Shown: positions 1 through 64,000 of the stretch, in pieces
Layout: the number at the start of each line of letters is the position of its first letter
Numbering within the stretch: the first letter of the stretch is position 1
IMG/VR virus record: IMGVR_UViG_3300040801_003999
Span: 1 to 64,000 of that record
Strand: one strand, 5' to 3'
Length of the DNA: 64,000 nucleotides
DNA from: a virus
Program-made: the position numbers and the translations under genes
Notes under the pieces: generated by a model
Databases searched by the model: none
The model's input: the letters and a program-made list of their open reading frames with translations, nothing else
What the model was told of the DNA's origin: nothing

Positions 1-143
1 CCATCCTCGCGATGGAGTTGACCGTTTCTGTACCAATACTTTCTTCCATCGGGATAAATGATGGCCGGGCCATCCTCGCGATGGAGTTGGTCGTTTTTGT
101 GCCACCATTCTATTCCATCATCGTCGATTATTGGCTTACTCAT
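1..143 (-). CDS. MORN-repeat protein, N-terminal part (gene runs off the left edge)
   Basis: ATG at 143 gives MSKPIIDDDGIEWWHKNDQLHREDGPAIIYPDGRKYWYRNGQLHREDG. 23-aa MORN-like units. ATGA overlap with the stop of the upstream gene. Confidence 0.7.
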   Translation of the reverse strand, partial: MSKPIIDDDGIEWWHKNDQLHREDGPAIIYPDGRKYWYRNGQLHRED

Positions 144-204
144 GACCAAACCTCGCGAGGCTCGCGATTATTCGCGAGGCATCTCAATAGAATCTCGAAT
201 TTGG
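140..204 (-). repeat. conserved 65-nt MORN-gene 3' module, copy a
   Basis: Near-identical to 6061..6125, 18162..18226 and 18632..18696. Contains palindrome CCTCGCGAGG and hairpin CTCGCGA-ttat-TCGCGAG. Confidence 0.85.
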
Positions 205-406
205 CGCAGGGCTGGGCGTTTCTGAACCAATACTCTGTTCCATCGGAACGAATGATGGCCGGACCATCCTCGCGATGGAGTTGACCGTTTCTGTACCACC
301 ATTCTGTTCCATCGGGCTCAACGACGGCCGGTCCATCCTCGCGATGGAGTTGGCCGTTTTTGTGCCAATACTTTGTTCCATTATCGTCGATTGTTGTCTT
401 GCTCAT
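140..406 (-). CDS. MORN-repeat protein (3 units) with conserved C-terminal tail
   Basis: MSKTTIDDNGTKYWHKNGQLHREDGPA..., tail CAKFEILLRCLANNREPREVWS. Start placed at ATG 406; the track ORF 140..502 begins further upstream. Confidence 0.75.
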   Translation of the reverse strand: MSKTTIDDNGTKYWHKNGQLHREDGPAVVEPDGTEWWYRNGQLHREDGPAIIRSDGTEYWFRNAQPCAKFEILLRCLANNREPREVWS

Positions 407-830
407 GACCAAACCTCTTGTACGTGGCGCGCTCCCATTGTTCAAATGTGCGGGAGTATTTGTCTTGACCATTATTCGAACATCTCTTCGGCCGACTCTC
501 AATCATGCTGGCCTGCACTGGTTCCGACAGCCTCGACCAAGTCCCCAATATTCATCGATCCATCGCCCACCAAAGAGCAGTGCATAATAAAATTAATGAG
601 TTATGCTGCATCCTCCTCGATATTCGAGATATTCGTCCATTGTCGTCCATGCCCCCGAGATATGCTCGGGCCGTTCGGCGAGAATGATCGCGAACAACTG
701 GAGTTTGCTTGTCGAGATCTCGCCCTTGTTTGGCAAAGAGTATTCCCAAGCCTTTGCAGGATTTGCTTTAGGGCTATACAACGATCTCCATCTTCTTCCA
801 AAGTCCCAAAAAATCCCGAAAAATTGGTCG

Positions 831-1496
831 TCATTCAATGAGGGCACCGTTCAAATCATTTCGCTCCCAATAAACGATATCGCCATCATCGTACGATTCA
901 ATTTCAAAATATGTGAATTTTCGGGCGCTTGGGATCCATTTGTAATTCGCTCTCTTGAATCGCATTCTATGCAGCACCATCCGGAGATCGCGATTCTGTT
1001 GGAAATTCTTGATATTTCGATTAGCGGCAAACAATCCACCGACGAATTCAACGGTCCGATACCCAGAACCGATTGTCCTAGCATCGATATCGTGTTCCCA
1101 AAAAATGTCGTCGAGAACTGGTCCAAACTTATCTCGCATATCAGGTAGTTTCTTTTTTTGAAGCCTGCTCATCTCTTTTGCATATTGTTTAGACTCGTCG
1201 ATCTGCTCAATTGTTCCATGTTCGAGAATAATGATATAATTTTCGCTGAACATGTTCATGTGGCTAAGACAGACTTTGGGGACTTCGCATTTTCTGTTCT
1301 CTTCTAAAGATTTCAGGTGATGTTTTAGATTTCCCAGTTTATCGGGGATATCTGGTGTGTTTGGGGTCTTAACTGTTTGATTTTCTACCTTCTTTTCAGG
1401 ATGAACTTCCTCATCCTGAACGAAAATAGAGACGACTGCTCCAAGTACACACATTGCCACCATCATAACTGCAATAAACTTCATCAAACTCTTCAT
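831..1496 (-). CDS. hypothetical secreted or membrane-anchored protein
   Basis: 221-aa ORF. AAGGAGAAAAA sits just 5' of ATG 1496. N-terminal hydrophobic segment FIAVMMVAMCVLGAVVSIFV. Confidence 0.7.
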   Translation of the reverse strand: MKSLMKFIAVMMVAMCVLGAVVSIFVQDEEVHPEKKVENQTVKTPNTPDIPDKLGNLKHHLKSLEENRKCEVPKVCLSHMNMFSENYIIILEHGTIEQIDESKQYAKEMSRLQKKKLPDMRDKFGPVLDDIFWEHDIDARTIGSGYRTVEFVGGLFAANRNIKNFQQNRDLRMVLHRMRFKRANYKWIPSARKFTYFEIESYDDGDIVYWERNDLNGALIE

Positions 1497-1639
1497 TTTT
1501 TCTCCTTTGTTAAAAATGAGCGACTCCCCGTCACTCTCTAGTGTTGATCAATAATATCGTATTCATGATAACATCTCGGGCATCTGGTCGAGGTCTAAAA
1601 ATCTCGAAAAATTGGTCGTCCGTATCGAGCCACCTTAGC

Positions 1640-1667
1640 ACAAAATAGGTTCGGTCTCAAACCGAAC
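1640..1667 (-). terminator. candidate intrinsic terminator
   Basis: Minus strand: GTTCGGT-TTGAG-ACCGAAC hairpin followed by CTATTTTGT. Confidence 0.4.
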
Positions 1668-1704
1668 TGGGACATAGATTCCGGCCCCGCCCAGAGGGGG
1701 GACC

Positions 1705-1733
1705 CCTATACCATTTTCAAAACAGAATGTCAA
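1705..1733 (-). promoter_or_regulatory. sigma70-like promoter
   Basis: Minus strand TTGACA-17-TATAGG with TGg just before the -10. Confidence 0.55.
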
Positions 1734-1759
1734 GAACTTCGAGAAAGTTCTTTCACATA

Positions 1760-2110
1760 TCACATGAAGTAATCGAAGTCAAGAACTTTCTCGCCGCCGC
1801 CCCACTTGTCCCACTGATACATGCAGACTCGGCAGTCATGGTCGGGCTCTTCGTCGACAAGCTCGAAGGCCAGCGTGAGCATCTCGACAAGCCGGGCGTG
1901 GTCGTCGACCGGAAGATGTCGGTTATCCCATGCCCGAAACTGAGCGACCTGCTCGTTGTGTCGCGGGCCATCAGCGGCGAACCTCACGTCGACGGTGGGC
2001 AGGAGTCGTTCCGTTTCGGCCAGTGCCGTCTCGATGTAGTCAGCGGCTCGGCGGGCTTCGTTCAGGATGGTCGTGGCGTTGTTCATATCGTCCTCTGTGC
2101 CCCCCTTCAT
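1760..2110 (-). CDS. hypothetical protein
   Basis: 116-aa co-oriented ORF. An internal ATG (MNNATTIL) with AGAGGA upstream may be the real start. Confidence 0.55.
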   Translation of the reverse strand: MKGGTEDDMNNATTILNEARRAADYIETALAETERLLPTVDVRFAADGPRHNEQVAQFRAWDNRHLPVDDHARLVEMLTLAFELVDEEPDHDCRVCMYQWDKWGGGEKVLDFDYFM

Positions 2111-2224
2111 CGTGGGAGGGGGGTAGGTGGGTGGTAGGTATCGGGTGGCTGTATGAAGCTCTCAGCGATTCTGGTTGATGCGCTCGATGCACTGGTCGAT
2201 GCTCATGTCCTTGCCATTCAGCGA

Positions 2225-2341
2225 TCAGCAGTAGTCGTAGACAAACGTGAGGCCCTCGACCTTGACAACGGGAAGGTATCCACCATAGATGCGATACTTC
2301 AGGCCCATCTCGTCGAAGCTGTTGGTCAGTTGGTTCGTCAT
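2225..2341 (-). CDS. small hypothetical protein (38 aa)
   Basis: GGAGAGCGAAC-ATG, MTNQLTNSFDEMGLKYRIYGGYLPVVKVEGLTFVYDYC. Lies downstream of promoter 2406..2433 and is below the track size cutoff. Confidence 0.4.
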   Translation of the reverse strand: MTNQLTNSFDEMGLKYRIYGGYLPVVKVEGLTFVYDYC

Positions 2342-2405
2342 GTTCGCTCTCCGGTCAGTTGTCGTCATCGTCGGACATCAAGATGATGTCGCCTGCGTCA
2401 AGAGT

Positions 2406-2433
2406 ATTATAGCAGGCTGGTCGATGCTGTCAA
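2406..2433 (-). promoter_or_regulatory. sigma70-like promoter
   Basis: Minus strand TTGACA-16-TATAAT, TGc extended -10. The spacer contains TCGACCAG. Confidence 0.65.
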
Positions 2434-2442
2434 GGGATAATC

Positions 2443-2655
2443 TTAACTATCTCGTCGAGGCAGCAGGTCGACGAACTCGGTGTACTGGTCGCTGGGCTGG
2501 TCGACCTTTGCCCGATACTCGAAGTCCTGTTCGTCCCATGACTCAGTGGTCATGATGTCCATGGCAGTGTTGCAGCAGAATGGTGTGCTCTGGTCGTCGG
2601 TGACCATCTGGCCTGCTCCACAGTGTCGGCATTCCATGCGCGAGATAACAATCAT
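2443..2655 (-). CDS. small Cys-containing protein (zinc-ribbon-like)
   Basis: 70 aa, CRHCG...FCC. GGAGCAGCT-ATG RBS. Promoter 2706..2733 lies upstream. Confidence 0.55.
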   Translation of the reverse strand: MIVISRMECRHCGAGQMVTDDQSTPFCCNTAMDIMTTESWDEQDFEYRAKVDQPSDQYTEFVDLLPRRDS

Positions 2656-2705
2656 AGCTGCTCCGGGTTCATCGAGTTCTGGGCCATTCCCTCATCGACA
2701 AGTGC

Positions 2706-2733
2706 ATAATAGCAGATACTGGTCGACAGTCAA
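2706..2733 (-). promoter_or_regulatory. sigma70-like promoter
   Basis: Minus strand TTGACT-16-TATTAT, TGc, A-tract upstream, CTTGTCGATGAGG box downstream. The spacer contains TCGACCAG. Confidence 0.6.
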
Positions 2734-2759
2734 GAGGTTTTTTCTTTTTCTTTGTTGTT

Positions 2760-3200
2760 TTGTTTATGGTTGATTATGGTTGACACTGGAACACTTCTGT
2801 GCTAAGCATAATTCCTTTCTCGTATAGGGACCAAAAACATTAAGTTGTTGTTTTTCCTTGACTTTCTTTTTTAAGTGTGTTAAGTGAAATTAGCACAGAT
2901 TATGCTTGACATGGTTCAATTATCGTGATATGCGGGATTTATGGTTGATTCTTGGTTGATAACTGGTCGATTCTTGCTTGATTCTTGGTCGATTATGCTT
3001 GACAACTGGTCGATTCTCGTGATATGTGGGATTTATGGTCGATTCTTGGTTGATTATGCTTGACAACTGGTCGATTCTGTGCTCCTCAGGATATATCCTC
3101 CAGATTCCCCTTGACGGCTGTGCCATAGTGTGCTATATTCGTACAGTATTCGTGCATTTATCGTACATCCTTGGTGTTTTTTCTTGTATTTTGGTGTTTT
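2760..3200. repeat. non-coding iteron-like repeat region
   Basis: At least 11 copies of (A/C)TTGGT(T/C)GAT or ACTGGTCGAT. Three direct copies of GATTATGCTTGACA (2898, 2991, 3052), two of them 61 nt apart. No credible ORF. Confidence 0.8.
3111..3139 (+). promoter_or_regulatory. sigma70-like promoter on the plus strand (only one in the window)
   Basis: TTGACG-17-TATATT with TGc extended -10. Points rightward, antisense to the genes at 3206-3530. Confidence 0.55.
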
Positions 3201-3329
3201 GGTAGTCAAATAGCTCTGGTTTTTATACTAAGTTCGACCAGCCACGCACCATTCTCGCACAGGCGCTGTACATTAATTGTACAGGCAATGTACCAGCATC
3301 GTACACACTGTTGAACACAGGTCACACAC

Positions 3330-3530
3330 TCATATATCCATGGCACACTGATACTGACACCCTGAACAGCAAGTACAGACTCGATTAGAGCCACCAATTT
3401 CCTGAGCATAGGGACAGACATGAGGACTCTCGCCTCGTTGGTCACAGATCGGACAGACCGGCTCAGGATAGTGCTCGTCTGTATAGAGGACACGCTCGCC
3501 AACTCTCTGAATCTTCTTTTTATCAATCAT
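3330..3530 (-). CDS. small Cys-rich protein
   Basis: 66 aa, AAGGAGGTCTGGGA-ATG. Contains CPICD...CPY...CTCCSGCQYQC. Paralog of 3901..4140. Confidence 0.55.
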   Translation of the reverse strand: MIDKKKIQRVGERVLYTDEHYPEPVCPICDQRGESPHVCPYAQEIGGSNRVCTCCSGCQYQCAMDI

Positions 3531-3689
3531 TCCCAGACCTCCTTGACGCGTTCAATCACCAGAGGGCCCAAATACCCATCATCATCATACCAGTCCCACA
3601 CCATTCTCGCACAGGCGCTGTACATTCATGGTACAGCCACTATACCAACATCGTTCGCACTGTTGAACACCCACATCACACACTCTCAC

Positions 3690-3890
3690 TCACCCAACAT
3701 ACTCGAAGAGACACCAGTTGTAACTGTAAAGCTTTTGTTTCCTTACCGGGTTACCTCTTCTATCATGCGTTATCCTGACATGTGCGATACATCCAGCAGT
3801 GGGATGAAGTGTATAATCCTCGATGATACCAGTCCAACGTGCTTTGTATAGAGACCGAACCCGACGCCCAATAACAGGTCTCTTCTTCAT
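3690..3890 (-). CDS. hypothetical protein (66 aa)
   Basis: GAGGAGAGTGCT-ATG, MKKRPVIGRRVRSLYKARW... The upstream part of track ORF 3690..4142 overlaps the Cys-rich gene. Confidence 0.6.
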   Translation of the reverse strand: MKKRPVIGRRVRSLYKARWTGIIEDYTLHPTAGCIAHVRITHDRRGNPVRKQKLYSYNWCLFEYVG

Positions 3891-3900
3891 AGCACTCTCC

Positions 3901-4140
3901 TCAGTCTTCACTCTTCGCAGCACAGGCATCGCACAGGTCTGGACTATCATCAGCAGCGCCCACACACCAAGGATTGTACTGACCACAGCCAGAGCAGCAC
4001 CACATCCGACACGGGTTACTGCTGAATGGCTTCTGACACTTGCCCTGTACATCACACGGGCATGGGACACTCTTTGGTTTGTAGCCGTGGTGGTTCGCTT
4101 CGAGAAGACCGGTCGGGATAAAAACCTCGCTGACAAGCAC
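3901..4140 (-). CDS. small Cys-rich protein, paralog of 3330..3530 (start uncertain)
   Basis: Contains CPCD...CRMWCCSGCGQYNPWC...CDAC. The track start lies inside the -10 of promoter 4141..4169, so the true start is downstream (GAGG then ATC?). Confidence 0.45.
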   Translation of the reverse strand: MLVSEVFIPTGLLEANHHGYKPKSVPCPCDVQGKCQKPFSSNPCRMWCCSGCGQYNPWCVGAADDSPDLCDACAAKSED

Positions 4141-4169
4141 ATTATGCCAGACTATCGCTCAGCTGTCAA
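4141..4169 (-). promoter_or_regulatory. sigma70-like promoter
   Basis: Minus strand TTGACA-17-CATAAT, TGg. Confidence 0.5.
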
Positions 4170-4540
4170 GCACTTTCTCGCAAAAGATGGGCCAGCTTCA
4201 GTCGATTGAAGCACTCGCGCAGATTCTGTCGCTCTTCGTCGTAGTACGGGTCATCCTTCGCATACATATCGAAGGCCACATCATATCGCCACAAGAGCGA
4301 GTCAGCGAGTGTGTCACGCTGCTCTTCGGTCAACTCGACGTCCGCATCGTCCTCAGCATCGAGGCTCTGTGCGAGCCCTGTGCGGAACTGGTCCATGAGC
4401 GTGTCGCAGGTCGACTCCAGACGGGCGAAGTCTGTCGAACCATAACGCTCAGGGTCCTGAACAGCAGCATCATACTCGGTCTCCATCAAGTCGGCCATGT
4501 ATCGAAGATTCTCGAAGGTCATGAAGTAGGTCTTGCTCAT
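4166..4540 (-). CDS. hypothetical acidic protein
   Basis: GGAGCAACAACG-ATG, MSKTYFMTFENLRYMADLMETEYD... Start moved downstream of promoter 4590..4617. Confidence 0.65.
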   Translation of the reverse strand: MSKTYFMTFENLRYMADLMETEYDAAVQDPERYGSTDFARLESTCDTLMDQFRTGLAQSLDAEDDADVELTEEQRDTLADSLLWRYDVAFDMYAKDDPYYDEERQNLRECFNRLKLAHLLRESA

Positions 4541-4589
4541 CGTTGTTGCTCCGCTTGTTCGTCGTGGGCCATTCCTCATCGACAAATAC

Positions 4590-4617
4590 ATTATAGCGCA
4601 ATCTGCTCAGGTGTCAA
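4590..4617 (-). promoter_or_regulatory. sigma70-like promoter
   Basis: Minus strand TTGACA-16-TATAAT, A-tract upstream, TTGTCGATGAGG box downstream. Confidence 0.65.
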
Positions 4618-4625
4618 GCACTTTT

Positions 4626-4886
4626 TTACTTTTCTTCTTCGGAGCGAAGAGATATCGAAACCATTTCCATTTCGCCGATAGTGTCGCCGGAGTTGGCGCT
4701 CGCGATTACTTTGCGACCGTTGTACATGCGCTGGGTGAACTTGGTGATGAGGCCCGCATCGGCATCGAAGTTCGCGTACACATCGGCATGGAGGTCGAGG
4801 AACATCACCGGTTCGTCGGCATCATCTTCATAGATGCGAAGGCTAACATATCCTTCCTCTTCTACAAACTCGTGTCGAAATGCCAT
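4626..4886 (-). CDS. hypothetical protein
   Basis: AAGGAGAGGAGC-ATG, MAFRHEFVEEEGYVSLRIYEDD... Confidence 0.65.
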   Translation of the reverse strand: MAFRHEFVEEEGYVSLRIYEDDADEPVMFLDLHADVYANFDADAGLITKFTQRMYNGRKVIASANSGDTIGEMEMVSISLRSEEEK

Positions 4887-4923
4887 GCTCCTCTCCTTTC
4901 TCTTTATCCCTGCTGACAACTAC

Positions 4924-4951
4924 ATTGTACCAGACTTTCAGCTGCTGTCAA
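4924..4951 (-). promoter_or_regulatory. sigma70-like promoter
   Basis: Minus strand TTGACA-16-TACAAT, TGg, A-tract upstream. Confidence 0.6.
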
Positions 4952-4970
4952 GCACTTTTTTTACTTTTCT

Positions 4971-5204
4971 TCAGCGGGCCTCGTGGTCCGCATTGAGAAA
5001 CATCGCGCCGTCAGAGCGCACGTGAAGCTCCCAGCCGCATCGCTCAGGGTCGTGCGGGTGCTCCATAGATTCGAAGGTCGCGATGATGTCTTTCTTGACA
5101 CCTTGGATGTAGGCCGAGTCGTGAGCGCCCATGACACACATGAGCACAGGCCCTTTCCTGCTCTTGACCTGCTGGGCGATGTCTGCTGCTTTCGTAAAGA
5201 CCAT
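4971..5204 (-). CDS. hypothetical protein
   Basis: 77-aa co-oriented ORF with AGGAGAAAGAGC-ATG. Confidence 0.65.
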   Translation of the reverse strand: MVFTKAADIAQQVKSRKGPVLMCVMGAHDSAYIQGVKKDIIATFESMEHPHDPERCGWELHVRSDGAMFLNADHEAR

Positions 5205-5242
5205 GCTCTTTCTCCTGTGCGTGTTCCCTCATCGACAAGAAC

Positions 5243-5270
5243 ATTATAGCAGCTTGTCGGTCGGTGTCAA
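5243..5270 (-). promoter_or_regulatory. sigma70-like promoter
   Basis: Minus strand TTGACA-16-TATAAT, TGc, A-tract, CTTGTCGATGAGGGAAC box. Confidence 0.7.
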
Positions 5271-5330
5271 GAGGTTTTTTTCAACTTTCTTCGTCGGCCT
5301 TTTTCAACGACCTCTCCCAGCGACAAGAGC

Positions 5331-5358
5331 ATAATAGCACACTGAGTCCTGACGTCAA
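5331..5358 (-). promoter_or_regulatory. sigma70-like promoter (tandem with 5243..5270)
   Basis: Minus strand TTGACG-16-TATTAT, TGc. Confidence 0.55.
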
Positions 5359-5525
5359 GGACTTTCTTTTATTTTTTTATGTTCTTTTTTTCTCTTGACA
5401 TATCGTCGAGAGTGTGTCACGCGCCTGCGCGCGCTCATTTAAAGGCACAGGAGTGGTCGATCTTGTCGCACTTCATTGACGACTGGTCGAGAATTGTGCT
5501 CGCGGGCGTCGGCATTGCCTTTCAG

Positions 5526-5787
5526 CTAGTGGGTGCCTTCGCAGTAAGGGCAGAAGTTCTCTGCTTCGAATTCGACCAGTTCGATCTCGAATTCGAGATT
5601 CGAGATGGCATCTTCAACCATCGAAGATGCTTCTTCGAGGCTCGAAAGCGCCGGCTGATTTCGCTGGACGCTTCCCAGTAAATGCCGGCCATTTCTTCGA
5701 GCAGGCGATGTTCATTTCGCGCTCTCCGATTCAGCCAGTGAGGAATTGGAATTCTTCGAGTCGGCTTCGTTTTTCTTCAATCGTCAT
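5526..5787 (-). pseudogene. frameshifted small gene (three consecutive frames)
   Basis: MTIEEKRSRLEEFQFLTG*, then ..NEHRLLEEMAGIYWEASSEISRR.., then ..LSSLEEASSMVEDAISNLEFEIELVEFEAENFCPYCEGTH*. Each protein-like stretch is -1 relative to the previous one. Confidence 0.35.
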
Positions 5788-5881
5788 GGTGTTTCCTCCG
5801 GTTATGCTCAGATGGTTGTGGGTTCGTCTGCGATGCAGTTGGCGATGTCGGGCATGTACTCGACGTCGAAGTGGACGTGAA

Positions 5882-5909
5882 ATTATAACAGGCTTTCTGG
5901 TGTTGTCAA
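5882..5909 (-). promoter_or_regulatory. sigma70-like promoter
   Basis: Minus strand TTGACA-16-TATAAT, TGt. Confidence 0.65.
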
Positions 5910-6060
5910 GAGGTTTTCTCTCTTTCTTTCCATGGTAAAGCGTGCGCATCGAGCGTGCGCGCACCGTGGTCGGGTACGGGGGCACTGGTGGGGTGGTAGA
6001 GCTTTATTTGGCTTGGTGCGTTATCAGGATAGTAGACAATAGTACAATCCACAGAGATAC

Positions 6061-6125
6061 TCATGGCCAAACCTCGCGAGGCTCGCGATCATTCGCGAGG
6101 CATCTCAATATAATCTCGAATTTGG
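6061..6125 (-). repeat. conserved 65-nt MORN-gene 3' module, copy b
   Basis: tcatggccaaacctcgcgaggctcgcgatcattcgcgaggcatctcaatataatctcgaatttgg. Only a few mismatches to copies a, c and d. Confidence 0.85.
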
Positions 6126-6603
6126 TGCAAGACTGGCCGTTTCTGTACCACTCCCTTGTTCCATCGGAATGAACGATGGCCGGGCCATCCTCACGATGGA
6201 GTCGACCGTTTCTGTACCAACACTTTCTTCCATTGGGAAAAATGATGGCCGGACCATCCTCGCGATGACGTCGGCCGTTTCTGTACCAATACTTTCTTCC
6301 ATCGGAATCAACGACGGCCGGACCATCCTCGCGATGGAGTCGGTCGTTTCTGTACCAATACTTTCTTCCATCGGGATAAACGACGGCCGGACCATCCTCG
6401 CGATGACGTCGGTCGTTTCTGTACCAATACTTTCTTCCATCGGGATAAACGACGGCCGGCCCATCCTCGCGATGACGTCGGCCGTTTCTGTACCATCTTT
6501 TTGTTCCATCGAGCTTAACGACGGCCGGACCATCCTCGCGATGACGTCGGTCGTTTCTGTACCACGTCTTTGTTCCATCATCGCCGATTATTGGCTTACT
6601 CAT
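6061..6603 (-). CDS. MORN-repeat protein (7 units)
   Basis: MSKPIIGDDGTKTWYRNDRRHREDGPAVV... in 23-aa units. Tail CTKFEILRCLANDREPREVWP. Confidence 0.8.
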   Translation of the reverse strand: MSKPIIGDDGTKTWYRNDRRHREDGPAVVKLDGTKRWYRNGRRHREDGPAVVYPDGRKYWYRNDRRHREDGPAVVYPDGRKYWYRNDRLHREDGPAVVDSDGRKYWYRNGRRHREDGPAIIFPNGRKCWYRNGRLHREDGPAIVHSDGTREWYRNGQSCTKFEIILRCLANDREPREVWP

Positions 6604-6886
6604 ATTGAAACGTTACGAATTCCAGCCAAATATCAGCGTCGCTCGTCGAGTGCAGACCGAAGTTGAACGCCGGCAGGTTATCGTTCAGCATGTCGATAAG
6701 TTCTTCTACGCGCTCACACCGGGTGCCAGCCTTACTGAGTAGGTCGACCTCCAAGAAGCCCACCAGACCCTTTGTGACACTCGCTTCGACGAACTTCATG
6801 CGCACAGCACCATAGCCACAAAAGTCAGCGAGACCAGAGCAGGTTGCAAGAATGCTTGACATATCGATTGAAAACAAAGTTTGCAT
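6596..6886 (-). CDS. hypothetical protein, paralog of 12320..12604
   Basis: GGGAGTGTC-ATG. MQTLFSIDMSSILATCSGLADFCGYG...FGLHSTSDADIWLEF aligns with MTEFMIDMSDILDACAGIADSCGYD...FGLHSTGDATIWLEF. Confidence 0.65.
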   Translation of the reverse strand: MQTLFSIDMSSILATCSGLADFCGYGAVRMKFVEASVTKGLVGFLEVDLLSKAGTRCERVEELIDMLNDNLPAFNFGLHSTSDADIWLEFVTFQYE

Positions 6887-6894
6887 GACACTCC

Positions 6895-7287
6895 CTAGTA
6901 TTCTATTCGTTTGGTTTGCAGTATTGCGGTGCCGTCGTTGGTGAACTCCAATCCCATGAAGGCGTCGCCGCAACTTCCCCATGTAGCAATCCACAGTGGC
7001 GTGGTTTCATCCATCTCAAAGGTGCCCCCCTTATAGCCGGTAAACACTTTGCCTATGCAGGCGCGAGCTTCTATGAGGACCTCAGAGGCCGGTCTCGGTG
7101 GTGTGCATGGCTCGAATGCGAGGTCGCGATAATATCCTCGATAGGAATGAGGCTTTCCAATCCCAATCTTGGCGCTCTCTGGCGCTGCTTCGAGAACCTG
7201 AATCAAATTGCCCAGCGTTAGATGATAGTTTGAACGAGTTCGCGCGCCTTCCTCATCGATTGCCTCAAACAATTTTCCAATGTCCAT
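6895..7287 (-). CDS. hypothetical protein
   Basis: 130-aa co-oriented ORF with AGGAGATAAA-ATG. Confidence 0.65.
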   Translation of the reverse strand: MDIGKLFEAIDEEGARTRSNYHLTLGNLIQVLEAAPESAKIGIGKPHSYRGYYRDLAFEPCTPPRPASEVLIEARACIGKVFTGYKGGTFEMDETTPLWIATWGSCGDAFMGLEFTNDGTAILQTKRIEY

Positions 7288-7320
7288 TTTATCTCCTAGA
7301 ATCTAAACGACTGTCAAGGA

Positions 7321-7707
7321 CTATTTGACGAAAAGGCAGGCTGCGCCCCAAATAATGAGCATGATGAAAATACCAGCGCCGGCTTGAACGTCGAGCATCT
7401 TCGCTGTAATCGCGCCCAGCGGGAGCACCAGCATTGCACCAATAAACTTGACGACCGGACCGACTGTGCTCTGTTGTGCTGGACTGGTCTGTGCCTCTCT
7501 GAGGGCTAGACTCCTTTCAATGAGGTCTTTGCGCTCGGCATCGGTGAGCAAGAAGGAGCGTTTCTTTCGGCCAGACTTCTGTCGATTAAGACTATCCAGC
7601 GAGCGCATAAGTTCTTGATGCTGCCGCTCCTGTGCGGCCTTTTCCAGAGATACTCCATACAAGTCGGCATAGTTTTTGTCTCTTGCTTCGTTCCAGAACG
7701 AACTCAT
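7321..7707 (-). CDS. hypothetical membrane protein
   Basis: 128 aa. C-terminal hydrophobic segments VVKFIGAMLVLPLGAI and GIFIMLIIWGAACLFV. Confidence 0.65.
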   Translation of the reverse strand: MSSFWNEARDKNYADLYGVSLEKAAQERQHQELMRSLDSLNRQKSGRKKRSFLLTDAERKDLIERSLALREAQTSPAQQSTVGPVVKFIGAMLVLPLGAITAKMLDVQAGAGIFIMLIIWGAACLFVK

Positions 7708-7868
7708 CTCTTACTCCTGCATGTGTCGTCGTCGTAGAATCCGAGAATATCAGACAAAGTGGTGACTGTCAAGAAGATTGTTGCAAAGAGCAGACCGAAA
7801 TCAAGAACAGGTCGCTGAAAAGCAATTAAAAGAACGAAGGTCAAATAGACGTAAATGGTTGTATTCAT
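7704..7868 (-). CDS. small hydrophobic protein (54 aa)
   Basis: GGCGAGAGGT-ATG, MNTTIYVYLTFVLLIAFQRPVLDFGLLFATIFL... ATGA overlap with the next gene. Below the track cutoff. Confidence 0.45.
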   Translation of the reverse strand: MNTTIYVYLTFVLLIAFQRPVLDFGLLFATIFLTVTTLSDILGFYDDDTCRSKR

Positions 7869-7916
7869 ACCTCTCGCCATCCTGCCCTCTTTATTTGTTC
7901 CCTCATCGACAAGTGC

Positions 7917-7944
7917 ATTATAGCAGCTTTCCGGTCGCTGTCAA
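7917..7944 (-). promoter_or_regulatory. sigma70-like promoter
   Basis: Minus strand TTGACA-16-TATAAT, TGc, A-tract, CTTGTCGATGAGGGAAC box. Confidence 0.7.
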
Positions 7945-8028
7945 GCGGTTTTTTATTTTTTATGTTGTTTTTTCGTGCCTTCTAAGTTCGAGCTACGTCT
8001 CCGATAGATATGCCATCGAGATATAAAT

Positions 8029-8056
8029 TGATTATAGTAACATCTCAGCAGTTGTC
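8029..8056 (-). promoter_or_regulatory. sigma70-like promoter (tandem with 7917..7944)
   Basis: Minus strand TTGACA-16-TATAAT. Confidence 0.6.
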
Positions 8057-8116
8057 AAGGACTTTCTTCTCTTTCTTTGTTCCCGTCCTGTCTCCACGGC
8101 ACCGTTTCGACCCAAA

Positions 8117-8419
8117 TTAAGTGTTGGACTGCTCGACGAGCACTGTGCCATTCTGCTCGACATCATCGCGCGTCAGATGACCAATACCCAGCCGCTCGAC
8201 GGTCTGTTCCCAACTCTCGCCAGCTTGTGACATTGTACCAGCACACCAGCGACCTGTCAAGTTGTTTGTGATGCCGACATAGCCAGAGGCATGAACAGAT
8301 ACCTTAAAGCTATTGCCAAAGCGGTTGAACACCTTGTATACTTCGTAGTGGTCATGGGAAGATCTGGGGCTGTATGGGCCAGTGTACTCGACGACTTCTG
8401 CTCTTGGGTACTTGCTCAT
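8117..8419 (-). CDS. hypothetical protein
   Basis: 100-aa co-oriented ORF downstream of promoter 8455..8482. Confidence 0.65.
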   Translation of the reverse strand: MSKYPRAEVVEYTGPYSPRSSHDHYEVYKVFNRFGNSFKVSVHASGYVGITNNLTGRWCAGTMSQAGESWEQTVERLGIGHLTRDDVEQNGTVLVEQSNT

Positions 8420-8454
8420 CGTGTTCCTTTGTTGGTTTCCTCATCGACAAGAAC

Positions 8455-8482
8455 ATTATAGCAGCTTGTCGGTCGCTGTCAA
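8455..8482 (-). promoter_or_regulatory. sigma70-like promoter
   Basis: Minus strand TTGACA-16-TATAAT, TGc, A-tract, CTTGTCGATGAGGAAAC box. Confidence 0.7.
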
Positions 8483-8868
8483 GAGGTTTTTTCGAGCTTT
8501 TTCAGTTCGTATTGGATGCCATCAATCTCGACCACTCGACCAGAATAGTCGGTGTTGTCTTTTGTACCTGCGGTGCGTCGAAGGAACTCTTCTTCGCTCA
8601 GTTGTTCGCCATGAAGATACCACTTTCTTCCATTGGGATAAATGATGGCCGGGCCATCCTCGCGATGACGTCGGTCGTTTCTGTACCAATACTTTCTTCC
8701 ATCGGGAAAAACGACGGCCGGACCATCCTCGCGATGGAGTTGGTCGTTTCTGTACCATTCCCTTGTTCCATCGGAATAAACGACGGCCGGACCATCCTCG
8801 CGATGAAGCAGGCCCTGCTGATTCTTCCAGATCTCTTTTCCATCAGTAATTTCTACAGTATAAATCAC
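8479..8868 (-). CDS. MORN-repeat protein (3 units) with a different C-terminal domain
   Basis: LHREDGPAVVYSDGTREWYRNDQLHREDGPAVVFPDGRKYWYRNDRRHREDGPAIIYPNGRKWYLHGEQLSEEEF. Confidence 0.75.
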   Translation of the reverse strand: MIYTVEITDGKEIWKNQQGLLHREDGPAVVYSDGTREWYRNDQLHREDGPAVVFPDGRKYWYRNDRRHREDGPAIIYPNGRKWYLHGEQLSEEEFLRRTAGTKDNTDYSGRVVEIDGIQYELKKLEKTS

Positions 8869-8919
8869 AGCTTCCTCGCTCGGTTATCTCTCATCGACAA
8901 GAGTATTAATTGACATCAG

Positions 8920-9213
8920 TCATTCTTCGTCATTTGTTGTGGTTTGTTTCCATGGCAGAGCTTCCACCGACGATTCACCGTGAGGCATCATCTCATCAAT
9001 AAACTCTGCGAGGCCTTCAGCCCACTCTCTCGCTTCATTCACATCTACACGATCTCCAATACTCGGCACAATCTCGTGTCGAAGGTAGGACAGGGCCGCG
9101 GCGGCGTCATCGGCCTCGCCGGGATAGGCTTCATTTTCGCACATGAACTTCATGTCGGCCTCGGCCAAATCTGCGATGGTCCTGAGCGATCGCTGTAGTT
9201 TTTCTTTGGTCAT
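8920..9213 (-). CDS. hypothetical acidic protein
   Basis: GAGAGGTTGAA-ATG, MTKEKLQRSLRTIADLAE... Downstream of promoter 9261..9288. Confidence 0.65.
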   Translation of the reverse strand: MTKEKLQRSLRTIADLAEADMKFMCENEAYPGEADDAAAALSYLRHEIVPSIGDRVDVNEAREWAEGLAEFIDEMMPHGESSVEALPWKQTTTNDEE

Positions 9214-9260
9214 TTCAACCTCTCTTTTCAAGAAACCAAGTATCCCTTGTTGACAACTAT

Positions 9261-9288
9261 ATTATAGCGGCTTTCCGGTCGGTGTCAA
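9261..9288 (-). promoter_or_regulatory. sigma70-like promoter
   Basis: Minus strand TTGACA-16-TATAAT, A-tract upstream, TTGTCAACAAGGG downstream. Confidence 0.65.
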
Positions 9289-9503
9289 GAGGTTTTTTCT
9301 TTTCTTTGCCACATAACGTGCACTGGTGGTGCATAACCCTTCTCACCTTCAACAAAAATGGCGAAGAATAGCGAGACCATAGACGATAAACCACCATCGT
9401 ACATCCAATAATGCGAACAATTTAGATCTCGCCAAGGATCGTACAAATACACGCCATTTATACTAGAATTGACCGGGTATGCTTTAGAATTGCGTCTAAT
9501 CAT
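9285..9503 (-). CDS. hypothetical protein
   Basis: 72-aa co-oriented ORF filling the gap. Its 3' end overlaps promoter 9261..9288. Confidence 0.4.
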   Translation of the reverse strand: MIRRNSKAYPVNSSINGVYLYDPWRDLNCSHYWMYDGGLSSMVSLFFAIFVEGEKGYAPPVHVMWQRKEKTS

Positions 9504-10756
9504 CAGAGCACCGTCACTCGGTTCACCTTAGTCTGCTTCTCGCCCTCGTACTGATCATGGTCTTTGATGGTCGCCTTGATGCGAGCGCTCTCGCCCACCG
9601 TGAGGTCAGCAGGGCTGCTCGTGAACCATGTCAGGATGTCGCCCTGCTCGGTGACAAACTTCATGAGCGTCGTGAGGCCATAGTATCCCTCGAAGCTCGT
9701 GCAGAATTCAAGAGTAACATCGAACTCCATGCGCTGCTTAGGCTCTCCGACCCACTCAGAGGCACGCTCAGCCATTTCTTCTGCCCGACGCTCAGCCTTG
9801 TGCTCGCGCTCGGCTCGGATGCGTGCAGCAGGGATTGCAGCGGCCACCAGACCCATTTCCTTGTGAGTGATGAACTCTCGCTCAAGCGCAGCGATGAGAT
9901 TGAACTCAAAATTGTTGCTCGGCTTGATGTCTTCAAGAAGAGTGTTGCGAAGGTCAACTGCCTCTGCACGCTTATCGACGATTGCATCCTCGGCCGAGGC
10001 GAAACTTTTAAACTCAGGGAAGCCCTGAAGTTTCCCGTCAGGCTGACGGCGGCCGGCTGCAAGGTTCACAAGCAGGTGTCCGGCAAGGTCGGCCGTAGCA
10101 TTGTCACCAGTGGCCTTAGAACGACTCAGAAAACCACCTTCGATGTCGCAAATAACCAAGCAGGTCGCAAGGAAGTCGACAATGGGCCATGCAGTGGGCA
10201 CAGATGAGCCAAGAGTCTCCCGCTCATCCCAACTTTGGACCAACTCGACGATAGCCGTGGCCTTGCTCGCGAGAGTCGCAATGTCCTTCGGGATAAAGTC
10301 TTTGAGACATGTCGAGCCAACCTGCATGCTGTGGGAGTCCTCGTCACGGATGACGTAGACGTCGTGGCGCTCTCGGTTGTGGCCGCAATGGTCGCAGGCC
10401 GTAACATCACCCTGACGCCACGAGAGAAGCTCGTCCTCGGTCACTTGGTCGTTGACCGCGTGGATGATGGGCGAGGCATGGCTGCAATCAATCTTGGCCA
10501 CCACCTGCCAGCCATCGACGAATGGGGCAACGCCCTCAAGCACGTAGTTAACAAAGGTCTTTCTGACTTTCTTTGGAATGTTGCTGGTGCCGCTCAGGAC
10601 GGTGACCTCGGCGACATATGGCTCGCCGAAACTGACCGATACACCGGGAAGGTCGAGCTTTGCAGCAGTCTTGTTCAGGTCCTTGACCATCTCGTTGAGA
10701 CGTCCGGTCATCCATGCGAGGCATCGGCCTGTGAGCTTGGTAGCTTCGTTGTTCAT
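9503..10756 (-). CDS. hypothetical protein (417 aa) with CxxC...C cluster
   Basis: MNNEATKLTGRC..., CDHCGHNRERHDVYVIRDEDSHSMQVGSTC. Start set to the first ATG after promoter 10795..10822. Confidence 0.7.
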   Translation of the reverse strand: MNNEATKLTGRCLAWMTGRLNEMVKDLNKTAAKLDLPGVSVSFGEPYVAEVTVLSGTSNIPKKVRKTFVNYVLEGVAPFVDGWQVVAKIDCSHASPIIHAVNDQVTEDELLSWRQGDVTACDHCGHNRERHDVYVIRDEDSHSMQVGSTCLKDFIPKDIATLASKATAIVELVQSWDERETLGSSVPTAWPIVDFLATCLVICDIEGGFLSRSKATGDNATADLAGHLLVNLAAGRRQPDGKLQGFPEFKSFASAEDAIVDKRAEAVDLRNTLLEDIKPSNNFEFNLIAALEREFITHKEMGLVAAAIPAARIRAEREHKAERRAEEMAERASEWVGEPKQRMEFDVTLEFCTSFEGYYGLTTLMKFVTEQGDILTWFTSSPADLTVGESARIKATIKDHDQYEGEKQTKVNRVTVL

Positions 10757-10794
10757 CGTGTATCTCGTGCGCTGTGTTCCCGTTGACAAGAACA

Positions 10795-10822
10795 ATAATA
10801 GCAGCTATTCAGAGATTGTCAA
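10795..10822 (-). promoter_or_regulatory. sigma70-like promoter
   Basis: Minus strand TTGACA-16-TATTAT, TGc, A-tract. Confidence 0.65.
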
Positions 10823-10896
10823 GAACTTTTTTCTTTTTTGTTCACGACAATAACATGGACTTGTTTCGTGCCTGACCATCGCATAAAGCTCAGCAA

Positions 10897-11163
10897 TCAG
10901 TGTCCGTAGTTACAGCCAATCCGGAAAGTGTAGCCAGCGACTCGTACCTGTGCCTCGTGAGAGCCACAACAACCATCGCGGCGAGCCTGTTCATAATCCT
11001 CTTCTTGGTCCTTCTGGCCGACCTGTGCGAGCCTGAAGTTGTCTATGTAAAACAACTCTCGCTGCATATACTTAACCTCTTTGTGCAACATTTTCCGAAT
11101 CTGTTTCTTCTTCGGATGGTCTGCGAAGTGTTCGTCAAGGTATTCATCAACAAAACACATCAT
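10897..11163 (-). CDS. hypothetical protein (88 aa)
   Basis: TAAGGAGAAAAGCA-ATGATG. The upstream part of track ORF 10897..11313 overlaps the tRNA-like element. Confidence 0.6.
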   Translation of the reverse strand: MMCFVDEYLDEHFADHPKKKQIRKMLHKEVKYMQRELFYIDNFRLAQVGQKDQEEDYEQARRDGCCGSHEAQVRVAGYTFRIGCNYGH

Positions 11164-11217
11164 TGCTTTTCTCCTTATGGCAAGGTGTCGGTCAGTGTCA
11201 AGCAGTTTCTTATTGTA

Positions 11218-11312
11218 GTGGCGATGCAGGATTCGAACCTGTCGTCTCTTTATAACGGTCTCGACTAAGACCTCCCGATGGGTTTTTCCTGTTGGGACCC
11301 ACTCCCTCACCA
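11218..11312 (-). ncRNA. tRNA-like element (not a canonical tRNA)
   Basis: Minus strand ACAGG-TTCGAAT-CCTGC T-arm. 6/7-bp acceptor-like helix TGGTGAG/ATCGCCA. Hairpin GGTCT-TAGTCG-AGACC has only a 6-nt loop. 95 nt, and G instead of U at position 8. Confidence 0.4.
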
Positions 11313-11668
11313 AACACCACCTGATTCGCCGGTGGTCCGCTAAAGCAAAGATTCATCCTGACTACGACGGTTGCTGAAGCCATTTCGTTTCGGGTTGACT
11401 TTGCTGAAATGCCCGCTTAGATTAGCGTGTCAGCGGGCGAACACGAATAATAGCAATGTAAAGTGTAGACCTCTCGATGAATCATCCATCCATCATCCAT
11501 TCTCATCGAGGCCGGTGTTACCCGGCGCGGTCATCATGATATCTCCTGAGCTTAAGTTTTAGGTTGTCTACAATACCACCCACGCGGCGAGGGTCATGGT
11601 CATACTTAACCGGGCGGTGCTCGTGGCATCCTTACCTCTTTGGTTGTGTATGGCGTATCGTGAACTAC

Positions 11669-11697
11669 ATTATAGTACCAAACCTCACACTCGTCAA
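11669..11697 (-). promoter_or_regulatory. sigma70-like promoter reading into the non-coding locus
   Basis: Minus strand TTGACG-17-TATAAT. No ORF longer than about 27 codons in the following 450 nt. Confidence 0.6.
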
Positions 11698-11718
11698 GTC
11701 ACTTTCACATTTTTTACC

Positions 11719-11985
11719 TCACATTCGAAGATAGTTGTAGAGCTTCATCTGCTGGGAAGGGTCACCTTTCGCGGCCTCTCCCACTGCACATACCATTATA
11801 GCGAGGTCCGCTTGTGTTGTCAAGAAGAAAATTTTCTTTTCTTTGCGAGCATGAGCGAAAAGGTCACTGACAATGGGCAAGCACCGATACTGGTACTGCT
11901 CACTATAGGCCATAGAATACTTCTTGACAGCCAGAGCGGTCATCTCAGCCTGTTCTTTAGTGAACGCGATAGCAACCTCAGTCAT
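11719..11985 (-). CDS. hypothetical protein
   Basis: MTEVAIAFTKEQAEMTALAVKKYS... Abuts the stop of 11987..12253. Confidence 0.6.
   Translation of the reverse strand: MTEVAIAFTKEQAEMTALAVKKYSMAYSEQYQYRCLPIVSDLFAHARKEKKIFFLTTQADLAIMVCAVGEAAKGDPSQQMKLYNYLRM
11795..11823 (-). promoter_or_regulatory. sigma70-like promoter internal to a CDS
   Basis: Minus strand TTGACA-17-TATAAT inside 11719..11985. Confidence 0.5.
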
Positions 11986-11986
11986 A

Positions 11987-12253
11987 TTATTTCTCGGTGA
12001 AGAACTTGCTGGTTGGTCCCTCGGAATCGATGTGGCCACAGTCCACAGCCCGCTCCAGATTCAAGAGAGCAGAGACGTCGCTGTCGTAAAGCCGCCACTC
12101 GCGAATATCGAACGTATCATGTGAGGTCCCGGCACCATCAGCAGTAAACCAGTACTGGAGGGGCTCGTCGAACCAGTCAGACTTGTATGTGTGATAGATG
12201 GTGGTCGTCGGTGATTTATAGGCTACTTCTGGCTCTACCCATTTATATGGCAT
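11987..12253 (-). CDS. hypothetical protein
   Basis: 88-aa co-oriented ORF downstream of promoter 12284..12311. Confidence 0.65.
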   Translation of the reverse strand: MPYKWVEPEVAYKSPTTTIYHTYKSDWFDEPLQYWFTADGAGTSHDTFDIREWRLYDSDVSALLNLERAVDCGHIDSEGPTSKFFTEK

Positions 12254-12283
12254 TTATATCCTCTACGTGTTGTTGACAAGTAC

Positions 12284-12311
12284 ATTGTAGCAGATTCTCA
12301 GGCCCTGTCAA
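12284..12311 (-). promoter_or_regulatory. sigma70-like promoter
   Basis: Minus strand TTGACA-16-TACAAT, TGc, A-tract. Confidence 0.65.
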
Positions 12312-12319
12312 GCACTTTT

Positions 12320-12604
12320 TTAATCTTTGTTTGTTGTGAACTCCAGCCAGATAGTAGCATCTCCCGTCGAGTGTAGTCCGAAGTCGAATACTCCCACTTC
12401 GTCATTAAGCATGCTGATCAACTGGTCGACTCTGAGTACCTTGCGGCCATTTGAATCGACGAGATCGACCTTCAGAAAGCCAGTCAGACCGAGAGTCTTC
12501 GATAGCTCGACATCAGCGAAGTGAACTTCGTCATACCCACACGAGTCGGCGATACCAGCGCAGGCATCAAGAATATCAGACATGTCAATCATAAACTCGG
12601 TCAT
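12320..12604 (-). CDS. hypothetical protein, paralog of 6596..6886
   Basis: 94 aa. Shares the DMS.IL..C.G.AD.CGY ... FGLHST.DA.IWLEF pattern with 6596..6886. Confidence 0.65.
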   Translation of the reverse strand: MTEFMIDMSDILDACAGIADSCGYDEVHFADVELSKTLGLTGFLKVDLVDSNGRKVLRVDQLISMLNDEVGVFDFGLHSTGDATIWLEFTTNKD

Positions 12605-12803
12605 TGTCCCTCACTGAACTTGTGTAAATAACTTCGGAATCCTTGATGCAGATACACTCGTTCTGGTAGTGCGTTGGTGTGGCATCGAGAGCGCGACAGA
12701 CTGCTTGACAATCTTCTTTTTGGCTTTCGACAATCGAGTACATAAGGAGCACTGTCGATACAAATGTGCCGCCCACGAGGGCTATTAAATGCCACTTCTC
12801 CAT
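12585..12803 (-). CDS. small membrane protein with Cys cluster
   Basis: AGGAGACATGAG-ATG. MEKWHLIALVGGTFVSTVLLMYSIV (TM), then CQAVC...CIC. Confidence 0.55.
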   Translation of the reverse strand: MEKWHLIALVGGTFVSTVLLMYSIVESQKEDCQAVCRALDATPTHYQNECICIKDSEVIYTSSVRDNDRVYD

Positions 12804-12813
12804 CTCATGTCTC

Positions 12814-13023
12814 CTAGAGTCGGTGTGAACTCGGCTTAATTTCGAACTTCTGCTCGTCAACCGGGACTTCGACGTCCTCGCGGCACAGATACTTCTCTCG
12901 CTCAGCGCGAGCATCCATCTCCCGCTTGGGAGCGAAGCGGCCATCATAGTAGCCCTGCTCTCGCGAAAGCTCACGACGTGCACTTCGCTGCATCTCACGA
13001 ATATCTTCTTTGGTGATACGCAT
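12814..13023 (-). CDS. hypothetical basic protein
   Basis: GAGGAAAAGATC-ATG, MRITKEDIREMQRSARRELSREQGYYDGR... Confidence 0.55.
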   Translation of the reverse strand: MRITKEDIREMQRSARRELSREQGYYDGRFAPKREMDARAEREKYLCREDVEVPVDEQKFEIKPSSHRL

Positions 13024-13070
13024 GATCTTTTCCTCGCTAGAATGGGCGACCATTCGCCCTTACATTCTCT

Positions 13071-13098
13071 ATTATACTCACTCTTAACTAGGTGTCAA
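13071..13098 (-). promoter_or_regulatory. sigma70-like promoter
   Basis: Minus strand TTGACA-16-TATAAT, A-tract. Confidence 0.65.
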
Positions 13099-13478
13099 GA
13101 GCTTTTTTCTTTTTTGGAGCGTTCGACTTTTCGAGCGTTGTCTGCTACCACCGCATCGACGAATCCGCCGACATCTTCAACTATCATCGCGTAATTGATT
13201 GCGGAGCATACAAGAGACTCCATCGAGCTAATGAAGTGAAGAATCATCTTGTATTCATGAGTCAAGTCGACATTAATCTTTTCCTGTTGCTCCGGGTCCG
13301 GGTGAGGAACGAAGTTCTTCTTGAACTCTTGTGAACACAACTCGCTAAGTTGGCCCACGTACACCAGAATCGAGGCGAACATGTAAGAGTTGTTCGTGCG
13401 AACAGCAGTCTCGAATGTTGAAGCAATTGCTTCGAGGTTACAATTGATGTCGACATTACAAAAGCGGTGCTTGCTCAT
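13095..13478 (-). CDS. hypothetical protein
   Basis: GGAGAATACCG-ATG, MSKHRFCNVDINCNLEAIAS... Start moved downstream of promoter 13526..13553. Confidence 0.6.
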   Translation of the reverse strand: MSKHRFCNVDINCNLEAIASTFETAVRTNNSYMFASILVYVGQLSELCSQEFKKNFVPHPDPEQQEKINVDLTHEYKMILHFISSMESLVCSAINYAMIVEDVGGFVDAVVADNARKVERSKKEKSS

Positions 13479-13525
13479 CGGTATTCTCCGTGTGTGTGAT
13501 GAGGCCACTCCCCATCGACAACAAC

Positions 13526-13553
13526 ATAATAACAGATTCTCGGCGACTGTCAA
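13526..13553 (-). promoter_or_regulatory. sigma70-like promoter
   Basis: Minus strand TTGACA-16-TATTAT, TGt, TTGTCGATGGGG box. Confidence 0.65.
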
Positions 13554-13563
13554 GAACTTTCTT

Positions 13564-14091
13564 TTATTTTTCGAGATACCCAGCATCCTTCAGGTAACCC
13601 TCGAAAAACACGTCCATGATGTCATGGTCGTAGGCGTTGGTGACGAACCGGTCATCATCACTCAGATCGCTGAAGGTTGTGTGTGCGCCAGAGCTAAGAT
13701 CGACGAAGCCTGCGTCATCTTCAATTTTAATGTAGAAGGGGCGTCCATCTTTGGTATGGTGCCTAATTAGCTCGGATGATATTTCCGCCATAATCTCGAA
13801 TGAACCATTAGGGTTCCAGCGCACAATGGTCCCTGCTGGCACCTGATCGATTGTTGGCGTGACCACTTCGATTGTATCTACAGAGTGCAATCTGCCGTCG
13901 AGCGTGGCGACGTGTTTGCCATGAGCAGTGGCCAGAACAAAACCTCGATTCTCGGCAGGCTCGCCATTAGCATTCTGCAACACGACCCTCGGGACTGTGT
14001 TGTCACCAGTGACAAGCACTGAAGTGCCAGCGGGAAAGCGAGAGATCGAAACAGCTTGAGTGTCGTTCATGCGATGCATTTGTATCACCAT
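13564..14091 (-). CDS. hypothetical protein
   Basis: 175-aa co-oriented ORF downstream of promoter 14137..14164. Confidence 0.65.
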   Translation of the reverse strand: MVIQMHRMNDTQAVSISRFPAGTSVLVTGDNTVPRVVLQNANGEPAENRGFVLATAHGKHVATLDGRLHSVDTIEVVTPTIDQVPAGTIVRWNPNGSFEIMAEISSELIRHHTKDGRPFYIKIEDDAGFVDLSSGAHTTFSDLSDDDRFVTNAYDHDIMDVFFEGYLKDAGYLEK

Positions 14092-14136
14092 TGTGTGTTT
14101 TCGTTCAGGGGAGTACCTCCCCCCATCTTCCCTAGT

Positions 14137-14164
14137 ATTGTAACAACCTTTCAGAGCCTGTCAA
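14137..14164 (-). promoter_or_regulatory. sigma70-like promoter
   Basis: Minus strand TTGACA-16-TACAAT, TGt. Leader hairpin GGGGAG-gta-CTCCCC. Confidence 0.6.
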
Positions 14165-14171
14165 GGGTTTT

Positions 14172-14426
14172 TTAGCAATAATCTTCGAGATAGATTCGTA
14201 GAGGATCAGCGATCTCTTTGAGGTCCTGCGAAGCCTCGAAGAGATCATCTGAGAGGTCGCCACAGGCCGTCTCTGCCTGAAGATCGGTCGTAGTACGGCC
14301 AAGCTCATCATAACGATTAGATTCGCTCACAAGGCGCTTGATGGCATCATCCACAATGTCGAGGAAGTCTGATGCTCTTCCGGTGGCCTCGATTGCCTCA
14401 GCCATAAAGTGTTGTTTATTGTTCAT
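14172..14426 (-). CDS. hypothetical acidic protein
   Basis: CAGGAGAGAA-ATG, MNNKQHFMAEAIEATGRASDFLD... Confidence 0.6.
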   Translation of the reverse strand: MNNKQHFMAEAIEATGRASDFLDIVDDAIKRLVSESNRYDELGRTTTDLQAETACGDLSDDLFEASQDLKEIADPLRIYLEDYC

Positions 14427-14651
14427 TTCTCTCCTGCTTATCAAAAGCTACCGTGAGGTTCGAAGCTCGCGGGTAACGGCCACCATCTTACCACATCTTC
14501 GAAGATATTCCAACCACAAAAATCATCGGGGTCATCCTCAGCGATATACAGAGCAATTTTCTGTTGGTAATCGCTCGTCTCGACGATATGATGGCCGGTT
14601 TGCTCGGGTGGGTGTTCCCTACTGACTTTCTCCTTTGCTGTGTACAAGTAT

Positions 14652-14679
14652 ATTATAGCACCGATGGGAGATAAGTCAA
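14652..14679 (-). promoter_or_regulatory. sigma70-like promoter
   Basis: Minus strand TTGACT-16-TATAAT, TGc. Confidence 0.6.
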
Positions 14680-14990
14680 GGGATTTCTTGAAAAGAAATG
14701 CTTCCAAGATCAAGACGTTTCCACATTTTTCGATACTTGAAAGAGCCTCCCGCTTTAGCTTTACTAAATCGCTCCAAGAAAAGCTCGCGGGCGATGCCAT
14801 GAAAAGAAAGAGTGCCATCATCGCGAAGAATGAAGATGGAAAGCAATTTTGGGTTTGAGTTAGAGAGGGACAGCCAGTTCGCAATAATTCGTAGAAGTTC
14901 TCCTTCTTTTTTATGATCGTCCTTGACAGGAACGTACGCCCCAATCACTTCATAGTGCTTGTCTTTGTATTGAATCTTCATATCTATCAC
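14676..14990 (-). CDS. hypothetical protein
   Basis: 104-aa ORF. More protein-like than the overlapping 14441..14944 frame. GTGA/ATG start region overlaps the stop of 14987..15697. Confidence 0.5.
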   Translation of the reverse strand: MIDMKIQYKDKHYEVIGAYVPVKDDHKKEGELLRIIANWLSLSNSNPKLLSIFILRDDGTLSFHGIARELFLERFSKAKAGGSFKYRKMWKRLDLGSISFQEIP

Positions 14991-15697
14991 TTGAGTCGGT
15001 TGTTGTGCTTCTGTCGACCGGCTCGCCGGCCAGCAGCGTAAGCATCACTGTGATGTCGCGAACGTGACTGTTTAGAGGACACAGTGCGTGGATGAAATTT
15101 CTTGACTGCACCCTCGACCTTGGTCATCTGGTCCTTGACGACCACCAGCGCGTGCTCGTCGAGATTTTGCTTCTCTTCGCGAAGTTCTCGCTGAACCCGC
15201 TCATCAACACCTGCCACAAAACCATCATACCATGAGATCTTCCATGTGCGGTCAGAGCCCCACATACTCTTATGCTCATCATATGCGGCATCGGCGAGGT
15301 CCTCAGCGACCTTCAAAAGCGTCTGGAAGCCTCGAAGGAATGCATTCTTGTCCTCTTCAGCGCCGATGATATACAGCGAGTTGGTTCGCCCGCTACAGCC
15401 CAGCACCTTGCAAAAATATGCGGGCGACAACTTCCATGCCAGATTCCTGCGCCAACTGATAGCTCGTCGTTTTTTGCGGTCGCCCCACTCGGTGGCCTCG
15501 ACATAAAAAGACTCAGGCTCAGAAGCACTCTTGGCCTCGCCAGACAGGTCGAGGTCAGCAATCTCCAGCTTATGCTCGACCATGAGAGCGCGAGCCTTGG
15601 CTGCAAAGGCCTCGGCCTCGGCCTGACTCCCGATAGACTCGGCGGATTCTGCGTGGACGAAGAGTTTTTCGATTCGATTGATAACTTTTTCGTTCAT
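14987..15697 (-). CDS. conserved phage protein (DUF2786-like N-terminus, tentative)
   Basis: N-terminus KVINRIEKLFVHAESAESIGSQAEAEAFAAKARALMVEHKLE resembles the helical K..KLLALAEST..E.EAE.A..KA..L motif. Confidence 0.6.
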   Translation of the reverse strand: MNEKVINRIEKLFVHAESAESIGSQAEAEAFAAKARALMVEHKLEIADLDLSGEAKSASEPESFYVEATEWGDRKKRRAISWRRNLAWKLSPAYFCKVLGCSGRTNSLYIIGAEEDKNAFLRGFQTLLKVAEDLADAAYDEHKSMWGSDRTWKISWYDGFVAGVDERVQRELREEKQNLDEHALVVVKDQMTKVEGAVKKFHPRTVSSKQSRSRHHSDAYAAGRRAGRQKHNNRLK

Positions 15698-15724
15698 GTT
15701 GTTTCCTCTGTTAGCGACAGATAC

Positions 15725-15752
15725 ATAATAGCAGCCGCAAAGAGATTGTCAA
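15725..15752 (-). promoter_or_regulatory. sigma70-like promoter
   Basis: Minus strand TTGACA-16-TATTAT, TGc. Confidence 0.65.
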
Positions 15753-15769
15753 GAGGTTTCTTGAGAAAT

Positions 15770-16300
15770 TTAGTCAGCGAATTGGTGATTGACAACATGC
15801 TCGAAATCTAGTACAGTATCATTCACATCCGCCCGAGAAACTCCCTGAAGCATATCGTCGAGCGCCGTAGAGATCTTCTCATCGAGAGTGAGTTCTTCGT
15901 CGACTAAATCCGTGGTCTGTATTGGTGCCTTGCCGCGCGAAACTTCAAATGGTTTTTGCAATTTGTTAAAAAAAATGTATACGAGCCACGCCCACAAAAG
16001 ACTGTACGCAGGCGGTTTGGTAGAATTATACCGGACATAGAGAATATTCGTATCGTTTTTTGTATACTTAGTAAATTCTGAATGTGATGTATATATCTTG
16101 AGACTTTCTACTTGACACGGATGAATACCCAGATGAGTGCACACATCTCTCTGGAACTCGAACAAGGTCCAGTCTACGCGCATGGTCTCGTCCTCACACC
16201 AAAATCGTTTGACTTCGTTATCTTCAGCCCAATGCCACTGCATTTCGCCAGTCGGGGCGAGTTCGTTAATATTTATTTGAGCTTTGTGTGTAATCTTCAT
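15770..16300 (-). CDS. hypothetical protein
   Basis: 176-aa co-oriented ORF with GAGTGGATAG-ATG. Confidence 0.65.
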   Translation of the reverse strand: MKITHKAQININELAPTGEMQWHWAEDNEVKRFWCEDETMRVDWTLFEFQRDVCTHLGIHPCQVESLKIYTSHSEFTKYTKNDTNILYVRYNSTKPPAYSLLWAWLVYIFFNKLQKPFEVSRGKAPIQTTDLVDEELTLDEKISTALDDMLQGVSRADVNDTVLDFEHVVNHQFAD

Positions 16301-16336
16301 CTATCCACTCGCTGTATGTGCAGGGGTACCCCTCCA

Positions 16337-16429
16337 CTACTTCCACTCAGGCCATTTAGCGACTTTTTGACTCATCTTCTCCGCGCGCCTAATCTCCGGC
16401 GCTCGCATGTTTTCGATGTCGCTGTTCAT
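16337..16429 (-). CDS. very small ORF (30 aa)
   Basis: ATGA overlap with 16426..16602. MNSDIENMRAPEIRRAEKMSQKVAKWPEWK. Confidence 0.3.
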   Translation of the reverse strand: MNSDIENMRAPEIRRAEKMSQKVAKWPEWK

Positions 16430-16602
16430 TCTTCCGCCTTATCCTCAGCCTTCTCGGTCGGGGGCTTTTCTTGTTTCTTGTGATTAAAAATCTCAGCCGC
16501 GCAGTCGAAACAAGCAGCCGTGCCGAAGACACAGATACACTCCACAACCTCGCCGCAGAAGTCGCAACGGTCAAGCGAGAAGAACCAGCGCCAGTCACTC
16601 AT
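16426..16602 (-). CDS. small zinc-ribbon-like protein (58 aa)
   Basis: GAGGGTACATGAT-ATG. MSDWRWFFSLDRCDFCGEVVECICVFGTAACFDCAAEIF... More protein-like than track ORF 16389..16598 in another frame. Confidence 0.5.
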   Translation of the reverse strand: MSDWRWFFSLDRCDFCGEVVECICVFGTAACFDCAAEIFNHKKQEKPPTEKAEDKAEE

Positions 16603-16794
16603 ATCATGTACCCTCGGGTGTGTCTGGGGGGATAATCCCGTGCCGGTCTACGATCATCCACCCGTCCTCAGTCTCTACCCTCCGGTATCCGGGGGACGTA
16701 TCGACTATTCCTATGTTTACCTTGATTCCCACATTACTTCCACTTGCATCCGGCCTTCCATTCCTTCTCGGAGGCCTACGTCTCTAGAATGCAA

Positions 16795-16866
16795 TACTCC
16801 CGTCAGGATTCGAACCTGAGTCTGTCAGTTATAAGCTGACTGCTCTAACCATTGAGCTACGAGAGC
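16795..16866 (-). tRNA. tRNA-Ile (anticodon UAU)
   Basis: Hand-folded 72-nt cloverleaf: GCTCTCG/CGGGAGT acceptor, GCTC/GAGC D-stem, GTCAG-CTTATAA-CTGAC, TCAGG-TTCGAAT-CCTGA. Confidence 0.8.
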
Positions 16867-16869
16867 ATA

Positions 16870-16942
16870 TGGGCCGTGAGGGATTCGAACCCCCATCTCA
16901 CCGGTTATGAGCCGGGTGCCTTAACCATTAGACCAACAGCCC
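16870..16942 (-). tRNA. tRNA with anticodon CAU (Met, or Ile2 if modified)
   Basis: 73-nt cloverleaf: GGGCTGT/ACGGCCC acceptor, anticodon loop CTCATAA, GGGGG-TTCGAAT-CCCTC. One C-U mismatch at the top of the anticodon stem. Confidence 0.75.
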
Positions 16943-16954
16943 TTACCACTTCCG

Positions 16955-17971
16955 TCAATTACAACAGCGCGCAGGCTGACTCACATCGTCTCGAACACAT
17001 TCGCATACAGGCTCGGTGTGGTCCCGCTCGTCGAGCATGGCATCTTCTCGACGGGCTGGTGTTCGGTCGTCTGCAACCTTGTCGATTGAAGCCTCCCCGT
17101 CCACGTATAGGTTCCACTCGTCGACCAACTCGCACATCTCACGGACGCTAATTTTAGCCGAGTCCCACTGGCCCGTCACACGCGCGACGTCCTCGACCGT
17201 CGGGTTTTCCGGCGCGTCGCCATCTGGCCAAATCTGGTCGATGGTTAGCGTCGAATCAACGTTCAGTCTGAATCGAAATTTTGTATCGTCACTCATTGTC
17301 GGACCAGTCGGGTGATCGGAGGAATGTGGCTCAAACAGAGCAGCCGCATCCGTCTTCGCGCGATGGGCACCGGCCCATACGACCGCCTTTTCGTGGATGA
17401 AATCACACCTATACATGAAGAACACCAATTCATGCGTGACCCCTCGACGAATTCTCGTGAGAATTTGGGACGCTGAATATGATTCCAGTCTATCTGCCAC
17501 CCACGAATCATATGCCATTCGGAAATCTTCCGAATTTGCATACAACTCCAGAGCAAACTCGTCCAGTCTTTTGTTAAAATCGATAGCAGCATCAATGAGA
17601 CCGGTATCCTGAATTTTCTTCATGAGATTTCCCGTCTCGAAGACGGTCATACCAACATATTCGCCGAACAACTCGGATTCAGACATACTGCCATACAATT
17701 CAGGGTTTGACCAGCGCATCGTATCGAAAGTGCCGCCGTTGGTCGAGTCCTCTTCGAGTTCGATCGTCGTGAAGTCAATGAAAATACAATCCTCTTCGAC
17801 CCACTCTAGACCGGCTGAACATTTGAACGGACCCGTTTCAAACTCGACCACAGTGTCGGCAATCATTTGGCTGAGCGACTGTTCGGCCAAGATGAAGTCG
17901 GCCAGCTTGTCCTCGTCATGCTTGAGAAGATCAAACATTGCTGCGTTAAATTGTTTTTCTTTGTTTGGCAT
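16955..17971 (-). CDS. hypothetical protein (338 aa)
   Basis: Long co-oriented ORF downstream of tandem promoters 17998..18025 and 18108..18135. Confidence 0.7.
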   Translation of the reverse strand: MPNKEKQFNAAMFDLLKHDEDKLADFILAEQSLSQMIADTVVEFETGPFKCSAGLEWVEEDCIFIDFTTIELEEDSTNGGTFDTMRWSNPELYGSMSESELFGEYVGMTVFETGNLMKKIQDTGLIDAAIDFNKRLDEFALELYANSEDFRMAYDSWVADRLESYSASQILTRIRRGVTHELVFFMYRCDFIHEKAVVWAGAHRAKTDAAALFEPHSSDHPTGPTMSDDTKFRFRLNVDSTLTIDQIWPDGDAPENPTVEDVARVTGQWDSAKISVREMCELVDEWNLYVDGEASIDKVADDRTPARREDAMLDERDHTEPVCECVRDDVSQPARCCN

Positions 17972-17997
17972 GCGTCATCTCCATTCTTGGTGGGTTA

Positions 17998-18025
17998 ATT
18001 ATAGCGCGCGGTGAGAACCTGTCAA
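17998..18025 (-). promoter_or_regulatory. sigma70-like promoter
   Basis: Minus strand TTGACA-16-TATAAT, A-tract. Confidence 0.65.
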
Positions 18026-18107
18026 GTACTTTTTTTCTTCTTTTTCTTCAGCAAGATTTTGCTCAAGTTCCATAAATGCTTTGAAGACCTCATCATCGTC
18101 GAAATCC

Positions 18108-18135
18108 ATTGTAACACCCTCCTGCGAATTGTCAA
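18108..18135 (-). promoter_or_regulatory. sigma70-like promoter (tandem)
   Basis: Minus strand TTGACA-16-TACAAT, TGt. Overlaps the stop of the MORN gene 18132..18635. Confidence 0.55.
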
Positions 18136-18635
18136 GATCTTTTTCGGAAATCTTTGACGATGCTTGACCAAACCTCGCGAGGCTCGCGATTATTCGCGAG
18201 GCATCTCAATAGAATTTCGAATTTGGTGCAAAGCCGGCCGTTTCTGCACCACCACTTTCTTCCATCGGGAAAAATGACGGCCGGACCATCCTCGCGATGG
18301 AGTCCGCCATTTCTGCACCACTTCTTTGTTCCATCGGGCTCAACGACGGCCGGTCCATCCTCGCGATGGAGTTGGCCGTTTTTGTGCCAATACTTTGTTC
18401 CATCAGGATGAACGATGGCCGGACCATCCTCGCGATGGACTCGGTCATTTCTGTACCAACTCTTTGTTCCATCGGAATAAATGATGGCCGGGCCATCCTC
18501 GCGATGGAGTTGACCGTTTCTGCGCCACTCCCTTGTTCCATCGGGATAAATGATGGCCGGACCATCCTCGCGATGGAGTTGGTCGTTTTTGTGCCAATAT
18601 TTTGTTCCATCATCGTTGATTATTAATTTACTCAT
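18132..18635 (-). CDS. MORN-repeat protein (6 units)
   Basis: MSKLIINDDGTKYWHKNDQLHREDGPAIIYPDGTREW... The usual tail stop TGA is changed to AGC, adding SIVKDFRKRS. ATGA overlap with the upstream gene. Confidence 0.8.
   Translation of the reverse strand: MSKLIINDDGTKYWHKNDQLHREDGPAIIYPDGTREWRRNGQLHREDGPAIIYSDGTKSWYRNDRVHREDGPAIVHPDGTKYWHKNGQLHREDGPAVVEPDGTKKWCRNGGLHREDGPAVIFPDGRKWWCRNGRLCTKFEILLRCLANNREPREVWSSIVKDFRKRS
18162..18226 (-). repeat. conserved 65-nt MORN-gene 3' module, copy c
   Basis: Same module as 140..204, with the terminal TCATGA replaced by GCTTGA. Confidence 0.85.
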
Positions 18636-18696
18636 GACCAAACCTCGCGAGGCTCGCGATTATTCGCGAGGCATCTCAATAGAATCTCGAATTTGG
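18632..18696 (-). repeat. conserved 65-nt MORN-gene 3' module, copy d
   Basis: Essentially identical to 140..204. Confidence 0.85.
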
Positions 18697-19312
18697 TGCA
18701 AAGCCGGCCGTTTCTGTACCAACACTCTGTTCCATCGGAATAAACGACGGCCGGACCATCCTCGCGATGGAGTCGGCCGTTTCTGTACCAACACTCTGTT
18801 CCATCGGGATGAGTGCTGGCCGGGCCATCCTCGCGATGGAATTGGCCGTTTCTGTACCACTTCTTTGTTCCATCAGGATGAACGATGGCCGGGCCATCCT
18901 CGCGATGGAATCGGCCGTTTCTGTACCAATATTTTGTTCCATCGGGATGAACGATGGCCGGGCCATCCTCGCGATGGAGTCGGCCGTTTCTGTACCAATA
19001 TTTTGTTCCATCGGGATGAACGATGGCCGGGCCATCCTCGCGATGGAGTCGGCCGTTTCTGAACCACTCCCTTGTTCCATCGGGCTTAACGATGGCCGGA
19101 CCATCCTCGCGATGGAGTTGGTCGTTTCTGTACCACCATTCTGCTCCATCGGGATCAACGACGGCCGGGCCATCCTCGCGATGGAATTGACCGTTTCTGA
19201 ACCACTTCTTTGTTCCATCGGAATAAATGATGGCCGGCCCATCCTCGCGATGGAGTTGACCGTTTCTGCGCCACTTCTTTGTTCCATCATCGCCGATTAT
19301 TGGCTTACTCAT
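18632..19312 (-). CDS. MORN-repeat protein (8-9 units)
   Basis: MSKPIIGDDGTKKWRRNGQLHREDGPAIIYSDGTKKWFRNGQFHREDGPA... in 69-nt units. Tail CTKFEILLRCLANNREPREVWS. Confidence 0.8.
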   Translation of the reverse strand: MSKPIIGDDGTKKWRRNGQLHREDGPAIIYSDGTKKWFRNGQFHREDGPAVVDPDGAEWWYRNDQLHREDGPAIVKPDGTREWFRNGRLHREDGPAIVHPDGTKYWYRNGRLHREDGPAIVHPDGTKYWYRNGRFHREDGPAIVHPDGTKKWYRNGQFHREDGPASTHPDGTECWYRNGRLHREDGPAVVYSDGTECWYRNGRLCTKFEILLRCLANNREPREVWS

Positions 19313-19467
19313 GATCAAGCCTCGCGAGGAGCAGGCATGGGAAACGTTAATGATAAAGCTCTCGATGAATCATCCACTCATCATCCATTTCTATAATTCT
19401 AAATGTATTTCAAAAACACGCGCCAGTCCAAGCATCAGACCAATTGAATAGAATATAGGAATTACAA

Positions 19468-19713
19468 TCAGCCGCCCCATCTTTCCTCCAATACTTGTCG
19501 TCGACGTTCGGCCTCAGCCCACCAACTCGACGAGTCTATATCAGGATGGGTGCGATTGTCAAATTGTTTTCCGGTTCGCACATAAAAAATGAACATCGTT
19601 AAGTCTTCACGGGCTTCGAATGGAATATTGTGACCGAAGACTGGCATTGGCCGTGTGCGCTCCAGAATCGCTGTCAGTTCCGAGACAGTGGCCGACTCAA
19701 TCCTACCAACCAT
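19468..19713 (-). CDS. hypothetical protein
   Basis: MVGRIESATVSELTAILERTRPMPVFGHNIPFEARED... The start overlaps the end of 19703..19903. Confidence 0.55.
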   Translation of the reverse strand: MVGRIESATVSELTAILERTRPMPVFGHNIPFEAREDLTMFIFYVRTGKQFDNRTHPDIDSSSWWAEAERRRQVLEERWGG

Positions 19714-19903
19714 CTTCGGGGGGAGCGACCACCCTGAAGCGTTCGGTGAGTTCTTCGACAGTCCCTGTTTCATCTTGCAGCCTCCCATCGTCGTGATGAA
19801 TCCGAATTGTGAAATTACCGCCGCCATTGTCTGTAATGGCTACAAGGCGGCCGGGCTTCGCCTGTGGCTTGTCTTTCTCTTGCACATAATTTCCTACTTT
19901 CAT
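19703..19903 (-). CDS. hypothetical protein
   Basis: GGAGTAAAG-ATG, MKVGNYVQEKDKPQAKPGRLVAITDNGGGNFTIRIHHDDG... Confidence 0.55.
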   Translation of the reverse strand: MKVGNYVQEKDKPQAKPGRLVAITDNGGGNFTIRIHHDDGRLQDETGTVEELTERFRVVAPPEDGW

Positions 19904-19905
19904 CT

Positions 19906-20124
19906 TTACTCCATTGAGAATGTGTGATAATTGGGTGAACGACAAATGCAGTCTGGGCCTTCTGTTGCGACAAAGACCATTTCGTTATTGTTGCATATCC
20001 TGATACACCTGTCAACAATCTTTTGGGAGGGAAGTGATGCATCCCATGCTAGAAAAAGCATCACGATGCCAGCGATTATCAAAAAAGCGAAAGAAATCTT
20101 GTTCGCTGTAGTCATCTCTTCCAT
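19906..20124 (-). CDS. small membrane protein with Cys cluster
   Basis: TM segment ISFAFLIIAGIVMLFLAW, then CIRIC...CIC. Confidence 0.5.
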   Translation of the reverse strand: MEEMTTANKISFAFLIIAGIVMLFLAWDASLPSQKIVDRCIRICNNNEMVFVATEGPDCICRSPNYHTFSME

Positions 20125-20272
20125 AACGTCGCCTCAATCTTTTGACTCGGTCAGGATATCTGATTCCAAACCATTTGTCAAATTCTTTTTTATCTTTCTG
20201 CGCGAGTGTCCGACGACGGTGTCGTCTATTTTTCTTGTCATCATAGAACAATTTATCGTATTTGTCAATCAT
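20012..20272 (-). CDS. hypothetical basic protein (overlaps 19906..20124 by 113 nt)
   Basis: 86-aa ORF, MIDKYDKLFYDDKKNRRHRRRTLAQKDKKEF... The 3' extent is doubtful because of the overlap. Confidence 0.4.
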   Translation of the reverse strand: MIDKYDKLFYDDKKNRRHRRRTLAQKDKKEFDKWFGIRYPDRVKRLRRRYGRDDYSEQDFFRFFDNRWHRDAFSSMGCITSLPKDC

Positions 20273-20388
20273 TATTTTTATTTCGCCATCCCTTGTGAGA
20301 GAGTGGTTTGATATCTAAACGCAGTTTGTTTTTGTTTAATCGCTGTAATTCTGTGGCAAGGCTGTGATAAAGATACGGCTGGTCGGAT

Positions 20389-20616
20389 TCAATTGTGCGC
20401 ATTTCGAGCCTCGTTAATTGCTTTCATTTCTTCTGCAAGCTCCTGTAAGCTAAGCTCGTAGAGTCTAATGAGTTCTTTGTTATAAACAGTAGTCGACCAA
20501 CCGTAATGCCTTATGGCGCTTTCTAGCCAACCTCTGACCCACTTAATAAATGGTCGAGTAATTGATCGAGTCGGAACCCGTTCATCGGGATACATAATAT
20601 CAGCGAGAATGTTCAT
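20389..20616 (-). CDS. hypothetical protein
   Basis: 75-aa co-oriented ORF just upstream of tRNA-Glu. Confidence 0.55.
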   Translation of the reverse strand: MNILADIMYPDERVPTRSITRPFIKWVRGWLESAIRHYGWSTTVYNKELIRLYELSLQELAEEMKAINEARNAHN

Positions 20617-20651
20617 TTCTTTTTTCTGAGTTCGAAATAGTGTTCATACAA

Positions 20652-20724
20652 TGCTCCCAGCGGGGCTCGAACCCGCATTTCTGACTTGAGAGGCCAGTGT
20701 CCTATCCATTTAGACGATGGGAGC
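20652..20724 (-). tRNA. tRNA-Glu (anticodon CUC)
   Basis: 73-nt cloverleaf: GCTCCCA/TGGGAGC acceptor, GTCT/GGAC, CTGGC-CTCTCAA-GTCAG, GCGGG-TTCGAGC-CCCGC. Confidence 0.8.
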
Positions 20725-20759
20725 ATATGGCCCGTGAGGTGGGCCAGACCCGGCAGATA

Positions 20760-21440
20760 TTATGCTCGAAGTTGAGCCTTGGCTGCAACGACGCGTTCGA
20801 AGATTTCGGCCTTCTTCCCGGTCGTGTCGATGCCAAGTTCCTTGGCAATCTGTCGGAGCTTGTTGTATGGCACATCATCCTGAGTGAATTCCGGCTCAGG
20901 AGTTGCCGGGGGCTGGTCCGATGCTGCCTGTCGGCCGGGCGGGCGTGTGTCGATGCCGAATTCGAGCATGCGATTGCGGACCGTGCCGGGCGAAACGTTA
21001 AGAGCTTCGGCCGTCTCGGCCAGCGTCAGGCCCTGCTCATGGTAAAGCTCAGTCAGCTGTTGCTCATCGAGTTCGACCAGCTTCGAGCCAGTAGAGCGGC
21101 CGGGCGAGCGGACATCAACGCCATGCTCCTCCATCCGTGCGCGCACAGTCGGCAGCGAAACGCCACACTTGTCGGCGACCTCTTGAAGCGTCAGACCCTG
21201 CTCGTGGTAAAGCTCAGTCAGTTTCTCTTTCGAGATAACAATCTTCTTGCGCCCACCAGCACCGCCGCGAGAACGAACGTCGATACCAAACTCGGCCATA
21301 CGCACACGAACCGTAGGGACTGAGACGCCGACTGCTTTCGCCGTTTGTGCCAGCGTCAAGCCCTGCTCGTGGTAAAGCTCAGTCAGCTTCTCAGCGGTGA
21401 TTTCGTTGACGATCGACTTGGTTTCGTTCTGCTCATTCAT
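20760..21440 (-). CDS. DNA-binding protein with three tandem HTH repeats and a SAP/Rho-N-like C-terminus
   Basis: Three copies of LTELYHEQGLTL.(Q/E)(T/V)A...(G/N)VS.(P/G)TVR.RM.E(F/H)G(I/V)D.R, then YNKLRQIAKELGIDTTGKKAEIFERVV. Confidence 0.7.
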   Translation of the reverse strand: MNEQNETKSIVNEITAEKLTELYHEQGLTLAQTAKAVGVSVPTVRVRMAEFGIDVRSRGGAGGRKKIVISKEKLTELYHEQGLTLQEVADKCGVSLPTVRARMEEHGVDVRSPGRSTGSKLVELDEQQLTELYHEQGLTLAETAEALNVSPGTVRNRMLEFGIDTRPPGRQAASDQPPATPEPEFTQDDVPYNKLRQIAKELGIDTTGKKAEIFERVVAAKAQLRA

Positions 21441-21506
21441 AATAACCTCTCGTTGGTTATCGTGGTTGTGAATATTGGGGGGATCATTCCCGCCCTGACA
21501 TCTTCT

Positions 21507-21534
21507 ATTATACTCACTGAAAACTTATCGTCAA
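21507..21534 (-). promoter_or_regulatory. sigma70-like promoter
   Basis: Minus strand TTGACG-16-TATAAT, A-tract. Confidence 0.6.
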
Positions 21535-21558
21535 GGACTTTTTTTCAGTTTTTTTGGG

Positions 21559-21945
21559 CTAGGCCATCGAAGCGACCAGCAGCACCAACAAAAGCAGTAT
21601 AGCGAAAGTAATAACAGCTGTCAACACCCGTTTTCCTTCTTTGAGGAATTTTCTTTCAGAATACTCCAGAATCTGTGAATCTTCTGACATTTCAGGAGGA
21701 TAGATGATGAATACCTCGCCGAGGCGGTATGAATTATGTTCGACCGTAAACCCCAGACCTTCCCACACGGGCTTCCAATCGGTTACCCATGCCTCAGCGA
21801 TGTCTTTTCGGATTTTCTTGAAGTACAAAACACCATAACCTTTTTTATTGATTTCCCAAGCAACAACATCATTTTCCTCACGAGCTTCCTCGTTTGGATA
21901 ATTTTCACGAATTCGCCTTGCTTGTTCGACACTAATCATTCTCAT
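21559..21945 (-). CDS. hypothetical protein with C-terminal TM segment
   Basis: 128 aa, C-terminus VLTAVITFAILLLLVLLVASMA. Confidence 0.6.
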   Translation of the reverse strand: MRMISVEQARRIRENYPNEEAREENDVVAWEINKKGYGVLYFKKIRKDIAEAWVTDWKPVWEGLGFTVEHNSYRLGEVFIIYPPEMSEDSQILEYSERKFLKEGKRVLTAVITFAILLLLVLLVASMA

Positions 21946-22426
21946 AGTATTCTACTCCTGCTCGCTTTGCGAGTTCTTGTTTGTAATAACGATAGCCGAA
22001 AACTTCCCAATCTACTGTCGGATGAAATTTCGAATGCATGAAGCTTTCTGGCAAGCCTGATGCGAATGTGCCATCGTAATGATCCAGACCAAATGAACAA
22101 TGAGCCAGTTCGTGATACACAACGGGCGTGATAAGATGCACCATATCATAAGCCGAATCTTCTCGAAAAATTTCAAAACGTTCAATCAATCCAGAATCAA
22201 TTCGAACAGTTTTGCCATCAACGCGACGCGAACACAGCCCGAGTCGCCCATCAAGATTATCAGACACCAAAACTGGGTAGTCTACGGCGTATCCATACTC
22301 TTGTTCGAATTGCGCCACCGCTGTATCCAAGCGATGATCGCTCCATCCATCCTCAGGAACACACCCAGACAATACAACAGAAATGAAAGCAATACAAGCA
22401 ATTTTTTTCATTTTCATTCTCCGCAC
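21932..22426 (-). CDS. putative lipoprotein zinc metallopeptidase
   Basis: MKKIACIAFISVVLSGC lipobox-like signal. HELAHC (HExxH) motif. Confidence 0.55.
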   Translation of the reverse strand: MRRMKMKKIACIAFISVVLSGCVPEDGWSDHRLDTAVAQFEQEYGYAVDYPVLVSDNLDGRLGLCSRRVDGKTVRIDSGLIERFEIFREDSAYDMVHLITPVVYHELAHCSFGLDHYDGTFASGLPESFMHSKFHPTVDWEVFGYRYYKQELAKRAGVEYYEND

Positions 22427-22446
22427 CGTGAATTGGTCACGGGAAC

Positions 22447-22474
22447 ATTATAGCATCCACGCAAAACAAGTCAA
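22447..22474 (-). promoter_or_regulatory. sigma70-like promoter (last of the dense series)
   Basis: Minus strand TTGACT-16-TATAAT, TGc. Confidence 0.6.
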
Positions 22475-22995
22475 GCAGAAATTGTATCTTTTTCTTGCAG
22501 GTCATGATTGATTGGTTCATACCAGTCTGGTGCCGGGCGTGCTTTGCGCCAGCGAGCGAAGCGGGACTTGTCTTGGTTGTAGAATTCTCGATAGGAATCG
22601 ACAACCGAATCTCGGCGATAGTGTTCGGGCATGGCCAATCGGTGTCTGGTCAGACCGACATCAGGAAGGTCAGGGATATTCTCGATGCCCCATCGAATAA
22701 CCTCTTCAGATTTAATGATTTTTCCGTACCTGAATGTGTACTCGGCGGACTGAGCCAGACCAAACTCGCACAGCCACAGATAGTTATCCAGAGATTCGAG
22801 CGCCCACAATGTACATGGGTGCTTTAGATGTGCTTTGTTAGCTTTATAGGGGATTAGGTCAGGCGGAAGCTGACCAAGGGAATGGTGTGCAAAACAAATG
22901 AGCTGAGCTGTCTCTGTAGGCATCTTGCAGGCATGCTGATCACAGGCATGCTGTGCAGAAGTGACAATATCTTCATCAAGTACAAAAATGTTCAT
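22471..22995 (-). CDS. hypothetical protein
   Basis: 174-aa ORF, MNIFVLDEDIVTSAQHACDQHACKMPTETAQLICFAHH... Looks like a conserved family but I cannot name it. Confidence 0.65.
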   Translation of the reverse strand: MNIFVLDEDIVTSAQHACDQHACKMPTETAQLICFAHHSLGQLPPDLIPYKANKAHLKHPCTLWALESLDNYLWLCEFGLAQSAEYTFRYGKIIKSEEVIRWGIENIPDLPDVGLTRHRLAMPEHYRRDSVVDSYREFYNQDKSRFARWRKARPAPDWYEPINHDLQEKDTISA

Positions 22996-23084
22996 ATCGA
23001 ACTCCGTGATAGTGTAGAGCGACCCCCCCTCCCTAGGTACTACCGGGGTACTTCTACTAGTCTACCACATCCGAAAACCATCGT

Positions 23085-23276
23085 CTAGTCTTTTCCGCTA
23101 ACATTCCCGGATAGAAGAACAGTGAGAAGATACCAAAATCCGATAATGTTGAAAGAAAAAATTATTAACAAATTTAAAAGATTGTCGCCAATGCCATATG
23201 AATGGAAGACCCCAAACATAATTGACACACAGAATGATCCAATCGACTTTGTTATTTTTTCAGTTGTTTTGTTCAT
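23085..23276 (-). CDS. small membrane protein (2 TM)
   Basis: 63 aa with hydrophobic segments SFCVSIMFGVF and LLIIFSFNIIGFWYLLTVLL. Confidence 0.55.
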   Translation of the reverse strand: MNKTTEKITKSIGSFCVSIMFGVFHSYGIGDNLLNLLIIFSFNIIGFWYLLTVLLSGNVSGKD

Positions 23277-23279
23277 AAT

Positions 23280-24095
23280 TTAAAAATAATGCCTAACCTT
23301 AGATTTGTCGATGATAAATTCAACCACATCTTCAGAAAATTCTGAATTCATAGCAGATATCCTCTCCTCTACCACAGAGACAGGCTTTTCGCCGAAACCT
23401 TCACAGTAGTGCCAGACTTTCAGAACATTTCCGTCTAAATCCCTCACTTTTTCATCCCCAACAAAATATTCCGCGAGGGTGTTTTTATGCATTTTAAAAG
23501 TCTTTGATTTTTTAGCTCGAACATTATAAAAAACACCGGAACCGGGCCTATCTACAATTTTCCACGAGAATAAATTATCGCGCACAATAATATTAATGCC
23601 AGCCTGTTCGCTATACGCATTCCCGTGTTTTTGATAGTATCTAGTATAGGGAAGCGACAGCCTGATAATCTCAGGAATTATATCCAAGTCGTTGAAACAG
23701 ATCACATCTGCGTTGCAGTGCTGATCAGCACTGTTTATAAACTCTCCGTTTTGAATAAGAGGATACGGATAATCTAAAGTAGCAAGCATTTGATGTTCAT
23801 CATCATCGAGGAACTCATCTAGGCGGCCGAGCGTAATTGTATCTGCTCCAAGAGAAATCAATTTATTGTACTTATTATTCCTAGAGTTATTTATTTCGTA
23901 TCCGATAGCATATTTCACAATCCCCGGCGAAAATTTGCGAAATTTTTTAAAAGAAGAGTAATCTGCGCGCGCCTCGTTTGTCACAAGAACCGTGTCGACA
24001 TCGGGATGCCAAGACCTAAATGATTCATAGGCGTTCTCACCCAGTTTCTCATAGCGAAGATCATCATAATAGATAACGCAGAGTGTCGACATCAC
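23280..24095 (-). CDS. GT-A fold glycosyltransferase-like protein (tentative)
   Basis: 271 aa. ISLGADTITLGRLDEFL resembles the (Y)LDADT.V.G.L.EL DxD region of GT8-type transferases. Confidence 0.45.
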   Translation of the reverse strand: MMSTLCVIYYDDLRYEKLGENAYESFRSWHPDVDTVLVTNEARADYSSFKKFRKFSPGIVKYAIGYEINNSRNNKYNKLISLGADTITLGRLDEFLDDDEHQMLATLDYPYPLIQNGEFINSADQHCNADVICFNDLDIIPEIIRLSLPYTRYYQKHGNAYSEQAGINIIVRDNLFSWKIVDRPGSGVFYNVRAKKSKTFKMHKNTLAEYFVGDEKVRDLDGNVLKVWHYCEGFGEKPVSVVEERISAMNSEFSEDVVEFIIDKSKVRHYF

Positions 24096-24584
24096 CTACC
24101 CTTTCAAGATTTGCTTTCCATTTCCAGAAAACTTTTCGAGAATGGCATTTCGATCTCCAACAACAATATAGGTCAGACCAGATTTTGTTGTCAAATTATA
24201 AAACCTAGCAACCTCAGAGAGGTTGTCTGGAAAGTTTTTGGATTCGTTGATGAAGCGAGTGTTCATATCCTCATTGACCTCAAGAGAGGCGAAGTCTGAT
24301 TTTGGAACATCAACCCGAATAAGTCGTTTGGTATTGCTCGGGTCAATCCTAAACAATTCTACAAATTCCATTTTTATTTCTCCTTGTCGCTCGATCATCA
24401 TTTGTTTAATGTACAAACACATGTCCAATGCTTCTTCGTAAGCATCCTGTAGTGCATCTCTGCCATTGAAGGGCAGGAGAGGCACTCCATATGATTCTAT
24501 CCCCTTCTCTCGACGCACGCGTAAATCTGCGATAACGCGCGACACCATATCATCAGAGACCGCCAAAACCACCTCCAGAGCCAC
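24096..24584 (-). CDS. hypothetical protein (MazG/dNTP-pyrophosphohydrolase-like N-terminal motif, tentative)
   Basis: 162 aa. REKGIESYGVPLLPFNGRDALQDAYEEALDMCLYIKQ pattern. Confidence 0.4.
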   Translation of the reverse strand: MALEVVLAVSDDMVSRVIADLRVRREKGIESYGVPLLPFNGRDALQDAYEEALDMCLYIKQMMIERQGEIKMEFVELFRIDPSNTKRLIRVDVPKSDFASLEVNEDMNTRFINESKNFPDNLSEVARFYNLTTKSGLTYIVVGDRNAILEKFSGNGKQILKG

Positions 24585-24915
24585 TAAAAATTTTGGTGAC
24601 CTCGTCCTTCAAATCTTTGTGAAAATCCGGATCTGCTAGCTTATCTCGAATTTCAATCCACATGGGGTTACTCATAATCTCATCGTAAAACATAACTTCT
24701 TCATATGTAAGCTTTTGAACATATGATTGTCCCACAGCTTGAACATAGGCGTCATGAAGCTTCTGGCTAATTGTCGGTGTCATAGCGAAAGTCCCGAGAA
24801 TTTCGCGTAGCTGAGCGACATAGTTATCCGCTTCCTGCTTAACAATTCGCGAAATCACTCGCAGCTTCTCACTTTCTTGTTCTTCAGTCATATTTTCTTG
24901 GCTATTTTCATCCAT
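24553..24915 (-). CDS. hypothetical protein
   Basis: 120-aa co-oriented ORF, overlaps its neighbours by a few codons. Confidence 0.6.
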   Translation of the reverse strand: MDENSQENMTEEQESEKLRVISRIVKQEADNYVAQLREILGTFAMTPTISQKLHDAYVQAVGQSYVQKLTYEEVMFYDEIMSNPMWIEIRDKLADPDFHKDLKDEVTKIFSGSGGGFGGL

Positions 24916-25519
24916 TTTCTTCTCCTTCCTCTTCAGGGAATTTAGCTACTAATTTTAATTTCTCTTTATCGATCATAACATCGCTCATGACATGACCGGC
25001 TCTTTGAGCTGTTTCGGACAACACTCTCTTGGTGATATGTTCTTCCGTTATTTCTTTCTTATCCAAGAAATACAAGGCAGACATCTTAACCGGAGTTCTG
25101 TATACTTCGCCCTTGATAGATGTCAAAGGATCGTATTTATGATCTATCTCAACAACAGTTTTGGGTTTAGACTTATCATAGAGATATTTCATGATAAAAT
25201 AGTGCGGCTTGTCTCCATTCTGGATTGCCTTGTACATATTCTTGTATGCGGCCGATGTTAACTTGAACTTCTTCTTTGTTCTTGGTTTAATATCTAAGTC
25301 CTTGCCGTACATGGCCTTGACTTGGTATCGTTCCTTGCAACAGCTGCACTCTAAATCATAAACAGCCTCATCGAACTCGGCCATTTCTAATGAGCCGCCG
25401 CACTCCACACAATCTACATTCTCCTCAACCCATTTTTCCGCTGCATACTTTCCAATAACATGTTTTCTTTTTAATACGAACGGTGGCACAGAGCCTAATG
25501 GTAAATAGAAATCAATCAC
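24908..25519 (-). CDS. DpnI-like PD-(D/E)xK nuclease (tentative)
   Basis: CVECGGSLEMAEFDEAVYDLECSCCKERYQVKA: a Cys4 cluster wrapped around a D...E.K motif, as in the DpnI catalytic domain. Confidence 0.45.
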   Translation of the reverse strand: MIDFYLPLGSVPPFVLKRKHVIGKYAAEKWVEENVDCVECGGSLEMAEFDEAVYDLECSCCKERYQVKAMYGKDLDIKPRTKKKFKLTSAAYKNMYKAIQNGDKPHYFIMKYLYDKSKPKTVVEIDHKYDPLTSIKGEVYRTPVKMSALYFLDKKEITEEHITKRVLSETAQRAGHVMSDVMIDKEKLKLVAKFPEEEGEENG

Positions 25520-25538
25520 CTTTCTCTCCTGAGTTTAA

Positions 25539-25560
25539 TTGTCTAAGATCATTTAGACAA
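25539..25560. promoter_or_regulatory. palindromic operator-like site
   Basis: TTGTCTAA-gatcat-TTAGACAA (8-6-8). Abuts the -10 of promoter 25560..25588. GATC at its centre. Confidence 0.5.
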
Positions 25561-25588
25561 CTATATCACAAGAGAAAGGTGATTTCAA
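25560..25588 (-). promoter_or_regulatory. sigma70-like promoter
   Basis: Minus strand TTGAAA-17-TATAGT, TGa. Confidence 0.5.
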
Positions 25589-25597
25589 GCTTTTTAT

Positions 25598-25804
25598 TTA
25601 ACTTTCTTGATCAGCAATCATTTCCATAGCCGCGAGCGCGAAGCTCAATTCCTCGGCGCTCATCTCTTGAGTGTCCGCAGCAGAGACCAGCACGTCCCTG
25701 ACCATATCTGAAATCTCTTCCAGACTGTAGTCAATAGGCTCAGTGTCAGCCTCTAGAGATGCCGCCTTAAACGGGAGATTATCTTTGTTGTATGAGTACA
25801 TCAT
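25598..25804 (-). CDS. small highly acidic protein
   Basis: 68 aa rich in D/E: EADTEPIDYSLEEISDMVRDVLVSAADTQEMSAEELSF. Confidence 0.55.
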   Translation of the reverse strand: MMYSYNKDNLPFKAASLEADTEPIDYSLEEISDMVRDVLVSAADTQEMSAEELSFALAAMEMIADQES

Positions 25805-26235
25805 CGCGCCTCCAAGTTATACATGCCGTTAATAAGCTTAGCCACACTCTTCTTCTTGCCGGACCTACGCAAGTCTGCAACAACCCTTGAAACAGTATTG
25901 TCAACATAGTATTTGAAACTATCATACAAATCAAGGCAGGACAGTTCAGACATGCATCGCCGACAATCAACTGAAATGAATCTATTGAGGTCTGTGGCTG
26001 TTGAGTCAGTGTATGCCAGTGCAATAATGTGGTCAAAAAGCTCTTTTTCCTCATCTTTATTCGAAGAAAAAATGATGAAATCGTCAATGACCATCGGAAC
26101 ATCAGCCTCGACTGATTCGTGGAGAGAAAAGAGACGATACCCCTTCTTTTTTAATTGCTCTCGAATGAACACAGTATTATCAAACATATTAGTCTCCAAT
26201 TGAAACGACGTAATCACCACTCTGCGAAAAACCAA
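25801..26235 (-). CDS. hypothetical protein
   Basis: 144-aa co-oriented ORF. Confidence 0.6.
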   Translation of the reverse strand: MVFRRVVITSFQLETNMFDNTVFIREQLKKKGYRLFSLHESVEADVPMVIDDFIIFSSNKDEEKELFDHIIALAYTDSTATDLNRFISVDCRRCMSELSCLDLYDSFKYYVDNTVSRVVADLRRSGKKKSVAKLINGMYNLEAR

Positions 26236-27451
26236 AGCGGTCCATATCAGTCAAGCCACGTTTGTCGGTACACCACATCAGCTGCACTCGCGATGAGTCT
26301 GGGCGAGGTGCCATCATATCAGTCAAAATAATGTGACCATCGAAGCGTTGACGATCAACAAATTCCACGGGCGCTTCAAAATTAGTGCCGCCACAAGATA
26401 CTCGCTCAGGCTCAATTCTTTGACCCTTTTTCCAGACAAAAACTTTGTCTTCGCGAACTTTACTGTCAAACGGAATAACCGTGAACTCTACATGCTTTGC
26501 AAGCCCAGACAATTCTGCAAAAAATTTGGCCAAAAGCTCATCGTCGACTGACCCAGACTGGTCGATGCTTACCGCAATCTTGGCGACATGGTCTGCTGTA
26601 ATGCCTGCGTACTTGTATGGTGCGCGTCGAGAAATCTTCTTGATAGAGCTTCGACGTTCGCCTCGAACAGAGCGCTGAATAAATCTTCGGAGCGTGGTCC
26701 GCCAATTAATTTTTGGCGTAAAGATCTCCTTGATTTTCCTCTTCGTTTCCGAGGAGATGGAGCCCCATTCAGTAGAGCGCGCGCACTTGTTGTAGGATTC
26801 CCTCAACATCTTCTTGAGCAACTGATCAGCGTAGGATGCATCGCGCGGATCATTGGCCCAATCATGGAAATCAACAAGTCTGCCAGTCGCGCCTGCCTGA
26901 ATCTTTTTGACAAGATCTTTATCCTTCATGATCAAGTGCCAATAGTGCTCCGAAGCCTCTCCGATAGGATAGTCCTTAAACGGACCGGGCGTGCCGGGAA
27001 TCAAAAACTTTGCAGCCTCTTTATCTTCATCTTCGACGCTTTCATCGTAAAGTGAATGAAACACAATGTTCTGTGGAATTTCACTTGCCAGTTTCGAATT
27101 GATGGCGAGGTCGGTAGCGTAATTTGCCACTGCTTGCAAGGAAGCATCGGAACCGGCCAGATTTCGATTTGTCAAATGGCCAAGAATCAAGTGATAGAAT
27201 TCATGCTTGAGCACACCAACAACGTATTTCGGGTCATTTTCATCCAATTCGGCGAAGAAGTATGGATTCCAAATCAACTCAAAACAGGAAGACGTCGGAG
27301 TATATCGGACACAAGCGGTCTTGATATACTCCATCTCTTTCTCACTCGTCGGCCGCTTAGCCACAAAGCTCGAAAACTCCGTGAAAAACGGCTCATCCTT
27401 GAGCGTGCGCTGCAAAAGGTCCTCGAACCTGCGGCGTGACATCTTATTCAT
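26189..27451 (-). CDS. VWA-domain protein with N-terminal HExxH metallopeptidase-like domain
   Basis: LKHEFYHLILGH (HExxH). MIDAS-like VSIDQSGSVDDE. Start uncertain (several ATGs between 27442 and 27463). Confidence 0.7.
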   Translation of the reverse strand: MNKMSRRRFEDLLQRTLKDEPFFTEFSSFVAKRPTSEKEMEYIKTACVRYTPTSSCFELIWNPYFFAELDENDPKYVVGVLKHEFYHLILGHLTNRNLAGSDASLQAVANYATDLAINSKLASEIPQNIVFHSLYDESVEDEDKEAAKFLIPGTPGPFKDYPIGEASEHYWHLIMKDKDLVKKIQAGATGRLVDFHDWANDPRDASYADQLLKKMLRESYNKCARSTEWGSISSETKRKIKEIFTPKINWRTTLRRFIQRSVRGERRSSIKKISRRAPYKYAGITADHVAKIAVSIDQSGSVDDELLAKFFAELSGLAKHVEFTVIPFDSKVREDKVFVWKKGQRIEPERVSCGGTNFEAPVEFVDRQRFDGHIILTDMMAPRPDSSRVQLMWCTDKRGLTDMDRFGFSQSGDYVVSIGD

Positions 27452-28676
27452 CGTCATTGTCATCTTTTTCCTCCTCCTTGAGAGGATCTTCGATTCCAGA
27501 ATCAATAATTCGTTTAGCCATCATGACCATGTAATCTTCGTCAGCTTCCTTCGGGAGAAGTTCGTTGAGGGCCTCTCGAAGCTTGACGAAGTTGTCGTAC
27601 GAGCCATGCAGTCCACTTTCGTCATCCACGTCGATGTGACGCGCCCAGAAATGAGCTTGAATCTCCATGTCGAGAGCATCAACGAATGTCGCAAGATTTT
27701 TAAAGCACTCCTTGGAGTGATTGCTATCCTTCAGAGCGCCCGACTTGTAGAGCCTCATAACCAAACTTCGCTGATGGGGGACAGTCAAGTTGCTGATGTC
27801 TTCAGCCTTGAAGTTGCCCTCAAGAATATCAGAGGCTCCAAGCTGCTGTTCGAGATTAATCATGTATTCTCGAAATTGCAGCGCCACATCATTCCCGACA
27901 AATCCAGTCAAGAGATTAAACGCTTGATTGGCATTGCTCTTATCGCGAAGATTTAGGCCGGACCCCCGAACAACATCCGAGAAACGCTTCCAAGACCGTC
28001 GAGATGGATACACTTGGTCAGGCTGAAATTGTCCTTCGTGCTCCAGCGCACCCAACGACTTTTGAATGAAGTCGACGATAATTGGTTCAACATTGGGCTG
28101 TTCACCTTCAATGAAGCCTTTCTTTTTGTCGTATGACAAGAAGACTTTCCGCTTGGCCCATCGAATCCAATCGTCGAGCGTCGGCTCAACATCCCAGACA
28201 ACCCATCGATCAAGCTCAGCAGGGTCCATGTCAGCAACATTATAGTCGACACCAGTATTGACTGCGCCGATAATACGAGTGCTTTCATGAAGAGACTTGC
28301 CGGCGAGACCATGAGAATCAGTAAGTTGCATCAGGGCCTGTTTGACCTGCGTCGAAGCTCGATTTAGCTCGTCGAGGACCAAAAGACATGGCGATTCCTG
28401 ACACTTCCTAAACCAACTCGGCGGCTTAAACACAGTCACGTCATCTTCGAGAAAGGGCAGGCCCAACAAATCGCCCTCGTTCATCTGAGATGCCCGAAGC
28501 TCAACGACTTTGAGGTCGGGAACATCAAGGCCCATGAATGCGCCCAGACCCTGAGCGATTTCATAAGCACTCTCGGACTTACCGATACCGTGCCGTCCGC
28601 GAATAAGGACGGGATACCCTTCCACCAGAACCGGCTTGGCAATAGAAACAAAAGTTTGAAGATCGATAGATGCCAT
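27444..28676 (-). CDS. MoxR-like AAA+ ATPase
   Basis: Walker A GRHGIGKSE, Walker B LLVLDELNRA. Immediately upstream of the VWA partner. Confidence 0.75.
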   Translation of the reverse strand: MASIDLQTFVSIAKPVLVEGYPVLIRGRHGIGKSESAYEIAQGLGAFMGLDVPDLKVVELRASQMNEGDLLGLPFLEDDVTVFKPPSWFRKCQESPCLLVLDELNRASTQVKQALMQLTDSHGLAGKSLHESTRIIGAVNTGVDYNVADMDPAELDRWVVWDVEPTLDDWIRWAKRKVFLSYDKKKGFIEGEQPNVEPIIVDFIQKSLGALEHEGQFQPDQVYPSRRSWKRFSDVVRGSGLNLRDKSNANQAFNLLTGFVGNDVALQFREYMINLEQQLGASDILEGNFKAEDISNLTVPHQRSLVMRLYKSGALKDSNHSKECFKNLATFVDALDMEIQAHFWARHIDVDDESGLHGSYDNFVKLREALNELLPKEADEDYMVMMAKRIIDSGIEDPLKEEEKDDNDDE

Positions 28677-28697
28677 AATGCCACTCTCCTTGTTGTC

Positions 28698-28928
28698 TTA
28701 GCGACGTGCTTTCAGAAAAAGATTCAAATCACTCGATTTGTATTCAACTTCCTCACCAGTATTATACATGTAACAGGTGACGATGTCAAGCTTCCTGTTG
28801 ATTTTTGTGACATACCCGATGTCACCTTCGTGGTTCATGCCATTTCGCGAAATTGCGATGACTCGGTCGAAATTATTAATCCAGCTCAGTTTAGCCAATT
28901 TCCCTCTCCTATGAAAGATATTGATCAA
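28698..28928 (-). CDS. hypothetical protein
   Basis: 76-aa co-oriented ORF. Confidence 0.55.
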   Translation of the reverse strand: MINIFHRRGKLAKLSWINNFDRVIAISRNGMNHEGDIGYVTKINRKLDIVTCYMYNTGEEVEYKSSDLNLFLKARR

Positions 28929-29334
28929 TTATCCATTCCAAATAACCTTCATACTGGCTCGCAGGAATGATGTACGAGTCCATGCCTTGGTCGAAACTAA
29001 TATACGGACATTTACCCTGCTCGTCAACCACTTTTTCGGCAAAAGTTTTGGTCGGGAAAGTGATGACAAAAGAACCGGCTTCGCCCGGTGTGCCGACAAC
29101 AAGCTGGCCGGCCTTTGAGAGCCTGTTCATGTACCTCTCCTTATTTTCTTTGTAATCATGAAGGTTAACATAAAGAGACCATTCGCTCCAGTTTGGTCGG
29201 ACAATTTCTCTGCATCTCCAATTCTCTTCCATAATGAGAATAGAACTGCCATCAATTCGAACAGTTCCGATTTTCTTATCTTTCCAGCGAATAATAGTAT
29301 CTCCGCCCTTGAAATTATGACTTTCTTTATCCAT
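28909..29334 (-). CDS. hypothetical protein
   Basis: MDKESHNFKGGDTIIRWKDKKIGTV... The start overlaps the stop of 29327..29635. Confidence 0.6.
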   Translation of the reverse strand: MDKESHNFKGGDTIIRWKDKKIGTVRIDGSSILIMEENWRCREIVRPNWSEWSLYVNLHDYKENKERYMNRLSKAGQLVVGTPGEAGSFVITFPTKTFAEKVVDEQGKCPYISFDQGMDSYIIPASQYEGYLEWIIDQYLS

Positions 29335-29635
29335 CCTCCAACCCTCCCTCTGACTGTGGAAGTTCGTCGTATCCGCCGTACTCTTGGCTGAGGCGAGCCA
29401 ACTCGTCCAGTGCCTCACAACAGATTTTTCGGCGGTGCTCGACCTTGTCCTTCAACCGATTCAACGTTTCCTCCAACTCCGCCACGCGGGCCTCAAGCTC
29501 CGCGATCTTCTTCTCCCGCCAGAAAAGCTGCTTCTCCTTTCTGCGGGCCTCGCGCTCCCAGCCGTGCGCCCCGGGCGGTCCCCAGCCCTCCCACCGGCCC
29601 GGCATGTCGTACTCACTTTCGAATTTGTCACTCAT
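29327..29635 (-). CDS. hypothetical coiled-coil protein (GC-rich island)
   Basis: MSDKFESEYDMPGRWEGWGPPGAHGWE...KIAELEARVAELEETLNRLKDK. ATGA-type overlap with the upstream gene. Confidence 0.55.
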   Translation of the reverse strand: MSDKFESEYDMPGRWEGWGPPGAHGWEREARRKEKQLFWREKKIAELEARVAELEETLNRLKDKVEHRRKICCEALDELARLSQEYGGYDELPQSEGGLEDG

Positions 29636-29924
29636 CGTCGGCCTCCAGCGCCTTGCGGCAGGCGTGGTGAAAATGAAGCTGGTTGTAGTCGACAGCTCGC
29701 CTGTCCCTCGCAGCCCATTCGACCACCTCCCTAGGCAGGATGACGGAGACGTGGCCCTCGGGCGGGGTCAGCTCCGCGACGACCCGCTCCAGCCGCTGGC
29801 GCTCCGCCTTTTCGTCGTCCCAGTGTTTGCGGTTGGTGGCGAGCCACTTCTCGGCCTCTTCGGCGCGCTCTCGCTGTTTCATCGCCTCGGCGTGCCAGTT
29901 TTGAATTTTCGTTTCGTCGCTCAT
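29628..29924 (-). CDS. hypothetical protein (GC-rich island)
   Basis: MSDETKIQNWHAEAMKQRERAEEAEKWLATNRKHWDDEKAERQRLE... The start abuts the RNA ligase stop. Confidence 0.55.
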   Translation of the reverse strand: MSDETKIQNWHAEAMKQRERAEEAEKWLATNRKHWDDEKAERQRLERVVAELTPPEGHVSVILPREVVEWAARDRRAVDYNQLHFHHACRKALEADDE

Positions 29925-32299
29925 TATGAAATGTCCTCCAAATCGACATATTCATCGCTGTTCTTGGCGATACCTTCCAGTTCACAAAACCAGAAGCCCT
30001 TGTATTTGTGTGTGCCGCCCATCAAATGATGGTCGACCGTGATACAAACACCCTCGCGAATATGTGTGCTGTCCAGTTTCGACGATCCCTGCGAATACTG
30101 CTCAACAAGTTCGAGGAGCGAGTCTTCATCCCCGTCATAGACCAGTGTATCATAGTGAGGGACATGGCGCAAGCCTAATTCGTTACATCGAGCCATAACC
30201 TTTGGCCAACTAAGATCGACAGAATCGCCATCTTCATTTGTTTGTGTAATTCTGTACACATAAATATCGTATGGCACAGCTTGGCCGCGATCTGTTCCAT
30301 ATTTATAGACCATTTCATCGCCATATTTTTTCTTTAACTGTTTGTCCGTCACTTTGTGTGGGGCCATGATTGGTGTCTTCTTGTCAGTGAAACCAACAAT
30401 CTCGTAATAGAGCGTCTCTCCTTTCTTCAAACGTAGGCGATCATGGATTTCAAATCGAAATCCCATACCAGAATAGTAACCTTGATCGACCGACTGATCA
30501 GGATCATAGGTTACTCGTCGAGAACCAGAGACTTTTCGCCATTCTCTCTTCGGCTTAAAAACTTCTTTACGGAAGAAGTTGTTGATTGCTCGTTTGATTG
30601 CTGGGAGGTCGTCTTCTACTTGGACGTATCCCGTCCTACCGGAATTGTGTACTAGAATTCCATCAGCGAAAAAATTACTCGTTTCTGTTGTTAGATCATA
30701 TTTTGTCGGTCCTACGTAGGCCTCCGATGCCCTTTTTCGATGAACCGATAGAACCTCTTGAGTCATGGTAATAGGTCTCATAGAATGGACTTCAGAAACA
30801 TTCCAAGTCGAGGCCGCTCGATATCTTTCAGGTAACTTATACTTCATATGGTCACACACATATGGAGCAATAAGAACGAAAAAACGATCTGCGTCATCTG
30901 CGTTCAATCTAATACGAGAATACCCGTTGTTGTCTTCGTAATAAACAGACTCAATCCCGAATTTTCGAAAGCCCTCCTGAAGAACTTTACAATCCTCCTC
31001 AGAAAAATTACACAAAGCGAAATTTGCTCGGTCTTCCTGACTCTCGTGTGTCGCAAGTGAACCATCATCCATGTACAAAAATGCCATAGAAATCGGACCC
31101 AACTCTTTGGCAACCCACGGCGGGATAATCTTTTTAGAATCTTCCGGATAAAAATCCGAAAATCTGTTAAAAATATGATAAGACGAAAGCGTACTCCGAG
31201 CAATCATTGTAGTGCCATAGCCGCTAGTTCTTTCATTTCGCGTTGATGATGAAAGGTCCCCTAGGCATTTTGCAGTATAGTCAACATATTTTTCATCCTT
31301 TTTTCTGTGAGCATATTGAATCGAGGCGGAATCATAATCATAGCGATGCAGATACCCATCACCCAGCAATTTTCCAAGCATCACCTGCTCTTGGTAATAA
31401 GTCGGTCCTCGATCAAATTTTTCGACAAGAACTTTAGTGCCGGGTTTGAGATTCTGCGCTTCAGAATATTCATTTATCTCAGGACACCAGACTAAATGTT
31501 CTGGTGTTGTGTAGATAGACCCAAAATGGCTTCCGGACAAGCCCTTTCGAGAAAATTTGATCTTAACCCAATCCCCTTCATTTTGACCATGATTCCATGT
31601 CTTGGTCACTTGTGAAGGTTGAAGAGTGAAACTTTCTATATCATAACCAAGAACATAATCTCCCTCCTTAACTTGTGTAATTCTTTTCTTAGATCCGTCC
31701 ATCATCGTGATCATGGAGTTCGATGATAAACACGTTCCATGTAATTTCTCCGTAATATGCAACACAGCCCCTTTAGGGATTGCTGATGCAGTATAGCGGA
31801 GCTTCGGGGTGTCGAAGTGCTTCTTAAACATTGGAATTTCTTTTTTCTTTTTCTTTTGTCCCTGCTTTTGGGCTCGCTCCATTGCTCGCTTGGTTGCCTC
31901 GGAGACATACTTGCGACACACTTCTTTGCCGTTCAGGGCATCGAACTCATCGCCCGCCTCCAGTGTCGACAGATCGACACCAGTCCATCTCAGATACGTC
32001 AGAGGAACCCAAAAGCCTTCTGACTTCTGTCCTCGGAATGGTTGCGCCCGAACTCGACGATTCTCTTCGAAGTATCCGCCCATAGACTCGCCAGTCTTCG
32101 GGTCTTTGCGATATAGGTTATTGGCCATGCACATTTCATGCGACAGCTGGCCGTCGCACGGAAAATACACTCCAAGCTGGCCTGATTCAGTCTCTAAGCC
32201 AACAACGACCTGATAGCCTGATGCAACACCAAGCTGAACCCGGTCCGCATTTGGGTGAGGTCGTGTAGAAATGTGACATACTTTTGCTTTATAGCTCAT
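29924..32299 (-). CDS. ATP-dependent RNA ligase (N-terminal OB/tRNA-binding-like domain plus nucleotidyltransferase), interrupted by an intein
   Basis: Motif I ITEKLHGT followed by C...HN|S. The extein is about 428 aa. The N-terminus (HPNADRVQLGVASGYQVVVG...) resembles the OB domain of DRB0094/Rnl5-type ligases. Confidence 0.65.
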   Translation of the reverse strand: MSYKAKVCHISTRPHPNADRVQLGVASGYQVVVGLETESGQLGVYFPCDGQLSHEMCMANNLYRKDPKTGESMGGYFEENRRVRAQPFRGQKSEGFWVPLTYLRWTGVDLSTLEAGDEFDALNGKEVCRKYVSEATKRAMERAQKQGQKKKKKEIPMFKKHFDTPKLRYTASAIPKGAVLHITEKLHGTCLSSNSMITMMDGSKKRITQVKEGDYVLGYDIESFTLQPSQVTKTWNHGQNEGDWVKIKFSRKGLSGSHFGSIYTTPEHLVWCPEINEYSEAQNLKPGTKVLVEKFDRGPTYYQEQVMLGKLLGDGYLHRYDYDSASIQYAHRKKDEKYVDYTAKCLGDLSSSTRNERTSGYGTTMIARSTLSSYHIFNRFSDFYPEDSKKIIPPWVAKELGPISMAFLYMDDGSLATHESQEDRANFALCNFSEEDCKVLQEGFRKFGIESVYYEDNNGYSRIRLNADDADRFFVLIAPYVCDHMKYKLPERYRAASTWNVSEVHSMRPITMTQEVLSVHRKRASEAYVGPTKYDLTTETSNFFADGILVHNSGRTGYVQVEDDLPAIKRAINNFFRKEVFKPKREWRKVSGSRRVTYDPDQSVDQGYYSGMGFRFEIHDRLRLKKGETLYYEIVGFTDKKTPIMAPHKVTDKQLKKKYGDEMVYKYGTDRGQAVPYDIYVYRITQTNEDGDSVDLSWPKVMARCNELGLRHVPHYDTLVYDGDEDSLLELVEQYSQGSSKLDSTHIREGVCITVDHHLMGGTHKYKGFWFCELEGIAKNSDEYVDLEDIS
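30644..31732 (-). mobile_element. intein with LAGLIDADG homing endonuclease (aa 190-552 of the ligase ORF)
   Basis: Starts CLSSNSMITMMDG and ends GILVHN, with +1 Ser. Motifs LGKLLGDGYL and AFLYMDDGSL. Inserted directly after the KxHG lysine motif. Confidence 0.75.
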
Positions 32300-32308
32300 T
32301 TTATCCTC

Positions 32309-32337
32309 CAGCTCATCCCCGCGTATGCGGGGAACAA
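32309..32337 (-). repeat. solitary CRISPR type I-E-like repeat unit
   Basis: Minus strand TTGTTCCCCGCATACGCGGGGATGAGCTG, compared with the E. coli I-E repeat GAGTTCCCCGCGCCAGCGGGGATAAACCG. Single copy, 9 nt upstream of the ligase ATG. Confidence 0.5.
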
Positions 32338-32453
32338 GGTCGTTGTGCTCGCCTTTTCAGACACGTCTTAGAGATTGGTCGAAAACAAACTAAAGACAAC
32401 AAAAAAACAAATCTTAATAAATTTTTTCATTTTTCTCCAATGTTATAACTCAC

Positions 32454-32714
32454 TTATTTCTTTCCTTTCGCTTCGACAGAGAACTCTTCGAGAGGTGGTT
32501 TGGCTGCATCAACATCAGCACTGACCTGCTCCGCATCAGATTCGTCCTGATAGGTGTCGTGTGTACCGGCGGCACCAACGACGCCGACGACGCCGGCGGC
32601 ACCTGTGGCTGCTCCACACATAACACACATTCCCGTTGGCAAAATAATACCAACAAGAAATAGTGCTGCCAAAATTCCGATAGTAACCTTAAAACCTTTA
32701 GCTGTGTCTGACAC
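32454..32714 (-). CDS. small membrane protein
   Basis: 86 aa. TM segments ILAALFLVGIILP and GAATGAAGVVGVVGAAG. GTG start after AAAGGA. Confidence 0.55.
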   Translation of the reverse strand: MSDTAKGFKVTIGILAALFLVGIILPTGMCVMCGAATGAAGVVGVVGAAGTHDTYQDESDAEQVSADVDAAKPPLEEFSVEAKGKK

Positions 32715-32815
32715 TTTTGATCCTTTTTCTAAGCGTTAAAATTATTTGTGACATGCTTTTGCTTTCGTTGTTTAAGTACCCTCGGTGGGATTCGAACCCA
32801 CACTGAACGGATTTT

Positions 32816-33505
32816 CGTCACACTACAGTTTTCACTGCCAACTTTCGCTGTTTGTGCGCTGGACTTTCTCTTCACCTTACCTGTTGGCTTAGGTGCGATC
32901 CGTAAAGTCTCTACACTTGCCCGATAACTATTCGTTATCTGCTAGCTCGGGATTGCCATCACCATTACGCGTTAAGGTTTCCCCGACTTGGGATCGTCCA
33001 CTTATAGGGTTTCCCTTATAAGGCTCATCTTTAATAGTCATATACGATTTTTTAATTTTACTTACAGAAAGGCGCTTCATTCGTTCATTTTGGACTTCTG
33101 CGCCGTATTTACCAGCGCATGTCCTAGAACAAAAAGGGCCAGCCTTTCCTTGTTTGCGATTCCCGGCCGCTTTATACAACTTCGAACCTTTAAGTTCAAA
33201 GCTGTCTGAACACAGCGGACACTCAAATCTTTGGGTTTTTAATCTTTTAACGTCCAAGGAGACGTGCTCTTTTCTAGAAAGAACTTGAAGATTCGCAAAA
33301 TCATTATTTGTAAAATCGCCGTCAATATGATCAACTGTTTCATCATCTTCAAGATACCTGCCAAGTTCGCACTCAACAAGGTATTTCGGGTAAGAAACGG
33401 TTTTTCTACTCTTGTCAGGATAGACGATTATCACATGCTTTCGCCCGTCCTGTCTTTCGTAGGGACCATATATCTTGCACTTATCGTAAATTTCTACCTC
33501 TGTTA
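32816..33505 (-). mobile_element. group I-like intron in the anticodon loop
   Basis: 690 nt. Follows U34 and ends in G before A35. Several GAAA-capped hairpins (CTACGAAAGAC, GGGCGAAAGC, CAGCGAAAGTTG). Carries an HNH ORF. Confidence 0.55.
32928..33434 (-). CDS. HNH homing endonuclease (intron-encoded)
   Basis: VDHIDGDFTNNDFANLQVLSRKEH HNH motif. C-terminal CPLC...CSRTC zinc cluster. GTG start. Confidence 0.8.
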   Translation of the reverse strand: MIIVYPDKSRKTVSYPKYLVECELGRYLEDDETVDHIDGDFTNNDFANLQVLSRKEHVSLDVKRLKTQRFECPLCSDSFELKGSKLYKAAGNRKQGKAGPFCSRTCAGKYGAEVQNERMKRLSVSKIKKSYMTIKDEPYKGNPISGRSQVGETLTRNGDGNPELADNE

Positions 33506-33628
33506 AAGTCCGCTGCCTCTGCCAGTTGGGCTACGAGGGCATACCTTTTTACTTACAGTGATGCGGGATTATTTACCATATCGACCGCCTCGTCCAGATG
33601 AACAACCCCATCAGATTTAATAGATTTC

Positions 33629-33826
33629 TTAAGAACTGCAATCATTTAAATACTCCGCATAAGTTTTGCCGAGAGCCGCCTTTTCGATGTGTGCTCGTCG
33701 TCTAGTTCTGTACTCTTCTTGAGTATAACGCCAAGTCGGGTCTTTGTCAACAGGAAAAACTCGAATTAGTTTGGCGATGGGCTTCGTGAATTCCTCGCAA
33801 TCTTTTTTGAACTGTTCGTTATTCAT
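33629..33826 (-). CDS. hypothetical protein
   Basis: 65-aa co-oriented ORF. Its ATG overlaps the stop of 33826..33924. Confidence 0.55.
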   Translation of the reverse strand: MNNEQFKKDCEEFTKPIAKLIRVFPVDKDPTWRYTQEEYRTRRRAHIEKAALGKTYAEYLNDCSS

Positions 33827-33924
33827 CAGCCGCCCATAAGCGCTGCGAGGCTCGTGATTACGATAGCAATCATTGACATAAGAATAACAATAACCATCAA
33901 TATACCAAAAATACGCTCATTCAT
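33826..33924 (-). CDS. tiny hydrophobic peptide (32 aa)
   Basis: AAGGAGTCAAGC-ATG, MNERIFGILMVIVILMSMIAIVITSLAALMGG. Below the track cutoff. Confidence 0.4.
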   Translation of the reverse strand: MNERIFGILMVIVILMSMIAIVITSLAALMGG

Positions 33925-33951
33925 GCTTGACTCCTTGTTTCCTCAGTGAAC

Positions 33952-34809
33952 TCAACAAGCTCTTGTCTCATGCATCCATCCGACTACTTTAACTTCATGC
34001 CAATAGAAATTCCTCTCGGGATTATGTCTGTCTCTTAAGCGAGCAAGAAATGTCCCTTTTTCGGGATCCATCCTGTACTTGCAGGCATAACAGTATTCCC
34101 CCTCTTTAATGTCGCCATTATCTCGAAGAGCTTTCACAATCAACTTTCGATTGTTTCGTCTGTAAAAATTCTTCGAGCGGCGAAGATGCACCTGTTCACG
34201 AATACGGCCTGATCTAGTCGAACAAGGCTCTCCCGGCTTTGCGTTGCAGTGTGTACACAAAATGGTCGTGGGTGAGTAATCACGAACTTTCTTTAACTCT
34301 TCGACGGCCTTGACTATTCCATGTGTCCCGACGCCTTCGCGAACATGATCGAGTTCTTCGATCATCACAGTGGCGTCACCACACTCATCAATCTTTATCA
34401 CCTCACCGACATATTCAGAACCACGAGACGAGACCACAACGAGATCTCCTATACTCACGCGGTTCTTAAAAGAGTCCGGCCGGAACGACCACCATTGCTT
34501 TGTAGCTTTCCCGACAACCCTTCGCGGAATCCAAGAGATCGCATCCAAATTATCCACATCATAAGATGAGAGGTCATACCAACCCATTTCTTGCTCAAGA
34601 CTCTTCGCAATCTCATAACCCCTTTCGCCCCAAAGGACAAGGTCTGTGACGAAATCAGATTCCTCCCTCGAAATATCCGGGTAGCGATTTTGAAGATAAT
34701 TGAAAACCTCGTCGGAGATCTCCGACTGTAAATCATTTTTAGTTGGTCGAGGACAAGATTCCCCAGACCATCTCTCCGTACCCTCTATTTCCAACTGCGT
34801 GCTGTTCAT
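33952..34809 (-). CDS. hypothetical protein with C-terminal zinc-finger-like motif
   Basis: 285 aa. CTHCNAKPGEPCSTRSGRIREQVHLRR (C..C.A.PG.PC...H..R pattern). Confidence 0.65.
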   Translation of the reverse strand: MNSTQLEIEGTERWSGESCPRPTKNDLQSEISDEVFNYLQNRYPDISREESDFVTDLVLWGERGYEIAKSLEQEMGWYDLSSYDVDNLDAISWIPRRVVGKATKQWWSFRPDSFKNRVSIGDLVVVSSRGSEYVGEVIKIDECGDATVMIEELDHVREGVGTHGIVKAVEELKKVRDYSPTTILCTHCNAKPGEPCSTRSGRIREQVHLRRSKNFYRRNNRKLIVKALRDNGDIKEGEYCYACKYRMDPEKGTFLARLRDRHNPERNFYWHEVKVVGWMHETRAC

Positions 34810-35108
34810 TTGAATTCCTTTTGGCCATTATCAGAATAAATCGTGTCTTTAAACCAGTCTTTCCAGTAGAGAATACTGTCTTCAGTCAAACCATATTCTC
34901 GCAAATGCTTTTCAAGCTCGACCTTAAGATCTGCGTCGCGCTTCTCAAGCATATGGATGATTCCGACTACGACGCCCTCTTCGAAAGCATTGAGAATTCT
35001 ATCATTACAGTAAGTCATTTTTCTTCCTCCAAAAAGCGGATGGCATATCTTCGACATCGTGATAGAAAATTTTGTAGCGTCACATTTATTAGCCTCCACC
35101 GGGTCCAT
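34806..35108 (-). CDS. hypothetical protein
   Basis: 100-aa co-oriented ORF with 4-nt overlaps to its neighbours. Confidence 0.6.
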   Translation of the reverse strand: MDPVEANKCDATKFSITMSKICHPLFGGRKMTYCNDRILNAFEEGVVVGIIHMLEKRDADLKVELEKHLREYGLTEDSILYWKDWFKDTIYSDNGQKEFK

Positions 35109-35382
35109 AAAGCAAAATTTCCTTTAAATCAACTGCTTTAATCTTTCCTTTGGGAAATGCTGCGTAAATCTCTTTCAAAAGAGAAATAATTGTCTCAATA
35201 TCCTCCCCAATAGTAAGCCAGTCTCTCAGCTCTGATTCGTACCCCTCCATGTCAGGAAGTCTGAATAATTTCGAATATTCTTGTCGAAAGATCTGTTCGG
35301 CGCGTTCGGCGATTTCCCATGCCTCTATTTCAGGGTTTTCCGCGAAAGTTTTTCTAATTGCGTCATCGAGTTCTTTAGTCAC
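35089..35382 (-). CDS. hypothetical protein
   Basis: 97-aa co-oriented ORF. Confidence 0.6.
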   Translation of the reverse strand: MTKELDDAIRKTFAENPEIEAWEIAERAEQIFRQEYSKLFRLPDMEGYESELRDWLTIGEDIETIISLLKEIYAAFPKGKIKAVDLKEILLYGPGGG

Positions 35383-36086
35383 TTGCAGACCTCCAAAATC
35401 TCATCTGCTGATTTACTGCCCATACCCTTAATTTTCAGAAGCTTCGACTTCTTCTTGGGTACTTCTGATTGTAACACATATCCTTCTCTTGTCAAGGCAT
35501 TTTTCGCTCGATTCGACAAAGGAAGGTCGATAATTCTCATATCAGAAGTAGTCGGGTCACAACTGGGGGAGTTTAAGAATTCAATAATAGACTCTGCTGA
35601 TTTCTTGCCCATGCCCTCCAGCTTCAGGAGTTTAGCCATGCTGCTCGGAATGTCGGCCACAAACTCGATACCATTTCGGAGCAGGGCATTGCGAGCGCGA
35701 TTGCTGATAGAATCAATAGTGGAAACCGGCTGCGTCAAGACAGTGTTTTCGGTCTTGCCCACAGTCTTCTTGCTGATAAAGACGGCATCCTCATCGCCAA
35801 GCTTTATTTTTTCCCCTTGTTTGACGATTCTATCGTGCATCTGCGCCAAGAAGTCATTGTCCTTGATGTAAGCATAATAGTCTTGCAAAGCAAAGAAAAT
35901 CGTCTCTTGAACAGTATCGGTCTTGGAGGTATACTTGCGCGGGGTGTTGCCTGCTTGGAGCTTTACTTTGACACTATCATCATATTCGCGATAGACTTCA
36001 ATAAAGTCTTTGCCATTCCCGCAGTAATACTTATGACCGCTTTCATAAAATTCAATCATTATATCCTCTTGCTTAATCTCCATCAC
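35379..36086 (-). CDS. protein with two RNA polymerase alpha-subunit CTD-like (HhH) domains
   Basis: STIDSISNRARNALLRNGIEFVADIPSSMAKLLKLEGMGKKSAESIIEFL and IIDLPLSNRAKNALTREGYVLQSEVPKKKSKLLKIKGMGSKSADEILEV, compared with RpoA [22 protein letters not shown]...LLKTPNLGKKSLTEIKDVL. Confidence 0.65.
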   Translation of the reverse strand: MMEIKQEDIMIEFYESGHKYYCGNGKDFIEVYREYDDSVKVKLQAGNTPRKYTSKTDTVQETIFFALQDYYAYIKDNDFLAQMHDRIVKQGEKIKLGDEDAVFISKKTVGKTENTVLTQPVSTIDSISNRARNALLRNGIEFVADIPSSMAKLLKLEGMGKKSAESIIEFLNSPSCDPTTSDMRIIDLPLSNRAKNALTREGYVLQSEVPKKKSKLLKIKGMGSKSADEILEVCK

Positions 36087-36829
36087 CTTTCGGAATATTT
36101 CGGTGTATCGACCTGCACCACTTCCTTTTCAGGCCACCGCAAAGCAGTTAGCCTATCGCCAAAAACAGCACCACTGTCCACGCAACATGTGTTACTGGTC
36201 ATGTACGGCAGTGGTCCACAGGCGATATGTCCGTAAACAACATAAGGGCTTTGGAGAGTGTAATCAACCGCCCAATCAAGGCGTTCGGGGTAGCCCTCCT
36301 GAGTCTTTCGACCAGTTGTTTTGCCATACAAACATCGAGACTTTCTCGCCTTGGTCGAAAGCCACCGCTTCTCTCCAGCATAATCTGCTTCGAATGGCGG
36401 GGCGGCATGGCATATTAGAAGCCGGTCCGAATCCAGAAACTTCCAGAAGGGAAGTTCGAAGATAAAATCTCTCAAACTATGAGCGAACTTGGTTGGAACA
36501 GGTTGAAACTCTTCGACAGTTGCTTTGAGACCATGACCAACCTTGACAGGATTGCCATTTATCCACCTTGCCAATTTGTTATCATGGTTGCCCTGAACCG
36601 CATGTGCCAAATTCTCTTTGACGTGCTTCGCAACAAACACAAGACAATTGAGATTCTTCGGACCGCGATCGGTAAAATCGCCGACAAAAGCCATCTTGCG
36701 ACCTTCAGGATGCCTCCACAGACCATCATCACCGGGCGAATAGTCAAGCTTTCTCAACAAGTCTAGTAATTCGTCATAGCAACCATGGAGATCTCCGATA
36801 ACATCGTATTTTCTATGAGGATTCGACAT
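36083..36829 (-). CDS. PPP-family metallophosphatase (lambda phosphatase / PrpA / ApaH-like)
   Basis: DVIGDLHGCYDEL, FVGDFTDRGP and GNHD motifs. Start moved to MSNPHRKY after GAGAGAGAA. Confidence 0.75.
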   Translation of the reverse strand: MSNPHRKYDVIGDLHGCYDELLDLLRKLDYSPGDDGLWRHPEGRKMAFVGDFTDRGPKNLNCLVFVAKHVKENLAHAVQGNHDNKLARWINGNPVKVGHGLKATVEEFQPVPTKFAHSLRDFIFELPFWKFLDSDRLLICHAAPPFEADYAGEKRWLSTKARKSRCLYGKTTGRKTQEGYPERLDWAVDYTLQSPYVVYGHIACGPLPYMTSNTCCVDSGAVFGDRLTALRWPEKEVVQVDTPKYSER

Positions 36830-37235
36830 TTCTCTCTCTAATTTTAGATTCGACTTCGATTGAGGTATATCGACCACCTTGCTCGACGTCATTACAAATA
36901 TCACACTCTGTCCAGAAATTCAAGAGCATAATGTAACCCTTGCCTGCGCACTGTCGGCAGGTTTCTCGGCCGAGCAAGACCGCAGTCAAAGCGTTATATC
37001 TGGACTTGTCCATGTAGAGCCAGTCTTTCAAGGCGACGTCGAGGATGTCAGAATAAAATCTATGGTCGACTCTCTTGAGTAATGGCACAGATATGTTATA
37101 ATATTTTGCCAACTCAGTATAAACAGTCCAGCGGACAACAGCAGATTCGTCTACTTTCTGCACAAGAAGGTATACCCTTCTATTCTCATCTGCTTCGAGA
37201 CGACATCGATACTCCAAACCGGGCGCATTTTTCAT
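36813..37235 (-). CDS. hypothetical protein with CxxCxGxG...CxxC zinc motif
   Basis: 140 aa. CRQCAGKGYIMLLNFWTECDIC. Confidence 0.6.
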   Translation of the reverse strand: MKNAPGLEYRCRLEADENRRVYLLVQKVDESAVVRWTVYTELAKYYNISVPLLKRVDHRFYSDILDVALKDWLYMDKSRYNALTAVLLGRETCRQCAGKGYIMLLNFWTECDICNDVEQGGRYTSIEVESKIRERNVESS

Positions 37236-37244
37236 CTATGGGCC

Positions 37245-37832
37245 TCACGTGAAAATTTCTCTAATTAAATTCTTAACCTTGGGCCAAAACACGTGGACAT
37301 AATAATACTCGGCTCGGAGCTTGATGTCAAGCGCTTCGCCAAAATATTTTACACGGCGGTAATATGAATAAGCTCTCTTTTTTTGTTTATACCATCGATA
37401 ACCAAGATGGTATGACATGATTGCTTTCTTCCAATTCTTAACTCGCTTATAATGATAATTTAGAATTACGGCAGCAGAGTAAAGATTAACATAAGGATTC
37501 ATCAAATCATGACAGCCTGCCAAGTAAACACCGTTCTCTCTTAAAAATGGCAACCAAGAAAACCTTCTGCCATCAGTAGAGCACCTAATCTGCATCAAAC
37601 TGAAGGCATAGCCCGCATCCCCGACAACATCATGACGTCCGTTGCTTTCATTATATGCGATGCCTGCCAAAATCCAAAGAGGAATCCGATGTTCTTCGGC
37701 GATTTCTTTGATTGAATCAACATGCCTCGCCATCCTTTTTATACCAATATCATCCAATCTCGTTCGGTATGCCTGAACTTGAACGGGCAAGTTAATAAGC
37801 AAAACAACAACAAACAAAAAAGAATATTTCAC
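37245..37832 (-). CDS. lytic transglycosylase (SLT domain) with signal peptide
   Basis: MKYSFLFVVVLLINLPVQVQA signal. GIAYNESNG ... FSLMQI catalytic region. Confidence 0.7.
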   Translation of the reverse strand: MKYSFLFVVVLLINLPVQVQAYRTRLDDIGIKRMARHVDSIKEIAEEHRIPLWILAGIAYNESNGRHDVVGDAGYAFSLMQIRCSTDGRRFSWLPFLRENGVYLAGCHDLMNPYVNLYSAAVILNYHYKRVKNWKKAIMSYHLGYRWYKQKKRAYSYYRRVKYFGEALDIKLRAEYYYVHVFWPKVKNLIREIFT

Positions 37833-38437
37833 TTAAAAGCCTCCACTAAGGAAGAAAACCTTACCAGATCGGCAAGTTTTGAGTGCGCACTCTCAACAAA
37901 TTTTTCAGATGCGAGACCAGAATCAATGGCCCGTTTAAGAGTCACAGCTGCGCGCTCGACATCTATCATAAACTCAAAGATCTTCTTCACGGTCGATATT
38001 GTAGCAGAAATCAGAGATCTGTTCAAAGACTTAAAGACAATAAGTTCTTTTCGATTATTATAAATCCCGACTTCAACCAAGACTGTGGCGTCTGAATTGG
38101 AAGTGTGCGCACGAGTCGACTCAATGAGCGCTTCAGCTTTAAAATAGGCTACTTCAATGTCAGCAAGTGTCTGATAGTCCTCGGACATGTTTTTCTTCAT
38201 TGACATAAACAATGCATCAAACAAGCCGTCTCCTGCTGCGTCAACAGAAAAATCCTTATCTAGAGATTGAATTTTGCAGTTATAGTGAATCGAGGTGGGG
38301 AACTCAACCTGTGCCGTCAACCTTTCTTTAATCTCTATATCGCTGAAAATAATATAAGTTGCTTTATCTCGAAGGGTCTCGCGGCATATCGACTCGATTT
38401 TTTTCTGTTCAAGCTCTTCAGGGGTAATATATCTCAT
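37829..38437 (-). CDS. hypothetical protein
   Basis: 202-aa co-oriented ORF. Confidence 0.6.
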   Translation of the reverse strand: MRYITPEELEQKKIESICRETLRDKATYIIFSDIEIKERLTAQVEFPTSIHYNCKIQSLDKDFSVDAAGDGLFDALFMSMKKNMSEDYQTLADIEVAYFKAEALIESTRAHTSNSDATVLVEVGIYNNRKELIVFKSLNRSLISATISTVKKIFEFMIDVERAAVTLKRAIDSGLASEKFVESAHSKLADLVRFSSLVEAFK

Positions 38438-38445
38438 CTCTTCAC

Positions 38446-38790
38446 CTAATTCAACATTTTAGAAATCACACGACCTGAAGGCATGAAGCTCAAAGCAGGT
38501 CGGTATTCATCTGATTTAATGAAGCGAGAAAGAATAAGGTAGGTACTTGAAAGCTTGTAAACCTCTTCTAAATCAAAGTCTGGGCTGTAGTCGGCGACGG
38601 CTTTGCGGCAGAGGAGCAAATTCGCGATACAGAGAGAATCGCGCTGAAATTGCTCAAATGAAATAGGTCCAACTTTGTCTTTCACGTGCTCTAGATAATA
38701 TTCTACGTCATCTGGTATTTTTTTCGGGTCACCAGCAATTGTACTCATAAATTCTAATCCTTTTGATTTTTTAATATCTTTATCTATCAT
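38446..38790 (-). CDS. hypothetical protein
   Basis: 114-aa co-oriented ORF. Confidence 0.6.
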   Translation of the reverse strand: MIDKDIKKSKGLEFMSTIAGDPKKIPDDVEYYLEHVKDKVGPISFEQFQRDSLCIANLLLCRKAVADYSPDFDLEEVYKLSSTYLILSRFIKSDEYRPALSFMPSGRVISKMLN

Positions 38791-39251
38791 GAAATCACCA
38801 TTTGTTCAGCCAAAATGTTAGAGTTCTCCAACGAATCTCGAAAACCGGGATGAAGATCTTGTCGGACAAGAAGTTCGTCCTTTGTCATCCATCTCGACCA
38901 TTCCACTTCATGAGCAAACTCTTTAAAAGGACTAGCGCTGAATTCTTTATCTACTTTCGCAAAATAAAGATAGAAATCAACTCTGCCAGAGGTCTTGTCA
39001 ATTAACGAAAGTTCTGTGGTTGGTCCTCTATAGCCAGATTCTTCTCTGAATTCGCGCCACGCCCCCTCCGAGGGTAGTTCCCCAGTAGTGAGGTGCCCCC
39101 CCGGTACTGATATAGTGTGCGGGAAAGAGCCCACTTTACCAGATCGCATTTGCACTAGAAATCGATCTGTTGCTGGGCAATACATCAGAATTCCTGCTGC
39201 GGTATCAATATCATCACTGTGTTCACTCAATATCATCATGATCCTCTGCAT
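38787..39251 (-). CDS. Nudix hydrolase
   Basis: Nudix box GGHLTTGELPSEGAWREFREESGY. Confidence 0.75.
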   Translation of the reverse strand: MQRIMMILSEHSDDIDTAAGILMYCPATDRFLVQMRSGKVGSFPHTISVPGGHLTTGELPSEGAWREFREESGYRGPTTELSLIDKTSGRVDFYLYFAKVDKEFSASPFKEFAHEVEWSRWMTKDELLVRQDLHPGFRDSLENSNILAEQMVIS

Positions 39252-39522
39252 TCAAATGTTCCGAAAATTTTCTGATATCATCAGCAGACTCCAAAATTTT
39301 TCGACAATGACGATCAATATCAGATGCGACCCAAGAAACCGATTTGTAATCTCTCTTCTCACCACCTTGATACATCAATACGTCGATTAGGGTTTCCACA
39401 GACTTTAGTTCATAAACAATCTTTCTTATCCGCTCGCGTATCTCAATCTCTAGATCGCTTTCCTTCAAGTTTTTGATTATCTTCACCGTTTTCATATCTT
39501 CTCCACTCTTTAAATAAGTCAT
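39223..39522 (-). CDS. hypothetical protein
   Basis: 99-aa co-oriented ORF. Confidence 0.55.
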   Translation of the reverse strand: MTYLKSGEDMKTVKIIKNLKESDLEIEIRERIRKIVYELKSVETLIDVLMYQGGEKRDYKSVSWVASDIDRHCRKILESADDIRKFSEHLNAEDHDDIE

Positions 39523-39564
39523 AAATCGATTTAATAAATCTTATAGGGATTAGTAGATAATTTT

Positions 39565-40332
39565 TCATAGTAGTTTTTTGAAAAGACGTGATTGACTTAC
39601 ATACCTGCGGACATGCGCCTTATCTTTCATATTTTTATGACGCCAATTTCGGCTATTTATTGTTTTTAAAGCACTTTGTCGGATTAATACGGTTGAATTG
39701 ATTTGAGGCACCCAAGCCCGATAATGTATATATTCTCTAGAATTTCCCCCAAAAAAGAGGGGGATGACATCCATGACCATAACAGGAGATCTCAGCGAGG
39801 ATAAGGCCTTAAAATCACGCGCGTAAAAATTCGCACACGGAAGATTAAAAGAATTTAAGATTTTCAATTCCAAATCGCTTGTGACGACTGGACATCGTCG
39901 ATAAGAACCCTGAAAGGGTGAAGCGCTCATGTCGAAATACATTTCGTAATCTTTATATTCTCGAACACAAAGCATTTGACCGGGCTTAAATGTAGCCTCT
40001 TGACACAGTTCTCTTAGTCTTTTTGTCATTTCTTGGAAAGAGACTCTGTAATTATGAAAATGAACGCGCTGATTTGGATTTCTATGGCTGAGATATATTA
40101 CAAAAATATCTTTTGTTTTTGCCCACTTTGTCGGAGCACTGGCCTGCGATAATCGTGCACTAAATGACCAGTTGATCATTTTGTATGACCAGAGTAGCTC
40201 TGGATCTGATACAATTTCTTCCAGAAACTCTTCTCGTAATTTTAGGTATTCTTCATTATTCTCGTTAGCAGTGTGAAAATCACATTGTTGACGAACAGAA
40301 AAATCACCTGCAAAAAAATTTTCGTATTGCAT
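39565..40332 (-). CDS. hypothetical protein
   Basis: 255-aa ORF downstream of promoter 40364..40392. Confidence 0.65.
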   Translation of the reverse strand: MQYENFFAGDFSVRQQCDFHTANENNEEYLKLREEFLEEIVSDPELLWSYKMINWSFSARLSQASAPTKWAKTKDIFVIYLSHRNPNQRVHFHNYRVSFQEMTKRLRELCQEATFKPGQMLCVREYKDYEMYFDMSASPFQGSYRRCPVVTSDLELKILNSFNLPCANFYARDFKALSSLRSPVMVMDVIPLFFGGNSREYIHYRAWVPQINSTVLIRQSALKTINSRNWRHKNMKDKAHVRRYVSQSRLFKKLL

Positions 40333-40363
40333 TTAACCCTCGAACAAAAAACCCACCTGAGTT

Positions 40364-40392
40364 ATTGTACTCAAACGGGCCAGCGTTGTCAA
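40364..40392 (-). promoter_or_regulatory. sigma70-like promoter (isolated one in the AT-rich part)
   Basis: Minus strand TTGACA-17-TACAAT, A-tract upstream. Confidence 0.55.
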
Positions 40393-40411
40393 GAGATTTT
40401 TTGTGTGACCA

Positions 40412-40804
40412 TCAGGGCTTAAAGAAATCAATAATCGTGGCATCAACGAGGCCTGTGAGCACTCCGATAAGAACAGCCGCACCGAGAACCATCCAACGCC
40501 ACTTTGTCAGTGACTCGACTTGTGCCTCTAGCTTCGTGACTCTATCGGGAATAGGTTCAGAGCGAATCTTGTGTTCCGTTAGACGGTAGATATCTTCAGA
40601 ATTCTTCTTCACTTGTTCAAGCAAATCATCAATTTTATAAGAAATTTTACTAAAATTTTGAATTTGTGAAGCATTTTCTTTTATCATATTCACCATTTCA
40701 GACCATTGATTGTCTAATTTGTGCTGGCTTCGTGCATGCTCCTCATCTCTCGTCTTTAAATAGGTAACTGCTTGTAAAATTTCACTTAATTTGTCTTCTT
40801 CCAA
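40412..40804 (-). CDS. coiled-coil protein with C-terminal TM anchor
   Basis: 130 aa. C-terminus WRWMVLGAAVLIGVLTGLV. Confidence 0.6.
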   Translation of the reverse strand: MEEDKLSEILQAVTYLKTRDEEHARSQHKLDNQWSEMVNMIKENASQIQNFSKISYKIDDLLEQVKKNSEDIYRLTEHKIRSEPIPDRVTKLEAQVESLTKWRWMVLGAAVLIGVLTGLVDATIIDFFKP

Positions 40805-40875
40805 TTTTTTATCTCCAAATGCTTAAGGAACCTTACGCAATAATTAGAAGAAACAAGTTATTGAGTCATTATATT

Positions 40876-42456
40876 CTAAGCATCAACTTCAACAATCGCC
40901 GACACGGTCGTCATTAGAGTTGATGCGGCCGATGCTGCGTTAATAAGTGCATTTTTAGTCACTTTAAATGGGTCAATAATTCCATTTTCATACAGTTCTA
41001 CAACATCTGAATCTTCAGTACTAAAATCTATACCAAGACTTACATCGTGCTTAACTTTTTCAAATAAAATCTCAGCATTTTTACCAGCATTGTTTGCCAT
41101 TTGGAAAAAAGGAGCTTGAAGGGATTCCATAAAAATCTTCCAACCCTCCCGCTCACCAGAATTAAGACAACTTTCGTCTGGCTCTATCAAATTTTTGCTG
41201 ATTTCCATCAAGAGGCGACCCCCTCCCGGTATAATACCCTCTTCACGAGCAGAATTTACAGCTTCCAGAGCATCTTCGATGCGATGCTTTCTCTCTTCCA
41301 TTTCAATTTCTGTCGCACCACCAACAGAAATTTCGGCGACCCCTGAAGACATCCTTGTAATTCGTTCTTGAAGCCTGTCGATATCCTCAATAGATTTCAT
41401 TTGCTTCATTTCTGCTTGAAGAGATTCGACGCGCTCTTGAATCTTGTCGACATCTCCGACGCCGCCAACGAAAACAGATTTTAGTGGACCAGCCTCAATT
41501 TTTTTGACAAATCCCAAATCTTCCAATTTTACATCGGTCAGGCGATCATTTTTCTCAACATCAATAAAGCGCGCCCCAATAGAAATCGCGAGATCTTCTA
41601 AAATTTCACTTCGCCGTGAACCATAGGATGGAGGATTGATGATTGCGATGCGCTGGCCTTTGATAGCATTCATAATGCAAAACTCCAAAGGCTTTTCCTT
41701 GACTTCATCAGCGATAATAATAAGAGGCCGTTGTTCCTTATCTACCTTTGCAATAAGCTGACGCAATTCTGAAAAGTTATCCAGAACTAAGTTTGTGACC
41801 AACACTAAAGCATCTTCGTGAAAAACAAGATTTCTGCTATTTTTATTCACAAATGCTTTAGAGTGATAGCCCTCATCAATCTGAAAACCTTCAATAATGT
41901 CAAGCGTCGTGCGAGTTGTTTTAGAATTTGTTATTGATATAGCGCCGCCTCGACCAATAGATGATACAGCATCCGTGATAATGTTAGAAACCAATGTATC
42001 ACCATTAGAAGAAATGTTAGCGATATGTCGAATATCGTCCTCCGATTCAATCTGGCGGATGTGGTTTGAAATTTGCTCAAGCGCAGCGGCGAGCGCTTTT
42101 TCAATCCCCCGACGGAGGTCGATCGGAGCATATCCCCCAATCAGGCGTTTATATGTATTTTGGATAATAGCATCGGCGACAACAGTCGCGGTCGTGGTGC
42201 CATCTCCGGCTTTTTGCACTGTTTCAATCGATGCCTGTTTGATAACTTGTGCGGCTGCATTTTCGAATTCATCTTCAAAAGAAATGAATTTTGCAACAGT
42301 AACGCCGTCCTTGGTGATTACTGGCTTTTGACCTTTTGGATGAATCAGCACGTTTCGGCCTTTCGGACCAAGCGTGCAGCCTACATTTTTTGCTAATTTT
42401 CTCGAAGCTTTGGAAACTTTTTCAAGAAAGTCTAAATCAAAACTAAATTTCTTCAC
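40876..42456 (-). CDS. groEL: chaperonin GroEL (Cpn60)
   Basis: 526 aa. LGPKGRNVL, AGDGTTTATVVADAI, GGVAEISVGGATEIEMEE, IIPGGG. Confidence 0.9.
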   Translation of the reverse strand: MKKFSFDLDFLEKVSKASRKLAKNVGCTLGPKGRNVLIHPKGQKPVITKDGVTVAKFISFEDEFENAAAQVIKQASIETVQKAGDGTTTATVVADAIIQNTYKRLIGGYAPIDLRRGIEKALAAALEQISNHIRQIESEDDIRHIANISSNGDTLVSNIITDAVSSIGRGGAISITNSKTTRTTLDIIEGFQIDEGYHSKAFVNKNSRNLVFHEDALVLVTNLVLDNFSELRQLIAKVDKEQRPLIIIADEVKEKPLEFCIMNAIKGQRIAIINPPSYGSRRSEILEDLAISIGARFIDVEKNDRLTDVKLEDLGFVKKIEAGPLKSVFVGGVGDVDKIQERVESLQAEMKQMKSIEDIDRLQERITRMSSGVAEISVGGATEIEMEERKHRIEDALEAVNSAREEGIIPGGGRLLMEISKNLIEPDESCLNSGEREGWKIFMESLQAPFFQMANNAGKNAEILFEKVKHDVSLGIDFSTEDSDVVELYENGIIDPFKVTKNALINAASAASTLMTTVSAIVEVDA

Positions 42457-43136
42457 GCTCCCTCCGTTGGAACCAATTCTTTTATTTTATCTAGATAACC
42501 ATCCAGAAGCATATTCTCTTCTCTGATGATCTCATAATATTTCTTAATAATGCCGCCAATTCGGCCGGCATACTCATTCAAAATTGCGTGCTGAGATTCG
42601 TCAACCCTCTTCTGAACGCCTAAAGATGATAAAACATCACTGATGGTTTTGTTAGCCTCCAGCGCTTCATCGACGATGCGCTTCATCGAATTGTTGACTC
42701 GCTCATACAAATAATCGAATGCAGCCTTGTATTTATAATTCGCTCTGCGGTACCCTTGACGCTTGACTGTCACGATATAATCTCTAGTTTTCAAAGCCTT
42801 TTCGCTTGCTTCGGACAATTCTTCAATTAGTGGTCGTAACTCTGTCTCAATTTCGCGATATTCTCTCTGATAGCGATCCAGTTCTTCTTTGACTCGGTCG
42901 ATTTCATTAGCCAACTCGCCCATTCGATTAATTTTACGCGCTAGACGAGGATCTTTGATTTCGGCTTCCTGCATTCTACCATAAATTGACTCACAAATCA
43001 AGTCCATCAAGACATCATTCTGCGAAGACTTTTTCGGCTTCGAAACAAACTTCTGAACGCTCTCTTCGACGATGCGGTTGTTTTTTTCAACTTTTGTTTT
43101 TAAAAGCTTTGCAAACTTATCTCTATCTATTTTCAT
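42453..43136 (-). CDS. hypothetical coiled-coil protein
   Basis: 227-aa co-oriented ORF with a 4-nt overlap to groEL. Confidence 0.6.
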   Translation of the reverse strand: MKIDRDKFAKLLKTKVEKNNRIVEESVQKFVSKPKKSSQNDVLMDLICESIYGRMQEAEIKDPRLARKINRMGELANEIDRVKEELDRYQREYREIETELRPLIEELSEASEKALKTRDYIVTVKRQGYRRANYKYKAAFDYLYERVNNSMKRIVDEALEANKTISDVLSSLGVQKRVDESQHAILNEYAGRIGGIIKKYYEIIREENMLLDGYLDKIKELVPTEGA

Positions 43137-44011
43137 TCGGTGCGCCCTTTTTCTTCGTAAAGTTCGTGAACTACCTCTTTAATTATCTCTGCGAGATCAA
43201 TTCCGGCAGTATCAATCTTATTTTCCGTTAAATGGTAATGATGAAACCAGCCGCCGTGCTCGCGCGCAGCCTCCATGTCCCAAACGCCTTTATGCATGGT
43301 CGCGTCGTCATTATAAGCCGTCAGGAGGCTGGTGACTATATCGTTCTTGACAAGAGTTTTCATTAAAATCTTGAAAGATCTTATCTGTTCGGGATAATAG
43401 CCCAAATGCTCGCCTAAATCACGGCCATGCACTTCAGATCTGATAATAGGTCGCTCAGGAAGTCCCATTTTAACATACTTATCAGCATATTTCAAGTAAA
43501 AGGCGTTAGAAATATCGATTCCGATTGAATCAGAATTGAACCCTTTCGCGTGATAACCCACATCTTTCATATCTAAATATTGAAAAATAGTCCCATCATT
43601 ATCGATACAAAAATGAGTCGAAACCCCTCTTCTCTGAAGGATGTTGAAGCAATGATCTGCTGAAAATGTAGCATCCCAATGAATAATGCAGAATTTTACC
43701 TCTTCTCTATCTGCTTTCTTATAATTCTCGGCGTTAAACTTGCCGAAGTGTTTTAATGATACTTCTACATCATAATCGATGTCTATTTTTTTACCATTCA
43801 AAACCAAAAGAGGCTTTACTTTGCCCATACTACGAAAATGTTCATACAGGGTAGCGAAAGTATTGGGCCCAACAAGACCATCGGCCTGCAAACCCTTCCT
43901 TTCCTGAAATTCTCGCACTTTATTTTCCAGCACTTTATCAAAATCCGTTGTGCCGAACCACATCGGCGACCATCCTAGATCTTGTGCAGATTTTTCATTG
44001 TAATTCACCAT
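43133..44011 (-). CDS. N-acetylmuramoyl-L-alanine amidase with N-terminal peptidoglycan-binding domain (endolysin candidate)
   Basis: VREFQERKGLQADGLVGPNTFATL (PG_binding_1-like). IIHWDATFSADHCFNILQRRGVSTHFCIDNDGTIFQYLD...GYHAKGFNSDSIGIDI (amidase_2-like). Confidence 0.75.
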   Translation of the reverse strand: MVNYNEKSAQDLGWSPMWFGTTDFDKVLENKVREFQERKGLQADGLVGPNTFATLYEHFRSMGKVKPLLVLNGKKIDIDYDVEVSLKHFGKFNAENYKKADREEVKFCIIHWDATFSADHCFNILQRRGVSTHFCIDNDGTIFQYLDMKDVGYHAKGFNSDSIGIDISNAFYLKYADKYVKMGLPERPIIRSEVHGRDLGEHLGYYPEQIRSFKILMKTLVKNDIVTSLLTAYNDDATMHKGVWDMEAAREHGGWFHHYHLTENKIDTAGIDLAEIIKEVVHELYEEKGRTE

Positions 44012-44271
44012 TCATCCTCCTTTATATGCGGCACACCATCTATAAATTTAATATCTAGCTTACCCTGCATAGCTTTTATCCCCCTACTAAATAATTCAAT
44101 ATATTGCTTGGGAGTAATTCTTTTATTTTCATAAGCTTCGTGAATAAATTTGTTATATTGGTTGACAGTGAATATATTTGACTTGAATGAAATCAAATTA
44201 CAATCACGGTCGACCAATTCTCTATCAAAATAATCTTCGATAATTTTTTTTCTTTGTTTTTCTCTCTTCAC
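44005..44271 (-). CDS. hypothetical protein
   Basis: GGAGGCATT-GTG start preferred over the track TTG at 44286, which lies in the terminator T-run. Confidence 0.5.
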   Translation of the reverse strand: MKREKQRKKIIEDYFDRELVDRDCNLISFKSNIFTVNQYNKFIHEAYENKRITPKQYIELFSRGIKAMQGKLDIKFIDGVPHIKEDEW

Positions 44272-44283
44272 AATGCCTCCATA

Positions 44284-44310
44284 CAAAAATAGCCAGCTAT
44301 AAAGCTGACT
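44284..44310 (-). terminator. intrinsic terminator after the acidic repeat gene
   Basis: Minus strand AGTCAGCT-TTAT-AGCTGGCT (8 bp) followed by ATTTTTGTAT. Confidence 0.55.
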
Positions 44311-44340
44311 ATTTTGAGTGTGTATTACATTATTTTATTA

Positions 44341-45096
44341 TTACTTCTTTTTCAGACGCTTTGCAACTTTCTCAGCCAATCTCTTTTCGTGGCGATTGAG
44401 CATCTCTTCAATCTTCTCAGCCAGTGCCTCTTCTTCTTCGTCATCCATAGGCGGCATATCATCACCGCCCATGTCGTCCATTTCGGGGGCGTCATCCATT
44501 TCAGGAACGTCATCCATCTCGGGTTCGCCGTCATCTACAACGGTAGTTTCGATATCCTCGCCAGCAGCTAGTTCACTCTTAAGGGCAGCGACGAGATCTT
44601 GGAGAGCTTGTTCGACAGATGGAGCACCGCCCATGTCATCCATTTCGGGGGCGTCATCCATAGGTGGCATATCATCACCGCCCATGTCGTCCATTTCGGG
44701 GGCGTCATCCATAGGCGGCATATCATCACCGCCCATATCTTCGAGATCGTCATCGTCTTCTTCCATCATAGGCTCTTCGTCACGCTTGTAGCCCATTTCG
44801 TCGAGTTCTTTCATGTCCTCTCCTTCTTTGACCGTCTTAAGCTTGTGGTCAGGATGAGCATGGTCGACTTTGCCGGGCTTCTTCTTGCCCTTCTTACCCT
44901 CTTCGATTTCTTCCTCTTCTTCAAGATACTTTTGTTTCATATCCTGCGGAGGAGTTTCTTTCATTTTTTCTTTCTTGTAGTCACCTTCATTCAGCCAGAA
45001 ATCTGGATCGTAAGCGTCCTTTTGACCCGTCAATTCCTTCCAGCGAAGCATTTCGCCTTCTGTCAGAAGAGATTTTTTCTTCTTGTTTTTACTCAT
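44341..45096 (-). CDS. highly acidic tandem-repeat protein
   Basis: 251 aa. Basic N- and C-termini flank repeats of DDMPPMDDAPEMDDMGG. Confidence 0.7.
   Translation of the reverse strand: MSKNKKKKSLLTEGEMLRWKELTGQKDAYDPDFWLNEGDYKKEKMKETPPQDMKQKYLEEEEEIEEGKKGKKKPGKVDHAHPDHKLKTVKEGEDMKELDEMGYKRDEEPMMEEDDDDLEDMGGDDMPPMDDAPEMDDMGGDDMPPMDDAPEMDDMGGAPSVEQALQDLVAALKSELAAGEDIETTVVDDGEPEMDDVPEMDDAPEMDDMGGDDMPPMDDEEEEALAEKIEEMLNRHEKRLAEKVAKRLKKK
44443..44740 (-). repeat. 48-nt coding tandem/dispersed repeat
   Basis: The unit catccataggcggcatatcatcaccgcccatgtcgtccatttcgggggcgt occurs at about 44443-44500 and about 2.5 times in 44625-44740. Confidence 0.75.
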
Positions 45097-45132
45097 GAGC
45101 TAAATTCTCCTTCAAAATTAGAGTTTTAAACC

Positions 45133-45183
45133 ATTGAAATTTCAATTCAATATAATTATAACCTTGTCTGATCTAAGTTAGAA
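45133..45183 (-). promoter_or_regulatory. candidate promoter with palindromic operator
   Basis: Minus strand TTCTAA-17-TATAAT (45155..45160). Perfect 14-nt palindrome ATTGAAATTTCAAT at 45133..45146, around the expected start site. Confidence 0.4.
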
Positions 45184-45190
45184 TTATTTT

Positions 45191-45451
45191 CTAAGAAAGA
45201 AATAAATTCTCCAGTTCTTCTTGGTTTTCGTATAATTTTTTAAGTTTCGCAATAGCCTTATCTTCTATTTGCTTTATCCTAACATGCGTAACTCCAAAAC
45301 GCTCGCCGATTTCTCTAAGATTTAACGAGCCTGAATTCTCAACAGCAACTAAAACACAATTGTGGTCTTGTTCATAATCTATATAGTTTCTGCAACAAGT
45401 CTGGTCTCTTCCTTCTCTTTTGCATGCGCAAACAAATTCCGATTTATCCAT
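45191..45451 (-). CDS. sigma-70 region 4-like HTH protein with Cys-rich N-terminus
   Basis: LREIGERFGVTHVRIKQIEDKAIAKLKKL compared with sigma70 region 4.2 [28 protein letters not shown]. Only 86 aa, N-terminal CAC...CC...C. Confidence 0.65.
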   Translation of the reverse strand: MDKSEFVCACKREGRDQTCCRNYIDYEQDHNCVLVAVENSGSLNLREIGERFGVTHVRIKQIEDKAIAKLKKLYENQEELENLFLS

Positions 45452-45768
45452 TAAATATCACCTATCTCTTCTTCGATTGAATCGTAAATTAAATTTATTT
45501 CATCTTCGGAGAGGCCAAATTTATCTATCATTTCGTCTCTCTTGTCTATTCTTTTTCTAAGAATTTTTTTGTTTCGCTTGACGAACTCGCCACGTTCTTT
45601 TTGATACTGTTCAAGTATAGCCAGCATGTTCTCGTCGTCACGTAAAACCATCGTAATCATATATCTAAAAAAATCAGACATATTCATTCCATACCGACTG
45701 CGGATCTTTATCATAAAATCCGTCTGTCTTTTGGGGTAATCACTAAAATATATATCCTTTTTATCCAT
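45451..45768 (-). CDS. hypothetical protein
   Basis: 105-aa co-oriented ORF. Confidence 0.6.
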   Translation of the reverse strand: MDKKDIYFSDYPKRQTDFMIKIRSRYGMNMSDFFRYMITMVLRDDENMLAILEQYQKERGEFVKRNKKILRKRIDKRDEMIDKFGLSEDEINLIYDSIEEEIGDI

Positions 45769-46852
45769 TGATATGTGGCATACCCTCCTTGATTGAAGCT
45801 GAAGATTGTTTCATAACAAAACATTTGCTCCTGAACTCCTTTAAGTTTCTAGCGCCGGAGTAGGAAAGGCCTGACTTAATCCCCATAATAAAATCAAACA
45901 AAACATCGGCGGTTTCGCCTTTATATTTGATTTTTGTCGAGACGCCTTCGGCCACAGAAGTCCAGCCACGCCAATCATCCTGCGCCTCTTTCGAAGCCAT
46001 TCCTCTGAAGGATTTGTACCCATCCTCTACAATGCCGGGCGACTTCGAAGTGCCGGCCAAGACAGAGCCGAGCATTACAGCATCGGCTCCAAAAGCGAGA
46101 GCTTTTACAGCATCTCCGCTCGTTCGAATGCCGCCATCCGCAATGATCGCCGCTGGCTTGCTTACGCCAGACTCCTCTTCTTCGAGCGCGCGGATCTTGC
46201 ACAGGGCAATCGAGGTGAGCGTCGGTACTCCATGACCAGTTCGAATCCTAGTGGTACAACAACTTCCACCACCCACACCTACACGGATTAAATCAGCGCC
46301 GGCCTTTCGAAGAAAGGAATAGCCATCTGGTGTTGCGATATTGCCAGCCATAACAGTAGTGCCGTCGAGATCCTTAATTCTCATAATAGCTTGTGCACAA
46401 TCACGATGATGGCCATGCGCAACATCGATACAAAAATTTCTAATGCCATTCTTATATAAAAACTCTACTCTCTCATCATCATTGCTTCCCACTGCCGCGA
46501 AGGTTCGAAGTCGAGCATATTGGTCGTTCGGAATTTCTTTAAGTTGTTCTTCAGGAGTATTATATCTATGAACAACACTCGCGGCTCCCATTTCTGCCAT
46601 AGTAACGGCCATATCTAGACCCGTAACCGTATCCATGGGCGCTGCGAAAACCGGCCGAACAAAGCCTGACAACAGCATTTCATCACCGATGCGAGGCGTC
46701 AAGTCAACATTTCGTCTTGTTTTAATAGTGGAATATCTTGGTGTCAACAAAACATCGTCGAAACACACTGCTCCATACTCATCTAAAAATTTTCTAATTG
46801 TCTGTGCTTCCAAAGCCACCCTCTCCTCTTTCTGATTCTTGTTCAAATGCAT
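45761..46852 (-). CDS. IMP dehydrogenase / GMP reductase family enzyme (no CBS insert)
   Basis: FDDVLLTPRYS, GVGGGSCCTTRIRTGHGVPTLTSI, IIADGGIRTSGDAVKALAFGADAVMLGS. The start may be a TTG near 46815, given the 59-nt overlap with dut. Confidence 0.8.
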   Translation of the reverse strand: MHLNKNQKEERVALEAQTIRKFLDEYGAVCFDDVLLTPRYSTIKTRRNVDLTPRIGDEMLLSGFVRPVFAAPMDTVTGLDMAVTMAEMGAASVVHRYNTPEEQLKEIPNDQYARLRTFAAVGSNDDERVEFLYKNGIRNFCIDVAHGHHRDCAQAIMRIKDLDGTTVMAGNIATPDGYSFLRKAGADLIRVGVGGGSCCTTRIRTGHGVPTLTSIALCKIRALEEEESGVSKPAAIIADGGIRTSGDAVKALAFGADAVMLGSVLAGTSKSPGIVEDGYKSFRGMASKEAQDDWRGWTSVAEGVSTKIKYKGETADVLFDFIMGIKSGLSYSGARNLKEFRSKCFVMKQSSASIKEGMPHING

Positions 46853-47240
46853 TTTCTACGACGACCGGTTGTGGTGTCGCAATAGGATAACATACTAGCT
46901 GCGCAATCTTTTCACCGTGTGTTATCATTTCAATATCCGACCCGATGTTATGTAAATCAATGAATATTTCACCTTGATAACCGCTATCAATAATGTGTGC
47001 TCCAACTACTAAGCATCTTTTGGACGCAATAGAAGATCTGTTCTTAACCTCAACGACATAGCCTTCAGGAATATTCATCTTGATGCCTGTCGGAATGAGT
47101 TTATTCTCAGATGGAGCAATCACTTTATAGTTGGGAGCGTATTCCAATGATGCGAAAACATCCATCCCTGCGTCAGTCGGGTGTGCGCGCTCGGGAGGTT
47201 TTGCGCCCTCGCGCAACAATTCTACCTTGATCTCTTTCAT
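46794..47240 (-). CDS. dut: dUTPase (trimeric type)
   Basis: 148 aa. AGMDVFA, IIDSGYQGEI and C-terminal RGEGGFGSTD motifs. Confidence 0.85.
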   Translation of the reverse strand: MKEIKVELLREGAKPPERAHPTDAGMDVFASLEYAPNYKVIAPSENKLIPTGIKMNIPEGYVVEVKNRSSIASKRCLVVGAHIIDSGYQGEIFIDLHNIGSDIEMITHGEKIAQLVCYPIATPQPVVVENAFEQESERGEGGFGSTDN

Positions 47241-47248
47241 TATTCCTC

Positions 47249-50200
47249 CTATTTAATCATAATAAAATCTTTCCACATTCGACGTGTCGAAAATCCCCAC
47301 TTTGGATCATAATCCAGTTCGGCGATATGTGGTTTATTTAAGCTTACAAAATCTTTTTCGGGGTTGATACCCCAGCACTTAATCTTTGTCACCTTGTATG
47401 TGCTATCAGTAACCTCTAGCTCGTAATACGGTTTCTTTGATGCTCTAGTGTACCTCACATTCTTATTTTTAGGGATAAACCAACAATAGTTCAAATCGGG
47501 ATCGTATTCTCCAATCGGAGGAATACATTTCTTTTCAAGCCTTTTGAGCAATTCGTCATCTATAACATATCTCAGAGGATATATTTGTGTCAAAGTCTCT
47601 AAGAAGGCTATCTTCTCTATTTTTGTAAAATCCTCAGTGCCAGAGAAATTAGAAATGTTTTCGCGCAATTCTTTTTCACTCGAAGGTCTCTCCACAATAC
47701 ACGATAAAAACATGTGTTTAGTATTTTCAAATGGACCATTTTCTACGAACTCTTGCAAGGCCCCGGATTGTATCAAACTAGAAACTACAGTTTTGTTTAC
47801 AGAGCGTCGGTCCACTTCCTCTCTAAAAAGAAAATCTGACATAGAAACAAAAGGCCTGTGTTCGATAATTTGTTCATATGCTGAATCACCCACGCCCTTA
47901 ATATCCGTCAAAGGTTGATAGAAAGCCAACCCATCTTTTGAAATTTGCCAAACATCTGAAGAGAAATTAAGTGAGGGCGTTTTGACATCATAACCAAAAG
48001 AGCGAACAATGCTGATAGCTTTGCCGCGCTTTTCATCGTCATTCTCTTCTGTTAAGAAGGCAGCAAGCCAACAAGACGGATAGTAATTCAAAAGCCAAGC
48101 GCACTGGAAGGATATAAGCGAATATGCAATGGCATGGGATTTGTTGAATCCATACCCAGAGAAATATTCGAATAGATTCCACAATTCAGCCGCCTGTCTG
48201 TTCGACATGCCCTTTTCGACACAGCCTTCGATAAATTTATCATGAATTTTATTTTTAACTTTCGCTGTTTTGCCCGTACCTTTCTTAGTCAAAACCTTCC
48301 TGAGCATGTTTCCTTCGTCTAGGGAGACATTCTTGCCCAACCTATGAGCTAATTTAGCAATTTGCTCTTGGAAAATACAAAAGCCGTAACTTTCTTCCGT
48401 TTCTTCTCGGAAGATGTCGTTCACATATTCGATTGTATCAGGATTGTTTTTCTTCTCTATATACTTGGCATCCACATTGGCGCTCAAAGGACCGGGGCGA
48501 TAAATAGAAGTAATTGTCGCGATATCTACCAAAGATCTCGGCTTAGCATCCTTGCAGAAGTTTTGAGCCCCTTTCTCTGTAAATTGAAAAATGCCGGCCC
48601 ATTTGCCTTGGTGGAAAATGTTTTCATAGACTTGCTGGTCATTTGTGTTAATCACATCGCCATGCAGGTTTTCATCATAAAATTTGCGAATGTCGGCAAA
48701 TGTCGGATTCTCAATACCCTGCTCTCGACGAAGAATGTGTGAAATACAGATCTCCATGACCCTGAGCGTCTTAAGACCAAGCAAGTCGAATTTGATGAAC
48801 CCCATCGGCTCAAGGTGCCTTACATTCTGCCCTTCAGACCAAGGAACTTGTGTCACACCTCCAGAGGAAATGAGCGGCAACTGCTTATTCAAATCGTCTG
48901 CGATAACAACGCCGCCTGCGTGTCGGGAACATGAACGAATCTGACCATAGAGATCATCCACATGCTGCTCAACTTCAGGATGGTCTTTCAGAAACTTCTG
49001 TAGGGACGTGCTGAATTCCTTAACTTCCTCAAACGTCGGCGTATACACACCAGCTTTAATCCCGTGGCGTGCTTTAGCCGGGCCGGTGGCCTCATGAATC
49101 ATGACATTAGTTACCTTGTTAACTTCATCAAATGGAATATCATAATATCTGGAGATGTCCTTGATTAAGGATCTAAGCTGCAAAGTATTCCAATTACTAA
49201 TCGGAACAACTGTATCCTTGCCCCACTTTTCAACAAGAACTTCCTTGATTCTCGTATTGTCCGAAACATCATAGTCAATATCGGGATAATCAGTCGCGTC
49301 GCTTCTCAAGAATCTCTCAAACAGGAGTCCGTTCTTGATTGGATCAACCTCGGTGATTTCCAGCAAATATGCAACCAGAGAACCGCCTGCCGAACCTCGA
49401 CCGGGACCAACAAGCATTTCTTTTTTAGCCTCTTCGTTAATGGCGCTCATAGTAAGAAAGTATTTGCTGAAACCACGGTCAGCGATTACTTTAAGTTCTC
49501 GCTCAACTCTTGCGAGATATTCAGGATATTCTGACTTTTCAAGAAACTTCTTTTCTAATCTAGTATGAACAATTTCTGACAATTCAGCATCTGCTGATGA
49601 ATTTTCCGGCACAACAAAGGCTGGAAGTCTGACGTTCGTATCGGGCAAAACGTCTTCGATATGTTCGAAAGCAATTTCGTGAGTGCGCTCGATAGATTCA
49701 AGAACAAGCGAATCATCATAATCTACACCAGCCATTTGCGAGTATTTTTTATACTCTTCCCACATCTGGTCGCCGTTCTTCGGCCACAGCTGATAGTCCA
49801 TGTCCTCAAGAGATGGAGGGATAGGCCCTTCTTTCTTTTCAATCCAACTATTTCCGATTCTTTTATAAACCTCGCGAGACTTCCAAGCTTCTGGGCTTGG
49901 GTAGTGAACATCGGCCGTTGAAATCAACGGGAAACCGTATTCTTTTGAAAGTTTAATGACGCATTGGTTGAGAAAATGTTGTTCAGGAATTTTATTCCAC
50001 TGCAACTCTCCGTAGAAATCATCCCCGAAAATATCAAGCATTTGCTCGGTAACTTCTCTCATTTTTTCGTAGACGTAGGTAGCGCCTTCCTCGCTATACT
50101 TCCAGTACTCGGTAGCCAAAATGCCGCCCAAACAACTAGTTGTGCCAATCAGACCCTCTGAATGCTCCTTGAGCATCTTAAAGTCCATTCTTGGGTAGTA

Positions 50201-50671
50201 ATAGTAGTTCGGCTTTTCAAAAGAATCCGAGACCATTTCAAAAAGATTATAAAGGCCGGTCTTGTTCTTGGCAACGAGCGTCATGTGACGTCGTTCTTTT
50301 AACTCGCTCTTGAGAGATTCTCTATCCTCATCTTCGATGACAGTTGCATTCGTCTCCGAGCCTTTGCTCTTCTTTTTGTTCTTGGAATTCTTATAAATTT
50401 CAAGCCAATTTTGCATTGAAGGTATAATATAACCCTCAACGCCGAAAATCGGCTTGAATTCTTTGCCTTCAGATTTTAATTTTTTGAGGTGTTCGACAAT
50501 GAAAGGTACTGCGTTCATATTGCCATGGTCAGTAAAAGCATGAGCTTCAAGACCATTGGATAAAGCGAAATCAATATGTTCAGAAGGATAACCGAGCCCG
50601 TCAAAAACCGAAAAAGTCGTGTGGGCGTGCAGGTTTACATATTTGATCTTAGACTTATTGTTATCACACAT
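47249..50671 (-). CDS. dnaE: DNA polymerase III alpha subunit-type replicative polymerase
   Basis: 1140 aa. N-terminal PHP motif YVNLHAHTTFSVFDG...HAFTDHGNM. GPGRGSAGGSLVAYLLEITEVDP. FDLLGLKTL. Confidence 0.9.
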   Translation of the reverse strand: MCDNNKSKIKYVNLHAHTTFSVFDGLGYPSEHIDFALSNGLEAHAFTDHGNMNAVPFIVEHLKKLKSEGKEFKPIFGVEGYIIPSMQNWLEIYKNSKNKKKSKGSETNATVIEDEDRESLKSELKERRHMTLVAKNKTGLYNLFEMVSDSFEKPNYYYYPRMDFKMLKEHSEGLIGTTSCLGGILATEYWKYSEEGATYVYEKMREVTEQMLDIFGDDFYGELQWNKIPEQHFLNQCVIKLSKEYGFPLISTADVHYPSPEAWKSREVYKRIGNSWIEKKEGPIPPSLEDMDYQLWPKNGDQMWEEYKKYSQMAGVDYDDSLVLESIERTHEIAFEHIEDVLPDTNVRLPAFVVPENSSADAELSEIVHTRLEKKFLEKSEYPEYLARVERELKVIADRGFSKYFLTMSAINEEAKKEMLVGPGRGSAGGSLVAYLLEITEVDPIKNGLLFERFLRSDATDYPDIDYDVSDNTRIKEVLVEKWGKDTVVPISNWNTLQLRSLIKDISRYYDIPFDEVNKVTNVMIHEATGPAKARHGIKAGVYTPTFEEVKEFSTSLQKFLKDHPEVEQHVDDLYGQIRSCSRHAGGVVIADDLNKQLPLISSGGVTQVPWSEGQNVRHLEPMGFIKFDLLGLKTLRVMEICISHILRREQGIENPTFADIRKFYDENLHGDVINTNDQQVYENIFHQGKWAGIFQFTEKGAQNFCKDAKPRSLVDIATITSIYRPGPLSANVDAKYIEKKNNPDTIEYVNDIFREETEESYGFCIFQEQIAKLAHRLGKNVSLDEGNMLRKVLTKKGTGKTAKVKNKIHDKFIEGCVEKGMSNRQAAELWNLFEYFSGYGFNKSHAIAYSLISFQCAWLLNYYPSCWLAAFLTEENDDEKRGKAISIVRSFGYDVKTPSLNFSSDVWQISKDGLAFYQPLTDIKGVGDSAYEQIIEHRPFVSMSDFLFREEVDRRSVNKTVVSSLIQSGALQEFVENGPFENTKHMFLSCIVERPSSEKELRENISNFSGTEDFTKIEKIAFLETLTQIYPLRYVIDDELLKRLEKKCIPPIGEYDPDLNYCWFIPKNKNVRYTRASKKPYYELEVTDSTYKVTKIKCWGINPEKDFVSLNKPHIAELDYDPKWGFSTRRMWKDFIMIK

Positions 50672-50682
50672 ATATCCTCATC

Positions 50683-51429
50683 TTATAAACTTAAAATTTT
50701 CCTTGCGATTTCTTTATCAGCATTGTTGCCGCTGCGTAGCTTTGAAGCTGCGGCTTTGGCTGCGTCGATATTGTTTTGTTCGAGCGCGTCGCCGATAGTG
50801 TTGTAAATCTTGACCATTCCTCTCTGAGATGGATTTCGAGCATACTTAGCAGACATTTTATCAACATCGCCCAAAAGGCCTTTCAATTTAGGATCTGTTT
50901 CATAATCTGTTTTAAGACCCTTTCGGTCTGCGCCGGGTTCGAGAGGCTCTAAACCAGTATCTCCCGAGGGAGGACTGAATTGTTTAACAAGATCGACTAA
51001 GTTCTTTACTTGAGCTTTAAGTTGAGGGTCTTGTTCGTATTTATCAATTACTTTTGATAAATCATTCATCATGTCCTGATAAGATTCTTTTAAAAACTTT
51101 TCGTCCGGCACTCCCGCGATTTTATCATCTAAATCGCGGAAATAGGCGATAATTGGATAAACAATATTGATAAAATCGGGACTAATCTTGGCCAACATCA
51201 CGAGTTTGCGGCGTGCGGACGAGTAGTCTGTATTCTGAAAATCCTGTTCGATTTTGTCAAGAAACGGAACATATTCGGCCAATTCTTTTCTAGACTTCAT
51301 GTACGGCTTAACCTTCTTCTCGAAATAAGTCATAATATCATCCATATCACGAAGACCATACTCTTCTTCGAGAAGTTCTCGGTGAGATTCGAGAATAATT
51401 TTATAAAGTTCTTCTTTTGTGACTTTCAT
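50683..51429 (-). CDS. hypothetical protein
   Basis: 248-aa co-oriented ORF. Confidence 0.65.
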   Translation of the reverse strand: MKVTKEELYKIILESHRELLEEEYGLRDMDDIMTYFEKKVKPYMKSRKELAEYVPFLDKIEQDFQNTDYSSARRKLVMLAKISPDFINIVYPIIAYFRDLDDKIAGVPDEKFLKESYQDMMNDLSKVIDKYEQDPQLKAQVKNLVDLVKQFSPPSGDTGLEPLEPGADRKGLKTDYETDPKLKGLLGDVDKMSAKYARNPSQRGMVKIYNTIGDALEQNNIDAAKAAASKLRSGNNADKEIARKILSL

Positions 51430-52374
51430 TTAGTATTCCTCTTCAAAAGACATGGGGTTCCACTCTTTGTATTTAAGTTTAATATCATCAGGTCTTCTTA
51501 AATAGTTATCTGATGACATAAAATCCACATATCCTCTGAAGGAAGTTACGTCATAATACCATTTAAGATCAACAAAGTCAATATTTTTTTTATCTATCTC
51601 AGCAAAAACTTCGCCGGGTCCAAACCACCTAGCGGTGTATTGCTCCGAGGCAGGCAGTCTCGGAGGCATGTCGGGCATATTGTCAGGTGTTTGGATCCAT
51701 TTCTCTTTAGGAGCAGAAGTATCTCTTAACCCAGTCTGTTTGAGCCACACATCTTCTCTACAAAGACTTATATCTTTAGGGTCCATTACAAATGGCATAT
51801 ATTCACCGTCAAACACCGACCTGCCTTTATATCGAAACACCGGCTTTTTTCTATACGAGGATATATTTGTCCGCTGGGGCCTTATATCTCTCATAGGATC
51901 CAAAAGACCATAGGGAAAGGTTATGTAGTACCTATCCGGAGCTACATAGCTGGAGAGTGCATTGCAAATGGTTGCTGCAACATCGGCGACATGAAATACG
52001 CCGTATGATAAACTATCGCGCCGGTCCTCGTCAAATTCTTTCGTTGGGACATAATAGATAGGGATCCATTTCTCTTTAGTGTGTGGTCGATCAGTGTTTT
52101 TTGTTGTCACAGGATCAATGATATATTCTCCTATCCTGTGACGTATGAGTGGTGTAACATCTTCGTCGACAGCAAGCCAAATGGTCTCGCATCCTGCCAT
52201 CGCGGCCTCGTATATCGCGGCCTCTATTAAAGTATAATTCGCCTCAATCGGCATGAGCGACGAATGCCAATCCATACCAAAGTCTGTAGGATCTTGACCA
52301 CTGAGTGGTATAATGCCTGCTAAGTGAAACGAATTAAGGTTCTCGATGGGTGGGTGCGGCGGAATATCTGTCAT
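51430..52374 (-). CDS. hypothetical protein
   Basis: 314-aa co-oriented ORF. N-terminal HLAGIIPLSGQ weakly recalls nucleotidyltransferase G-loops, but not enough to call. Confidence 0.65.
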   Translation of the reverse strand: MTDIPPHPPIENLNSFHLAGIIPLSGQDPTDFGMDWHSSLMPIEANYTLIEAAIYEAAMAGCETIWLAVDEDVTPLIRHRIGEYIIDPVTTKNTDRPHTKEKWIPIYYVPTKEFDEDRRDSLSYGVFHVADVAATICNALSSYVAPDRYYITFPYGLLDPMRDIRPQRTNISSYRKKPVFRYKGRSVFDGEYMPFVMDPKDISLCREDVWLKQTGLRDTSAPKEKWIQTPDNMPDMPPRLPASEQYTARWFGPGEVFAEIDKKNIDFVDLKWYYDVTSFRGYVDFMSSDNYLRRPDDIKLKYKEWNPMSFEEEY

Positions 52375-53228
52375 AGGGATTCTATTATTTTCTTATTATA
52401 TCCAGATAGGTTTTCGATGTTTTCGAGATAGATATCGTAATAATCTTCTCTATAAAATTTTTCACTATTTGAGAGTATTGGGGTGCCCGATATCCTCTTA
52501 ATCAACTGTCGCTCTTTCGGCTCTACAATTATCGGCTGAATATACGTATCGGAATAAACGTACCCTTGTATACCCATGACTGACGACATGTGCTCCTCGA
52601 TATCGAGCTTGTGAGTAAATGTCATATTGTGTTCAAGAACCTCTTCCCCAGATTTGACAACTTTTTGTAACAAGACATCCTTAAATCGTGGGTCCCGAGT
52701 GCCGTCATGAGTATGAAAATAAAGATTCGAATCGCCAATCGTTCCGAAGCGGTAGTCGTGGCTTTTTCCAGATTTGACACTAAACCAATCCAATATAATT
52801 GTATTATTCTCTTGGTCATTTATTGGCACTCCTAAAACATTTTCTAACTGAAATAAATGTAGTTCATCATAATGATATGTTAGCACACCATTTTCAGTAT
52901 AAACTTCACACTTTTTATCATCCGAAAAAATCTCTAAAAATTGAATCGCCCCGTTTTGGGAAATCACCAATCCAGAAAGGCTGTGTATATATACGATATG
53001 ATCAAACAATTTTGAGGATTCATTGCCGACAACCGAGAAAGAGTTATCTTCAAGCAACCACTCTTCCGTGTGATTTGGAAATTTCAAAGCATCAAAATTT
53101 TCTTGCGGGCGAAGCGTTTCATATGGTAGCGGCTCGCGGCCCTCAAGCAAAATAAGATGATAACCATTAAGAAAAGCAAACATCGCTGCGCTCAATGAAG
53201 AGCCTATTACCAAATTTTCGAATATCAA
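52371..53228 (-). CDS. hypothetical protein
   Basis: 285-aa co-oriented ORF. Confidence 0.65.
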   Translation of the reverse strand: MIFENLVIGSSLSAAMFAFLNGYHLILLEGREPLPYETLRPQENFDALKFPNHTEEWLLEDNSFSVVGNESSKLFDHIVYIHSLSGLVISQNGAIQFLEIFSDDKKCEVYTENGVLTYHYDELHLFQLENVLGVPINDQENNTIILDWFSVKSGKSHDYRFGTIGDSNLYFHTHDGTRDPRFKDVLLQKVVKSGEEVLEHNMTFTHKLDIEEHMSSVMGIQGYVYSDTYIQPIIVEPKERQLIKRISGTPILSNSEKFYREDYYDIYLENIENLSGYNKKIIESL

Positions 53229-53242
53229 AAAAACTCCAAACC

Positions 53243-54466
53243 CTAGAAATCAAAGTCGATAACAAATTTTATTCCGTTAAATTCAGAATAGTAATTTCCT
53301 AGCTGCTGAATTTCAGGGCCGTACAAAATTGTGTCGGATTGATGCAGAACCTCGCCTTTTTTGTGGTCAATCCAATTCCAAACCATCCTGTCTTCTTGCC
53401 GAACGCCCAGAATGACTGAGTCTTGTTTGTATCTATACAGATATTCTGTTATCTTTTCAGGCGAAATATTCCAAATAATAACAGAGTTTTCAGGATTGTC
53501 TCCATAATGCCCTTTAATTTTCAAAAAAGACAACCCTTCCTCGTCCAATTGGCGATAAAAATCGCTCATAATTTGTTCGTTTTCTTCAGCAGAAAGGCCG
53601 ACAGCCATTGGGTTTTCTGCTGACATAATACCAACAGTGCGGATCGAAGAATCGGCCCCTTCAAGTTTATTGAAAACTCTTTGATTAAGAGGAGACATAT
53701 TGCCAAATTTCAAGTCGTCTTGTTCGTTTAGAGATTCTCCTTTCCATCGACGGTAAATCTCGACGCCTTTTTCGCCAAGCTTAGAAAGCATATCTTCTTC
53801 GCTACTAAAGTTTTGTTCATATGTTCCAGAACCAACAGTGAGACTCTTAGCATTACTTTGGAAGGATATGATCCCTAGATTTTTCATATCGACGCCGCGT
53901 ATAAAAGCAGATTTTTGCGGATCGGGGAATGCTCCGGTGATAACCTCAAAACTTATCTGACAGATAACCTCTGTGAACAAAGCGGGTAAGGCGTCGGTCG
54001 GGGCTAATTTCGCATGAGTATTATACGTCTGGAATTCTCCTTTGAGGTTGAAATTATAGGATTGTTTAAACTTCTTGCCTCTCAAATTGTGAGTATAGTA
54101 GTCATGCACAGCACGAAAAATCCAGTTCTCTTCTTCCGTAAAGTACGGATTGTTATCCGAATATCTTGTGTCTACATGCAAAACACCGCTGTCTTTGATG
54201 CGGGCGACCATATCATTGGCATCGCCGTAACCAATATCATCATATCTATCAGTAAAATTAACATCAATTTTCGACATCATCCTCTTAAATAGAATTTCGT
54301 TACTCTTCTTAAGAGCATTGTAGCTCGCACTCATATCCTCTTCGGGCGCGGACACATATGCCGTATAGATAAGGTACGCATATTCTTTTATTTTTTCATT
54401 CGATCCGAAAACTAACTTTTCATTAAGATGATCGCGAAAATTTTCGACGATGGCGTCGATATTCAT
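53243..54466 (-). CDS. hypothetical protein
   Basis: 407-aa co-oriented ORF. Confidence 0.65.
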   Translation of the reverse strand: MNIDAIVENFRDHLNEKLVFGSNEKIKEYAYLIYTAYVSAPEEDMSASYNALKKSNEILFKRMMSKIDVNFTDRYDDIGYGDANDMVARIKDSGVLHVDTRYSDNNPYFTEEENWIFRAVHDYYTHNLRGKKFKQSYNFNLKGEFQTYNTHAKLAPTDALPALFTEVICQISFEVITGAFPDPQKSAFIRGVDMKNLGIISFQSNAKSLTVGSGTYEQNFSSEEDMLSKLGEKGVEIYRRWKGESLNEQDDLKFGNMSPLNQRVFNKLEGADSSIRTVGIMSAENPMAVGLSAEENEQIMSDFYRQLDEEGLSFLKIKGHYGDNPENSVIIWNISPEKITEYLYRYKQDSVILGVRQEDRMVWNWIDHKKGEVLHQSDTILYGPEIQQLGNYYSEFNGIKFVIDFDF

Positions 54467-54468
54467 GT

Positions 54469-54792
54469 CTAATCCTCAGTTTGATACAATTCAAGCACTA
54501 ATTGGTTCTCAGTAATTACCATGACTTCACGATTATCAGGCAAAGTAATTTTCTTTGTAAGGTGGGTATCTCCAACAACAACCAAATCGCCTGATTTTAA
54601 AGAGACGTGCTCTACTTTCGGACCAATCTTAATGATGCGGACGACCTCGTGATGGTTGTAATCAATCTCATCCAATTCTTCAAATCCAGAAAAATCAAAA
54701 CCTTCACTAGACTCTTCTTTTGGATCATCGTCCTGTAACTCTTCAACTATTATGTATCGATGCAAAGGCATCGGGCAAAATTTAATATCCAT
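54469..54792 (-). CDS. GroES-like co-chaperonin (tentative)
   Basis: MDIKFCPMPLHRYIIVEEL...VVRIIKIGPKVEHVSLKSGDLVVVGD...VMVITENQLVLELY follows the Cpn10 pattern (P..DR.lV ... G.V.avG ... GD.V.f ... e.dil). An acidic insert sits where the mobile loop is. Confidence 0.45.
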   Translation of the reverse strand: MDIKFCPMPLHRYIIVEELQDDDPKEESSEGFDFSGFEELDEIDYNHHEVVRIIKIGPKVEHVSLKSGDLVVVGDTHLTKKITLPDNREVMVITENQLVLELYQTED

Positions 54793-54879
54793 CTTGCTTC
54801 TCTCTTTTGTGTAAAAACCAAAACAGCAAATAGCACGACACCATCCAAGCATACCATGACTCGAATGGTGTCGCATCAA

Positions 54880-55125
54880 TCATTTAGGGCCGAAAGTCTC
54901 CTCGACAATATCTTCCAGAACCGTCATGAGGTCAAAATCCGCCTCTTTTTCATAAAGACGCAAGGCTTTCACTGCCATTTGCATCTCCTGCGTTGTAAGC
55001 CACCCATTATCTTTGAAGCTTTTGCGAAGATCCTTCCTCTGTTCTTTAAAGGGCTCCATTTGTTGTTCAAGCGCTGCGAATCCTTTCAGAAAATTCTTAA
55101 AATGTTCCTTTTTTTCATCATTCAT
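54880..55125 (-). CDS. hypothetical protein
   Basis: 81-aa co-oriented ORF. Confidence 0.55.
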   Translation of the reverse strand: MNDEKKEHFKNFLKGFAALEQQMEPFKEQRKDLRKSFKDNGWLTTQEMQMAVKALRLYEKEADFDLMTVLEDIVEETFGPK

Positions 55126-55375
55126 CTATTCCTCCTACTGTGTTGTGAATTAACGGATACTCAGTCTCTAGTCTCAATAATTCTTTTTGCCAAAGTTCGG
55201 CTTCATTAAACATATGAATGCTTTCATAATATTGTATGTTCCGCCGAGCATTTTCTGATTTATACGATGAAGAATCAGGAAGTTCTTCATGGAATTCCCA
55301 CCTGAATTCCTTATTATCCCCTTCGCGACAATCAGAAACATTCCAGTACTCTTTAATCTCTTTTAAAAGCGACAT
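55118..55375 (-). CDS. hypothetical protein
   Basis: 85-aa co-oriented ORF. Confidence 0.55.
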   Translation of the reverse strand: MSLLKEIKEYWNVSDCREGDNKEFRWEFHEELPDSSSYKSENARRNIQYYESIHMFNEAELWQKELLRLETEYPLIHNTVGGIDE

Positions 55376-55378
55376 ATC

Positions 55379-57772
55379 TCATCCACATTTAGCCCATCCA
55401 CATTGAACACACGTCGCACAACCTTCTTGGTAGACGAAATTGCAATTTTCTTGCGTTTCGCAGTTTCGATTTACAATCGAAGCTTTTTGACCATCTTCGA
55501 TATAAGTTTTCAAAACTCTTGCAACCACTTTTGAAAAACTTGCAAATGATTCGTTCTTATCCTTTTGAATTTGTTCGACAATATAATTAGGGCGCGTGCC
55601 ATGCCGAAGCGCAAGAGAAAGCATTCTGGTCATTGTACCATTATCAGGATTATCGAATGCTTTAATGATGTCGTTGATTTTAACAACGCCAGCATCTAAC
55701 GAATATCGGTTTGGCACTGTCGTGAATTTCTTCTTGGTCAGTATACCAGAATCTATAGATTTGTCAAGCTCTATTTTCTCGGCGCGACCACCAAATACTT
55801 CATACGGCTTACCATCAACGAGACCGACAATAATAACCCACTTCTCTCCTTTTACATGAACATGATGAATATCGCAAGGAATTTCTTCTGGGCGCTTTGC
55901 AGCATCTCTATGAGTAAAGCCAGAATCGCTTGCGTCATCGGACACGAGAACTCCATCGCGCGAACCTTCTCGATATACGGTCAAGCCTTTCAGGCCTTGT
56001 CTCCAACCTTCAAAATAGATTCTCCCTACTTCATCAGCCTGAACATCCCTCGGTAAGTTTATAGTGCTGGAGATGGAATGGTCAATATGAGCCTGCATTG
56101 CAGATTGAATCGCAACTCTTTTAATCCAATCAATGTCATCGGACTCTATAAACCATTCAGGAATCTCTTCGGTCTCAAGTACAGACATCGCGTCTTTCAC
56201 TGATTTGTGATAGACTCGGTATTCCTTCCATTTATCGCCCAGCTTGTCAATGAAATCTGGTTCTACATTTTCATTGTGATTAATCTTTTTTCTTCTTGTG
56301 TAAAAGAGTCTGAAGATCGGCTCGACGCCTGAACTTACCTGTGATTCAATCGACACTGAACCTGTCGGCGCGCACGTGAGCAGGGAAATATTTCTGCGGC
56401 CATATACCTTCATCTCTTCGATGAGCCACTCAGGGAATGAATCGAAGAATTCACAATCTTTCTCTAATTCCCAATTGAAATCAGGAAATGCTCCGCGCTC
56501 TTTCGCGAGGTTAACGCTTTCAGAATAGGCCGCAATCTTGAATTCTTCATAGATTCTACTTACCATTTCAACAGCCTCATCGGAATCATATCGCAAGCGA
56601 AGGGCTGCAAGACAATCGCCGAGGCCGTGCGTGCCTAAGCCAGTTCGTCGACCTCGTTCAGCGGCTTCGAGAAGCTTTCCGAAAAGATCTCGCTCGGCAT
56701 CAGTATCACATTCTTCCATGATTTGAGTGAGTTTTTCAATTTCCAAATCAACAAGATCGTCAGCCATACGCTGAGCAAGACGAACAGTCTCTCTGAACTC
56801 TTCAAAATCGAAATAACACTCTTCTTTAAATTTATCTTTGACATGTTCATATAAATTAACCGAGATAAGGCGGCAAGAATCTCCGGCGCTGAGCGGGATT
56901 TCTCCGCATGGATTGGTCGTAATTGTCTTAAAAAACGGATAACAGTGTGCTGGTAGGGCTTTAGTGATATTGTCCCACATCATCAGTCCCGGCTCGGCAG
57001 AATCTCGGGCTGTTTTTACAACAAGGTCCCACAATTCTTTTGCGTTAACTTCCTTTGTGTATGTTGGTTCTTCAGAATCAACCGGGAATCGAAGTTGGAA
57101 TGTCTCACCCTTGTTGACAGCTTCCATAAATTCATCTGTAATCTTTATCGAAACATTCGCGCCCGTCACCTTTGTCTTGTCCATCTTCATCGTCGCGAAC
57201 TTTTCGATGTCCGGATGTCTTACATCCATGGTAATCATGAGCGCGCCGCGACGACCAGACTGACCGACCATTCGTGTGACGTATGAAAAGAAGTCGGCGA
57301 ATGTCCAAGCGCCCGACGAAGTTCGAGCAGCGTTATTGACCGGCGCACCTTCTGGTCGGAGTGTTGAGATATCAATGCCCACACCGCAGCGACGCTTCAT
57401 GAGATTGGCGAGACTCTTACCCTGCTCCAGAATCGAGGTCATTGTGTCGTTCGGCGCGTCCACCACAACACAATTCGATAAACTAACCAACTTATAATCA
57501 TTTCCGATACCATACATCGGCGAGCCTTGCGGCACAATTTTACTAAAATTCTTTATCTTGTTATATATTTTTCCCGAATCGACGGGGTTGGGATATTTTG
57601 CTTCAATTCGAGCGAACTCGGGCGCAAGCCGAAGGCGATGCATGTCGTCGGGTGTGGCTTCCAAATATTCACCCTCACTATTTCGGAGGGCGTATTTGAA
57701 AAAAACATCAGCGGCCAATTCGTCGCCGCCGAAATATTCTAATGTCATCTCTCTCACTTCTGATTCTTTCAT
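55379..57772 (-). CDS. nrdJ: ribonucleotide reductase, class II (B12-dependent) type
   Basis: 797 aa. TNPCGEIPL active-site loop. C-terminal Cys cluster CATCVQCGWAKCG. No separate beta-subunit gene nearby. Confidence 0.8.
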   Translation of the reverse strand: MKESEVREMTLEYFGGDELAADVFFKYALRNSEGEYLEATPDDMHRLRLAPEFARIEAKYPNPVDSGKIYNKIKNFSKIVPQGSPMYGIGNDYKLVSLSNCVVVDAPNDTMTSILEQGKSLANLMKRRCGVGIDISTLRPEGAPVNNAARTSSGAWTFADFFSYVTRMVGQSGRRGALMITMDVRHPDIEKFATMKMDKTKVTGANVSIKITDEFMEAVNKGETFQLRFPVDSEEPTYTKEVNAKELWDLVVKTARDSAEPGLMMWDNITKALPAHCYPFFKTITTNPCGEIPLSAGDSCRLISVNLYEHVKDKFKEECYFDFEEFRETVRLAQRMADDLVDLEIEKLTQIMEECDTDAERDLFGKLLEAAERGRRTGLGTHGLGDCLAALRLRYDSDEAVEMVSRIYEEFKIAAYSESVNLAKERGAFPDFNWELEKDCEFFDSFPEWLIEEMKVYGRRNISLLTCAPTGSVSIESQVSSGVEPIFRLFYTRRKKINHNENVEPDFIDKLGDKWKEYRVYHKSVKDAMSVLETEEIPEWFIESDDIDWIKRVAIQSAMQAHIDHSISSTINLPRDVQADEVGRIYFEGWRQGLKGLTVYREGSRDGVLVSDDASDSGFTHRDAAKRPEEIPCDIHHVHVKGEKWVIIVGLVDGKPYEVFGGRAEKIELDKSIDSGILTKKKFTTVPNRYSLDAGVVKINDIIKAFDNPDNGTMTRMLSLALRHGTRPNYIVEQIQKDKNESFASFSKVVARVLKTYIEDGQKASIVNRNCETQENCNFVYQEGCATCVQCGWAKCG

Positions 57773-57776
57773 CTAA

Positions 57777-59138
57777 TTAATTCTCCTTGATATTTTGAAA
57801 TATTTTTGCCAATTTGGCCTTAGCATTCTTTTCAGCGTTGGCAGTAATTTCTGCTGGGGATTCTGTGCTTTCTTCGAGGACGTCGATGTGAACATTGGCA
57901 GTATTCATATGCACAGGATAAACGATACCATCGATACCGTTACGATTCTTCGCGATGAAAATCCTTCCCTTGTTCGTTGTTCGATCATCAACAGTTCTCG
58001 AAAGAGAGAAGATAAAATCGGCGACAAAACATTTAGAAAAAGCTTCGCTGATTGATTCCATCGTAATCACTTCCTCGTTCAATCCTTTTCTGTTAGTCTG
58101 CGAAGCAGTCCAGATAGGACATTTGTATTCTTTAGCGAGGCCTCGAAGACCTTCGTAAATATCGGAAAGCTCCATTCTTTTTTGTTCGCGAGAGCGAACA
58201 GGCTTCAGCAAATCACCATAATCAACGATAATAAGATCTACTTTGTGACCTTTTTTGACCAACTTATCCAAGTGCCTCTTCAGTGTTACAAGAGACGCTG
58301 ATTTGGTCGGGTATTCTTTAATTATTAGCTCACCCTCAACCTTGTCTTGAATATTTTCGAGAACTGTCTGTTTTTGACTTTCTAGGTAATTTAAAGGGAT
58401 TCCGGTTATACAAGAATCATAGCGATGACCCACCACCTTTTCGGATAGCTCAAGTGTATAATGCACGACAGAGCGACCCTGTTGAACGGCCGAAGCTCCT
58501 AAATGACACAGAACGTGAGATTTGCCAGCTCCAGTTGGCGCGATGACAACACCTAGCTCACCTTCGCCCAAGCCTCCTTGTGTAATCTTATTAATATTGG
58601 GCCATCCAGTCGGAACAGGCCGCCGAGGCTCTAGTTGATATCTTGCCTCAAAATCCTTGAGAAAATCGTGCCCATAGTCGTTGTCCAGCCCCAACTTCAT
58701 TGTCTCTTTGATAAGATCTTCAATTGCATCAAATTCGCCCTTGTTCATAAGACCGACGCATTTCAGCAACGTTTCTTTCATTTTTTGATTTTTACAAAAC
58801 CGAAGCGATTTATCTTTTACAAAATCAGCGTCCTCGACATATCTTTTTGTACAGACTCTTTCAAAGAAATCAGATACCTGTGCCCTATCCAAATCACTTT
58901 CTTTTTCTAACTCTGTTCGAATAAGAGCAGACATAATTTCGACAGACGGATGAATGCTATATTCTTTCCTGTAGTCGAAAATAAGTCTAGCAAAAATTCT
59001 TAAATATTCTTTCTCAAAAAAATTGAATTGAATCAATTCTTCCATTTGATCTGCAAAAGAACTATCCTCCAGTAAAATATGAGCTAATTTCTCCTGAAAC
59101 GAATTTCCAAAATCGGAAAAAGTTGGCTTGTCACTCAT
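57777..59138 (-). CDS. dnaB: DnaB-family replicative helicase
   Basis: 453 aa. Walker A VIAPTGAGKSHVL, Walker B DLIIVDYGDLL. RecA-like C-terminal domain after a helical N-domain. Confidence 0.8.
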   Translation of the reverse strand: MSDKPTFSDFGNSFQEKLAHILLEDSSFADQMEELIQFNFFEKEYLRIFARLIFDYRKEYSIHPSVEIMSALIRTELEKESDLDRAQVSDFFERVCTKRYVEDADFVKDKSLRFCKNQKMKETLLKCVGLMNKGEFDAIEDLIKETMKLGLDNDYGHDFLKDFEARYQLEPRRPVPTGWPNINKITQGGLGEGELGVVIAPTGAGKSHVLCHLGASAVQQGRSVVHYTLELSEKVVGHRYDSCITGIPLNYLESQKQTVLENIQDKVEGELIIKEYPTKSASLVTLKRHLDKLVKKGHKVDLIIVDYGDLLKPVRSREQKRMELSDIYEGLRGLAKEYKCPIWTASQTNRKGLNEEVITMESISEAFSKCFVADFIFSLSRTVDDRTTNKGRIFIAKNRNGIDGIVYPVHMNTANVHIDVLEESTESPAEITANAEKNAKAKLAKIFQNIKEN

Positions 59139-60120
59139 GTTTGTTCCTTACTGTGTTTACTATATTCTTAAATGTAAATTCAATGGTCGACCAATCATAA
59201 TCCATAGGAAAGCCATCAGTAATTTGCTTGACTCTCCAATCATTTTTGGCGAAATAAACCTGATCTTCCAAAAGAATCTCGTCGATTTCTTGCGCAGCGT
59301 TAAAGCGAATCGAGGGTTCGTACAACTGCATGATCTTATAATTCTCTTGTATCTTAGACCTTTTCTTATATATATCTGAATAGGCTTTCAGTTCGCGAGG
59401 GGGGTTCTTAGCTTTGTCGAAAATATCGCTTAGATAAATCTTAGAGGAGCCAGAAAGCTCGGGGAAGCATTTCACCACTGTTTTCTCACCGACACCAGAA
59501 ACCCCCTCAAGGTTATCGCTCTTGTCGCCAATAATAGCGCGAGCAATAGTCATATTCTCGGGGTGTATTTCATACTCGCTTAAAACAGTATCTCTAGTCA
59601 CAACAGCATCAGTGACAGGCCTGTAGAGTACAGTGTCTTCGTTTAAAAGCTGCATGAAATCTCGATCATTAGATACGATCACCTTCTGCCATTCTTGGTA
59701 TACATCTGACTTGACCACGTATGCAATTAAGTCATCAGCTTCAATATTGTTGAATAGAAGCTGTTTGACTGGGGTTGTGTTGAGTAGTTCTATGGTTTGG
59801 GCGATTTGCCAGCCTTTATTTTGCTCCTCTTCTTTGGGCGAGATTGTGTGTTCATATGTTCGGTTGTATCTTTTTACGGGTTTACGGCCTTCTTTATAAT
59901 TCTTGTTTATCGAACGTCGCTTCTTAGAGCCACCGGGTCCATCCCAAGCCACAATGATATCATCAGGCTCAGTATAACGAGCAATCTTTTGAAGAGTTTT
60001 GAAAAAACCAACATAGCCGCCGATATGATCACCATTAGCATTCATAGTCGGGTTGACTGCATATGATCGATAAAAAGCATTCATGCCATCAATTACAATT
60101 AATCTTTTTTTATTACTCAT
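59131..60120 (-). CDS. 5'-3' exonuclease / flap endonuclease (PIN-like plus H3TH)
   Basis: LIVIDGMNAFYRSY, EADDLIAY, GDKSDNLEGVSGVGEKT. Confidence 0.8.
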   Translation of the reverse strand: MSNKKRLIVIDGMNAFYRSYAVNPTMNANGDHIGGYVGFFKTLQKIARYTEPDDIIVAWDGPGGSKKRRSINKNYKEGRKPVKRYNRTYEHTISPKEEEQNKGWQIAQTIELLNTTPVKQLLFNNIEADDLIAYVVKSDVYQEWQKVIVSNDRDFMQLLNEDTVLYRPVTDAVVTRDTVLSEYEIHPENMTIARAIIGDKSDNLEGVSGVGEKTVVKCFPELSGSSKIYLSDIFDKAKNPPRELKAYSDIYKKRSKIQENYKIMQLYEPSIRFNAAQEIDEILLEDQVYFAKNDWRVKQITDGFPMDYDWSTIEFTFKNIVNTVRNKHE

Positions 60121-60256
60121 TAAACATCTCCGAAAAAGCGGCGATTCCCTCTATAATTTCTAGTAATTTTGTCGACAACGTATCATCCTCTAATCGCTTG
60201 ATTTTTGCGCGAGGTTGGCGAAGATCTTCACAACATTTTTCTTCTTCATTATTCAT
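60113..60256 (-). CDS. small hypothetical protein (47 aa)
   Basis: The ATG overlaps the recombinase stop (GATGAATAATG). MNNEEEKCCEDLRQPRAKIKRLEDD... Confidence 0.45.
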   Translation of the reverse strand: MNNEEEKCCEDLRQPRAKIKRLEDDTLSTKLLEIIEGIAAFSEMFNE

Positions 60257-61391
60257 CAGCATCCTCATCGACCGTATAAAAATCTTTAGCATTTCCTTCT
60301 TTGTTGTCGAATTTGATAACAAGCTCTTCGGTCAAAAGATCAAGCATTGCTTCTCGAAGATCTTCATTTTGTTGCAACGCCTCGACGAAATTACTGACAC
60401 CATTTATTTTCTTGCCTCCGATGAACTCATCGCTACCCTCTTCCTTCAAAATGCCATACCAACCACTGGCAGATTTGAAGCGTGGGCTTGACTTCGCCGC
60501 ATTAATCCATGACTCTTCTTCAGCAACGCCCATACGTTCGTCACCCCATAGAATGTCATATGCCGCAACGCGACCCTCTGTGCCAAAACGGGATTTTTTG
60601 ATTGTCGCTTTCACTTCGCTGCCGATTTTATAGCCGTTTTCGTTGAAAACAGCGCCTGCTTTAGACTTTCGATTATTCAACCAAATTTCAAGAGAGTAAG
60701 CATACTTGGGAGCCTTGCCTCCCGGTGTAAACCATTGCGGAGCACCCCATTCGCCGGGCTTGGGAATATATGTACGAAGCTGATTAAGAATCAAAAGAGT
60801 TGATTCTGTTTTCGCAATCGGTTTGCTCAATCGCGTATGAAGTTGAGACAAAAGTCTGGGTTTTTCGGACATTGCGCCATTATTCAATTCGAACTCGGCT
60901 TCGCTTTCACTATCCATAGGTGTTGCGGCCAAAGAATCCCAAACAAACAACATTCGATTGTCATTATTTTTACAGAATAGATCAATAGAATCAAGAACCA
61001 TATTCACAGTGGGCTCTTGGATATAAATGAGTGAATCTACATCAACGCCCATACTTTCAAGAAAATCTCGGTCGAGAGCTGACTCTGCATCAAAATAAAT
61101 ACAGTCGATTCCCATTTTCTGCGCCGAGGCGACGGCGAGAACGGCCATGTAGGATTTGCCGGCACCTTCTTCGCCTGCATAAGAACAAATTTTGCCTCCC
61201 GGCAGGCCGCCGACGCGACCTTTTACAACCGAGCGGTCGAGGACGCTGGAGCCTGTGGAAATCCAGTAGGGAACAGATGTTGGATCTTCGTCATTTAAAT
61301 TAAACGCAAATTTCTCTCCATACTTATTATTGATTAAATCGCGCAGTTTGTCCTTGCCAATCTTATTTTTTGTATTTTTTCTTTTAGACAT
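60249..61391 (-). CDS. RecA-family recombinase (UvsX/RecA-like)
   Basis: AATGAGGTCAAA-ATG. Walker A GEEGAGKS, Walker B-like MLFVWDSLAA. About 380 aa. Confidence 0.65.
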   Translation of the reverse strand: MSKRKNTKNKIGKDKLRDLINNKYGEKFAFNLNDEDPTSVPYWISTGSSVLDRSVVKGRVGGLPGGKICSYAGEEGAGKSYMAVLAVASAQKMGIDCIYFDAESALDRDFLESMGVDVDSLIYIQEPTVNMVLDSIDLFCKNNDNRMLFVWDSLAATPMDSESEAEFELNNGAMSEKPRLLSQLHTRLSKPIAKTESTLLILNQLRTYIPKPGEWGAPQWFTPGGKAPKYAYSLEIWLNNRKSKAGAVFNENGYKIGSEVKATIKKSRFGTEGRVAAYDILWGDERMGVAEEESWINAAKSSPRFKSASGWYGILKEEGSDEFIGGKKINGVSNFVEALQQNEDLREAMLDLLTEELVIKFDNKEGNAKDFYTVDEDADE

Positions 61392-61415
61392 TTTGACCTC
61401 ATTTTGATTGCAGAA

Positions 61416-61464
61416 AAGCAGATGGGGGAATCGAACCCCCTTAGAAATTCCCAAAATATCTGCT
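61416..61464 (-). other. tRNA-like acceptor/T-arm minihelix or intergenic hairpin
   Basis: Minus strand AGCAGAT-17nt-GGGGG-TTCGATT-CCCCC-ATCTGCT-T. 7-bp outer stem, 5-bp stem with a T-loop-like 7-mer, then TTTCT. Confidence 0.35.
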
Positions 61465-61471
61465 GGTTTAA

Positions 61472-62251
61472 TTAAGAATTAAGCTTTTCAAAAGCTGCGT
61501 CGAGGTCGACGGGTGTACCCTCCGAATCACCCTGCTTGGTGTACTTCTCAGTACCCTCGGTATCAGCATCCTCAGAGAAACTGATTTTAGCAAGATCCTT
61601 CTCGATCTCTTCGGGTGTCGAACGAGTGTAGATATCAAACGGGTCGAGACGCTGGTCGAGAATCTCTGCAACTTCCTTCTTGGTTCCTGCGAGATCCGAC
61701 TTGGAACGAGCAGCGTCGACCGTCGTTTTTGCATAATAGTCACTATCGTTTTTCGACTTTTCAACCTTGATATCGTATGAATTCTTTACATCGGTGAAAT
61801 CACCAATTTCAGGATCCAAAACAAACCCCAAAAGGCGCTTGTAAACAGTCATGGGGTAGCCAAAAAGCTTGACCGGCTTCTCCAGCTTTTCATTGTCGCG
61901 GATGTAGACGTTGCTGAAATACCGCTGCTTGACGAAGAGAGTCTTCGCAAAATTTTCAAGCGTCTTATCGCCATTTGCGCCTTGCCAGACCTCTGTAGCA
62001 AAATCACAAATGGGGCAAGACTTAGCAAAACCGTTATTTTTCTCACAAAGATGAGTCCCACCGCCAAGATCTCTCAAATAGTGGAAATGCAATTCTTTGA
62101 AGGGGTCTCCGTCGTCGTCAGGCAAAAAGCGGACATAGTTAATGCCCGAATCTTCTTCCGGTGACCACAAATCACTCTCTTCATTTTTGTCCGAAAAGCC
62201 GTTCTCTGCATTTTGCAGTTTCTGCTTCATTTTTTCTAAATCAATAGCCAT
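61472..62251 (-). CDS. gp32-like single-stranded DNA-binding protein
   Basis: 259 aa. A His/Cys3 zinc pattern in HFHYLRDLGGGTHLCEKNNGFAKSCPICD as in T4 gp32. Acidic C-terminus. Confidence 0.55.
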   Translation of the reverse strand: MAIDLEKMKQKLQNAENGFSDKNEESDLWSPEEDSGINYVRFLPDDDGDPFKELHFHYLRDLGGGTHLCEKNNGFAKSCPICDFATEVWQGANGDKTLENFAKTLFVKQRYFSNVYIRDNEKLEKPVKLFGYPMTVYKRLLGFVLDPEIGDFTDVKNSYDIKVEKSKNDSDYYAKTTVDAARSKSDLAGTKKEVAEILDQRLDPFDIYTRSTPEEIEKDLAKISFSEDADTEGTEKYTKQGDSEGTPVDLDAAFEKLNS

Positions 62252-62260
62252 TTTTTCTCC

Positions 62261-63178
62261 TCAAACTTGTGGCAAGCCACTTGTCAACTTTATTAATGTC
62301 TGGTCTTCTTCTAGATCACTATCATATAACATGTACCCTATACTTGTCAAGAACATTTCTTTATTTTCAACTTGCCTCTTGACATTATTCATAATCTCTG
62401 GATCTGTATCCAGTTTATTGTTCGAAATTAGATAGTGATAATTTTTCACAGTGGGGAACTGTAGTTCATCGTATCCACCTTCGGGCGCTTTTGGTCGAAT
62501 TGGATTATAATTGTACGACAGAGCTTCATCCCCACCTTGATTCATGACACCAAGCACAACTATCTTGTAAAACTCTTCCTCTATTGCTTCGGCCGAAAAC
62601 ACCGGCGTGTGAGCTTCGCAGAACAATAAAGTATAGACCATATAAGAAATGGTGTCGTTGATTCTTTTGTAATATTGTTTGACTGGAACGTCTCCTATTA
62701 TAGCAGAAATATTTTGATTGTCAAATAGAAAAATTCTCTCAAACCTGTTCGATCTTGCATTTTCTTGCAACACACCGCGAGTTACCCTTTCCTGAAGGGC
62801 AACATGGTTCTGGAGATGTTGTTCTTCTGGTTTAATATAAATGATGTGTATCTGCTTGTCAGACAGAAACTCCATAAATGAAAGCACTGCACCCGAAATG
62901 TCACTACCTCCAGAAACAACGACATACACAGTATCAGATTTGATTACTTTTCTTAGTTTTTTAGCTTGACTGTCATAATTTTGCGCATCATATTTTTCAT
63001 GAGGGAAAACACCAACAGATTTCTTTTGCAAAGGTACTTGAATCATATTGATGTCGAACAAAATTGAATCTGCGAAAGGCTCAGTGTCAACAACGACCTT
63101 TTCATCAAATATTTTATAAGTGTCGAACGATAAAGCCATTTGTCTTCCGACATTTCCAAAACCAAGATACGCCGCCAT
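62261..63178 (-). CDS. divergent tubulin/FtsZ-family protein (PhuZ/TubZ-like, tentative)
   Basis: 305 aa. LGFGNVGRQMA (T1-like), VVVSGGSDISGAVL (T4 GGGTGSG-like), then IIYIKPEEQ and IFLFDNQNI in FtsZ order. Confidence 0.4.
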   Translation of the reverse strand: MAAYLGFGNVGRQMALSFDTYKIFDEKVVVDTEPFADSILFDINMIQVPLQKKSVGVFPHEKYDAQNYDSQAKKLRKVIKSDTVYVVVSGGSDISGAVLSFMEFLSDKQIHIIYIKPEEQHLQNHVALQERVTRGVLQENARSNRFERIFLFDNQNISAIIGDVPVKQYYKRINDTISYMVYTLLFCEAHTPVFSAEAIEEEFYKIVVLGVMNQGGDEALSYNYNPIRPKAPEGGYDELQFPTVKNYHYLISNNKLDTDPEIMNNVKRQVENKEMFLTSIGYMLYDSDLEEDQTLIKLTSGLPQV

Positions 63179-63180
63179 AA

Positions 63181-63408
63181 TTATTTCTCAGTCCAGTCCA
63201 AAATGAAATTGTTGGTTTCCCTGTGAAGCGAAACAACAAAGAACCCAAAGTCTTCATTGCAACCAATAGCTGCACGGCGTTTGTCTCGCAAGGCTTCGTT
63301 CGCCATTTCGCGGACATTTGAGGGTACTGAGTGATGCCATTCGCTTGGAGCAATAAGACTTGCTGCAATTTGTTCTCTGGTCAAGATTTTTTGTTTTCTT
63401 TCTGTCAT
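63181..63408 (-). CDS. hypothetical protein
   Basis: 75-aa co-oriented ORF. Confidence 0.55.
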   Translation of the reverse strand: MTERKQKILTREQIAASLIAPSEWHHSVPSNVREMANEALRDKRRAAIGCNEDFGFFVVSLHRETNNFILDWTEK

Positions 63409-64000
63409 ATTTTAATCTTCTCCATTTCTCCAAAGTTATGCCCAACTGACGCAGAGCATTTGAGTTTTCCGATACGCGTGTCTTCAAGTTTGTCAGCTAT
63501 TTGTCTGACAAGATACTTTTCCGACAAGTCTAAATCTAATAGCACACTATCGTGAATAGCGGCCATCAACTTTGTTTCTTTCCCCTCTAAGATTTTTACA
63601 ATTTCATACAAAGACTCCATAAAAAGGTCATTAGCAGTAGTCTGTACGATATAATTGAAAGCGTGAAAATGATCGGCAGGTATTTCACGACCATGTATTG
63701 TTCGAACGAATTCTCCGTCCCAATATTTTTCCACAACCGCATCTCTATCAAAATACCGGTCAAGCCCTTTGTTTTCTTCCGAGCCGTAAAACCAAGCAAA
63801 AAAGCGCTTTTTGGTCGCCGCGCGAGTTTCGGTATTTAGTTCAGGTTGAATGTGGTTGTAAAAATCCCCCGGAGGGAGTGGCTTATCCATCAACGCAAGA
63901 GCCGTTCTGATTTGATGTGCATTGATATCAATCTCTACAATCGCATCATTCTTAGGAAGAATAATTTTACGATTTTCTTTGCTTATATTCATAATAGGGA
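63405..64000 (-). CDS. family A DNA polymerase, C-terminal (palm) part; the gene probably continues past the right edge
   Basis: Motif A-like VEIDINAHQIR, motif B-like TRAATKKRFFAWFYG, NYIVQTTANDL, motif C-like AAIHDSVLLD. No stop upstream of ATG 63992 within the window. Confidence 0.6.
   Translation of the reverse strand, partial: PIMNISKENRKIILPKNDAIVEIDINAHQIRTALALMDKPLPPGDFYNHIQPELNTETRAATKKRFFAWFYGSEENKGLDRYFDRDAVVEKYWDGEFVRTIHGREIPADHFHAFNYIVQTTANDLFMESLYEIVKILEGKETKLMAAIHDSVLLDLDLSEKYLVRQIADKLEDTRIGKLKCSASVGHNFGEMEKIKI

Follow-up and report, generated by a model that had tools for sequence, protein, structure and literature searches.

A predicted mobile group I intron with an HNH endonuclease reading frame in a phage-encoded short-arm tRNA-Leu(UAA) gene

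The split tRNA gene

The window analysed here is a 64,000-nt stretch of viral DNA (positions 1 to 64,000 of IMG/VR record IMGVR_UViG_3300040801_003999). Its minus strand carries two tRNA exons as exact strings at 33540..33506 and 32815..32777, which lie 690 nt apart (33505..32816). As the original prediction had proposed, the joined exons form a 74-nt tRNA with anticodon UAA and a 5-nt variable loop, called tRNA-Leu(taa) by ARAGORN. The 5′ exon (tRNA positions 1–34; 33506..33540) comprises the acceptor 5′ strand, the D-arm AGCCCAACUGGCAGAGGC, the anticodon stem 5′ strand and C32, U33 and U34, and was assigned by direct reading, by ARAGORN on the joined exons and by comparison with three intronless homologs. 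The 3′ exon (tRNA positions 35–73; 32777..32815) comprises A35, A36, A37 and A38, the anticodon stem 3′ strand, the variable loop UCAGU, the T-arm, the acceptor 3′ strand and the discriminator A73, and does not encode CCA. It was assigned by direct reading and ARAGORN, and its string is common to five IMG/VR contigs. A promoter scan gave a promoter-like site at 33596..33568 with only a weak consensus match.

Default-mode ARAGORN and Rfam at the gathering threshold returned nothing at the locus, and its detection needed the ARAGORN intron mode and the Rfam E-value mode. ARAGORN intron mode displaced the junction by one base and called the gene Phe(GAA). In the three intronless homologs the sequence is GGACTTAAAATCC and the 5-nt variable loop matches that of the window tRNA; because they have CUUAAAA, the junction is fixed and the Phe(GAA) call is ruled out. 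Direct reading shows that the insert follows U34 and ends in G (G32816). It lies between positions 34 and 35, again as predicted, and this is the site of the classical tRNA-Leu(UAA) intron, written CUU/a...g/AAAA or ‘Leu.3Ug’ (Williams 2020).

The locus goes well past what chance would give: homologs of this tRNA, both with and without the intron, were found in dozens of viral and metagenomic contigs, and the core fold described below stands out from shuffled sequences. Inserts are present at the same point in ∼28 metagenomic and 6 viral loci, all after ACUU and all ending in G. An exact search of IMG/VR with the 5′ exon gave zero matches, while searches with the 3′ exon and with core motifs did find relatives. 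Some of these are degenerate: three loci have a 34-nt insert at the same site and another has a copy without a D-arm.

The 5-nt variable loop, UCAGU, sets the tRNA apart from bacterial tRNA-Leu, which has a long arm (class II). The original prediction had treated this class I shape as an oddity that left the amino-acid identity unclear. The shape is real but no oddity, since 275 phage records in GenBank have an annotated short-arm tRNA-Leu. The tRNA is 86.5% identical over 74 of 74 nt to a tRNA-Leu of Bacillus phage P59 and has every feature of the short-arm phage tRNA-Leu family (72–77 nt, D-arm UAGCCCAA(N1-3)GG(C/U)AGAGGC, NNAGU variable loop, A73 and a Leu anticodon). On inspection, the spliced tRNA also contains all identity elements of E. 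coli LeuRS as listed in PMC9976931 (A73, A14, A15-U48, G18G19 and an A20a-type D-loop), an enzyme for which the long variable arm is dispensable. Leucine identity is therefore likely rather than unclear. Codon usage offers no special rationale for the tRNA (UUA and UUG together make up 34% of Leu codons).

The same class I shape is seen in the Leu-UAA and Leu-UAG tRNAs of Bacillus phage P59 and in the Leu-GAG and Leu-CAA tRNAs of Mycobacterium Bixzunavirus, but unlike the window gene those genes are uninterrupted. Both short-arm phage tRNA-Leu and animal mitochondrial tRNA-Leu share with the window tRNA a length of 72–77 nt, a Leu anticodon, A73 and a Leu-type D-arm, although the mitochondrial tRNAs are unrelated to it in sequence. 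We found no description of short-arm phage tRNA-Leu in the literature searched, and the absence holds for that literature only.

Family membership and fold of the intron

Judged by its sequence, the 690-nt insert (32816..33505, between U34 and A35) is a genuine member of the IC3 tRNA-intron family of group I introns, as shown by matches to Rfam RF00028 and to a dedicated covariance model (R1) and by covariation over the full fold. The search with the Rfam group I model that had been proposed as a check gave a divided answer: the match covers the full model with E 3.8e-9 (1.15-kb search), while its 42.2 bits fall below the gathering score of 50 bits. ORF-free relatives score 36–62 bits, so the general RF00028 model is weak for this intron subfamily. 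R1 was built from 18 relatives, leaving out the window and its ortholog L032, whose HNH protein is 72% identical to that of the window. It matched 32809..33029 with 155.7 bits and E 1.4e-41 over model positions 1–207 of 207, a score that is mid-range among family members, and had no other significant match within the 64,000-nt window. The last intron nucleotide, omega-G, is at 32816, and a G stands directly before AAAAUC in all ∼30 family introns examined.

The full model with pseudoknot, spanning P2–P9, was evaluated on 40 family sequences. In these, 93.2% of cells are paired as compared to 71.0% for shuffled sequences, and 0 of 500 shuffles attained the observed pairing. Double compensatory changes were found at 30 of the 37 pairs, and the covariation score is 0.456 compared to ≤0.079 when partners are slid. 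Unguided RNAalifold recovered P2, P4, P5, P7, P8 and P9, with compensatory changes at 25 of 35 pairs, while P3, P6 and P9.0 form in all 16 aligned sequences from differing sequences. Folded by itself, the window core adopts these helices too (z = –3.2 relative to shuffles). A group I core from P3 to P9 can be modelled, with intact helices in the window and a P3/P7 pseudoknot backed by covariation. The GAAA-capped hairpins described below had already been noticed in the original prediction.

The P2 hairpin (CUUAUAAGG-GAAA-CCCUAUAAG; 33001..33022) ends in a GAAA tetraloop, L2 (33013..33010), and was recovered by RNAalifold and the single-sequence fold, with double changes at all five counted pairs. 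The P3 5′ strand CGAUCC (32991..32996) pairs perfectly with the 3′ strand GGAUCG (32896..32901), which forms the pseudoknot with P7 and was assigned from the anchored duplex and pair counts. All six family P3 pairs covary, and L032 has CAAUCC/GGGUUG. Alignment A4 misplaces a gap by one base in the 5′ strand of P3 in the window sequence, so the window P3 was read from the anchored duplex. P4 (UCGGGG/UCCCGA), J4/5 (AAA), P5 (CCUUAAC…GUGAUGG) and J5/4 (CAA) occupy 32947..32986 and were identified by Rfam, RNAalifold, R1, pair counts and the single-sequence fold. The P4–P5 stretch also matches tRNA introns of Klebsiella jumbo phages.

P6 (GC-A-GAUAAC / GUUAUC-GG-GC; 32919..32942) is a hairpin of differing sequence at that place in 16 of 16 members. 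Its varying length ruled out column-wise covariation, which is shown per sequence instead. The guanosine-binding helix P7 is formed by GACUU (32905..32909), part of a conserved GUAGAGACU motif, and AAGUC (32862..32866), the latter supported by RNAalifold and pair counts; P7 is 100% paired across the family and its fifth pair covaries between U-A and A-U. P8 (CACC-UAAG-CC-AACA-GG-UAA-GGUG; 32873..32895) was found by RNAalifold, pair counts and the single-sequence fold. Its CCUAAG…UAAGG resembles what we take to be the 11-nt GAAA-tetraloop receptor (CCUAAG/UAUGG motif), with the deviation UAAGG instead of UAUGG. In the 3′ domain (32819..32858) a closing helix, P9.0 (CGCAC/GUGUG), surrounds the hairpins CAGC-GAAA-GUUG and CAGU-GAAA-ACUG, whose tetraloops are at 32846..32843 and 32833..32830. 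Relatives share this architecture with covarying closing helices (ACCAC/GUGGU, ACUAC/GUAGU and CCCGC/GCGGG).

The internal guide sequence GAG (33024..33026), invariant in 16 of 16 aligned members, lies 1–3 nt upstream of P2 and forms P1 with C32, U33 and U34 (33508..33506), with a wobble pair, U34·G, at the 5′ splice site. P1 comprises only 3 bp and P10 no more than 1 bp, with an ORF-holding L1 loop of ∼480 nt between the P1 strands, so recognition of the 5′ splice site has to rely on the anticodon stem. Guides of 3 bp, GAG(C), occur commonly in relatives.

The ortholog L032 shows compensatory changes in the tRNA at acceptor pairs 2:71, 4:69 and 5:68 and T-stem pair 49:65, as well as in P2, P3, P6 and P9. 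Such changes in both tRNA stems and intron helices contradict the alternative set out with the original prediction, a tRNA pseudogene disrupted by an HNH insertion.

The HNH reading frame and its relatives

The L1 loop contains an ORF for a putative HNH homing endonuclease (32928..33491, minus strand), which matches Pfam HNH_3 (PF13392; 31.7 bits, cutoff 24.8), PHROG 14913 (E 1e-25) and BFVD HNH entries (E 2e-15). The predicted 168-codon ORF does exist (GTG 33434, stop 32930..32928), but most likely the frame starts at ATT 33491 and runs for 187 codons to the same UAG. This ATT aligns with the Met of homologs, and at the family start position the window lacks ATG, GTG and TTG. Compared with L032, codons 1–154 have saturated synonymous sites and pN 0.18, a range that covers the 19 codons upstream of the GTG, whereas the ORF tail has pS 0.05 and pN 0.12. 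These substitution patterns indicate that codons 1–154 are under purifying selection and that the tail is constrained as RNA, not as protein.

Codons 1–154 comprise the HNH_3 nuclease domain and a four-cysteine zinc module. D54, H55, N67 and the four cysteines are invariant in 49 homologs, and H76 is at least 90% conserved. The last ∼32 codons (155–187) are read-through into the ribozyme core from the IGS to P6, and the stop codon falls at the junction of L6 and the P6 3′ strand. Ribosomes translating through IGS–P6 could interfere with folding, or expression of the ORF could be poor. A Shine-Dalgarno-like GAGG (33497..33500; GGAGG in L032) is found 5 nt upstream of the ATT. The second GAG that it contains could pair locally with the exon CUU, and may have a regulatory role.

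The AF2 model of the HNH protein has a pLDDT of 96, and its best viral match is the HNH protein of Salmonella phage SSE121 (TM 0.80). A PDB sequence search with the protein and a Foldseek search of the model against the PDB gave no match, and a profile search reached I-HmuI (1U3E, the only solved intron HNH) at a non-significant E of 0.11.

At five loci from distant phages (L072, L073, L075, L076 and L077), tRNA(UAA) introns carry HNH homologs of 49–54% identity at the same place in L1. Free-standing homologs directly adjoin tRNA-Leu genes at nine further loci as well as in Salmonella phage PVP-SE1 and Klebsiella phage KP2025. The occurrence of one HNH lineage either inside the intron or free-standing beside tRNA-Leu genes suggests homing. 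Unannotated examples of the intron family were also identified in cultured phages, e.g., in a tRNA-Leu of Agrobacterium phage Atu_ph07 at about 112.89–113.25 kb and in a tRNA-CAU of Klebsiella phage Muenster at about 302.8–303.1 kb. When the whole locus was compared with GenBank phages at the nucleotide level, no close relative of this phage was found; Klebsiella jumbo phages matched over a 45-nt P4–P5 stretch and the uncultured phage contig MT835544 over a short part of the ORF, and there were no other matches. A near-identical contig, Ga0450791_116970, is present in JGI 3300040802. Scanning a genome collection with the HNH profile gave 9 loci, nearly all on MAG contigs, and no bona fide bacterial chromosomal copies.

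The combination of a group I intron with an HNH-family ORF, including the HNH_3-type catalytic motif, is shared with I-HmuI, I-BasI and I-PfoP3I. However, those introns are IA-type and interrupt protein-coding genes (the phage DNA polymerase genes), and sequence similarity to I-HmuI is marginal; the window HNH has a four-cysteine zinc module at its C-terminus, and its predicted target is a tRNA gene. Nicking-type homing is established for these three enzymes, and by analogy it is likely for the window HNH. Phage T4 SegB is likewise a phage homing endonuclease tied to tRNA genes and lies in the T4 tRNA gene cluster (PMC2330249), much as the free-standing members of the window HNH family adjoin tRNA-Leu genes; SegB is a GIY-YIG enzyme known only as free-standing, whereas the window copy is HNH and intron-borne. 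In Synechocystis PCC 6803 a tRNA-fMet group I intron encodes I-Ssp6803I (Bonocora & Shub 2001, as cited in PMC3984707). That intron is bacterial, not viral, and differs from the window intron in tRNA and insertion position. Its enzyme is of the PD-(D/E)XK type and not HNH.

Interpretation and significance

Taken together, the locus is very probably a phage tRNA-Leu(UAA) gene of the short-arm type, interrupted by a mobile group I intron that belongs to the IC3 tRNA-intron family. It might instead be a decayed element, a tRNA pseudogene with a non-splicing intron/HNH cassette and a selfish or dying endonuclease gene. An RF00028 score under the gathering threshold, the 3-bp P1 and ∼1-bp P10, a non-canonical ATT start on an ORF overlapping the core and the existence of degenerate relatives would all fit such decay. 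Yet the core helices are all intact and stable, the R1 score is ordinary for the family and short GAG(C) guides are common in it, while L032, at ∼20–25% divergence, has kept every tRNA and intron helix by compensatory changes and a nuclease domain still under purifying selection; we consider decay quite unlikely. Moving the junction one base in the 5′ direction (CU/…C/GAAAA) would yield tRNA-Phe(GAA), in line with the ARAGORN -i output and with tRNA-Phe being class I, and a candidate guide GGUCC at ∼33468 could then pair with GGACU in a 5-bp P1 with a U33·G wobble. This junction and guide were rejected on the omega-G, the intronless homologs and the invariant GAG: the intron would end in C, all intronless homologs have CUUAAAA, the ∼30 relatives follow ACUU and end in G, and GGUCC is in the coding region and not placed like a guide, unlike the GAG beside P2. 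As the D-arm is also of Leu type, a tRNA-Phe is exceedingly improbable here.

Two further alternatives accept the intron and differ in detail. P1 could be a local hairpin, CUU-UAACA-GAG(G), using the GAG at 33500..33498 and leaving the ORF between P1 and P2. A GAG does occur 5 nt past the 5′ splice site in the window, L032, L072 and L073, but L075 lacks it, the only guide of ORF-free relatives is the GAG directly upstream of P2, and this P2-adjacent GAG is kept in both the window and L032 and does not vary in the alignment. A role as ribosome-binding site accounts for the local GAG, and the local topology seems unlikely. The other alternative is that the short-arm tRNA is not a leucine acceptor, but is charged by another synthetase or has a non-decoding role, for example as a decoy for host tRNA-targeting defence nucleases. 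The missing long arm favours this, as do an unusual G1·U72 that is frequent in the family and a standard review giving tRNA-Leu a long arm everywhere but in animal mitochondria. Against it stand the full set of determinants for E. coli LeuRS, which can dispense with the long arm, a D-loop AACUGGCAGA that is found unchanged in viral tRNA-Leu(UAA) genes with a long arm (two loci, for example), the presence of the same intron and HNH in both long-arm and short-arm hosts, and short-arm genes with four Leu anticodons in cultured phages, where they stand beside or replace long-arm ones. We regard a non-leucine tRNA as unlikely.

For the preferred reading, a mobile intron in a tRNA-Leu(UAA) gene, we infer the following course of splicing, leucine charging, cleavage and homing. 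The gene would be transcribed as a ∼764-nt precursor whose two exons are kept together by the anticodon stem. Exon C32-U33-U34 and the guide GAG (33026..33024) just upstream of P2 would form the short P1 with its U34·G wobble, while the P2–P9 core with the P3/P7 pseudoknot would fold and bind guanosine. Two transesterifications would free the intron, ending in G32816, and ligate CUU to AAAA, so that the ligated junction would read GGACUUAAAAUCC. The 74-nt product would read UUA and UUG and is probably charged by the host LeuRS. From its weak ATT start, the ORF in the ∼480-nt L1 loop would yield the 187-codon HNH, which, by analogy with the HNH enzymes of other introns, is expected to nick or cut tRNA-Leu(UAA) alleles without the intron in co-infecting phages (GCCCTCG…GGACTTAAAATCCGT…) around GACTT^AAAATC, a target specificity predicted solely from the gene neighbourhood. 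Repair of the cut alleles by recombination would then give them a copy of the intron with its ORF.

The window intron resembles the classical tRNA-Leu(UAA) intron in its UAA host gene, the U34/A35 insertion point, U–1, omega-G, and core motifs and helices. The classical intron is bacterial or plastid, about 250 nt long and without an ORF, whereas the window intron is phage-encoded, has an HNH ORF in the P1 loop and resides in a tRNA without the long variable arm of the classical host. Dependence on the anticodon stem is probably a further likeness, given that of the Anabaena intron (Zaug et al. 1993, as cited in PMC3984707).

According to a 2014 review of bacterial group I introns, the phage introns seen by then all interrupted protein-coding genes, although phages have many tRNA genes (PMC3984707). 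The literature that we searched contains no report of group I introns in phage tRNA genes, an absence that holds for that literature only. The window locus and dozens of relatives show that large phages commonly carry introns of the tRNA-Leu type, and the locus is one example of a widespread and apparently undescribed class of mobile phage tRNA-gene introns. To our knowledge the classical tRNA-Leu(UAA) intron has not been found with a mobility gene; the phage tRNA-Leu intron often has an HNH endonuclease, from a lineage tied to tRNA-Leu genes. Because standard annotation misses intron-split genes, as default ARAGORN and Rfam at the gathering threshold do here, phage tRNA repertoires are undercounted, and pieces of introns end up annotated as hypothetical proteins, as in Atu_ph07. 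The cultured carriers Atu_ph07 and Muenster make the predictions testable.

Whether the classical tRNA-Leu(UAA) intron spread vertically or horizontally has long been argued. More tentatively, and with less confidence than in the reading of the locus itself, phage tRNA genes may represent a large overlooked reservoir of IC3 introns, in which this ‘ancient’ intron would be mobile as DNA by means of a dedicated tRNA-Leu-specific HNH lineage that moved from a free-standing position beside tRNA-Leu genes into the P1 loop. The short-arm tRNA-Leu, often the host, could be an adaptation against nucleases targeting class II tRNAs. If this is true, phages would be plausible vectors behind the sporadic distribution of the tRNA-Leu(UAA) intron in bacteria.

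The split tRNA gene and its identity

The two exons of the original prediction (33540..33506 and 32815..32777, minus strand) match the quoted strings exactly, lie 690 nt apart and join, as proposed, into a clean 74-nt cloverleaf with a 5-nt variable loop, called tRNA-Leu(taa) by ARAGORN. Run over the window in default mode, ARAGORN missed the split gene and reported only three other tRNAs (Ile-UAU, Met-CAU and Glu-CUC). With introns allowed the gene was found with its junction one base off and called tRNA-Phe(GAA), so the exact junction had to come from comparison. The 3'-exon string is present in five IMG/VR contigs (L001-L005), one of which (L001) ends before the junction region. The other four (L002, L003, L004 and L005) carry the gene without the insert; their sequence, …GGACTTAAAATCCGTTCAGT…, has a UAA anticodon and the short variable loop of the window tRNA. 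Of 33 loci returned by a metagenome scan for G|AAAATCYGTNNAGTNNGGGTTCGA, about 28 are short-arm tRNA(UAA) genes interrupted at the identical point, with inserts all preceded by ACUU and all with a terminal G. Given UAA in the uninterrupted homologs and the uniform ACUU and terminal G of the inserts, the junction is CUU|…G|AAAA, in agreement with the predicted CUU|AAAA, and the Phe(GAA) reading was rejected on the same grounds. The short-arm tRNA(UAA) copy of L003, a 301-kb viral contig, lacks the D-arm (358-416, minus strand, 59 nt; 52 bits with the Rfam tRNA model).

The class I shape had been considered an oddity for tRNA-Leu; in phages, however, short arms are common. Matches to the spliced sequence occur in 275 GenBank phage records, with tRNA-Leu as the annotation in those examined. 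Among cultured phages, short-arm tRNA-Leu genes (72-77 nt; anticodons UAA, UAG, GAG and CAA) are often found, and the family frequently has G1·U72. Bacillus phage P59 (L070) has Leu-UAA and Leu-UAG genes that share the D-arm, G1·U72 and A73 of the window tRNA, and Mycobacterium phage Bonray (L071) has short Leu-GAG and Leu-CAA alongside a long-arm Leu-CAG. The E. coli LeuRS requires A73, A14, A15-U48, G18G19 and A20a, while the anticodon and the long arm are dispensable (PMC9976931). Because the window tRNA carries all of these elements, leucine identity of the spliced tRNA is likely.

The insert as a group I intron

At the gathering threshold Rfam called no intron at the locus. The Rfam check of the insert suggested in the original prediction, run as a local search, gave a whole-length match to the general group I model (32844..33045, E 3.8e-9) with 42.2 bits, below the gathering score of 50 bits. 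This model is weak for the subfamily, since even ORF-free relatives score only 36-62 bits. A core-motif scan of viral contigs gave 24 loci, nearly all tRNA genes with 190-700-nt introns, including Met/Ile-CAU, Leu-UAA, Arg-UCU and others. The family covariance model, made from 18 relatives with the window and its ortholog L032 excluded, had a single, full-length match in the window (32809..33029, 155.7 bits, E 1.4e-41). Together with covariation of the core helices P2-P9 and a matching fold of the window core, this establishes the insert as a group I intron.

A complete group I core could be modelled on the minus strand. P1 pairs exon CUU with guide GAG (33508..33506 with 33026..33024), followed by the P2 hairpin with its GAAA loop (33022..33001), P3 (CGAUCC/GGAUCG, 32996..32991 with 32901..32896), P4-P5 (32986..32947), P6 (32942..32919), P7 (GACUU/AAGUC, 32909..32905 with 32866..32862), P8 (32895..32873), the closing helix P9.0 around two GAAA hairpins (32858..32819) and omega-G as the final intron nucleotide (32816). 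The GAAA-capped hairpins noticed in the original prediction are P2 and the two inside P9.0. The weak points of the fold are a P1 of 3 bp with its strands ∼480 nt apart and a P10 of ∼1 bp; a 3-bp GAG(C) guide is common among family members.

Unguided RNAalifold on 16 members recovered the anticodon stem, P2, P4, P5, P7, P8 and a P9 hairpin, with compensatory changes at 25 of 35 pairs. Anchored per-sequence analysis found P3, P6 and the 3'-terminal closing helix with internal hairpins in all 16, the sequences being all different. Pairs were also counted with a hand-written model including the P3/P7 pseudoknot, over an alignment of 40 distinct sequences to the family model. Here 93.2% of cells were paired vs. 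71.0% after shuffling (0 of 500 shuffles reached the observed value), both-sided changes occurred at 30 of 37 pairs, and the covariation score was 0.456 vs. ≤0.079 with partners slid, figures somewhat inflated as the alignment was fitted to part of the counted structure. P3 is absent from the alignment model, yet all six P3 pairs covary. Folded by energy only, the window core alone gave the same helices (z = -3.2).

The arrangement of the window recurs in L032, which comes from an unrelated SRA assembly. Acceptor pairs 2:71, 4:69 and 5:68 and T-stem pair 49:65 of its exons differ from the window on both sides in a compensatory way, and compensatory or wobble differences occur in P2, P3, P6 and P9 of its intron. 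These changes contradict the reading as a tRNA pseudogene disrupted by an HNH insertion and indicate that tRNA and ribozyme are both still under selection.

Several other elements were noted. L037 and L041 have 171-nt family introns without P9 hairpins (116 bits with the family model), unusually small for group I. The viral contig L012 has a second family intron of 181 nt (9841-10021, minus strand) besides an HNH-containing tRNA-Leu intron. In three metagenome contigs (L044, L052 and L054) a short-arm tRNA(UAA) has a 34-nt hairpin insert, UUUCACGCAACGGAUUGGUAACUGUCCGUUGAAG, at U34|A35; it has a terminal G, is far below group I ribozyme size, and may be a remnant or removed some other way. Adjacent tRNA-like calls in L075 (470-602 and 614-741, ARAGORN intron mode) have ∼55-nt anticodon-loop inserts sharing UCUUCCUUCUAA; they could be miscalls or carry inserts of a different type. 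L031 (5153-5347) has a partial GOLLD RNA match running off the locus end (45.5 bits, gathering score 150).

The intron-encoded endonuclease and its lineage

The predicted 168-codon HNH ORF exists as a mechanical ORF from GTG 33434 and matches Pfam HNH_3; its extent had to be revised. HNH homologs start M(V)YE.CKIYGPY, their Met aligns exactly to an ATT of both the window and L032, and an (A/G)GAGG Shine-Dalgarno precedes this position. Between window and L032, codons 1-154 are saturated for synonymous change (pS 0.82, pN 0.18), and the 19 codons upstream of GTG show 12 synonymous vs. 5 nonsynonymous differences. Judged by this pattern extending upstream, the real start is most likely ATT 33491, giving 187 codons. 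The final 32 aligned codons reverse the pattern (pS 0.05, pN 0.12). The ORF tail, …DEPYKGNPISGRSQVGETLTRNGDGNPELADNE, is the translated IGS-P2-P3-P4-P5-P6 with the stop codon inside P6, and by these comparisons it is constrained as RNA. Distant homologs could be recognized as intron-encoded too because they carry the same ribozyme-derived tail. Among 49 homologs no change occurs at D54, H55, N67, C91, C94, C121 or C125, and H76 is nearly invariant. An AF2 model of high confidence (pLDDT 96) resembles HNH and homing endonucleases of phages in BFVD, the top hit being Salmonella phage SSE121 HNH (E 2e-15, TM 0.80); neither protein nor model had a PDB match.

Homologs with 49-54% identity sit, as in the window, in L1 of introns inserted at U34|A35; the host is a short-arm tRNA(UAA) gene in L072, L073 and L076 and a canonical long-arm tRNA-Leu(UAA) in L075; L077 is another intron-encoded homolog. 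Free-standing homologs directly adjoin intact tRNA-Leu genes in seven loci (L033, L079, L080, L081, L083, L084 and L085) and in the cultured Salmonella phage PVP-SE1 and Klebsiella phage KP2025, and lie ∼500 nt from one in L078. In PVP-SE1 (NC_016071 66007-66387; L086 1501-1881) the ORF is unannotated, ∼50% identical to the HNH and directly upstream of tRNA-Leu(UAA), an arrangement shared by KP2025. Genomes of 185,579 species gave only 9 relatives, nearly all in MAG contigs with tRNA clusters, and the lineage is essentially viral. In all hosts the insertion site is flanked by an unvarying GACTT^AAAATC. The pattern is that expected from a homing endonuclease specific for tRNA-Leu anticodon-arm DNA, with cleavage predicted.

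The window itself is from a large dsDNA phage with no close relative in GenBank; its minus strand encodes DNA polymerase, ribonucleotide reductase, GroEL, a DnaB-like helicase and a UvsX-like recombinase. Selfish elements are abundant: the neighboring gene for a 791-aa RNA-ligase-like protein (29924..32299, minus strand; PF09414, PF21189 OB-fold) contains an intein (Hint and LAGLIDADG_2 domains), and a separate 438-aa HNH endonuclease (phrog_1314) is encoded at 26189..27505 (minus strand).

Unannotated relatives in phages

In bacteria and plastids the classical tRNA intron is Leu.3Ug (CUU/a…g/AAAA), of subgroup IC3. Williams (2020) mapped 5,292 tRNA introns in bacterial genomes only. According to a 2014 review, phage introns to that date were all in protein-coding genes, despite many phage tRNA genes (PMC3984707), and neither a 2021 survey of 224 jumbo phages nor a 2025 study of Bastillevirinae introns mentions introns in tRNA genes. 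Klebsiella phage Muenster and relatives have a tRNA(CAU) intron unannotated in GenBank (Rfam 104 bits). In Muenster (MT708547 ∼302.83-303.14 kb; L006 ∼1413-1730) the gene is split after CAU, scores 84 bits with the family model and lies in a gap of the annotated tRNA cluster; phiKp_21, KP13-7 and RCIP0023 have the same group I intron. Unannotated tRNA-Leu(UAA) introns of the window's family were found in the 735-kb huge phage LR756501 (L089 661-951, 185 bits) and in Agrobacterium phage Atu_ph07 (161.7 bits), where a long-arm gene (NC_042013 ∼112.89-113.25 kb; L088 657-1018) has a 277-nt intron at 34|35 whose 3' part carries the annotation FDI40_gp154 (hypothetical protein). Since Atu_ph07 is cultured, it offers an experimental system for the tRNA-Leu(UAA) intron.

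The split-tRNA intron is real and its earlier interpretation supported, with two corrections, to the ORF extent and the tRNA class. The window locus belongs to a large family. As a class, IC3 introns in phage tRNA genes that carry a dedicated HNH seem not to have been described before; they are relevant to the mobility of the classic tRNA-Leu intron.
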